Source: a virus. From it: a stretch of 25,918 nucleotides of DNA. The notes below the pieces were generated by a model, which did no database searches, was not told where the DNA came from, and worked only from the letters and a program-made list of their open reading frames with translations. Positions within the stretch are counted from its first letter, which is position 1. Each line of letters opens with the position of its first letter. The translations under genes and the position numbers were made by a program. Below are positions 1-25,918 of the stretch, in pieces. The stretch lies in UHGV virus genome UHGV-0362220, one strand, 5' to 3'.

Positions 1-74
1 CACAACATCCGAGGACAGCAACACCCGATACTTTTTCCTGGCTTCCAGCAACGGGGTTTCTTCCTCCGTTGCAT
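1..74 (-). CDS. hypothetical protein, N-terminal fragment running off the left edge (MQRRKKPRCWKPGKSIGCCCPRML...)
   Basis: ATG at 74..72 preceded by AGGTGA about 7 nt upstream, 17 nt after the stop of the 92..385 ORF; frame open to the window edge. Only 24 codons visible, cysteine-rich; identity unknown. Confidence 0.2.
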   Translation of the reverse strand, partial: MQRRKKPRCWKPGKSIGCCCPRML

Positions 75-91
75 ATACAGCTCACCTTTTT

Positions 92-385
92 TCACCCACG
101 ATTAACCAACAGCCAGACCAGCAGACACGCCACCACCGGCACAGCAAAATCCATCAGGCTTGCCACATCCCAAGCTCGCGGATCAAAACCGCCCCACCAC
201 GGCATATTCATTCGCTTGCCATGCCCGAACATTTCAATCCAGCGATATTCTGCCTGGGTATGTTCACGCGCAATGAAGAACGTACAACCGGCTATCGCTC
301 CGTAAGCCCAGTTTCCGGTAAAAAGACCAACCAGTATCTGCGCAGCCACAGCACAAAGTGCATGAAGTAAGGGGCTTATATCCAT
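92..385 (-). CDS. hypothetical small membrane protein (97 aa, two predicted transmembrane helices)
   Basis: ATG at 385 preceded by AAGGAGG with a 5 nt spacer; two hydrophobic segments (LLHALCAVAAQILVGLFTG... and LMDFAVPVVACLLVWLLV) flank a W/G-rich loop (NMPWWGGFDPRAW). No family recognised. Confidence 0.6.
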   Translation of the reverse strand: MDISPLLHALCAVAAQILVGLFTGNWAYGAIAGCTFFIAREHTQAEYRWIEMFGHGKRMNMPWWGGFDPRAWDVASLMDFAVPVVACLLVWLLVNRG

Positions 386-397
386 TATTTCCTCCTT

Positions 398-676
398 TCA
401 GCTCCATTCCCGAAGCGGTGTTTCCAGCTCCACGACATAATCAGAGAATACAGAAACATCAAACAAGTCATCAAGAATGCGAATGTTGACAAAATAACCG
501 TCATTCCGGACACAGACAGGTTCTCCCTCTTCTGTTACCCCTGTTTCTGTGTAGGTGAAACCAATTTCATCGACTAACAGTTTATTCTGGAGGTCTTCAT
601 CCTCCTCCCAGTCAAGAGATGACAGGAAGGATTTAAACTCTCTGTTACCAGGAAATTTCAAAGTTAAATCTTTCAT
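398..676 (-). CDS. hypothetical acidic protein (92 aa), translationally coupled to the side tail fiber gene
   Basis: ATG overlaps the stf stop as ATGA (673..676); AAGGAGG lies in the last stf codons 4 nt upstream. Strongly acidic (WEEDEDLQ..., TEEGEP...). Sits where lambda has tfa, but no Tfa similarity recognised. Confidence 0.6.
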   Translation of the reverse strand: MKDLTLKFPGNREFKSFLSSLDWEEDEDLQNKLLVDEIGFTYTETGVTEEGEPVCVRNDGYFVNIRILDDLFDVSVFSDYVVELETPLREWS

Positions 677-2700
677 ACTGCCTCCTTGATTTGCCTGTCA
701 TTTAATTCTTTAAACCAGACTCTGAAATTTCTGATGTGTCCAAACAAATGACGCGTTCCTGCTGCGGTCTGCCCACCAAACCGGTACGATGTTGCTGTAA
801 CTCCAAATATTTTACCATTAAGGTTTGTTGTATAATTACCATTGCATATTGCATTTACTGATAAATCAGATTTAGCTCTCACACCCACAATGAACCTTTC
901 TCCATCTGAGGCAATTTGTGGCTGAACCATTCCTACGTTGGCGCTTATCTTTCCTGTTGCAACAAACCCCAGCGATAAATAATTATCATCAATACTGTGC
1001 CCTCCAACATCAAATATCCTTGGCGCAACATTGGGCGGTGTACTCCAGTTCCTGCTTACTTCGCACAATACCGTAAAAGGCCGTGTTGACAGGTTATTCT
1101 GCGATGGGATAGTAACTACATCACTTGCGCGTGTTGTTGGCATTGTAGTTACAATAAATGACGATGCCGTATTGCCCAGTTCAATTTGCGGCGTCGTCAT
1201 GGTTAATGTTGAGTCATCATAGAATGTCTCATTACTTATTTTATTTGTCATATAAAAAGCACAGTTAACGGTATCAATGTCCGTATTAGCTGTATAAGTG
1301 GCCTCATAGTAGGTCCACTCGCCCTGTTGTTCAGCTTTGGCTGTTATAAGGGATGTATTACCGCTTACTGTTGCGATCCGGGTATCCAGATCAAGATAAG
1401 AGTCAGCAGAGAAGGTATCTGTTCCACCAATAATAACTGAAACTCTTAACCTGCATCGTGCTTTAGCGCCTTTAACCCGGCACGAAAAAGTGAAACATTC
1501 ACCACTTGCCAGCGGGAATCTGTCTGCTGCAACCACACCATGCACAGTATAGCCACCTGTTGTTCCCACTATACTTTCCGTGGGTGTCACCGTGGCATAA
1601 TTGAACCCCTGTTTATCAGTGCCAAATGTTTTATTCAGTGCGGAATGAACAGTCCATGAGTCTGGTTTATTTGAGTTCCTCAGATAATTTGTCCTCTGTC
1701 CTTCAATCAATAAGCCATCGCGCTCAAATCGCGGTTCGTCAACTTCAGCAAGCTTGAGTTGGCCGGACTTATTAATATACGTTGCTGTTGAAGCACGTTT
1801 AAACTTAACAATCTTGTCGCCTGGCATTGTTATTTCATCGTCACCAATAACTATCTTTTTATAAGATGGCGAAAAACCCGTAATCATATCCAGTGAATCG
1901 TTAAACGGTATCCACACATCAGGCAGCGGCGGCACTATATTCGCACAGGGCTCTGCAGTCACTTCCGCTGCGGCTTCTGCGCGGTCTGCCGCCTTTTCAG
2001 CTCGTGTCGCTGCCGACAGAGCCTCATCCTTTTTCTGCCCGGCCTTTGTTGCGTCTGCTGCGGCCTCCCGCGCTTTTGTGGTGGCGACTCCGGCATTTTC
2101 AGCGGCTGACTCTGCATTACGGCGGGAAGCCTCTTCACTGTCTGCGGAGGCTTCTTCTGACGCACGGGCATTTGTCTCTGAACGTTCTGCCGCTGTTGCT
2201 GCGTTTTGTGCGGCTGTTTTTGAAGAAGCTGCCGCTTTCGCGCTGTTACCTGCATTCGTCTCTGATGTTTTCGCCGCGTTCCTGGACGATGCCGCTGCTG
2301 TTTCTGATTTCTTTGCTGCCGCTGCGCTCTGAGAGGCGGCTTCAGCGTTGCGTGCCGCCTCTTCCACCATCTTTTCAAAACGATACAGTGCCTCCGGACA
2401 AACATCATCTTCTGTTGCAGCGCCCAGAAAATCATTCAATGTCCCCGGCTTAGAATCCTCATACACGGTGATGGTCCCGGCATGTGAAGGCGGAAAACCT
2501 TCAACCAGCAGGGCGACGCTGTACTGGCCATACTCAACATCCATGCTGTAACGTCCGGCTTCATCCGGATTTTCTGAGGCCACCGTGTTCACCACAACTG
2601 TGGTGCTGTTACGTTTTGCTTTGAGCTGAATGGTGCAGTTCTGTATCGGTTTTCCTGCACCGTCTTTCAGCACACCTGAAATCTGTACTGCCATATTCAC
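673..2700 (-). CDS. stf: side tail fiber protein (lambda Stf-like N-terminal anchor, Ala/Ser/Glu-rich linker, unrelated C-terminal domain)
   Basis: First ~110 aa (MAVQISGVLKDGAGKPIQNCTIQLKAKRNSTTVVVNTV...EAGRYSMDVEYGQYS...PPSHAGTITVYED) match lambda Stf as recalled; residues ~110-240 are low-complexity A/S/E/K-rich; the C-terminal ~430 aa were not recognised. Confidence 0.85.
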   Translation of the reverse strand: MNMAVQISGVLKDGAGKPIQNCTIQLKAKRNSTTVVVNTVASENPDEAGRYSMDVEYGQYSVALLVEGFPPSHAGTITVYEDSKPGTLNDFLGAATEDDVCPEALYRFEKMVEEAARNAEAASQSAAAAKKSETAAASSRNAAKTSETNAGNSAKAAASSKTAAQNAATAAERSETNARASEEASADSEEASRRNAESAAENAGVATTKAREAAADATKAGQKKDEALSAATRAEKAADRAEAAAEVTAEPCANIVPPLPDVWIPFNDSLDMITGFSPSYKKIVIGDDEITMPGDKIVKFKRASTATYINKSGQLKLAEVDEPRFERDGLLIEGQRTNYLRNSNKPDSWTVHSALNKTFGTDKQGFNYATVTPTESIVGTTGGYTVHGVVAADRFPLASGECFTFSCRVKGAKARCRLRVSVIIGGTDTFSADSYLDLDTRIATVSGNTSLITAKAEQQGEWTYYEATYTANTDIDTVNCAFYMTNKISNETFYDDSTLTMTTPQIELGNTASSFIVTTMPTTRASDVVTIPSQNNLSTRPFTVLCEVSRNWSTPPNVAPRIFDVGGHSIDDNYLSLGFVATGKISANVGMVQPQIASDGERFIVGVRAKSDLSVNAICNGNYTTNLNGKIFGVTATSYRFGGQTAAGTRHLFGHIRNFRVWFKELNDRQIKEAV

Positions 2701-2707
2701 TCCACAA

Positions 2708-2733
2708 ATAAAAAAGGCACCATTTCTGGTGCC
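2708..2733 (-). terminator. tJ-like intrinsic terminator between J and stf
   Basis: Minus-strand RNA: stem GGCACC (2733..2728), loop AGAAAU, stem GGUGCC (2721..2716), then UUUUUUAUUU. Ends 8 nt before the stf start codon. Confidence 0.5.
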
Positions 2734-2752
2734 CGAATTTGGGTTTTAAAAT

Positions 2753-5700
2753 TCAACTGATACTGATGCCGGCTGTTGATTTCTTCATCACGACAACAAG
2801 AAGGTCGCTGATACTGGTCGTTGGCGTCCAGTTATTTGCACCATATGAAGAAACATTGAAAGTCAGGGTGACATGGCCGTGTCCGGCAGGCATATCAATG
2901 ACTGATGAAAATACCCTGCTGACATCCGTCGCGGGTTGCTGAAAGATTTCCTGTCCGTTCTTCAGCACCTGCAGCTTACAGGTTGAATACCAGTATGACT
3001 GTTGGTTGTTGCTGTTGAAGTTTTCATGCTTACCACCGCGAAACAGAACGGGGGGGACGACTATCTGACGGTCAAAAGCCTGGTCATCGTACACAGTGAC
3101 CGTTATTGTACCGCTGGCATAACTGCCATTTCTCGGAAAGGCTTTTCCCACCGTTTTGACAATATCACCTTCAATCTGGTTAGCTGACAGTTTTCCCAGA
3201 ATCCGACAGTTCTGGTTAATCGTGACATTATTGAGCGTCCCGGAGTTCGCATTCACGTTACCGCTGATATCCGCATTTCTCGCAGAAAGTCGACCATCAG
3301 GTGTCAGTGAAAACGTTGGGGGATTGCCACCGCTGGTAATGGTGGGAGCCGTCAGATATTTCAGGAACACTTCGTTCATGAATATCTGATCGCCCTGCCC
3401 AACAAACATCGGCTTTGTATTGCCATTCGCAGGATTAATCATCGCAATCCTGTCCGCCGCCAGCAGCACCTGACTCTGCATACCGTCAGGGGTATTCTCA
3501 ATACCGGCACCAATACCCGCGATATAAAGGCGTCCGTCCTGCATCTGCTGCAGCTTCACAGCCCACATGCTGTTCAGGTTATTATTTGTATCAACCTGAA
3601 CCTTCTGTATCTGCTGGATCGCTGCACTCTGGTCTTCCAGTTTCTTATTGACGGTCTGCGTGATTTCATTGCTGACATCCGTAATGGACGTCCTGATTTC
3701 AGCCAGGTCAGGCGCAAGCTGACCGTTATCAATCTGCGTCCACAACTCCTGAGCCAGATGGGTTTTCCCTATCTCTCCTTTGAAAAAATCCAGATAGCCG
3801 GATGCATCATCACTCGGCTGGCCAACAGCCTCCACAAATGCCGATTTGCCAACGGTGTTCACACTGCGAATGTAAAAATAATAATCATGGCCCGGTTTGA
3901 TATTGATACTGGCGGCTATCCAGTACAGCGCCGTACCAAGATAACGCGCGCTGGCTTCAACCTGCCTGATATCCGCAATCCGCTTTTCCGAGAACCAGAA
4001 CTCAAACTGTACCGTCGGATCATAAACGGCAAGATGCGGCGTTGCGGTTATCTGAAAATAGCCCGGCGTCAGCTCAATCCGCGATGGCGCTGCCGGTGCG
4101 GCAATCCGGAACGATACCGACGCCGGATCCCCCTGCTGCCCCCACGCATTTACCGCCCGGACTGTCAGCCTGTAGTTCCCCAGCGCCAGTTGCCTGAAGC
4201 GGTATGTGGTTTCCGTCGTCCTGGCCGTGCTGACCAGCCGCTCACTGCCGTCATCCGCTGCCACGGTCAGGCGAAGCATAAAGCTCACCCCCTTCACCAC
4301 CTTCGGTGTGTCCCATCGCGCCAGCACCTGATATTCCCCGCTGTCTGCGGTGACTTCTGCGGTCAGGTGCTGCACCGCGGGCGGCGTGACACCATTCACC
4401 GTGCCACTCTGTTCGCCGTCAAAGTGCGCCCCGTTATCCACGATGGTCTCTTTTTCCGGCACATGCTGCACGGCGGTGATGGCATACGTGCCGTCGTCGT
4501 TTTCACGGATACTCACGCAGCGGAACAGTCGCTGGCGCAGCGTCGGCAGCTTCAGCCCCCATACGCTGTATTCAGCAACACCGTCAGGAACACGGCTCAC
4601 TTTCACCTTCACGCCGTCGGTGACGGACTGAACCTCCACGCTGACCGGATTGCCACTTCCGTCAACCAGGCTTATCAGCGTGGTACCGGAGGATGGCAGC
4701 GTGATTTCACGGTCGAGCGTCAGCGTCCGGGTCTGGCTGTTCACCGCCAGCACACGACCACCGGTGCTGATACCGGCATAGTCATCATCGCAGATTTCAA
4801 TGACATCCCCCGGTACATGGCGAAGCCCTTCAGCACCCACGCTGAAGTCCACGGTCTGCGTTTCCAGCAGCTCCGTTTTAATCAGCCACAGCCCGGCGCG
4901 GTGTGCCTGCCCCCGGCTGGTACAGCCAAAGGCATCCATCTTCGTGACGTTACGGCCGTAACGGGCAATGGCCTGCGTATCCTCCACGAGCTCTGTCGCC
5001 GTCTCCCAGCCGTTATCCGGGTCAATCCAGTTCACCTCAACGGCATTATGGCGGTCCTTCAGGGCGCTGAAGCTGTAGCGGAACGGCGCGCCATCATCCG
5101 GCATCACCACATTACTGCGGTTATAGGTCCACACCTTATCTGATGGTCGGTCCTGCACGAACGTCAGCGTCTGCCCGTTCCATACCGGCATACAGCGCAT
5201 CGCCGAGCAGAAATCACTGAGCACATCCCACGCCTTGCGCTGTGTGGTCAGGTACGCATTACAGGTAATGCGCGGCTCCGTGCCGCCAAAGCCGTCCGGC
5301 ACCGACTGGTCGCAGTACTGGCCGATGACATACAGCGCCCATTTATCCACATCCGCCGCACCAAGACGTTTCCCCATGCCGTAGCGCGGATGGGTCAGCA
5401 TATCCCACAGACACCAGGCCATGTTGTTGCTGTATGCCGGTTTTAACGTTCCGTCCCAGATACCGCTGTATTGCCGCGTCTGCGGGTTATAGTTCGACGG
5501 CACCTGCAGAATGCGCCCGCGAAGATGATAATTACGGCTCACCTGCTGGCTGCCGAACTGCTCCGAGTCCACCTGCACGCCAACCAGTGCCGTGTTCGGG
5601 TAGCACTGTTTCACATCGATGATTTCGGTGTATGACGACCAGAGCGTTTTGTTCAGCAGCTGGTCTGTGGTGCTGTCCGGCGTCATCCTGCGCATCCGGA

Positions 5701-6235
5701 TATTAAACGGGCGCGGCGGCAGGTTATCCACCACCACCGAGGCCAGATACTGCGAGGTGGTTTTGCCCTTAATGGTGATGTCTTTTTCCGTCACCCAGCC
5801 ACCGTTACGCTGTATCTGAACCAGCAGGCGAACTTCCGACGGATTCCTGTCTCCCTTTGAGGTGGTTTCCACCAGTGCCTGTACACCGAAGGTAAAGCGC
5901 AGACGGTCGATGTTTGCCGACGTGATGGTCCGGGTGATCGGCGTGTCATATTTCACTTCCGTACCCAGCACCGTCTCGGAGCCGGAGGATTCAAATCCCT
6001 CCGGCGGTGACTGCTCCTGCTCACCGGCCCGGAACACCACCGTGACGCCGGATATATTGGTATTCCCCTCACTGTCCAGCACCGGCGTACTGTTCAGCAG
6101 CACGCTTTTTAATCCATCCACCGGACCTTCAACCGGCCCTTCGCTGATGGCATCGATCACACTCAGCAGCTGCGTGGACTTCAGGTTGTCCTTCGCTTCG
6201 CGCGGGGTATGCCCCTTACTGCTGCCTTTACCCAT
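2753..6235 (-). CDS. J: tail tip central fiber / host specificity protein J (1160 aa)
   Basis: Near-identical to lambda J over the N-terminal ~790 aa as recalled ([34 protein letters not shown]...); central and C-terminal parts diverge. Confidence 0.95.
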
Positions 6236-6250
6236 TCGTCATGCTCCATA

Positions 6251-6277
6251 AACGATAAAACCGCCCGGAGGCGGTTT
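6251..6277 (-). terminator. weak hairpin plus U-rich tract between I and J
   Basis: Plus-strand stem CCGCC (6261..6265), loop CGGA, GGCGG (6270..6274), extendable by A-U pairs; on the minus strand followed by UUUUAUCGUUUAU then the J SD (GGAG) and start. Confidence 0.3.
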
Positions 6278-6295
6278 CACATAAAACGTTTTTCA

Positions 6296-6937
6296 TCAGC
6301 GACCAATCACCACAACCTGACCACCATCACCTTCATCTGCTGTGCTGATCTCCTGAGATACCACACGTGATCCCACGCGCATTTCACCGTACAGAACGGG
6401 CAGAACATTGCCCTGGGCAACCATATTATCCAGTGAAGAAAAATAGGTGTTCTGTTTGCCGTTATCCGTTGTCTGTGTGCGGGGGGTTCTGGGTTTAGGG
6501 GCCAGCATCTGTGCAACACCGCCAAGCGTCATACTGGCACCGAGAGAAAACAGCAGATTACTCGCCATAATTCCTACCCCCGGCATCCATATAGCAACCG
6601 CCATAACAGCCGCCCCCAGCACAGCCTGAAACACACCGCCACTTTTGGCTCCTGCCAGACGCGGCACGATATGGATCACAGCACCATTTGCCAGCGGTTC
6701 ATTAAGACGGGCTGATAATTCCGTTTCACCTGTATCACGCCCGGCAATCCGTACCTGATACCAGCCGTCGCTCAGTTTCTGACGAAACGCCGGGAGCTGT
6801 GTGGCCAGCGCCCGGATGGCTTCAGCCCCCGTTTTCACACGAAGGTCGATGCGGCGGCCAAATCGTTGTAAATCCCCGTAAAGGCAGATGCGCGCCATGC
6901 CCGGTGACGCCAGAGGGAGTGTGTGCGTCGCTGCCAT
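6296..6937 (-). CDS. I: tail assembly protein I
   Basis: N-terminal ~70 aa and C-terminal ~80 aa match lambda gpI as recalled (MAATHTLPLASPGMARICLYGDLQRFGRRIDLRVKTGAEAIRAL...; ...NGKQNTYFSSLDNMVAQGNVLPVLYGEMRVGSRVVSQE...). Overlaps K as in lambda. Confidence 0.95.
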   Translation of the reverse strand: MAATHTLPLASPGMARICLYGDLQRFGRRIDLRVKTGAEAIRALATQLPAFRQKLSDGWYQVRIAGRDTGETELSARLNEPLANGAVIHIVPRLAGAKSGGVFQAVLGAAVMAVAIWMPGVGIMASNLLFSLGASMTLGGVAQMLAPKPRTPRTQTTDNGKQNTYFSSLDNMVAQGNVLPVLYGEMRVGSRVVSQEISTADEGDGGQVVVIGR

Positions 6938-7578
6938 TTGTCGGTATACCTCTCTCGTTTGCTCAGTTGTTCAGGAATATGGTGCAGCAGCTCGCCATCA
7001 CCACAGTAAATGGCGGCATGATTCGGCACCGATGAACCAAAACAGCACAGCAGCACATCGCCCGGTTGTGCTGATGACAACGGCACCTGATACAGCCCTG
7101 TGGCCTCCAGATTATCCAGATAGAGATTCTGACCGTGACGCCACCAGTCATCCCCGCGATGAAAATCCGGCATCTCAATCCCCGCCAGATGATAAGCATC
7201 CCGGAACAGCGTGTAACAGTCCGTCACCCCGTGCTCAAAGCGCCGTCCTGTCAGATGTGGCACACAGCGGAATTTGTGAATGTCACCCCGGCAGACCAGC
7301 CACCAGGGCAGTGCGCTTTTTATCTGCAGCCGCCGGTCAGCCTCGCTCAGCCAGGGCAGCCCACCGGGATGACTGTGGACCAGTGCCACAATCTCCCCCT
7401 GCATCTCTGCCCGCAGCCAGTCTTCCGGTGCGATACGAAAATACGCCTCCGGCTCTGCAGAAATATTCACACAAGGGATATACCACTCCCCCTCCGACGT
7501 GCTTATCACGAAGCCGCACGACTCCGCAGGCGCACACCGCCGGGCATGCGCCAGAATCGCTGATTCAGTCTGTGTCAT
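6835..7578 (-). CDS. K: tail assembly protein K
   Basis: From the internal Met (MTQTESAILAHARRCAPAESCGF...HSHPGG...) the product matches lambda gpK as recalled. The listed 334-aa ORF is an upstream extension overlapping L and is not used. Confidence 0.9.
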   Translation of the reverse strand: MTQTESAILAHARRCAPAESCGFVISTSEGEWYIPCVNISAEPEAYFRIAPEDWLRAEMQGEIVALVHSHPGGLPWLSEADRRLQIKSALPWWLVCRGDIHKFRCVPHLTGRRFEHGVTDCYTLFRDAYHLAGIEMPDFHRGDDWWRHGQNLYLDNLEATGLYQVPLSSAQPGDVLLCCFGSSVPNHAAIYCGDGELLHHIPEQLSKRERYTDKWQRRTHSLWRHRAWRASAFTGIYNDLAAASTFV

Positions 7579-7588
7579 AAACCGGGAT

Positions 7589-8287
7589 TTACTGCGAAAG
7601 TTTATTAATGGAAAGGAAACCGCCAAAATTGCCGACATTCCTGCGCAGTTCACACCCGCGCATGCACTTGCTGCATCTGTCCTTACGGATATCCGTGGTG
7701 GGGTTGTCGAACTCATCCGCCACCGCAGGACCGTTATACCCGCATTCATCTCCCCGGTAATCCCACATACAGGTGTTCGCCAGCATGATGCGACCGGGAA
7801 ACAGCGCCCCATCCGTCTCGGTCGGTGTAGCCAGCACAAACGAGGCCGTCATGGCTGTCAGCTGCGACATCTGCTCCACCACCCAGCGGTCACTCAGCTC
7901 CTGCTCCGGGTCCGCCTCCGGATTGCCCGCAACGAAATTCACCGCATCCAGAAAACGGGCATACACCCGGCGGCGGACCACCGTGGCCCCCACCAGACTC
8001 TGCAGGTCTTCCGCCATCCCGGTGACCAGACCGAACAGATTGGACACCGTCAGCGACGGTCTGGCACTGCTGCCCTTCCCGCTCATCTCAAAACCGCTGC
8101 CGTCAATCGGGTATGCCTGATATTGCCGCCCCTGCCAGGTGACCGGCTCCCCTTTTTCATTCAGCTCATTACAGAAAAAATACCGCTCACCGCCCTGTAC
8201 CGTCAGGTCGATTTCCCAGAGTACCACCCGCGGTGACTGCTCTGACTTAACCGACTCGTTCAGACTTTCTTCGCGAATATCCTGCAT
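7589..8287 (-). CDS. L: minor tail protein L
   Basis: Lambda gpL-like (MQDIREESLNESVKSEQSPRVVLWEIDLT..., Cys-rich C-terminus). Start overlaps the M stop as ATGA. Confidence 0.9.
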   Translation of the reverse strand: MQDIREESLNESVKSEQSPRVVLWEIDLTVQGGERYFFCNELNEKGEPVTWQGRQYQAYPIDGSGFEMSGKGSSARPSLTVSNLFGLVTGMAEDLQSLVGATVVRRRVYARFLDAVNFVAGNPEADPEQELSDRWVVEQMSQLTAMTASFVLATPTETDGALFPGRIMLANTCMWDYRGDECGYNGPAVADEFDNPTTDIRKDRCSKCMRGCELRRNVGNFGGFLSINKLSQ

Positions 8288-8628
8288 CAGTTCACCACCT
8301 GCTCAATCGTACAACTGAAATCACTGTGCCTGGCGTTATCTGTGACGCTCCACTCCCGGCACACCACCCTCACCGTCAGGTTATGTTTCGGCGGTCGCCA
8401 CAAAAAGGCACGGTAACCACCATGCCACGATAAAAATTCATCCAGCCAGCGCCGGGTTGGTTCATCCGTCACCCGGAACACCGCCTGAAACGTCTTCAGT
8501 CTGGCATTAAGTCCCGTCGGTCGGCGCTGTTCATAACCGTCACCAAACCGAACCCTCACCACCGACGGTTTCTCACTCACCTGCATCCCTTCACGCGGGA
8601 CCAGATGCAGCGTTTTTATCTCAGCCAC
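8287..8628 (-). CDS. M: minor tail protein M
   Basis: Lambda gpM-like (...VRFGDGYEQRRPTGLNARLKTF...; ends EQVVN as in lambda M). Position between H and L. Confidence 0.9.
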   Translation of the reverse strand: MAEIKTLHLVPREGMQVSEKPSVVRVRFGDGYEQRRPTGLNARLKTFQAVFRVTDEPTRRWLDEFLSWHGGYRAFLWRPPKHNLTVRVVCREWSVTDNARHSDFSCTIEQVVN

Positions 8629-11600
8629 TCAGCATTCCTCCGTCACGTCGCATGGACAGCATCACCGCCTGCACCCGCTGGTCAATCAGCTGCACAAGAC
8701 TGCCTGCCGCCTCCGCCCCTATCTGTCCGTTAGCCCCGTCATTCTGAATGGCGATGTGGTAGACCGGGGAATACACCAGACCGGCACTGCCGTTCATACT
8801 GCCCACCGCGCGTACGCCCAGCGAGCCATCCGCCGCCCGGGTCAGGGGCATAATGGCTTCAGGTCCGGCTTCCCCCATCAGCCCGGCCCCTTTTGCAAAC
8901 GCAAAGTACGTGGGCGTGTCCACAATGCTGTTGCTGTACGCACTCAGGTTTGCCGAGGTATACACGCCGCCTTTTGCATTGGCCACCGCACCGCCCAGCC
9001 AGTCACCAATGCTGCCAATAAATCCTCCCGCACCGGACATACCGTTTGCCGCCGTCTTAATTCCGTTGACAATCGCAGCATTCATAAGAACTTTTGAGAT
9101 TTCCTGCAGTACGGATGAGGCCCAGTTGCGCCATTCCACTTTGTTTCCGTTCAGCATCTCCGTGATGTTATTCACCATCCCTGAGATACCCTCCGTCGCA
9201 AGCTGTGCTGCCTGTGAGGCGTAATCGGATGCATTGTCCACCCAGTTACTGAGCCCCTCCTGCAAGCCTTTCTGCCAGTCCGCACGCTGCGCATCCGATT
9301 CGGCATAAAAGGCTGCCTGGTCCTTAAGGCGTTCGCTCAGATACTGCGCGTTCTGTGCCCGTGCCTGTCTGTAAAAATCCTCACTGATATCCCCGGTCTG
9401 ATACTGAGACTGAAGGTCCGCATCCTTCTGGCGGAAGCTGTCACGGATCTGCTGCAACTCCCGCATGCGTTCCCTGGCTCGTTCTCCCTGCCCGTATCCC
9501 AGCAGTTCGGCTTCATTTGATGCACGCGCAGCCACATTATCATTCTTCAGGGTCTCTTCCCGGGATCGCAACTGTTCCCGGATTTTTTGCTGGTCAATCA
9601 GGGCCGCGTTACGCAGCAGTTCCTGCTTCTGCATCTCCGTCAGGGTTTTCAGTTCGCCCTGCGCAGTCTGGTACTTCAGCTTCGCCAGCTCTGTATTCTG
9701 ACCCGCCAGTGCCAGTTGCTCTTTCTGCTGCTTCAGTAGCCGGGAAAAACTGTCTTCCGCTTTTTCCGTCTCTGATTTTCCACCCCGGGATTTAGGTTTG
9801 TTCGCCTCGTTATTACGCCAGGCTTCCAGAGCATTACTGATATAACGCTGTCTCGCCTCCTGATACGAATCCCCCACAAAACCAAGGTCATCCGCCGCAT
9901 ACCCCAGCCGGGCACGCTCTTTTTCCTCCCCCTTCAGTCGGGACAGGGCCAGCTCACGTTCTGTTTTTGTCAGGGCGCTCTGCTGTTTATCATCCAGGGT
10001 GGCCTGCGGCAGCCGTAACGGTACATTCACCAGTCCCTGACGCTGCTGAAGCAGTTCATTCCCCAGCCCCAGCAGACGGTTGAATTCCGTATGCTGACCG
10101 TTCATAACCAGCATGGACTGGTACACCTTATTCTGCTCTGCCGCCTGCTGACGAATTAACGCCACACGACGGTCTTCCAGCCCGGCAAGCACATCCTGAA
10201 TGGACTGCGCTTTTTCCTGCATCTGTGCCAGACGGGACTGCTCAACGGCAAGCTGCTCTGTTGCCTGAGAAAGCCCTTCCGTCACGGTCTTCACCGATGT
10301 CAGATGGTTTATCATGAATCCGTCACCGGTTGTCCAGCCAGGGTTAGCCAGAACATACTGATATCCAGCGATTTTTTCCTGCAGGGATTTCACCCGGCTG
10401 GCCTGTTCATCAATCAGCCGGTTCTGCTCTGCCAGCGCCGCCCGTGTTCGTCCTTCATTATCTGAGGCTTCAGGCAAAGACATTGACGGCGTTTTATGCG
10501 CGATTTCATCTATCGTCAGTGCATACTGGCGCGCTGACTCCCTGGCCTGCTCCTGATTCTGGTACAGCGTATACCATGCTGCTGCCCCCAGCATCACCAG
10601 TCCGGGTACGCCACCAACCAGTCCCAACGCACCAGTCATCAGACGTGAGCCCACCGCCGTTGTACTGTTCAGCTCATTCTGGGCTGCGGTTCTGGCAGCA
10701 ATATTTCTGTTCAGGCGTTCCTGTGTGGCCGCCAGACGGGCTTCTGCAGCAATCTGCATCTCCGTCCCGCGGGCTGCCGCCACAGCCTGCTGTGCACGGT
10801 ACACGGCTGCCCTTGCCCGCGCCGTGGCAATCTGCGTCCCCCTGAGCTGTGCTTCCGCCAGTGCCACTTCATTACGTGCTGCCGTCACAAGTCCTGCCGT
10901 GGCAGACACCGCTCCGGAGGCCATATTGCCAAAGTACCGGGCAACCCCGACGGCAACCAGCGCCCCCGCGGCTGTTGCCACATTATCAATATTACCGGCA
11001 ACACCGTTCAGCACGCCGGAGAGCGTTTTCGTCGCTCCGCTGGCTTCATTCGCGCCACCCACCCAGGCCATAAAGGCGTTTTCCACCTTTGTGATCCCGT
11101 CAGAGACCGTTTCCGGCATGGCGGCATATTCATCACGCAATACCCCCAGCTGGCTGATTAACGCAGGAACGACTTTATCCGCCGTCAGTTTGCCGTCGTC
11201 CGCCATCGCCTTAAGGTCTTTACGGGCCACGCCCATACCCGCAGCCAGTGCACGTACGATCCGGTCTCCGCTTTCATTGACCGAATTAAATTCCTCACCG
11301 CGTAACACACCCTGTGCCAGCGCCTGGCTGAACTGGGTGATCACCGAGCCCGCCTCTGCCGTACTGGCACCGGAGATTTTCAGCCCCGTGGAAATGGCCT
11401 CCGTCACCTTCAGCACATCATCAGCACTGTAACCATATTCACGCATTGAGGCTGCCGAGCGGGCAAACAGGGCCGCATTATCTGAAAATGCCGTGCCCGT
11501 CCGCTGGCTGATATCCATCAGCACTTTCTGTGATGACGAAAATTCATCGGATGACTGCGACGCCTGTTTCAGTCGGGCATTCACGGAACTCCATTCATCG

Positions 11601-11863
11601 GCCAGAGAAATCAGGTGTCCGGTGGCAAAGGCACCTGCAAATGCCCCCGCCGTTCCGGCAGCTGAAGCGCGGATTTCCGTCAACTGGCTGTTCAGCTCAG
11701 CCAGGGCGCGTCGCTGCACCCGGGCGACTGCGGCAGCCTGACGCCCGCCATTCTGCAGGGTCCGGTAATATTCACTGCCCATGCGGGAAGCCCGCTGGAT
11801 CTCCGACTGGAATGACTGCGAATTTGCCGAAATTTTGATAATCAGTTCACGTAACGTCGCCAT
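8621..11863 (-). CDS. H: tail tape measure protein (1080 aa)
   Basis: Long, mostly alpha-helical A/Q/E/R-rich protein with a Gly-rich hydrophobic segment, located between G-T and M. Length implies a tail somewhat longer than lambda (H is 853 aa there). Confidence 0.9.
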   Translation of the reverse strand: MATLRELIIKISANSQSFQSEIQRASRMGSEYYRTLQNGGRQAAAVARVQRRALAELNSQLTEIRASAAGTAGAFAGAFATGHLISLADEWSSVNARLKQASQSSDEFSSSQKVLMDISQRTGTAFSDNAALFARSAASMREYGYSADDVLKVTEAISTGLKISGASTAEAGSVITQFSQALAQGVLRGEEFNSVNESGDRIVRALAAGMGVARKDLKAMADDGKLTADKVVPALISQLGVLRDEYAAMPETVSDGITKVENAFMAWVGGANEASGATKTLSGVLNGVAGNIDNVATAAGALVAVGVARYFGNMASGAVSATAGLVTAARNEVALAEAQLRGTQIATARARAAVYRAQQAVAAARGTEMQIAAEARLAATQERLNRNIAARTAAQNELNSTTAVGSRLMTGALGLVGGVPGLVMLGAAAWYTLYQNQEQARESARQYALTIDEIAHKTPSMSLPEASDNEGRTRAALAEQNRLIDEQASRVKSLQEKIAGYQYVLANPGWTTGDGFMINHLTSVKTVTEGLSQATEQLAVEQSRLAQMQEKAQSIQDVLAGLEDRRVALIRQQAAEQNKVYQSMLVMNGQHTEFNRLLGLGNELLQQRQGLVNVPLRLPQATLDDKQQSALTKTERELALSRLKGEEKERARLGYAADDLGFVGDSYQEARQRYISNALEAWRNNEANKPKSRGGKSETEKAEDSFSRLLKQQKEQLALAGQNTELAKLKYQTAQGELKTLTEMQKQELLRNAALIDQQKIREQLRSREETLKNDNVAARASNEAELLGYGQGERARERMRELQQIRDSFRQKDADLQSQYQTGDISEDFYRQARAQNAQYLSERLKDQAAFYAESDAQRADWQKGLQEGLSNWVDNASDYASQAAQLATEGISGMVNNITEMLNGNKVEWRNWASSVLQEISKVLMNAAIVNGIKTAANGMSGAGGFIGSIGDWLGGAVANAKGGVYTSANLSAYSNSIVDTPTYFAFAKGAGLMGEAGPEAIMPLTRAADGSLGVRAVGSMNGSAGLVYSPVYHIAIQNDGANGQIGAEAAGSLVQLIDQRVQAVMLSMRRDGGMLSG

Positions 11864-11881
11864 TCACCTTTCTCCGGGCGT

Positions 11882-11902
11882 AAAAAAACCGCCTCAGCGG
11901 TT
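11882..11902 (-). terminator. hairpin plus U7 tract between T and H
   Basis: Minus-strand RNA: AACCGC, loop UGAG, GCGGUU, then UUUUUUU (plus 11888..11882), then SD GGAGAAAGGUGA and the H AUG at 11863. Confidence 0.4.
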
Positions 11903-11910
11903 CTCATCAT

Positions 11911-12590
11911 TCATGACTGTGCTGCGAAGCTCAGCGCGTCTTCCAGCGCCGCAAACGGATCCACCTCCGGCTTATCCTCATCCTCGCCCCAGCAGAGCAT
12001 GGCGTCCTTCAGTGCAACATTCATCCCCTGTGCCCCAAAAACCGCTTTCACGATCTGTGCATTACGGATATCCCCGCGCTCATCACCCAGCGGGGATACC
12101 CTGTCGAACTCCATCCACATCATCGCCTCGCTCACACTCAGGCTGTGCCGCAGTTCGGATAAGGTGCGCCCCAGACGGAGCGCAAGTCGCATCAGAAAGC
12201 GAATTTCCGGGCGGGCTACTTTTTTCTGGCCGACTCTGCATCAGCGATCAGTTCCAGTGCCTGACGCAGCAACCGGGCATGTACCGGACCATAGACGGCC
12301 AGCACCTGCTCACGGTCGTCCGGAGCGAACACCCGCTGCAGATCCGTATCACACAGGACATCGCAGAACAGCGTCACATCCGCTTCTAGGTTACGGCGGG
12401 TTTTCGCCACCACCGACAGGGTATCGTCATCCTCTCCATCACCATTGAGCACTTCCTGCCACAGATACCAGGCCTCTGCCGAAGGCTCCCGCAGCACCAC
12501 GCTGACATTACCCCATTCCGGCACCTTCACCGTTTTATGACGAAACCCTGACAGTCTGGCCAGCGCCAGCGTTTTCAGATCCTTTTTCAT
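11911..12590 (-). CDS. T: tail assembly chaperone G-T fusion, made by programmed -1 ribosomal frameshift
   Basis: G reading frame ends ...AGA AAA AAG TAG; the -1 frame from the last G of AAG (12219) is open and runs into the 11911..12192 ORF (VARPEIRFLMRLALRLG...). Frame arithmetic checked by hand. Confidence 0.7.
12216..12590 (-). CDS. G: tail assembly chaperone G
   Basis: Start at ATG 12590 (MKKDLKTLALARL...) with AAGGGGA upstream, just after the V stop (12605); acidic C-terminus; position between V and H. Confidence 0.8.
   Translation of the reverse strand: MKKDLKTLALARLSGFRHKTVKVPEWGNVSVVLREPSAEAWYLWQEVLNGDGEDDDTLSVVAKTRRNLEADVTLFCDVLCDTDLQRVFAPDDREQVLAVYGPVHARLLRQALELIADAESARKK
12219..12225 (-). 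other. slippery heptamer A AAA AAG for the G to G-T -1 frameshift
   Basis: Minus-strand AAAAAAG directly followed by the G stop codon UAG (12218..12216). Confidence 0.7.
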
Positions 12591-12604
12591 GATGACCCAT
12601 CCCC

Positions 12605-13321
12605 TTATCCGGCGGCTGCGCTCACTGTCACGGTGCATTCAACAGACGTCACACTCTGTGCTTTCTCTGCCGAATCGGTCACCACGCAGGTATATTTCCC
12701 CGCATCAGCGGACTGCGCACCTGGCTTACTGAAGGTGTCTGTCGTCTGCCCGTCAACCGGCTGACCATCCTTCTTCCAGGCGTATTTATACGGCGGCGTT
12801 CCCCCGTTGGCACTGACTGACATTGTCAGCAGCGCACCTGTATTCACGGTAAGTGTTTTATCCAGATTTTTCACAAACGCCAGCGGTACCACAAAGGACA
12901 CCGGTTTGCCTTTCATACGCAGTGAAAACGTTGCTGCCACCACGCCGTTGGTACCGGATGACCAGGTGTGCTGACGCACTTCCGCCAGGAACTTAAAGCC
13001 CTTACCGGACGGAAACAGCACCTTAAACGCATACAACGCGTCATTGTCATAGGCATCACGCAGGGCGTTCTGGGCCTGATTCAGATAAAAATTACCCGAC
13101 ATGGAAATCTCAGACGACGCCCCCAGACCGTTGATGTTCTCCTGCTCGGTGGAGCAGAGCGTGGTCACATCAATATCCTGTTTCTGACCAGCGGTGAACT
13201 GGACTTCCTTGATGGTGCAGTCCAGGCGCAGATATTCCGCCTTATCCATAGTTTCAGCAGTCGCCGGGGCAGATGAAATCATCACCTGCGTCAGCTGTGA
13301 GCGTTCATACAAAGCAGACAT
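12605..13321 (-). CDS. V: major tail tube protein with C-terminal Ig-like domain (V-like)
   Basis: Position immediately upstream of G/G-T; C-terminal ~80 aa show an Ig-like pattern (PPYKYAWKKDG...DAGKYTCVVTD). N-terminal domain is not lambda V-like in sequence, so the call is positional plus domain-based. Confidence 0.8.
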   Translation of the reverse strand: MSALYERSQLTQVMISSAPATAETMDKAEYLRLDCTIKEVQFTAGQKQDIDVTTLCSTEQENINGLGASSEISMSGNFYLNQAQNALRDAYDNDALYAFKVLFPSGKGFKFLAEVRQHTWSSGTNGVVAATFSLRMKGKPVSFVVPLAFVKNLDKTLTVNTGALLTMSVSANGGTPPYKYAWKKDGQPVDGQTTDTFSKPGAQSADAGKYTCVVTDSAEKAQSVTSVECTVTVSAAAG

Positions 13322-13331
13322 TCTGCCTCCT

Positions 13332-13359
13332 GATAATAAAAAACCCGCACGCGGCGGGG
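13332..13359 (-). terminator. hairpin plus U6 tract just upstream of the major tail protein gene
   Basis: Minus-strand RNA: stem CCCGC, loop CGCGU, stem GCGGG (plus 13344..13358), then UUUUUUAUUAU, then SD AGGAGG and the V start at 13321. Confidence 0.4.
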
Positions 13360-13387
13360 TATGGGTTTTGTAGAAAAAAAGAAAAAG

Positions 13388-13732
13388 TCACACCGTGACC
13401 TGAAACTCCAGGGTTGCACGGTAACAGCGGTTTTCCGGAATATAGTCCTGCATTTCACTGACGGATCCCGGGGCCAGCAGCATTATGGCTTCACGGGCGT
13501 CCTGACGTATCTGACGCGCCTGCGTCACAGTCCCGGCATAAACGTCTATCTGCACCGACACTGAGGACTCCGCCTGCCCGCCCATCACGTCCGCAGACAC
13601 CGATGAAATCAGGCTGAAAACCACCCACGGAAGCGCCACCGACGGCCTGCCATCCAGCAGGGGGACCACATACGGGTACACCTGCCCGCCGGCAAGATGC
13701 GCCAGATGAGGATACAAATCCGCCTCCGTCAT
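13388..13732 (-). CDS. tail terminator / neck protein candidate (gpU-equivalent position)
   Basis: 114-aa ORF between the gp10-like gene and the major tail gene, 4-nt overlap with the upstream gene. Call is positional only. Confidence 0.45.
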   Translation of the reverse strand: MTEADLYPHLAHLAGGQVYPYVVPLLDGRPSVALPWVVFSLISSVSADVMGGQAESSVSVQIDVYAGTVTQARQIRQDAREAIMLLAPGSVSEMQDYIPENRCYRATLEFQVTV

Positions 13733-14175
13733 CGTCTCAGTACCTCATCAATGGCCCGGTTCATCCGCGCAATCGCCACCTGAGCTGCCTGTTCACTGCG
13801 CACATCAAACGCCGGGCGCACAAACGGGTGCGGTGGCATATTCACGGTCCCCATTTCCACAAACCGCCAGTAGAAAGCATTGCGCGGGTTATCCGCCTTC
13901 ATGGTGTTATCGCTGTTACCGGTGTCCGGATTAACACCACGGATATGGACACCGGATTCCATCCCGCCATCGCGGGAGCGCCGGGAAAGGACCACCACAT
14001 TGCGGCGCAGTTTTCCCCTGCGTACCGGTGCCCGTGACACCACTTCTTCTTTCAGCACATTCGCACCCGCACGGGTTGCCTCACGCAGCACCCGGTTATT
14101 TTCCGCACCACTCAGAAGCTGCAAATCGCGGCTGATGTCCTCCAGCCCCGAAAAATCCAGCAGGGTTTCGATCAT
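13729..14175 (-). CDS. tail completion protein, HK97 gp10 family
   Basis: Conserved PHPFVRPAFD motif typical of the HK97 gp10 family; position in the head-tail joining module. Confidence 0.7.
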   Translation of the reverse strand: MIETLLDFSGLEDISRDLQLLSGAENNRVLREATRAGANVLKEEVVSRAPVRRGKLRRNVVVLSRRSRDGGMESGVHIRGVNPDTGNSDNTMKADNPRNAFYWRFVEMGTVNMPPHPFVRPAFDVRSEQAAQVAIARMNRAIDEVLRR

Positions 14176-14522
14176 TTTTCCCCTCCCAGCCGACAGAGAA
14201 TTTCCAGACGCCCGCCGGTCGCATCCGGCACGGGCAGCCCGACAACGTTCAGGATCCGGTCACGCCATGGACCACTCAGCACATGAAGTCGTGACGCTGC
14301 CGTGATTTCCCGACCGGACTGACCGCGCACCCAGATGCGGATTTCCGCCTGCGCCATTTCCGCACCGGACTGCATCCGCTCCCGGCTGCTCCTGCCTCGG
14401 ATATCCGCATGAATTTTCCCGCATGACACCCATTCTTCCGTCATTTCTCCGGCAGCGTTACGGGTTAACACCGGGTTCAGAACACTTATCATCTGTGTCA
14501 GACGACCTGCAGATATTGCCAT
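14172..14522 (-). CDS. head-tail adaptor / head closure protein
   Basis: 116 aa; C-terminal pattern (...EIRIWVRGQSGREITAASRLHVLSGPWRDRILNVVGLPVPD...LEILCRL) resembles the head-tail joining family; 4-nt overlaps with both neighbours. Confidence 0.65.
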   Translation of the reverse strand: MAISAGRLTQMISVLNPVLTRNAAGEMTEEWVSCGKIHADIRGRSSRERMQSGAEMAQAEIRIWVRGQSGREITAASRLHVLSGPWRDRILNVVGLPVPDATGGRLEILCRLGGEK

Positions 14523-14531
14523 TCCCCCTCC

Positions 14532-14858
14532 TCATAACACCGTCGGACAACGCAAATCGTAAATCAGCACGGAAACAGAAAACGGCAGCTCCCCCTGAAG
14601 CAGTTCTTCCCGCTCCGCAAGATCCGGATTCCGGTACAGCATCCCGGTCAGTCGCATGGCAGCCCCCTTCATCCGGGTTAATGCCTCGCCCGGGATCAGT
14701 TCACCGTCCTCACGGATCACTTTATCCCGGCTGCCCTGAATGTAGGCCAGCAGCACGGCGGTAGCCTGACGAACCTTGTCCATCAGCATGTCATCATCCG
14801 CGTCATGGTCGACACGCAGATGTGCCTTGATCTCTTCCAGTGTCAGTAATGCCGTCAT
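14532..14858 (-). CDS. head-tail connector protein (gp6-like)
   Basis: N-terminal LTLEEIKAHLRVDHDADDDML motif typical of gp6-like connectors; directly downstream of and overlapping the portal gene. Confidence 0.7.
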   Translation of the reverse strand: MTALLTLEEIKAHLRVDHDADDDMLMDKVRQATAVLLAYIQGSRDKVIREDGELIPGEALTRMKGAAMRLTGMLYRNPDLAEREELLQGELPFSVSVLIYDLRCPTVL

Positions 14859-17116
14859 TTTCCGCCTCCTGCATCCCGCCCACGTTTTGCAGCCAGGGTC
14901 CAGGCTGATGAATGAGCTTCTCCGGGTTTATCTTCGGTCATACTGTTGCAGTGCCACAGCGAGCCCCCCCACGTCACCGTATCGCCGGGGTGGTAGGTTT
15001 CACCGGCTCTGAACACACCGCGGTAGAGCATCACCGGCAGGGAAAATGTTTTTTCCGTACGCTGGCCACTGCTCTGCCGGACCACCACAGAGAACAACCG
15101 CTCACCCGTCATGCTGACGTCAATATCCGCCACCCCGTCAACCAGGCATTCCCATCCCCGCATCCCGTGCGTTTTTTCATACGCCCGCCAGAGTCCGCCC
15201 TGGTGTGTGGCATACGTGCCCCGGGGAAAGGATTTTTGATCGTCAATGGCGGGGAGTATTTCCAGAGCCGTGGCATCACGCCCGTCCTGCGGAGCCGGCA
15301 GGGCACTCACCGCATCCAGAACCGCCTTCTGCAGAACATCCGGATCGTAGTCACGACCATCACGCGGAACATGAATATGGCTTACCGCCTCCTTCACCAT
15401 CTGTTCAAGCATCGGACGCACATCATCCGGGGTGAGACTTTTACCGTCCGCCGGCTGCGGAATATTTGCGACCGCATCATTCACCGCCTGCTGCAGTACA
15501 TCCGGATCATAATCACGACCATCACGCGGTACCGGAATGGCCCCCACAGCGTCATCCACCATCGCCTGCAGAACCGGACGCACCTCATCCACCGTCACAT
15601 GCTTCTGTAATACCGCCGACAGGGAAGTCAGTTTCTCTTCAAACGCTTGTGCCTGCGAGGCCATCTTCCCCTCAAATGTGCGCTGTAAATCCGCCAGCAC
15701 TGTGGAGAATTCTTCTCCCAGTGCACGAATAATGGACAGTTCCCGTTCCGTCATTTTCTCAGTATCCCCCCTGAACATCGCTTTCACCGCATCATGCTCT
15801 GTTTCACTGATTGCCTTATTACCGTCAGATGCGCCGTCAGGCAGCTGTGATGAAACTGTTTTCCCGGCAGACGCGAACGGATCCTCACGGGCATCACGAC
15901 GGGACAGCGCCTCCAGACTGTAGTTCTGCTGCTGAAGATACAGTGCATCACCGCCGGCCAGGGGCGGCAGGTTCTCCCGTTTACGGGCCTCATTGGGCGT
16001 GAGAAGCGTATTTTTCACCGCATCCCCCAGCGTTTTCATGCGCCGCTCACTGTCCATTCTCAGCAGCGTGGTGACATCAAATTCTGTACTCTCGTTTTCC
16101 CCCGTTTCCAGCGCCTCATCCAGTAACAGTTCAATGGACTCAATCAGCGTCTGCAGGCACTGGGAATAATACTGCTGCTCCAGCGCCTCCACGTTGTCAC
16201 TGGAAGGCGGTTGTCCCACGCCAATCTTGTAGGCCGGGACACGGAACACCGAACAGACAATTTCAGCGGTCATCTTCAGTTGTTCCACCGTCTGCGCATC
16301 CACAGGTGAAAACGTCGTGGGGTTGTATTTTGCCCCGTTGCTCAGAATGGCCGTTTTCCCCGCATTTTCGCCTGTATACCCGCTGTCCCAGTTGCTCTTC
16401 AGTTTTTTCGCATTTTCTTCCGTAATACTGCCGGGGATCTCAATCACCCCGGACGGCCTGCCGCCATTTCTGAAAAAAGACGTCGAATTTTCCTGAATAT
16501 GATGCCCCTGCGTGGCCGCCAGCCCGGCGGCATACACCGGCGGCAATCCTATAAGCGGATGAAAAAAACAGTTAAACCGGTCGTGGATCACTTCCCGGGC
16601 AGGCACCGTCACCGCCTCCGTGATCCCGCAGTTCCGGTCCGGCGTGATGCGGTAGAACACCTCGCCGTCATCCGCCACCAGAGGTTCAACCCGGCTCCAG
16701 TCCAGAATACGCAGTTCTTTGATCTGCCCCCGGGCATTACGGATTTTCAGCACCACCGTATTGCCATGACGCAGTTTGGCGTTCAGCCACAGTTCAAAAA
16801 ACTGGATGCGGTTCTGCTGGGCGTTGGGACGACGACAGAGGCGGGCAATATCCCCCCGGCGCGTTTCCCTGCGTATCCCATGCGCATCCGTCTGCATAAG
16901 ACGCAGCCGCATTTTGGCGATATCCTGGGATATCAGCGAAATACATGCAAACACCGCATGAAAGGAGAGGACGGCTTCAGGATCGGCTTTCACGCCCTGC
17001 TGCCAGGCGCCGGAAAAGGGCTCAGCCACCGCCTGAAACAGGCTGGTCCAGCCCGCCTCTCTTACGTCACGTCCTGATTTCTGGTTTTTTCGGGTTCGCC
17101 GTAAAAGGTTCCACAT
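14855..17116 (-). CDS. portal protein (HK97 family) with ~350-aa C-terminal extension
   Basis: N-terminal ~400 aa carry HK97-portal signatures (FFRNGGRPSGVIEIPG..., ILSNGAKYNP..., FRVPAYKIGVG..., LTPNEARKRENLPPLAGGD). The extension holds two ~54-aa tandem repeats (VPRDGRDYDPDVLQ.AV.DAV) and an unrecognised terminal domain. Confidence 0.8.
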   Translation of the reverse strand: MWNLLRRTRKNQKSGRDVREAGWTSLFQAVAEPFSGAWQQGVKADPEAVLSFHAVFACISLISQDIAKMRLRLMQTDAHGIRRETRRGDIARLCRRPNAQQNRIQFFELWLNAKLRHGNTVVLKIRNARGQIKELRILDWSRVEPLVADDGEVFYRITPDRNCGITEAVTVPAREVIHDRFNCFFHPLIGLPPVYAAGLAATQGHHIQENSTSFFRNGGRPSGVIEIPGSITEENAKKLKSNWDSGYTGENAGKTAILSNGAKYNPTTFSPVDAQTVEQLKMTAEIVCSVFRVPAYKIGVGQPPSSDNVEALEQQYYSQCLQTLIESIELLLDEALETGENESTEFDVTTLLRMDSERRMKTLGDAVKNTLLTPNEARKRENLPPLAGGDALYLQQQNYSLEALSRRDAREDPFASAGKTVSSQLPDGASDGNKAISETEHDAVKAMFRGDTEKMTERELSIIRALGEEFSTVLADLQRTFEGKMASQAQAFEEKLTSLSAVLQKHVTVDEVRPVLQAMVDDAVGAIPVPRDGRDYDPDVLQQAVNDAVANIPQPADGKSLTPDDVRPMLEQMVKEAVSHIHVPRDGRDYDPDVLQKAVLDAVSALPAPQDGRDATALEILPAIDDQKSFPRGTYATHQGGLWRAYEKTHGMRGWECLVDGVADIDVSMTGERLFSVVVRQSSGQRTEKTFSLPVMLYRGVFRAGETYHPGDTVTWGGSLWHCNSMTEDKPGEAHSSAWTLAAKRGRDAGGGK

Positions 17117-17283
17117 TCGCCATGCTCCGCATCACGTTTCTTTTTCTGACCTGCCGGACGTCGCACCGTGATGTACTCCGCCTTTCCCAGGCGAACCAGC
17201 ACCTCCGCACACGGCTGTGCCACATCACGGATATCCCCGGCCCGGGCATCATGCGTGCCCTGCAGATATCGGATCTTTGCCAT
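17062..17283 (-). CDS. hypothetical protein (73 aa) between capsid and portal genes
   Basis: ATG at 17283 downstream of an SD-hairpin arrangement; overlaps the annotated portal start by 55 nt; basic and lysine-rich. Coding status uncertain. Confidence 0.3.
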   Translation of the reverse strand: MAKIRYLQGTHDARAGDIRDVAQPCAEVLVRLGKAEYITVRRPAGQKKKRDAEHGECGTFYGEPEKTRNQDVT

Positions 17284-17293
17284 AACCTGTTAC

Positions 17294-17311
17294 GGGAGGC
17301 GCACGCCTCCC
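17294..17311 (-). promoter_or_regulatory. perfect 8-bp stem / 2-nt loop hairpin between an SD and the next start codon
   Basis: GGGAGGCG ca CGCCTCCC. On the minus strand: UGA (MCP stop), UAAGGAGGAC, hairpin, GUAACAGGUU, AUG at 17283. The hairpin contains GGGAGG and sits between the AGGAGG SD and the AUG. Confidence 0.5.
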
Positions 17312-17327
17312 GTCCTCCTTATCAGAC

Positions 17328-19265
17328 TCAGCCGCCGGACGCACTGCCGTAGTTCACTCCGGTGATCACCGCCACCGCCGCAGTACGGCGACGACGCCAG
17401 TTGATCCAGCGCTCCGCACGGATGGCCACGCTGCCTGTCTGGAACATGGAAACCAGCTCCACCGGGGACGGCGTGGTACTGTCGCCGGTCGGCTCAGACT
17501 GCATTTCCAGTGATGCCTCGCGGGACATATCCACTGCCACGCCGCCGTCATCCGCCAGATAAATATCCGGGGCATTCACCAGCACCAGCTGGTCACCCAC
17601 GTACTGGGAGACAATCACCGGCAGCCCCTGGAAGGAGCCACCCAGCAGGGTCATGTCCGGGTATTCCTTCTGACCCAGCGCATTTTTACGCATGGACAGT
17701 GCCAGGGCATTGGTGCTGGACATCAGCCAGACCGCACCGGTGGGCTGCAGGTTTGCTGCCACAAACTGTCCAAACGCAGCCTCTGCATCCGCATCCGGGT
17801 TACCGGTTGATGCCGTGCCCTTCACATCATGGGTGATGGACGCCGGGGAGACATCTGCCACTGCGGCTTTTTTCGGGTCCACAAAGTCTGTATCCAGACG
17901 CGCCACCACCGCTTCCGCCAGCGCATTACGGACCAGTGCATCAGCAGCCGGACTGGAAAAACGGATCAATTCTTCCGTCAGTACCGCAATGGCCGACACC
18001 TTCGCATGACTGAAGGTGATGGATTCAAAATCAAACTTCGTCAGGGGTTTTGCCTTACCCTCACCCACCCAGCCGGCAGCACCGCCGGACACCTGGGCGT
18101 GCACACGGATATTGAATGGCACCTGACGAAGTGCAGGGATCCCGCCCTGACCAAATCGCCCGATAATGGTCTGCGGACGCAGGTAATCAATAAAGTCCTG
18201 TGCGTATTCCTGATATTCAGACAGGCTGCCTGCCCACTGCGGATCCGTGGTGGTCCCCGCGCCCACTGCCGATTTCAGGACATGATGCAGACGACTGTCA
18301 TCCGGATACTGACGACGGGCCACTTCCAGGGCTTCAGATCGGACGCCTTTAGCCGCAGCCAGCGATTTGGCAAAGCGGGCGAAGCCAATCCCCTTATCCA
18401 GTTTCTGCTCCACACGGATCACCGGCGCAGAAGCCACCGCGGCCACATTCCCGTTACCGGCCTGTTTCACCGGCTGCGCCGTGGCGGCCTTACCGGCTTC
18501 CAGTTCACGCAGGCGCTTCAGGTGCGCATCCACCTGACGGATTTCCGCTGCGGTGTTGTCGTAATGCTCTTCCTCCTCCACATCCAGCGTGCGCCCTTCC
18601 TCTGCGGCTTTGGTCATGACCTCCTCAAGGGAGGCTGCCAGCGCTGCACGCTTGTTTTCAAAACTTTTAATCTGTTCGCCAATATTCATTATGGTCTTTT
18701 CCTTATGAAAAACGGTTGTTGACTGTGCCGCAGCGCCGGCAGAAGATGCGATTTTCACCACCGGTTTCCGGTTGCCGGACGCGGCAGAAAACGGGCGGTC
18801 GTAAGATTTAATGGTCCGGATGGTGCATTCCGCATTCGCGGGCACGGTGACGGCAGACACCTCCATCAGTTCCCAGCGCAGAAAATGCAGTCCGCCTCCG
18901 TCCAGAAAGGTGTATTCATGGGGACGGAAGCCCACGGACAGCCCCCTGACCAGCCCGGTCTTAATGGCCGCCCAGACCTCATCCAGCCGGGCAGCCAGTT
19001 GCGACGGCATATCCGGTACGGGCTTCACCAGTGTTGCCGTGATTTCCAGCCCTTCGCTGACCCGGCGCACCGTACACTGCCCCACCGGGCGGGAATGGTC
19101 ATGCTGCCAGAGAAACGGGATCGCACTGCCAAACTCCGCGCCCTCCGGCTCCAGGATGTCACCATCCCGATCCGGAGAAGGCGTTGACGCAATCCCGGTG
19201 ATCACCCGTTCATCCTCACTGAAGGATTTCACCGTCAGCAGGGAACAGGCCCGTTTAAGAGTCAC
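17328..19265 (-). CDS. prohead protease (S78 family) fused in frame to an HK97-type major capsid protein
   Basis: N-terminus has S78 protease motifs (QHDHSRPVGQ, GLSVGF, ELMEVSAVTVPAN); then a coiled-coil segment and a capsid-like C-terminal half. GTG start at 19265 with AGGAGG 5 nt upstream. An internal in-frame ATG (MNIGEQIKSFENKRAA...) has AAGGAAAAG upstream. Confidence 0.8.
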   Translation of the reverse strand: MTLKRACSLLTVKSFSEDERVITGIASTPSPDRDGDILEPEGAEFGSAIPFLWQHDHSRPVGQCTVRRVSEGLEITATLVKPVPDMPSQLAARLDEVWAAIKTGLVRGLSVGFRPHEYTFLDGGGLHFLRWELMEVSAVTVPANAECTIRTIKSYDRPFSAASGNRKPVVKIASSAGAAAQSTTVFHKEKTIMNIGEQIKSFENKRAALAASLEEVMTKAAEEGRTLDVEEEEHYDNTAAEIRQVDAHLKRLRELEAGKAATAQPVKQAGNGNVAAVASAPVIRVEQKLDKGIGFARFAKSLAAAKGVRSEALEVARRQYPDDSRLHHVLKSAVGAGTTTDPQWAGSLSEYQEYAQDFIDYLRPQTIIGRFGQGGIPALRQVPFNIRVHAQVSGGAAGWVGEGKAKPLTKFDFESITFSHAKVSAIAVLTEELIRFSSPAADALVRNALAEAVVARLDTDFVDPKKAAVADVSPASITHDVKGTASTGNPDADAEAAFGQFVAANLQPTGAVWLMSSTNALALSMRKNALGQKEYPDMTLLGGSFQGLPVIVSQYVGDQLVLVNAPDIYLADDGGVAVDMSREASLEMQSEPTGDSTTPSPVELVSMFQTGSVAIRAERWINWRRRRTAAVAVITGVNYGSASGG

Positions 19266-19282
19266 ATCAGCCTCCTGAAAAT

Positions 19283-19303
19283 AAAAAAACCGCCGGAGCG
19301 GTT
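19283..19303 (-). terminator. hairpin plus U7 tract just upstream of the capsid gene SD
   Basis: Minus-strand RNA: AACCGC, loop UCCG, GCGGUU, then UUUUUUUAUUUUC, then AGGAGG and the GTG start at 19265. Confidence 0.4.
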
Positions 19304-19328
19304 CGTGATGGTTACAGTGTGAACAGGG

Positions 19329-20990
19329 TTATATGAAAAAAACCGCATATTCTTTCTTTTTCGGTTCCGGGTTAAGGGACATCAGGGAGACCGCATTGAA
19401 CAGCGCCATCAGCGGGTCAATTTTTCCCCGTCCACTGGCCTGTTTGGTGATAAGAATGGCGTTACCTTTAGGCTCCACCCGGGCATTGCCGACACACCAG
19501 GCCATCAGGGGCTGGTCACCATGCACCAGCACCCCTTCAGCCAGTTTGCGCTCGGTGGTTTTAATGGCCCCGCCCAGTTTCCAGCCCTGGCTTATCCCCA
19601 CCACAATTCCGTCGGGGATCCCGGCTTCCGCCAGTGAATCCAGAATCTGCCCCACCCCTGACGGGTCAATACCGATATGGTCCAGTAACTCAGCCTCATG
19701 AATGCGACGCACATATTCCGCCACTTCCGCCGTGTCATCCCCGACACGCCGGACAATGGTCATATCTCCACAGGCAACAAGATCCTGAAACCGGGACGCC
19801 TCGCTCTTCCGTCGGACCACCGCGGTTTCATGCGCCCAGGCATGGCCCCAGCCCAGCCATTCGCGGGTCTCCCGGTCACGCCCAATCACATACATCCCCA
19901 GCAGATCATCCAGCCCTCCGCCGTCAATCCCCACCGTCACCACATCAGCACGACGCAGGATATCGTCCAGGCTGATACAACGGCCCTGCTCTTCCCAGAA
20001 ATCAGCCCCCGCCCAGCGGTCAGAGCGCAGGGCAAGACCAATTTCCACATTGGCGTGTTTTGACATGAACCCCCGGAATGTCTCTTCACCGGCTTCCCGG
20101 GCTTTACGGTACTCCCGGTACAGAAAGGCCTCATCCACTGAATAGCCGAGATTCGGATTGACCATGGCGAGGTTTTCCATCAGCAGGTTAGTCCCGCTTT
20201 CCACCATTTCAGGAGGGTGTTCAAATATCACCGGCAGAAAGTGCGGATCATGAATTTTGCCGTCGCGCACATCCCGGGCGTACTGCAGTTTCTGTCTGAA
20301 CACCCCGGCGGGCGGTTCATTCGACTGGGTGGTCGTATACACCACAAACCCTTCCGGGCGGGAGGCAAGGCCGCCTATGGCTTCACGTAACATGTCCTCC
20401 GCCTTGCACTGCTTGCCAAACAGCCACAACTCATCAATCAGCGTACCCACGGACTTGATACCGGACACCGTATTCGGATCGGCTGCCACCACCTTCAGGG
20501 TGGTGTCCGTCACTCGGTGGGTGATGGTCCGGATATGGGTCTGTACCTGGCAGAGGTCATCCAGATCATCGTCACGTCGTACCATATCCCGGGCAGGGTT
20601 GAAGGCGTTGGCCGCCACCTCCACAGTCGGGGCCAGAATCGTGTAACCCGCCGCCTGCCGCCAGTTCAGTAACAGTGCAGTCATCATGATCCCCGCGGCC
20701 AGCGTGGACTTCGAGTTTTTCTTGGGGATAAGGATAAAAACTTCCTTGATATGGCGTACACCGGTCTGCGCATCGTAGGAGCCAAACAGGGCCGCCACCA
20801 GGTCAAACACCCACGGTGCACAGGACTCCCCGAACGTAGGGCTACCAGGTGCATCCACAATCCGCAGTTGTTTAAAAATCGCCAGGGCATGTGCGGCCTC
20901 GTCCGGATAAATCGGATCCGGAATAATCGACAGCCCCTTTTTCAGGCGCTCTGCCCAGTCCGGGCAGGCTGTGCTCCATACAGGTATCAT
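19329..20990 (-). CDS. terL: terminase large subunit
   Basis: Walker A-like ILIPKKNSKST, Walker B-like LIDELWLF, and a C-terminal acidic nuclease-type region (VVTVGIDGGGLDDLLGMYVIG); start overlaps the terS stop as ATGA. Confidence 0.9.
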   Translation of the reverse strand: MIPVWSTACPDWAERLKKGLSIIPDPIYPDEAAHALAIFKQLRIVDAPGSPTFGESCAPWVFDLVAALFGSYDAQTGVRHIKEVFILIPKKNSKSTLAAGIMMTALLLNWRQAAGYTILAPTVEVAANAFNPARDMVRRDDDLDDLCQVQTHIRTITHRVTDTTLKVVAADPNTVSGIKSVGTLIDELWLFGKQCKAEDMLREAIGGLASRPEGFVVYTTTQSNEPPAGVFRQKLQYARDVRDGKIHDPHFLPVIFEHPPEMVESGTNLLMENLAMVNPNLGYSVDEAFLYREYRKAREAGEETFRGFMSKHANVEIGLALRSDRWAGADFWEEQGRCISLDDILRRADVVTVGIDGGGLDDLLGMYVIGRDRETREWLGWGHAWAHETAVVRRKSEASRFQDLVACGDMTIVRRVGDDTAEVAEYVRRIHEAELLDHIGIDPSGVGQILDSLAEAGIPDGIVVGISQGWKLGGAIKTTERKLAEGVLVHGDQPLMAWCVGNARVEPKGNAILITKQASGRGKIDPLMALFNAVSLMSLNPEPKKKEYAVFFI

Positions 20991-21550
20991 CCGTTGCCCT
21001 CATTATCGTTATTCACCACCAGTCGGGGGGGCGGTGGCACCGCAAAACGGTTAGCCGCTTTTTTCGCGGCATCACCTTTTGCCGATTTTTTCCCGGTATC
21101 CCCTTTTTTATGGTGCGTGAACTGCGCCAGACGCCAGGCCGCATCCAGTGCCAGTTTCGGATCAATGCAGAGGTTTTCCACCAGGATCCGCCCCATGGCT
21201 TTCACCGGATCGGGAAGACCATCCTCCATATATTCAATACCAGGAGACATCACCGCGGACGGTGGCATCTCCAGATTGTTTTCGTCCGGCTGTGGTATTG
21301 CAGCCGCCTCACGGCGACGGGGTTTATCCTCCTGCTCTGATTTTTTCTGCCGGTAAACAGGAACCTCATCCACCTCCACCGTCTCGCATTGTTTACGGGC
21401 TATAAACGCAAGCACCTCAGGATCTTTTGCCAGCTGCGAGCCTTTAACCCTGGCGGTCTTCGCCGAATAACCGGCGGCAATGGCTGACGCTGTTTTGTTT
21501 TTCCCGGACATGAGCGCCAGCGCAAATTTTCGTTTTTGCGTTGTCAGCAC
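20987..21550 (-). CDS. terS: terminase small subunit (N-terminal helix-turn-helix type)
   Basis: N-terminal KRKFALALMSGKNKTASAIAAGYSAKTARVKGSQL matches the small-terminase HTH pattern; coupled to terL. GTG start at 21550 is uncertain. Confidence 0.8.
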   Translation of the reverse strand: MLTTQKRKFALALMSGKNKTASAIAAGYSAKTARVKGSQLAKDPEVLAFIARKQCETVEVDEVPVYRQKKSEQEDKPRRREAAAIPQPDENNLEMPPSAVMSPGIEYMEDGLPDPVKAMGRILVENLCIDPKLALDAAWRLAQFTHHKKGDTGKKSAKGDAAKKAANRFAVPPPPRLVVNNDNEGNG

Positions 21551-21626
21551 AGCCTCCTCCCGGGTCCAGAACGCACTCAGCCGGGTATGGTTCAGCCCAT
21601 TTTTCCCGGCGTCTCATGCCGCAAAT

Positions 21627-21746
21627 GTTAACTGCTGCCTGGTTAACATTTGCTGAAAAAGCCTGTTAACATTTTTTCCGCACAACAAACTGAATAATAA
21701 AGATAAAAACCGCAAAAATGCCCGGGCAGCCAGTTAACATGTTAAC
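21627..21746. promoter_or_regulatory. cluster of five GTTAAC palindromes upstream of terS; candidate terminase recognition (cos/pac-proximal) region
   Basis: GTTAAC at 21627, 21642, 21665, 21733 and 21741, two of them in the direct repeat GTTAACATTT, within the 290-bp HNH-terS intergenic region. Confidence 0.4.
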
Positions 21747-21840
21747 TGCCCTGAAACGGGAATTTTTTCTCTGCGTGAGAGGGGGCGCGGTGTCCAAAGC
21801 GATCGTTTTTTACGCCGGATGATACCCCCCCCGGGTTGGG

Positions 21841-22206
21841 TTACAGTCCGATGATGTCGTCCTCTCTGCCACTACCTCCGGACACCTCCGGCAGCGTCGG
21901 GTCCGGCATACCACTCGCCGCTTCACGAGCAGACTTTTGTCGATGGCATTCGGCACAGAGCGTCCAAAGATTCGTCTCCTCATTACCACCACCGAACTGA
22001 AGTGCAATTCGGTGATCGAGTTCACTGTCACAGAGGTCAACCACACGACCACAGATACAGCACTGCCCGGCGTCCCTCAGCCAGATATGACGCTTGAGGG
22101 AAACACGTGCACTGCCACTGACACGACGCTGCTCCCCCTTCAGAATATTCACCCGTCGGGTATTCAGTGTTTTGATTCTGCTCTGGAGTGTACGAAGCTC
22201 AGCCAT
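21841..22206 (-). CDS. HNH homing-type endonuclease (terminase-associated)
   Basis: Classic HNH motif: CCICGR...DHRIALQFGG...NLWTLCAECHRQK. Lies immediately upstream of the terminase genes. Confidence 0.9.
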   Translation of the reverse strand: MAELRTLQSRIKTLNTRRVNILKGEQRRVSGSARVSLKRHIWLRDAGQCCICGRVVDLCDSELDHRIALQFGGGNEETNLWTLCAECHRQKSAREAASGMPDPTLPEVSGGSGREDDIIGL

Positions 22207-22247
22207 GTAAAATCCCCGTCATATGGCAATCAGTAAAGGAAATAAAT

Positions 22248-22448
22248 ATGTCATCGAAAAACCGGACCCGCAGAACCACAACCCGCAATATCCGTTTCCC
22301 CAATCACATAATTGAACAGATCAACATCGCCCTTGAGCATAAAGGGTCCGGTAACTTTTCAGCGTGGGTTATTGAAGCCTGCAGGAGAAGGCTGGCAACA
22401 GATGCAACGCATCTGCGCCCGGCCAGCATGACAAATAACGAGAAATGA
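22248..22448 (+). CDS. YlcI-like (DUF3950-type) small protein, 66 aa
   Basis: ATG at 22248 with AAGGA 7 nt upstream; MSSKNRTRRTTTRNIRFPN...GSGNFSAWVIEACRRRL resembles the prophage YlcI family as recalled. On the opposite strand to the late operon. Confidence 0.65.
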   Translation: MSSKNRTRRTTTRNIRFPNHIIEQINIALEHKGSGNFSAWVIEACRRRLATDATHLRPASMTNNEK

Positions 22449-22646
22449 ACGTTCGGTTTCTTCCACCATCGCACCGGACAGGCGACTATGAGGGGACAAC
22501 GCCGCGCTCCGTTAACGCGGTAAACCCCGGTGTGTATCGTTTTTGATTATCCCCGCACACTCGCGCAGAGGAGTCTCCCTGTCGGGCTGCGGTCTCTGTT
22601 AATGCAGGAATACGGCGACAATACCGCGCATGGATAATAAGGTCGC

Positions 22647-22862
22647 TCAACACACTGGCTGTAATACCATGCGGCATTTAGCGGCATTCATCGTACACTC
22701 CACGGTTAGCTCTTCATTCGTGGCATTCACCTGAAAGGTCCGGGAGTGTAATTGCGTACATTTACCACTGAACGAACCTTCAACAAGAACACGACCACGC
22801 TGCAAAATACGGAACGGAATTGTTCCCTGAAAAGGTTCTACGGTTACCCGTAATTTCTTCAT
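22647..22862 (-). CDS. hypothetical protein (71 aa), translationally coupled to Rz
   Basis: ATG overlaps the Rz stop (ATGA at 22859..22862) with GGAGGA 4 nt upstream. [13 protein letters not shown]...; no family recognised. Confidence 0.5.
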
Positions 22863-23353
22863 GTATCCTCCGGATAATAAAAAGCCAGCTTAGTGCACTG
22901 AGTGCGGATATATTCCTGCGCCCCTTCCAGCTGCTTCTGCATTGTCATCAACCGTTCTCTGAGGATGAAATAATCCCGTTCAGCGGTGTCTGCCAGTCGG
23001 GGGCCGGTTGCATTATCCACGCTGGAGGTGCCGGTGGCTTCACGCACGGTACCGGGGCAGGTGGCGTTGACCCGCAGGCGCTTACGACCAGCGGCAACAT
23101 CAGCGCGCAGAGTTTCATTTTCAGCTCTCGCATCGGCTAATTCCTTCGTGTATCTGGCATCAAGCGCAGCGACATCTCGCTGGCGCTGCTGCATGTCAGT
23201 AATAGTGGCATTCGCCAGTTTCAGCTCACTGACTTTTTTATCGCGCTGCGCTTTGTAGGTGATGGCGTTATCGCGGTAATGATTCAGCCCCAGACTAAGC
23301 ACACCACAGGCTACCAGCATGACAATAATCACCACACACAGAACACGGTTCAT
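22859..23353 (-). CDS. Rz: i-spanin Rz
   Basis: From ATG 23353 ([17 protein letters not shown]...[16 protein letters not shown]...[23 protein letters not shown]) matches lambda Rz as recalled. The listed 192-aa ORF is a GTG-initiated upstream extension. Confidence 0.9.
22948..23133 (-). CDS. Rz1: o-spanin Rz1 (lipoprotein), embedded in Rz in the +1 frame
   Basis: [25 protein letters not shown]...[27 protein letters not shown] matches lambda Rz1; lipobox VSAC; proline-rich mature part. Confidence 0.85.
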
Positions 23354-23354
23354 A

Positions 23355-23441
23355 TCACCACCAACGGATTGCCCAGACCAGAACAGCAATGGCCACAATA
23401 CGAATGGCAAATGCCATTGCCCGAATAAGTTCAGCACTCAT
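23355..23441 (-). CDS. candidate 28-aa hydrophobic peptide immediately upstream of Rz
   Basis: ATG 23441 to TGA 23357..23355 ([28 protein letters not shown]); the stop overlaps the Rz start region (UGAUAUG). Weak SD (AAAAAG). Absent from the ORF track because it is under 60 aa. Confidence 0.3.
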
Positions 23442-23705
23442 CTTTTTAAAGTTCACGATTTCAGCGCAATGACCAGTTTTGCCAGCCCATACAGCATCGG
23501 AGACACAGCAATACCAACAGCCACCCACTTAATAGCAAAAGCCAGCGCTCTGCTGATGTCATCAGTCACTGTCACCCCAGCAGCCCCGACGAAGACAACA
23601 TCACCCAGGCGAGGGACAGAAAAAGAGCAACCAGCATTAGTGAAAATGAAATACCGACAATCACACACAGGACCTTTGCCGGCGTTATGAGTTTGTCTGA
23701 CATAG

Positions 23706-23801
23706 CTACCCCTTAATTGCCACAATTAACTGGGATACTACCCATAAAAAAGGGATGCTCCAGACCAGCAAAAATTTCCAGTTTGGTAATTGACTAATCA
23801 T
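23706..23801 (-). CDS. candidate 31-aa single-transmembrane peptide between endolysin and Rz
   Basis: ATG at 23801 with AGGGAG 9 nt upstream (MISQLPNWKFLLVWSIPFLWVVSQLIVAIKG). Nested as an in-frame internal start in the listed 70-aa ORF, whose GTG start lies inside the terminator hairpin. Confidence 0.35.
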   Translation of the reverse strand: MISQLPNWKFLLVWSIPFLWVVSQLIVAIKG

Positions 23802-23865
23802 GAGTCGCAACTCCCTAATCAGTTTGCTAAAATCAATCAAGGCAGCCTCCCATAGCTTACTGCCA

Positions 23866-23910
23866 TAAAAACAAAACCCCGCTTGCTGCCAACAAACGGG
23901 GTTTTTACTT
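23866..23910. terminator. bidirectional intrinsic terminator inside the lysis cassette, between endolysin and Rz
   Basis: 9-bp stem AAAACCCCG (23873..23881) / CGGGGTTTT (23897..23905), 15-nt loop; U-rich tracts follow on both strands (plus UUUUUACUUUU; minus UUUUGUUUUUAU). Confidence 0.6.
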
Positions 23911-23995
23911 TTATTCACTTAGGTTTTGCCAGTTCACAGGACTTCGTGTTATCCGCCCGCGTTGGCCAACCTCATTTTTCAGCAAAATATTCTGC

Positions 23996-24529
23996 TTATC
24001 TGTCGATTCCCCAGCACGCCAGCGCGCTCTCCTGGTCACGACGGAATACCTGACCGTAACAGTTATTTGAGCGAATACGGCAGTCTCTGCCACCGTCCTT
24101 AATCCACCAGCGAATCGCTTCGCATGCTCCCCTGCGATCACCTGCATTAATTCGTCTGTAAAACGTCGACGGGAAACACTTACCGGGACCAATGTTGTAC
24201 GGACAGAATGACGCGATCCCCGCTTTCTGGGGTTCGGTCAATGGCACTTTGATGTTTTTCTCCACCCATGCCAGCGCCTTATCACGCTCAATGGCGTTAA
24301 CCCGGTCGCATTTTTCCTTCGACAACTTCATGCCCGGAACGACAGGTTTGCCATCCACCAGGATGGCACCGCGGCAGATGGTCCAGATACCCGCGCCATC
24401 ACGGTATGCCGTGGTGTGGTTACCTTCCTTTTCATCCAGAAACTGGTCGAGAATGTCAGGCGCAGGCGCACCAGCGGCAATCAGCGCCAGAACGGCAGCC
24501 GACAGGCCGTATCTGATTTTTGCGTTCAT
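23996..24529 (-). CDS. endolysin, T4-lysozyme (GH24) type with N-terminal signal-anchor-release (SAR) segment
   Basis: Catalytic triad spacing E-9-D-6-T in LDEKEGNHTTAYRDGAGIWT; Gly/Ala-rich weakly hydrophobic N-terminus (GLSAAVLALIAAGAPA); eight cysteines in the catalytic domain. Confidence 0.9.
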   Translation of the reverse strand: MNAKIRYGLSAAVLALIAAGAPAPDILDQFLDEKEGNHTTAYRDGAGIWTICRGAILVDGKPVVPGMKLSKEKCDRVNAIERDKALAWVEKNIKVPLTEPQKAGIASFCPYNIGPGKCFPSTFYRRINAGDRRGACEAIRWWIKDGGRDCRIRSNNCYGQVFRRDQESALACWGIDR

Positions 24530-24634
24530 GGATATTTATCAGGATTTATCGGTTTCTGAGCCCTGGATATGTTTATCAGTTCCAGCCTGTTGCCTCAGGC
24601 TGCTAACAGGTCAATACAATCATGAGGATTATTT

Positions 24635-24907
24635 ATGGACAATAACACCATTTCTCTACAGGAGTTGCTCGACAGCATTTCCAGGCTTCGGGAAGACGTG
24701 AATACCCTTACCGTCGCCTTCTCATATCTGGCATTCTCAATTCCAAGGGAACAGATGCAATCAACGCTGGCATCAATCCAGTTTGAATCATGCAATCCCA
24801 AATGGTCTCAGGAACAACAAGACTCTTTCAGGCGGCTTGCTGTATTACTGGATGAAAAATATGCTGGTAAAATTACCATTTCGGCGGACTCTTCAGAGAA
24901 CCCGTAA
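24635..24907 (+). CDS. hypothetical protein (90 aa) encoded antisense within the lysis cassette
   Basis: ATG 24635 with GAGGA 7-9 nt upstream; protein-like helical sequence; rare codons (AGG, CGG, CTA) and locally lower GC suggest foreign origin; 3' end overlaps the YdfR-like ORF by 35 nt. Confidence 0.45.
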   Translation: MDNNTISLQELLDSISRLREDVNTLTVAFSYLAFSIPREQMQSTLASIQFESCNPKWSQEQQDSFRRLAVLLDEKYAGKITISADSSENP

Positions 24908-25217
24908 TTATTCCCGGTAGTTTTCCTCTGTAGGTTATCAACACATCCTGCGCCTCTAAAATTACGGGGCGCTTTTCCGGCGACTGCTCATCCCCTTCAC
25001 ATAACCCGGCAGCAACATCCAGGAAGACCTGTCTGATGCTCCTTCTGGCTGCTGCCTCATAAAACTCCAGCGCGGCACCTTCAACACGGTCCAGCGAGAT
25101 GTCCAGGTCAAAAATTTCACCGTCAAAGCGTTTTTTGTCCCGTAACGCTAAAGTTACCGTAACTTTATTCTCAAAATTGCGGATCCCTTTCACAATCAGT
25201 TCATAGTTTTGAGTCAT
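24873..25217 (-). CDS. YdfR-like hypothetical protein (114 aa) between holin and endolysin
   Basis: ATG 25217 lies 4 nt after the holin stop with GGGGAGAG upstream. Similar position to ydfR between the holin and lysozyme genes of E. coli prophage Qin (recalled, not verified). Confidence 0.55.
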   Translation of the reverse strand: MTQNYELIVKGIRNFENKVTVTLALRDKKRFDGEIFDLDISLDRVEGAALEFYEAAARRSIRQVFLDVAAGLCEGDEQSPEKRPVILEAQDVLITYRGKLPGIITGSLKSPPKW

Positions 25218-25221
25218 TGAA

Positions 25222-25437
25222 TTACTCTCCCCGTGCCGCCTTACGACGGTCCTCTCTGATTTTGAAATACAGGTTAGTCAGATATGTCAGCAGCCCAAAC
25301 AGCAGACTCCCCAGCACGCCTATTGCCGCCCACTGAGACGGGGAAACCCTGTCCAGCAACTGCAGGAACCAGTAGCCCGTTCCCACCGCTGACGTGGTGT
25401 ATGACACACCTGTTGTGATTTTTTCCATCTGGTACAT
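25222..25437 (-). CDS. class II holin / pinholin of phage 21 S type, with dual-start motif
   Basis: [71 protein letters not shown]; C-terminal two-thirds match phage 21 S as recalled. Starts at M1 (25437) and M4 (25428); SD GGGAGA upstream. The listed 97-aa ORF contains the terminator and is not used. Confidence 0.85.
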
Positions 25438-25472
25438 ACCCCGTCTCCCGTTATCCGGAAGCTGACAACAAT

Positions 25473-25503
25473 AAAAAAAGCCACCAGTTAAGTACTGATG
25501 GCT
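25473..25503 (-). terminator. tR'-like intrinsic terminator immediately upstream of the holin gene
   Basis: Minus-strand RNA: stem GCCAUCAG, loop UACUUAA, stem CUGGUGGC (8 bp, one G-U), then UUUUUUUAU; about 35 nt upstream of the holin start. Confidence 0.6.
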
Positions 25504-25587
25504 CTGATAACTCATGCAGGCATCTCAGACGACCCACTGACACTACCGGTGAGTTTAACGATACCTTCCATTTGACTGGCTCACTTT

Positions 25588-25918
25588 TTATGATGATGCC
25601 GGTGCATTTATCTCCAGCACCAGACTTTCTATCTCAACGCCATACGTTGCATTTTTGGTAATATCCGTCAGCGTCAGCGCATTCAGCCCCAGTGTCAGAC
25701 TGTCTTTTATGACCTGTGACGTCGTGGCGATGACCGGGACTGGTAACCCGTTCCTGATGTCGTTCTTCACCCAGACCACAGACGGCAAACTGAATCTGAT
25801 GCATCACAAGAAAGCAGCAGCCACTCCATTCAGTTTCGGAGTAACCGTGGCACTGCCGGCGGTGAACACCAGCTCCAGCGTCTGCCAGTCGTTACTGTAA
25901 TTCCCGAACTCGCCCAAC
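25588..25918 (-). pseudogene. reading frame running in from the right edge, interrupted by an in-frame TGA (25806..25804), then continuing as the 66-aa ORF
   Basis: Same frame on both sides of one stop: ...TPKLNGVAAAFL* then CIRFSLPSVVWVKNDIRNGLPV... Could be one disrupted gene or two unrelated frames. No similarity to Q antiterminators recognised. Confidence 0.2.

Follow-up and report, generated by a model that had tools for sequence, protein, structure and literature searches.

The DNA of about 640 bp between the endolysin gene R and the spanin gene Rz in this E. coli prophage holds four membrane micro-ORFs behind a bidirectional terminator. We read it as a mosaic accessory module of the late operon and not as spacer, one in which a mobile unit made of the terminator (T1) and the first micro-ORF (ORF A) would be guarded by an antisense RNA; the case for and against this reading as a whole is about evenly balanced. 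The stretch of DNA that was analysed, referred to here as the window, is 25,918 nt long and carries the lysis genes on the minus strand. Lambdoid lysis cassettes are textbook four-gene systems, and it is of significance that many E. coli prophages, a large share of them, have additional micro-genes under selection at the endolysin-spanin junction. The four-gene array of membrane micro-peptides found here is widespread and uncharacterised.

The endolysin-spanin junction

The upstream boundary of the insert is R (23996..24529, minus strand), annotated in RefSeq as 'lysozyme', which is an R21-type endolysin with a hydrophobic SAR-like segment at its N-terminus. The downstream boundary is the i-spanin gene Rz (22859..23353, minus strand), in which Rz1 (22948..23133, minus strand) is embedded. 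From these coordinates it follows that R and Rz are about 640 bp apart on the minus strand, as the initial annotation had it and as the RefSeq annotation confirms. Since rrrQ and rzpQ overlap in the Qin prophage of E. coli K-12, this gap is extra in the present prophage. Qin was dropped as the no-insert comparator for the right-hand boundary because its Rz is not homologous. The holin of the cassette is a separate class II holin gene (ORF 25222..25515) according to the annotation of the matching RefSeq genome, and none of the four peptides of the insert, A to D, matched a holin family in Pfam.

Immediately past the stop codon of R lies a conserved non-coding stretch, the R 3' UTR (23919..23995, minus strand), which could be aligned in all 11 compared cassettes and in 38 distinct variants with an identity of 83-98%, equal to or higher than that at the synonymous sites of R. 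Salmonella carries a related stretch, GGCGGATAACAC(A/G)AAATCC.

Four coupled micro-ORFs

The insert carries four tightly coupled micro-ORFs, each with a single predicted TM helix. A has 44 aa (31 aa if it starts internally), B has 43 aa, C has 38 aa, and D has 28 aa, and the distances A-B, B-C, C-D, and D-Rz are 2, 2, 11, and 1 nt, respectively. Their hydropathy (Kyte-Doolittle, 19-aa window) is 1.9-2.9 in each case and the N-terminal flanks of A and B carry a net positive charge; all four are thus small (<60 aa) hydrophobic peptides with a TM helix, as type I toxins are. Two of these ORFs, A and D, had been described before and both are real at the coordinates given for them, but that description was incomplete because B and C, the best-conserved ORFs of the insert, were missed. 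RefSeq annotates B, C, and D.

The long form of ORF A (44 aa, 23706..23840, minus strand) begins with a TTG at 23840, which is preceded at a distance of 5 nt by the SD sequence GGGAGG (complement of 23846..23851) in a short leader (23841..23862, minus strand). Its N-terminus (IDFSKLIRELR.M..LP.WK), which is conserved and would lie in the cytoplasm, precedes the one TM helix, and the ORF matches PHROG 6632. Homologues of 44-45 aa are found in Salmonella, Citrobacter, Enterobacter, Klebsiella, and Providencia. The short form (31 aa, 23706..23801, minus strand), with an ATG start and AGGGAG 9 nt upstream, is the one that the initial annotation reported; it does exist, but the in-frame upstream TTG was overlooked, and the 13 codons that it adds are conserved in other genera. 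Among 23 distinct variants of ORF A, which are diverged homologues from several enterobacterial genera, the internal Met codon and its GGAG are conserved, while the start codon of the long form is a weak GTG in 18 and TTG in three.

ORF B (23572..23703, minus strand; WP_001280935.1) has one TM helix, starts 2 nt past the stop of ORF A with the SD sequence AAGGGG, and matches PHROG 4906 (E = 4.5e-21). It is complete in 276 phage records, with identity falling to as low as 63%, and most of these are Shiga-toxin (Stx) phages in which it is mostly unannotated; all 93 of its database relatives come from E. coli. There are no indels in ORF B, and in the more diverged pairs, where dS is up to 0.74, dN/dS is about 0.24-0.5. 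The possibility that ORF B is a duplicated N-terminal TM segment of Rz was rejected, the local DNA similarity not being significant (codon-shuffle p ~0.1). ORF C (23453..23569, minus strand), with a GTG start 2 nt past the stop of ORF B, is the conserved core of a family of 48-60 aa, whose own leader and N-terminus have been lost in the present prophage; RefSeq has a version of 51 aa (WP_042004856.1). Compared with E. coli and Salmonella homologues the dN/dS of this core is 0.04-0.13, at saturated dS. Both B and C are under purifying selection. When an HMM of the C family was used for an exhaustive search, only 18 representative clusters came up, all of them short, and there was no link to a larger family.

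ORF D (23355..23441, minus strand; WP_032140280.1, a hypothetical protein in RefSeq) has a weak SD and matches PHROG 4493 and 3246, to which C is matched as well. The two were considered as recent DNA duplicates and this was rejected, as they share no significant DNA similarity and are kin through PHROG profiles only. The end of ORF D (..IRWW) and its junction with Rz resemble the end of the ORF A of the H-19B type. The stop codon of ORF D had been said to overlap the start of Rz; it lies, instead, one base short of it (TGA at 23357..23355, Rz ATG at 23353).

A bidirectional terminator ahead of ORF A

T1 (23863..23918, stem 23873..23905) is a hairpin rich in G+C with a U tract after it on either strand, the tract of the minus strand being the complement of 23862..23876 and that of the plus strand 23902..23915. 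On the minus strand the fold has 15 pairs and a free energy of -25.4 kcal/mol (z -4.2), and on the plus strand it has -17.4 kcal/mol (z -2.7). A consensus scan also called T1. In an RNAalifold analysis of 22 diverse leaders 12 pairs were formed, six of them with compensatory double changes, so that the stem covaries across genera. Folding of 66 leaders gave a stable hairpin for either strand, the mean energies being -23.2 and -20.3 kcal/mol. The claim of a strong bidirectional terminator at this place is thus upheld by the scan, by the folds of both strands, and by covariation. Of 39 distinct leader variants, 38 have the hairpin immediately in front of ORF A, and the A tract that would give termination on the antisense strand is retained in every context. 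In cassettes of the type that carries an antirepressor gene (ant), a non-homologous terminator, T2, takes the same place after R, which means that a terminator after R is conserved irrespective of what follows.

From T1 to the start of ORF A there are about 22 nt, too few to accommodate a promoter, and upstream of T1 the different contexts share no related sequence. A consensus scan found no minus-strand promoter between T1 and ORF A, and therefore the peptides must come from read-through of late transcripts. For want of a sense promoter, T1-ORF A is not a self-contained toxin-antitoxin locus. It had been noted that a terminator here implies that the expression of Rz/Rz1 needs read-through. 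This is right in form, but the need concerns the entire late operon; terminase and structural genes lie downstream of the insert on the same strand (RefSeq). In lambda, the Q-modified RNA polymerase passes through such terminators, and together with the position of these genes this suggests that T1 would be passed as well. A second hairpin that would sequester the SD of ORF A looked plausible by eye and was rejected, since 35% of shuffled sequences reach the observed stem score.

Promoter-like nucleotides antisense to ORF A

A short plus-strand RNA, antisense to the 5' UTR of the 31-aa peptide and ending at the terminator, had been proposed from the start. The comparative data favour a short RNA of this kind, antisense to the region where translation of ORF A is initiated, but not the promoter that was proposed for it. 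That promoter, TTGACT (23790..23795) with CCTAAT (23814..23819), is present but it fails the consensus scan and is not conserved, as homologues have TTGCTT or TTTTTC in place of the -35 and CCGTAT or CCGAAT in place of the -10. A different promoter-like element (23805..23833, plus strand) lies inside codons 3-12 of ORF A. It is made of TCGCAA (23805..23810), a spacer of 17 nt, TG (23825..23826), and TAAAAT (23828..23833); its extended -10, TGCTAAAAT (23825-23833), is located 35 nt beyond TTGACT and is antisense to codons 3-5. The pattern TG-n-TAAAAT occurs three times in the window compared to 0.84 expected by chance. The -35 agrees with the consensus at three of six positions and the promoter scan did not call the site.

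What draws attention to this element is the conservation of its nucleotides. In the 23 variants, codons 3-7 (GAT TTT AGC AAA CTG), 10 (GAG), and 12 (CGA) are unchanged at the nucleotide level with one exception, whereas codons 8, 18, 22, 23, and 25 vary synonymously (Fisher p = 0.015 for this contrast). The nucleotides that are frozen have the shape of a promoter. They could also reflect constraints on translation initiation or the SD of the internal ATG, GGGAG in codons 9-10, and a recombination linker is a third option; one hybrid locus (L343) is joined within the frozen stretch. The same geometry is seen in the C family, which is unrelated: TAGTCA and TATACT, with 18 nt between them, stand in the same relative place, and E. 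coli and Salmonella share 100% identity over 48 nt there, beside coding sequence with dS near 1.

From the geometry of the element and the position of T1, a cis-antisense RNA of about 75 nt is predicted (23840..23915, plus strand). It would begin opposite the start codon of ORF A, span the SD, and stop at T1; its predicted fold has -21.9 kcal/mol and places the anti-SD CCUCCC within a hairpin loop. Neither this RNA nor the insert gave a match near the gathering scores in Rfam. The antitoxin family that scored best was ohsC, whose 19.9 bits compare with a gathering score of 50 and whose hit is on the wrong strand, and matches to the rimP leader, which were below threshold and on the antisense strand only, were treated as noise. 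The sRNA HnrS/EcOnc10 of strain Sakai was set aside as a candidate because it maps to the 3' end of a ynfO-like gene in Sp12 and its sequence is absent from the window. No entry of the Hfq-CRAC EcOnc list lies at R-Rz junctions; the three Sakai prophages that were checked (Sp6, Sp12, and Sp15) are of the ant-B type, so that the list does not bear on the predicted RNA.

Modularity and distribution

The exact version of the insert described here is found in 587 of 5426 complete E. coli genomes. Comparison with related prophages, which the initial annotation had pointed to, confirmed that the content of this one junction is variable and that Qin lacks an insert. There are at least ten kinds of content, the absence of any insert in Qin included, among them R-T1-A-Rz (H-19B), R-T1-A-B-Rz, R-T1-A-B-C-D-Rz, R-T1-C-B-Rz, R-T1-C-Rz, R-T1-C-D-Rz, R-T1-C-B-C-D-Rz, and R-T2-ant-B-Rz (Stx phages), and the A, B, and C families hold their reading frame across several of these arrangements. 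The T1-ORF A unit is mobile. It adjoins a GH19 endolysin in one context, an M15-peptidase endolysin in another, and also a protein of 161 aa that occupies the endolysin position and has no Pfam match on record; it stands upstream of i-spanins of the PF03245 and DUF2514 families and of a third kind, and it occurs inside baseplate and tail operons as well. A strong terminator within baseplate operons is hard to reconcile with the expression of the genes downstream. A version linked to ant, ORF A', is fused behind the antirepressor gene, begins near the short-form ATG of ORF A, and has neither the terminator nor the antisense promoter region, which means that the peptide can exist without the proposed guard. 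The presence of an antirepressor gene at the same endolysin-spanin junction also means that location alone is no proof of a role in lysis.

A model for the insert and its alternatives

In the model that we favour, the module would run along the minus strand from the R 3' UTR through T1 and the coupled ORFs A, B, C, and D to Rz. T1 and ORF A would form a mobile cassette whose 5' coding region holds an outward promoter for the antisense RNA of about 75 nt. In the lysogen T1 would halt stray sense transcription, and the antisense RNA would block or destroy any ORF A message that leaks through. Upon induction the Q-modified polymerase would pass T1 and the sense message would come to exceed the antisense RNA, so that A to D would be made alongside the holin, the endolysin, and the spanin. 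The peptides would then enter the inner membrane with the N-terminus in the cytoplasm and assist or time lysis, as has been described for HokW of Sp5 (PMC8621323). If the peptides do tune or assist lysis, this would bear on the release of toxin and phage in EHEC and on the induction of prophages in ST131-type strains. The antisense RNA, if it exists, would be a new phage-borne riboregulator, and with it there would be a new design for the control of a toxin, namely a terminator plus an antisense RNA and no toxin promoter.

A wider reading, which we offer tentatively and hold to be possible rather than probable, is that T1-ORF A and T1-ORF C represent a new family of promoter-less, terminator-gated, and antisense-guarded micro-toxins that act as triggers or timers of lysis. 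Such cassettes would hop between the late operons of enterobacterial temperate phages, at endolysin-spanin, baseplate, and tail sites, would be kept silent in the lysogen by the RNA of about 75 nt, and would fire only under antiterminated late transcription. B, C, and D would be shuffled partner peptides that tune the lysis clock, and all of them would be lysis genes that have gone unrecognised, in Stx phages too.

Another explanation, doubtful in our view but to be taken seriously, is that A to D are plain late-expressed accessory membrane peptides, lysis modulators or other, and that there is no antisense RNA. T1 would then only mark, as a conserved feature, where the S-R message ends, or guard against leakage, and the frozen start of ORF A would owe its constancy to one of the three other causes named above. 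This agrees with the tight coupling of the ORFs and their purifying selection, with T2 in the place of T1 in ant-type cassettes, with the weak -35 of a site that the scan did not call, with the hybrid junction inside the conserved stretch, and with the occurrence of ORF A' apart from the T1 unit. However, it leaves unexplained why the rare CGA at Arg12 and AGC at Ser5, 30 nt into the reading frame, are constant when codons in the spacer vary, why the C family has hexamers at the same relative position and 48 invariant nucleotides, and why the A tract for the antisense strand is retained in every context.

It is unlikely that A to D are instead factors of superinfection exclusion or of competition between phages that have settled at a permissive insertion site and have no part in lysis. 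HK97 gp15 is an inner-membrane blocker of DNA entry, and the fact that ORF A can neighbour tail-tip and baseplate genes, a frequent setting of exclusion genes, the strong differences in content between near-identical cassettes, the antirepressor gene at the same site, and the low G+C content of ORF A (38.5%) would all suit such a role. But there is no promoter for expression in the lysogen and a terminator lies upstream, and hence the peptides would not be made until a late stage of the lytic cycle, at which exclusion is of little value. Moreover, PADLOC gave no match, and A, B, and C are each found repeatedly just ahead of an i-spanin gene, with the lysis cassettes that carry A or C in this position being otherwise unrelated.

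Still less probable is a classical type I addiction module, with a stable toxin mRNA made constitutively and an unstable antisense antitoxin that together stabilise the prophage. The layout noted in the initial annotation does resemble type I toxin-antitoxin loci in part, in that it combines a small hydrophobic peptide and a matching terminator geometry with a predicted antisense RNA, and type I systems are known in prophages. The resemblance ends with the toxin mRNA, which in type I systems is made from its own promoter; for ORF A no such promoter was found and just some 22 nt separate the terminator from the start codon. The unit also sits within late operons and points the same way as they do, and versions without the antisense region exist. 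Nor do the peptides or the RNA belong to a described toxin or antitoxin RNA family, the toxins considered being Hok, Ldr, TisB, Ibs, ShoB, Zor, DinQ, Fst, and others: A to D had no Pfam match at E <= 1 and none in NCBIfam or PADLOC, and with the Rfam result this bears out the earlier remark that the peptide fits no known family. Among PHROGs they matched families of unknown function only, and no paper was found in the literature that names these ORFs or their accessions.

That the ORFs are untranslated recombination scars in a plain spacer is already disfavoured and highly improbable. The small size of the ORFs, a frameshift in the C of one phage (L005), and the weak SD of D speak for it, but B is intact and of equal length in its 276 phage records, the dN/dS of B and C is well under 1, and the frames of A, B, and C are kept through differing arrangements.

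Comparison with known systems

With the antisense-guarded module as the preferred reading, four kinds of known systems invite comparison. In P22, the small sar RNA acts against the ribosome-binding site of the antirepressor gene ant; it is about 70 nt long, comes from an outward promoter in the 5' end of a phage gene, and ends at an intrinsic terminator. The RNA predicted here would likewise come from an outward promoter in the 5' end of its gene, be complementary to the ribosome-binding site of that gene, and end at an intrinsic terminator. It differs in that the target would be a membrane micro-peptide and not a regulator and in that the terminator would also block the sense direction, and there is no sequence relation between the two.

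The hok/sok layout, in which a short RNA is antisense to the region where translation of the toxin is initiated, is another parallel. Like ORF A, the toxins of hok/sok systems, including hokW-sokW of the Stx2 prophage Sp5 (PMC8621323), are small single-TM peptides, and in both cases the antisense promoter, putative here, lies inside the 5' end of the frame (of the leader frame in hok/sok) and the short RNA covers, or here would cover, the SD and the start codon. HokW is a membrane toxin that is unleashed on induction of Sp5 and improves phage release (PMC8621323). Unlike in hok/sok, A to D have no sequence or profile similarity to Hok/Gef, nor the insert to Sok, and ORF A has neither its own promoter nor a long folded toxin mRNA and is placed within a late operon behind a terminator.

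The insert also resembles the morons of lambdoid phages, such as bor, lom, and HK97 gp15, a concept of Hendrix and colleagues. Here too extra genes are present or absent at a fixed junction, the G+C content of ORF A is atypical, and there is a flanking terminator. Morons, however, have a promoter of their own for expression from the repressed prophage, whereas no sense promoter was found here and A to D have the orientation of the late operon and are translationally coupled, so that such expression is not expected.

Finally, there are the antiholins (lambda S107, S21-71, and T4 RI) and the releasin gp25 of Mu, which acts on SAR endolysins (PMC9239132). They have no homology with A to D, the Mu releasin has a sizeable cytoplasmic domain (DUF2730), and peptides of the A to D type also accompany non-SAR cassettes. 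Yet these proteins are, as A to D are, small, membrane-anchored, and encoded in or beside the lysis genes, and the two in-frame starts of ORF A recall the dual-start motifs of holins.

Lysis cassette and contents of the insert

The window matches a prophage that many ST131-type E. coli chromosomes, including JJ1887, carry with 100% identity, and at least 80% of a 751-bp query around the insert is carried by 587 of 5426 complete genomes. On the minus strand the order is class II holin, YdfR-family gene, endolysin gene R (23996..24529), the insert, spanin gene Rz (22859..23353) with embedded Rz1, HNH endonuclease and terminase. The endolysin and spanin genes of K-12 Qin overlap and therefore the ~640 bp that the initial annotation had pointed out between R and Rz is indeed extra DNA. 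In the same region, the opposite strand carries a 90-aa ORF (24635..24907, plus) that lies between the YdfR-family gene and R and overlaps the end of the former. It is a hypothetical protein in RefSeq, aligns with PHROG 2411 along its entire length (E = 1e-58) and has the look of a moron in reverse orientation. A 71-aa ORF immediately after Rz (22647..22862, minus) matches just positions 100-165 of the 291-position PHROG 2571 and is probably a gene fragment. Upstream of the holin gene, the a1/b1 targets of C4 antisense RNA in Rfam were hit weakly at 25689..25754 (plus), below the threshold (20 bits, gathering score 46.7; E = 0.08).

The minus strand of the insert holds four micro-ORFs in a tight chain: A (23706..23840; 44 aa from a TTG with GGGAGG 5 nt upstream, or 31 aa from the ATG at 23801), B (23572..23703; 43 aa, ATG), C (23453..23569; 38 aa, GTG) and D (23355..23441; 28 aa, ATG). 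B and C each start 2 nt past the previous stop and D 11 nt past it. The two ORFs noticed initially, the 31-aa form of A and D, are both among the ORF calls of the window, but B and C had been missed, and the stop of D does not overlap the Rz start as had been thought, the Rz ATG following 1 nt after it. A TM segment is predicted in each of A-D, and the N-terminal flanks of A and B are net positive. None of the four matched Pfam, NCBIfam or PADLOC; their PHROGs matches are to families of unknown function only, with D linked to the families of C, and RefSeq lists B, C and D as hypothetical proteins.

ORF B is full length and intact in 276 phage records at identities down to 63%, including BP-4795, Min27, phi191 and many Stx1/Stx2 phages, where it is mostly unannotated. 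Ten alleles of B showed no indels, with dN/dS of ~0.24-0.5 in the more diverged pairs (dS up to 0.74), and its 93 relatives in a large protein database are all from E. coli. The core of C, ..VTD(D/E)I..AVAFAIKWVAVGIAVSP.LYGLAKLIIALKS, is common to the window and Salmonella, with dN/dS of 0.04-0.13 at saturated dS. Full members of the C family are 48-60 aa and therefore the C of the window has lost its own leader along with the N-terminus; exhaustive searching with the profile of this family returned 18 clusters only, all short. Homologues of A of 44-45 aa occur in Salmonella, Citrobacter, Enterobacter, Klebsiella and Providencia. In the phiSTEC1589-Stx1c locus (L005, 1522..1793) the C gene is frameshifted and A and B are intact, all the small ORFs being unannotated in the record. 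In a Salmonella prophage (L017), a 32-aa hydrophobic ORF (2712..2810; MAAMICFVAAFMLACDGRSGWGWFLLVGLIVM) overlaps the lysozyme gene end, upstream of a conserved hairpin and T1, and the SD and the start of the C-family gene have a 7-codon mini-ORF between them.

Terminators and shuffling at the R-Rz junction

The strong bidirectional terminator upstream of ORF A, T1, proposed in the initial annotation was borne out: it has a 15-pair stem (23873..23905) with U tracts on both sides, folding at -25.4 kcal/mol on the minus strand (z -4.2) and -17.4 kcal/mol on the plus strand (z -2.7). Of 39 distinct leader variants, 38 have an A-tract/GC-stem/U-tract hairpin directly 5' of ORF A. This hairpin is stable on both strands, and its stems differ in sequence yet covary, with compensatory double changes in 6 of 12 pairs. 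The C family has the same leader in E. coli and Salmonella.

The R-Rz junction is a hot spot with shuffled contents. The arrangements are R-T1-A-Rz (H-19B), R-T1-A-B-Rz, R-T1-A-B-C-D-Rz (this window and 72 of the IMG/VR loci read), R-T1-C-B-Rz, R-T1-C-Rz, R-T1-C-D-Rz and R-T1-C-B-C-D-Rz and, with the antirepressor gene ant behind T2, a non-homologous terminator, R-T2-ant-B-Rz (Stx phages; Sakai Sp6, Sp12 and Sp15), R-T2-ant-A'-B-Rz and R-T2-ant-A'-B-C-D-Rz, where A' is the ant-linked form of A. In all the junction types compared, ~85 nt after the R stop are kept and a terminator, T1 or T2, comes next. The T2 sequence is GGCACCGTAATGGTGCC with a T-rich tail. The post-R stretch (window 23919..23995, minus; loci L004-L015 and L017) is conserved at least as well as the synonymous sites of R and contains a hairpin, GGCGGAU..AUCC(U)GCC, found in Salmonella too; the stretch may act in the 3' UTR to stabilise the message, give rise to an sRNA from the 3' UTR, or serve as a linker for recombination.

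The T1-ORF A unit is also mobile. It lies between a GH19 endolysin gene and an overlapped spanin pair in Enterobacter, and elsewhere adjoins an M15-peptidase endolysin gene or is upstream of a DUF2514 spanin gene. It is also found mid-operon within baseplate/tail operons of Salmonella phage SEN34 (L008), phage Rac-SA53 (L010), Klebsiella (L228) and Citrobacter (L107), directly upstream of the gene for the sheath initiator or the central tail fibre, a position that is hard to square with transcription of the structural genes beyond so strong a bidirectional terminator.

A candidate antisense promoter within ORF A

When 23 distinct, in-register variants of ORF A were compared, the codons of Asp3 (GAT), Phe4 (TTT), Ser5 (AGC), Lys6 (AAA), Leu7 (CTG), Glu10 (GAG) and Arg12 (CGA, a rare codon) were invariant in nucleotides, the sole exception being one CTA at Leu7. 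The equally conserved residues Ile8, Leu18, Lys22, Phe23 and Leu25 all showed synonymous variation (Fisher p = 0.015). The start codon was GTG in 18 variants and TTG in 3. Seen from the plus strand, the frozen bases spell TCGCAA, 17 nt, TG-C-TAAAAT (23805..23833), which resembles an extended -10 with a weak -35, and the spacer takes up the variable codons. Transcription is predicted to begin at the complement of the ORF A start codon, and the predicted RNA of ~75 nt would cover the SD, present the anti-SD CCUCCC in a hairpin loop and stop at the plus-strand side of T1. The C family, which is unrelated to A, has TAGTCA, 18 nt, TATACT in the corresponding place, and E. coli and Salmonella share 48 nt of it at 100% identity, beside coding sequence in which many codons have changed synonymously. 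From these patterns, ORF A probably contains an antisense promoter element for a putative RNA. The plus-strand promoter suggested initially (TTGACT at 23790, CCTAAT at 23814) did not hold up, being unconserved in the homologues and not called by a consensus scan, which found one site on the plus strand of the region compared to 2.0 expected by chance.

Other causes may contribute to the freezing. GGGAG at codons 9-10 doubles as the Shine-Dalgarno of the internal ATG, so it may be partly translational, and recombination may help to keep the conserved stretch because a hybrid locus (L343) is joined within it. A note of caution against the antisense-promoter reading is that A' is missing the 13 leading codons and has neither the terminator nor the promoter region. 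A hairpin around the ORF A SD was no better than in shuffled controls, and neither the insert nor the predicted RNA matched Rfam families. The Hfq-CRAC sRNA list of Sakai has no entry at R-Rz junctions; this has no bearing on the antisense RNA because the three Sakai prophages checked are of the ant-B type. In Sakai Sp12 (L016, 2240..2288), the Hfq-bound sRNA EcOnc10 (HnrS, PMC13502914) lies at the 3' end of a ynfO-like gene, which is on the plus strand downstream of Rz. A YlcI/YnfO-family gene is at the equivalent place in the window (22248..22448), but EcOnc10 itself was ruled out there as that part of Sp12 is not shared.

Proposed working and relation to known systems

In the most likely working model, stray sense transcription in the lysogen would be stopped at T1 and, from here onward as we infer, the antisense RNA would silence any ORF A message leaking past it. 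Upon induction Q-modified polymerase would pass T1, and A-D would be produced alongside the lysis proteins, insert in the inner membrane and help with lysis or tune it. Read-through of terminators by Q is established lambda biology, and it is needed here anyway, since the terminase genes and the structural genes are downstream on the same strand. The module is best read as a set of genes for small membrane peptides within the late operon of a phage, with a terminator as gate and, probably, an antisense RNA as guard, and these are accompanied by a shuffled array of further micro-peptide genes. Its importance lies in being common, uncharacterised and shared with Stx phages and their relatives, and in predictions that are sharp and cheap to check.

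The type I toxin-antitoxin layout proposed initially stands in part: the predicted antisense geometry is hok/sok-like, but of the defining features, a toxin promoter of its own and a match to a known family were both looked for and not found. No sense promoter was found between T1 and ORF A, and hence the insert is not a self-contained toxin-antitoxin locus. The systems closest to it in layout are the hok/sok-like type I systems and P22 sar/ant. Among prophages, hokW-sokW of Sp5 is a type I system that aids lysis upon induction (PMC8621323), and small membrane-anchored regulators of SAR endolysins have been documented in Mu (PMC9239132).

What the first reader, a model, noticed from the sequence alone, without database searches (positions are those of the whole stretch)
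24530..25221. Antisense-encoded 90-aa gene plus YdfR-like ORF inserted between pinholin and SAR endolysin
The holin is followed not by the endolysin but by a coupled 114-aa YdfR-like ORF and then a converging plus-strand 90-aa ORF (24635..24907) with its own SD and rare codons. The two ORFs overlap tail-to-tail by 35 nt. A 7-bp stem hairpin (CAGCCTG ttgcct CAGGCTG, 24583..24602) sits in the 105-bp region between the endolysin start and the plus-strand ORF. A gene transcribed against the late operon is a classic moron layout and could be expressed in the lysogen, for example for exclusion, anti-defence or lysis timing.
Basis: partly seen in the sequence, partly recalled or inferred. Interest (0 to 1): 0.55.

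Follow-up and report, generated by a model that had tools for sequence, protein, structure and literature searches.

The report
Small antisense cargo gene in lysis cassette
Between the holin and the endolysin of this E. coli prophage sits a real, conserved 90-residue gene on the opposite strand; databases already list it as hypothetical protein "Ybl58", so it is an ordinary phage cargo gene ("moron") of unknown function rather than a new kind of system.

Summary
The described layout is exactly there. On the minus strand lie an S21-type holin (25222..25437), YdfR/DUF1327 (24873..25217) and an R21-like lysozyme (23996..24529). A plus-strand 90-aa ORF (24635..24907) sits between YdfR and the lysozyme and overlaps YdfR tail-to-tail by 35 nt.

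The ORF is a genuine gene. Its dN/dS is about 0.28 in its own frame, it stays open in all homologues, and it has a conserved Shine-Dalgarno sequence. It is already annotated: RefSeq WP_000369850.1 "hypothetical protein", UniProt "Ybl58", PHROG 2411. About 21% of complete E. coli genomes carry it.

A segment of about 290 nt carrying the ORF is present or absent between otherwise colinear cassettes. O157 prophages and K-12 Qin lack it. Another strain has an unrelated 79-aa antisense ORF at the same spot. The segment has low GC and all its Arg codons are rare. This fits a moron.

YdfR is a regular part of such cassettes, not an insertion. No convincing promoter or terminator was found, and the hairpin is unremarkable.

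The protein is a soluble, acidic three-helix protein with no informative structural match. Distant relatives are conserved chromosomal genes next to bssS, usually between dinI and bssS, in Serratia, Erwiniaceae and Sodalis. Function is unknown; a protein-binding modulator is the most likely reading.

The parts
25222..25437 (-). S21-type class II holin (71 aa, Met1/Met4 dual start)
   Evidence: Pfam PF04971, E = 9e-33. PGAP calls it 'class II holin family protein'.
24873..25217 (-). YdfR / DUF1327 protein (114 aa), soluble, function unknown; a regular member of this cassette type
   Evidence: Pfam PF07041, E = 7e-43. phrog_406. Present without ORF90 in O157 and K-12 Qin. No relative among solved structures.
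24635..24907 (+). ORF90 = Ybl58 / PHROG 2411 family gene: 90 aa, pI 4.5, three predicted helices (8-35, 38-52, 59-76) and a disordered tail
   Evidence: PGAP WP_000369850.1. phrog_2411, E = 1e-58. UniProt name Ybl58. dN/dS 0.28. AF2 pLDDT 82.
24624..24628 (+). Shine-Dalgarno GAGGA, 6 nt before the ATG
   Evidence: Read from the sequence. (G/A)AGGATT(A/G)TTTATG is kept in all E. coli and E. albertii variants.
24590..24620 (+). Only conserved promoter-like candidate: TTGCCT, 19-nt spacer, TACAAT. Weak.
   Evidence: Own scan. The tool's standard scan finds none. The inferred start would fall at about 24627, inside the Shine-Dalgarno sequence.
24583..24602 (.). 7-bp inverted repeat CAGCCTG-N6-CAGGCTG; its loop is the candidate -35 element
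   Evidence: z = -2.1. Reduced to 5 bp in BL21 and broken in E. albertii. No T-run on either strand.
24594..24884 (.). Approximate present/absent segment relative to the O157-type cassette. It carries the ORF90 upstream region and codons 1-83.
   Evidence: MAFFT alignment with L006. GC 43%.
24950..24976 (+). Hairpin GCGCCTC-N9-GGGGCGC followed by UUUU, inside ydfR on the antisense side; a possible weak terminator for ORF90
   Evidence: Fold energy -12.3 kcal/mol, z = -1.7. Retained in L017, where the YdfR N-terminal part is replaced. Confounded by ydfR coding constraint.
24530..24574 (.). Leader of the lysozyme gene, a junction sequence shared by all cassette states (contains CCCTGGATAT)
   Evidence: Conserved in L002, L004, L005 and L006. 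The motif also lies upstream of the Citrobacter homologue.
23996..24529 (-). Lysozyme (177 aa) with an N-terminal Gly/Ala-rich SAR-like segment
   Evidence: Pfam PF00959. Matches R21 3hde and RrrD 4zpu.

Best explanation
ORF90 is a genuine accessory ("moron"-type) gene of lambdoid prophages. It belongs to the uncharacterised Ybl58 / PHROG 2411 family and sits at the module boundary between the holin-YdfR unit and the endolysin unit, facing against the late operon.

It encodes a soluble, acidic, roughly 10-kDa three-helix protein with no membrane segment and no recognisable catalytic motif. The most likely mode of action is therefore stoichiometric binding to another protein, host or phage, as a small modulator or "connector". 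It is unlikely to be part of the lysis machinery.

Shown here:
- It is protein-coding and under purifying selection.
- It is present or absent between colinear cassettes.
- Its base composition and codon use differ from the flanks.
- It occurs without an intact YdfR.
- It has distant chromosomal relatives in other Enterobacterales.

Inferred only:
- Independent transcription from the plus strand.
- Expression in the lysogen.
- The protein-binding mode of action.
For: - Coding: median dN/dS is 0.28 in the ORF frame against 1.0 to 1.4 in the other plus-strand frames. The one antisense frame with a low ratio is broken by stops in the window itself and in most homologues.
- Full-length homologues at 58-99% identity occur in E. 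coli, Shigella, E. albertii, E. ruysiae and Citrobacter.
- Profile searches reach about 90-aa proteins at 25-40% identity in Serratia, Winslowiella, Mixta, Pantoea and Sodalis.
- Present/absent state: O157 prophages and K-12 Qin have holin-YdfR-lysozyme without the ORF. Strain PYO5 has an unrelated 79-aa plus-strand ORF (phrog_21218) at the same spot.
- Frequency: ORF90 is in 1130 of 5426 complete E. coli genomes; the 79-aa alternative is in 102.
- Composition: GC is 43-45% against 55% for the window, and all Arg codons are rare.
- Independence from neighbours: the gene is kept where the YdfR N-terminal part is replaced (L017). It stands alone beside an AIDA-type autotransporter on a plasmid, where homology runs only from the Shine-Dalgarno sequence to about codon 80.
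- The gene that follows on the late transcript varies. It is a SAR-type lysozyme in E. coli, a lambda-S-type holin plus CHAP enzyme in Citrobacter, and a second holin pair plus M15 peptidase in phiSTEC1575-Stx2k.
- Protein: AF2 pLDDT is 82, with three helices and a disordered tail. pI is 4.5 and GRAVY is -0.43.
- Moron definition: PMC3594210.
Against: - No convincing promoter was found, and only a weak terminator candidate. The "independent transcription unit" part of the moron definition is therefore unproven.
- There is no expression data.
- No homologue has a known function, so the protein-binding mode is an argument from size, charge and fold only.
- In all three phage contexts examined individually, and in at least 77 of 80 IMG/VR loci, the gene is convergent with a YdfR-type 3' end. 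This could mean a functional link with YdfR rather than simple adjacency.
Confidence: 0.6

Rival explanations
1. Lysis-timing regulator. Either convergent transcription of ORF90 damps the late transcript across ydfR and the lysozyme leader, or the protein binds YdfR, the holin or the endolysin to tune lysis.
For: - The position inside the lysis cassette and the 35-nt tail-to-tail overlap with ydfR.
- The convergent junction with a YdfR-type C-terminus (ITGSLKSPPKW / ITGSLRVPMKL) is kept even in Citrobacter and in the Stx2k phage, where the downstream lysis genes differ.
Against: - Many functional-looking cassettes lack the gene (O157, Qin).
- An unrelated ORF can occupy the slot.
- Homologues exist on a plasmid and as chromosomal genes beside bssS, with no lysis genes nearby.
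- The protein has no membrane segment, unlike the membrane-anchored antiholins.
Confidence: 0.15
2. Anti-defence or superinfection-exclusion factor expressed from the prophage. This is a specific sub-case of the moron reading.
For: - Small acidic phage proteins often act as inhibitors of host systems (general knowledge).
- The moron-like features listed above.
Against: - No PADLOC match.
- No similarity to any solved structure or annotated viral protein.
- The conserved chromosomal relatives, in a housekeeping neighbourhood, argue for a cellular regulatory role rather than a phage-specific weapon.
Confidence: 0.12
3. Toxin-antitoxin-like or otherwise obligate pair with YdfR.
For: Convergent overlap and very frequent co-occurrence in E. 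coli.
Against: - YdfR occurs without ORF90.
- ORF90 occurs without an intact YdfR.
- The genes are convergent rather than co-transcribed.
Confidence: 0.05
4. Spurious ORF in a non-coding spacer.
For: Antisense ORFs of this length occur by chance in this region. No Pfam family matches.
Against: - dN/dS of 0.28 and a third-position excess of substitutions.
- The frame is open in every homologue down to 25% identity.
- HMM E-values reach about 1e-34.
- The AF2 model is confident.
Confidence: 0.02

Closest known systems
Lambdoid-phage morons such as lambda bor (and its homologue iss) and lom
   Same: - A small gene set against or beside the late operon, near the lysis genes.
- Present or absent between otherwise colinear phages.
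- Atypical base composition.
- iss lies in just such a position after Rz in related loci. The definition is in PMC3594210.
   Different: - bor and lom encode outer-membrane proteins and have documented promoters and lysogen expression (my own knowledge).
- ORF90 is cytoplasmic, has no demonstrated promoter or terminator, and sits inside the holin-endolysin interval, overlapping ydfR.
Ybl58 / PHROG 2411 family (RefSeq WP_000369850.1 and relatives)
   Same: It is this family. The match to the PHROG profile is full-length at E = 1e-58, and identical proteins sit on more than 1000 contigs.
   Different: Nothing differs. The family has no assigned function and no Pfam entry.
Chromosomal ~90-aa genes next to bssS, usually between dinI and bssS, in Serratia, Winslowiella, Mixta and Sodalis
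   Same: - Same length.
- Same three-helix pattern and motifs (ELL..I, AFSYL.F, LE.QN).
- Profile E-values around 1e-24.
   Different: - Only 25-35% identical.
- They lie in a conserved housekeeping neighbourhood, pyrC-dinI-X-bssS-solA, not in phages.
- Also uncharacterised.
Small prophage-borne or host 'connector' proteins such as the anti-adaptor IraM (encoded antisense upstream of the holin in the same prophage)
   Same: Small, soluble, prophage-carried, opposite in orientation to the late genes, and acting by binding a host regulator (the last from my own knowledge of IraM).
   Different: No sequence or structural similarity was found. The analogy is functional speculation only.
K-12 Qin essQ-ydfR-rrrQ and phage 21 S-R lysis cassettes
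   Same: Same holin family, same YdfR family (for Qin) and same lysozyme family.
   Different: In Qin, ydfR overlaps the rrrQ start by 4 nt and there is no antisense gene.

Membership tests
Moron (independent cargo transcription unit in a phage genome; PMC3594210) | Present or absent between otherwise colinear phage genomes | tested here: met
   A segment of about 291 nt (24594..24884) is missing in the O157-type cassette. Qin lacks it too, and a different ORF fills the slot in PYO5.
Moron (independent cargo transcription unit in a phage genome; PMC3594210) | Own promoter | tested here: inconclusive
   The standard scan finds none. The only conserved candidate is TTGnnT, 19-nt spacer, TAcAAT, ending 15 nt before the ATG.
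Moron (independent cargo transcription unit in a phage genome; PMC3594210) | Own terminator | tested here: inconclusive
   Hairpin 24950..24972 plus UUUU, -12.3 kcal/mol, z = -1.7. It lies in ydfR coding sequence, so its conservation is uninformative.
Moron (independent cargo transcription unit in a phage genome; PMC3594210) | Base composition and codon usage differ from the flanks | tested here: met
   GC is 43-45% against 55%. All five Arg codons are AGG or CGG.
Moron (independent cargo transcription unit in a phage genome; PMC3594210) | Expressed from the repressed prophage | not testable with these tools
   Needs strand-specific RNA-seq, Ribo-seq or reporter fusions.
Ybl58 / PHROG 2411 | Full-length match to the family profile | tested here: met
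   phrog_2411, E = 1.1e-58, residues 1-90 of 90. An exact sequence in the collection is named Ybl58.
YdfR / DUF1327 (neighbouring gene) | Pfam PF07041 above the gathering score | tested here: met
   145 bits against a cut-off of 25.
Phage 21-type pinholin | Membership of PF04971, about 70 aa, dual start motif | tested here: met
   112 bits against a cut-off of 26, 71 aa, begins MYQM. Pinhole formation itself cannot be tested here.
SAR endolysin | T4-lysozyme-type domain related to R21, with an N-terminal weakly hydrophobic Gly/Ala-rich signal-anchor-release segment | tested here: inconclusive
   The catalytic domain matches 3hde, 3hdf and 4zpu at about 1e-16. The N-terminus YGLSAAVLALIAAGAPAP looks SAR-like by eye. 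Membrane release was not tested.
Toxin-antitoxin or obligate two-gene module (YdfR + ORF90) | The partners always occur together | tested here: not met
   YdfR occurs alone in O157 and Qin. ORF90 occurs alone on a plasmid and with a disrupted YdfR in L017.
Membrane-anchored antiholin | Transmembrane segment or holin-derived sequence | tested here: not met
   No hydrophobic stretch longer than 12 residues, GRAVY -0.43, all-helical soluble model.
Known anti-phage defence proteins (PADLOC) | Match to any PADLOC model | tested here: not met
   No families at E <= 0.1 for ORF90, YdfR, the 79-aa alternative or the Serratia relative.
AroQ chorismate-mutase-like three-helix fold | Significant structural and sequence similarity, including active-site residues | tested here: not met

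The most novel reading that the evidence does not exclude
Ybl58-family proteins are an unrecognised class of small Enterobacterales regulators. Their native copy sits next to bssS, usually between dinI and bssS, in a stress and biofilm neighbourhood. Lambdoid phages and a virulence plasmid have captured the gene. In this reading the prophage copy is transcribed against the late operon and reprograms a host stress or biofilm pathway, or couples that pathway to lysis timing through its conserved convergent overlap with ydfR.
Probability: 0.15. Interest if true: 0.5.

Novelty: new member of a known kind. Interest (0 to 1): 0.25.

Why it matters
About one in five sequenced E. coli carries this gene, including laboratory B strains (BL21/BLR), UPEC UTI89, O55:H7 and an Stx2k-converting phage. 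Nothing is known about its role.

If it acts in the lysogen, it would add one more small prophage-encoded modulator of host physiology. Its conserved chromosomal relatives next to dinI and bssS offer a handle on a wider uncharacterised family.

As a genome feature it is an ordinary moron at a mosaic junction. It does not challenge current understanding of phage lysis.

Tried and rejected
- **Family libraries.** Pfam, NCBIfam and PADLOC gave nothing for ORF90. The only hit was a meaningless one, anti_silent_Mip at E = 0.037.
- **Solved structures by sequence.** A profile search of PDB sequences gave nothing below E = 0.2.
- **LexA boxes.** None were found upstream of the phage or chromosomal copies. 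An alignment of the chromosomal upstream regions shows only the dinI terminator.
- **Relationship to BssS or to the alternative 79-aa ORF.** hhalign probability was 0.1% for each.
- **Homology of the Citrobacter 238-aa convergent ORF to YdfR.** BLASTP gave E = 0.7, so this is not supported. Only the last 13 or so residues and the adjoining DNA are alike.
- **Antisense-frame coding.** This was rejected because stop codons interrupt that frame.
- **Hairpin as terminator or conserved operator.** This was rejected. There is no T-run, the stem is not conserved, and such hairpins are not rare in the window.
- **BL21 versus E. ruysiae as an ancient-prophage test of selection.** The DNA is identical, so the comparison is uninformative.
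- **Literature.** No paper mentions Ybl58. Searches for DUF1327 and ydfR found nothing functional.
- **Counting the "empty" cassette state.** A junction query does not give a clean count, because BLAST pieces are joined across the insertion.

Full report
**Observation**

The window is the late region of a lambdoid E. coli prophage, read on the minus strand. It is 100% identical to many sequenced strains.

- An S21-type class II holin lies at 25222..25437 (Pfam PF04971).
- A 114-aa YdfR/DUF1327 protein lies at 24873..25217 and starts 4 nt after the holin stop.
- A plus-strand 90-aa ORF lies at 24635..24907, with GAGGA 6 nt upstream of its ATG.
- The ORF overlaps ydfR tail-to-tail by 35 nt.
- A 105-nt spacer separates the ORF from the lysozyme start.
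- A 177-aa lysozyme lies at 23996..24529. It is related to the solved phage 21 and RrrD lysozymes.
- The inverted repeat CAGCCTG-N6-CAGGCTG is at 24583..24602.
- All five Arg codons of the ORF are rare, and its GC is 45% against 55% for the window.

**Is the ORF a gene?**

Length alone says nothing, because the same 3.4 kb contains other 90-aa ORFs that are clearly spurious. Conservation settles the question.

- Seven gap-free variants from E. coli and E. albertii, 71-88% identical as proteins, were compared. Median dN/dS over codons 1-79, outside the ydfR overlap, is 0.28. The two other plus-strand frames give 1.0 and 1.4. Variable sites fall 21/12/40 on codon positions 1/2/3.
- One antisense frame also shows a low ratio. 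This is expected when third positions coincide. That frame is broken by stop codons in the window itself and in most homologues, including Citrobacter, the plasmid copy and the distant chromosomal relatives.
- The plus-strand frame is open in every homologue.
- Frameshifted copies exist but are rare compared with intact clusters of 70 to 370 member sequences, each seen on 1000 or more contigs.

**Already in the databases**

PGAP annotates the ORF as hypothetical protein WP_000369850.1. PHROGs holds it as phrog_2411, function unknown. UniProt entries carry the name Ybl58. At least 80% of the 380-nt region is present in 1130 of 5426 complete E. coli genomes. Carriers include BLR(DE3), UTI89 and O55:H7 CB9615 and three deposited phages, one of them Stx2k-converting. 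No paper in the searchable library mentions it.

**Anatomy of the slot**

Alignment of cassette variants shows that an O157 prophage has holin, YdfR (114 aa) and lysozyme with only 50 nt between ydfR and the lysozyme. The segment at about 24594..24884 is absent there. The flanks are colinear: the lysozyme leader 24530..24574 on one side, and the last codons of ydfR on the other.

Other states of the same site:

- K-12 Qin has essQ-ydfR-rrrQ, with ydfR overlapping rrrQ by 4 nt.
- Strain CUVET21-PYO5 carries an unrelated 79-aa plus-strand ORF (phrog_21218) at the same place. This state is in 102 genomes.

The site is therefore a variable slot at a mosaic boundary. YdfR is a regular cassette member, not an insertion. 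Whether the O157 state is ancestral or a deletion could not be resolved.

The last seven ORF90 codons lie on DNA that is also the antisense of the YdfR C-terminus. In Citrobacter the homologous ORF stops seven codons earlier, at a TAG where E. coli has GCG. The DNA beyond that point remains homologous.

**Linkage**

The gene that follows on the late transcript varies among carriers:

- a SAR-type lysozyme in E. coli (at least 77 of 80 IMG/VR loci show lysozyme on one side and YdfR on the other);
- a lambda-S-type holin plus CHAP enzyme in Citrobacter meridianamericanus;
- a second holin pair plus M15 peptidase in phiSTEC1575-Stx2k.

In all of these the ORF stays convergent with a YdfR-type 3' end.

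The gene is nevertheless not dependent on YdfR. In L017 the N-terminal two-thirds of ydfR are replaced and ORF90 is intact. On plasmid pK99B_1 and related contigs, a 60%-identical copy sits alone after an AIDA-type autotransporter. Nucleotide homology there runs only from the Shine-Dalgarno sequence to about codon 80.

**Wider family**

A profile search of 1.8 billion representative proteins, followed by a profile search of the 5.8-billion-protein set, found 239 relatives. All are about 90 aa, all are "hypothetical", and none has a Pfam domain. Shared motifs are ELL..I, AFSYL.F and LE.QN.

In Serratia, Winslowiella, Mixta and Sodalis these are single chromosomal genes in the conserved order pyrC-dinI-X-bssS-solA. 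One further contig shows X-bssS-solA. A second Sodalis-type paralogue lies near DUF892 and DUF1883 genes. The phage gene therefore looks like a captured, diverged copy of a cellular small protein. X is not related to BssS.

**Protein**

With a 59-sequence alignment, AlphaFold2 gives pLDDT 82. It predicts three helices (8-35, 38-52, 59-76) and a disordered tail at 80-90. The protein is acidic (pI 4.5) and hydrophilic (GRAVY -0.43), and it has no membrane segment. Structural searches return only generic helical matches. Sequence searches of the PDB, NCBIfam and PADLOC return nothing.

**Expression signals**

The Shine-Dalgarno sequence is strong and conserved. No sigma-70 promoter passes the standard scan. 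The only element conserved among variants is TTGnnT, a 19-nt spacer, then TAcAAT at 24590..24620. Its predicted start would fall inside the Shine-Dalgarno sequence.

Any plus-strand transcript must start after the bidirectional terminator at 23873..23905. A hairpin followed by UUUU at 24950..24976 could end the transcript. It is weak (z = -1.7) and lies in ydfR coding sequence.

The 24583..24602 repeat folds at z = -2.1. The window holds 21 such hairpin hits against about 9 in shuffles. The stem is reduced to 5 bp in BL21 and broken in E. albertii, and it has no T-run. A hairpin of different sequence occupies the same position in the PYO5 and Citrobacter versions. It may therefore belong to the junction rather than to the gene. 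This remains unexplained.

**Interpretation**

The best-supported reading is a moron-type cargo gene encoding a small soluble protein that acts by binding another protein (confidence 0.6). Coding status and present/absent polymorphism are shown. Independent transcription, lysogen expression and mode of action are inferred.

The rivals are:

- a lysis-timing role through antisense transcription or binding to lysis proteins (0.15);
- an anti-defence or exclusion role (0.12);
- an obligate pair with YdfR (0.05);
- a spurious ORF (0.02).

**Verdict**

The feature is an ordinary, already annotated cargo gene of unknown function. The modest new points are:

- the demonstration of purifying selection;
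- the multi-state slot at the YdfR-endolysin boundary;
- the link to a conserved chromosomal gene family next to dinI and bssS.

Interest is 0.25.

Noticed in passing
window 23873..23905, with small ORFs at 23355..23703: A strong bidirectional terminator-like hairpin (15 bp, T-runs on both sides) lies just after the lysozyme stop. On the minus strand it is followed by three tiny annotated hypothetical ORFs, one of them 43 aa and transmembrane-like, before Rz/Rz1 (22859..23353). This looks like a second inserted segment inside the lysis cassette.
   Followed up: no
window 25477..25505 (minus strand): A terminator-like hairpin with a T-run lies between the SASA-family esterase gene (25588 to the window end) and the holin. 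It is presumably read through by Q-modified polymerase.
   Followed up: no
window ~22248..22448 (plus strand): A YlcI/YnfO-family gene is another small gene set against the late operon. It lies between Rz and the HNH endonuclease and terminase genes.
   Followed up: no
window 1..2049: An IS21-family ISEc12 element (istA, 1..1476) truncates an Ail/Lom-family gene (1612..2049) at the tail end of the prophage.
   Followed up: no
L005 2134..2373 (E. coli CUVET21-PYO5): The same slot between ydfR and the lysozyme holds an unrelated 79-aa plus-strand ORF (phrog_21218). It is present in 102 of 5426 genomes. Its upstream region carries a different hairpin, CGTCAGTG-N6-CACTGGCG, which also precedes the Citrobacter Ybl58 homologue.
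   Followed up: partly
L008 5087..6847 (Citrobacter meridianamericanus prophage): A HicA/HicB pair and a pertussis-toxin-S1-like ADP-ribosyltransferase gene lie just upstream of the lysis region.
   Followed up: no
L017 1089..1623: A ParE/ParD toxin-antitoxin pair is inserted between the lysozyme and a Rha-type antirepressor gene in a related prophage. In the same locus the N-terminal part of ydfR is replaced.
   Followed up: partly
L028 (phage phiSTEC1575-Stx2k) 1285..3303: S21-type holin, YdfR and ORF90 are followed by a second holin pair and an M15 peptidase instead of a lysozyme. The phage therefore carries two holin systems in tandem.
   Followed up: no
L001 9303..9638 (same prophage, beyond the window) and L028 3569..3892: An IraM anti-adaptor gene lies antisense to the late genes upstream of the holin, both in this prophage and in the Stx2k phage.
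   Followed up: no
L002 (BLR(DE3)) and L007 (E. ruysiae): In B strains the cassette sits between sieB/ydaF and trkG, in a Rac-like remnant. The region is identical at the DNA level in an E. ruysiae genome.
   Followed up: partly
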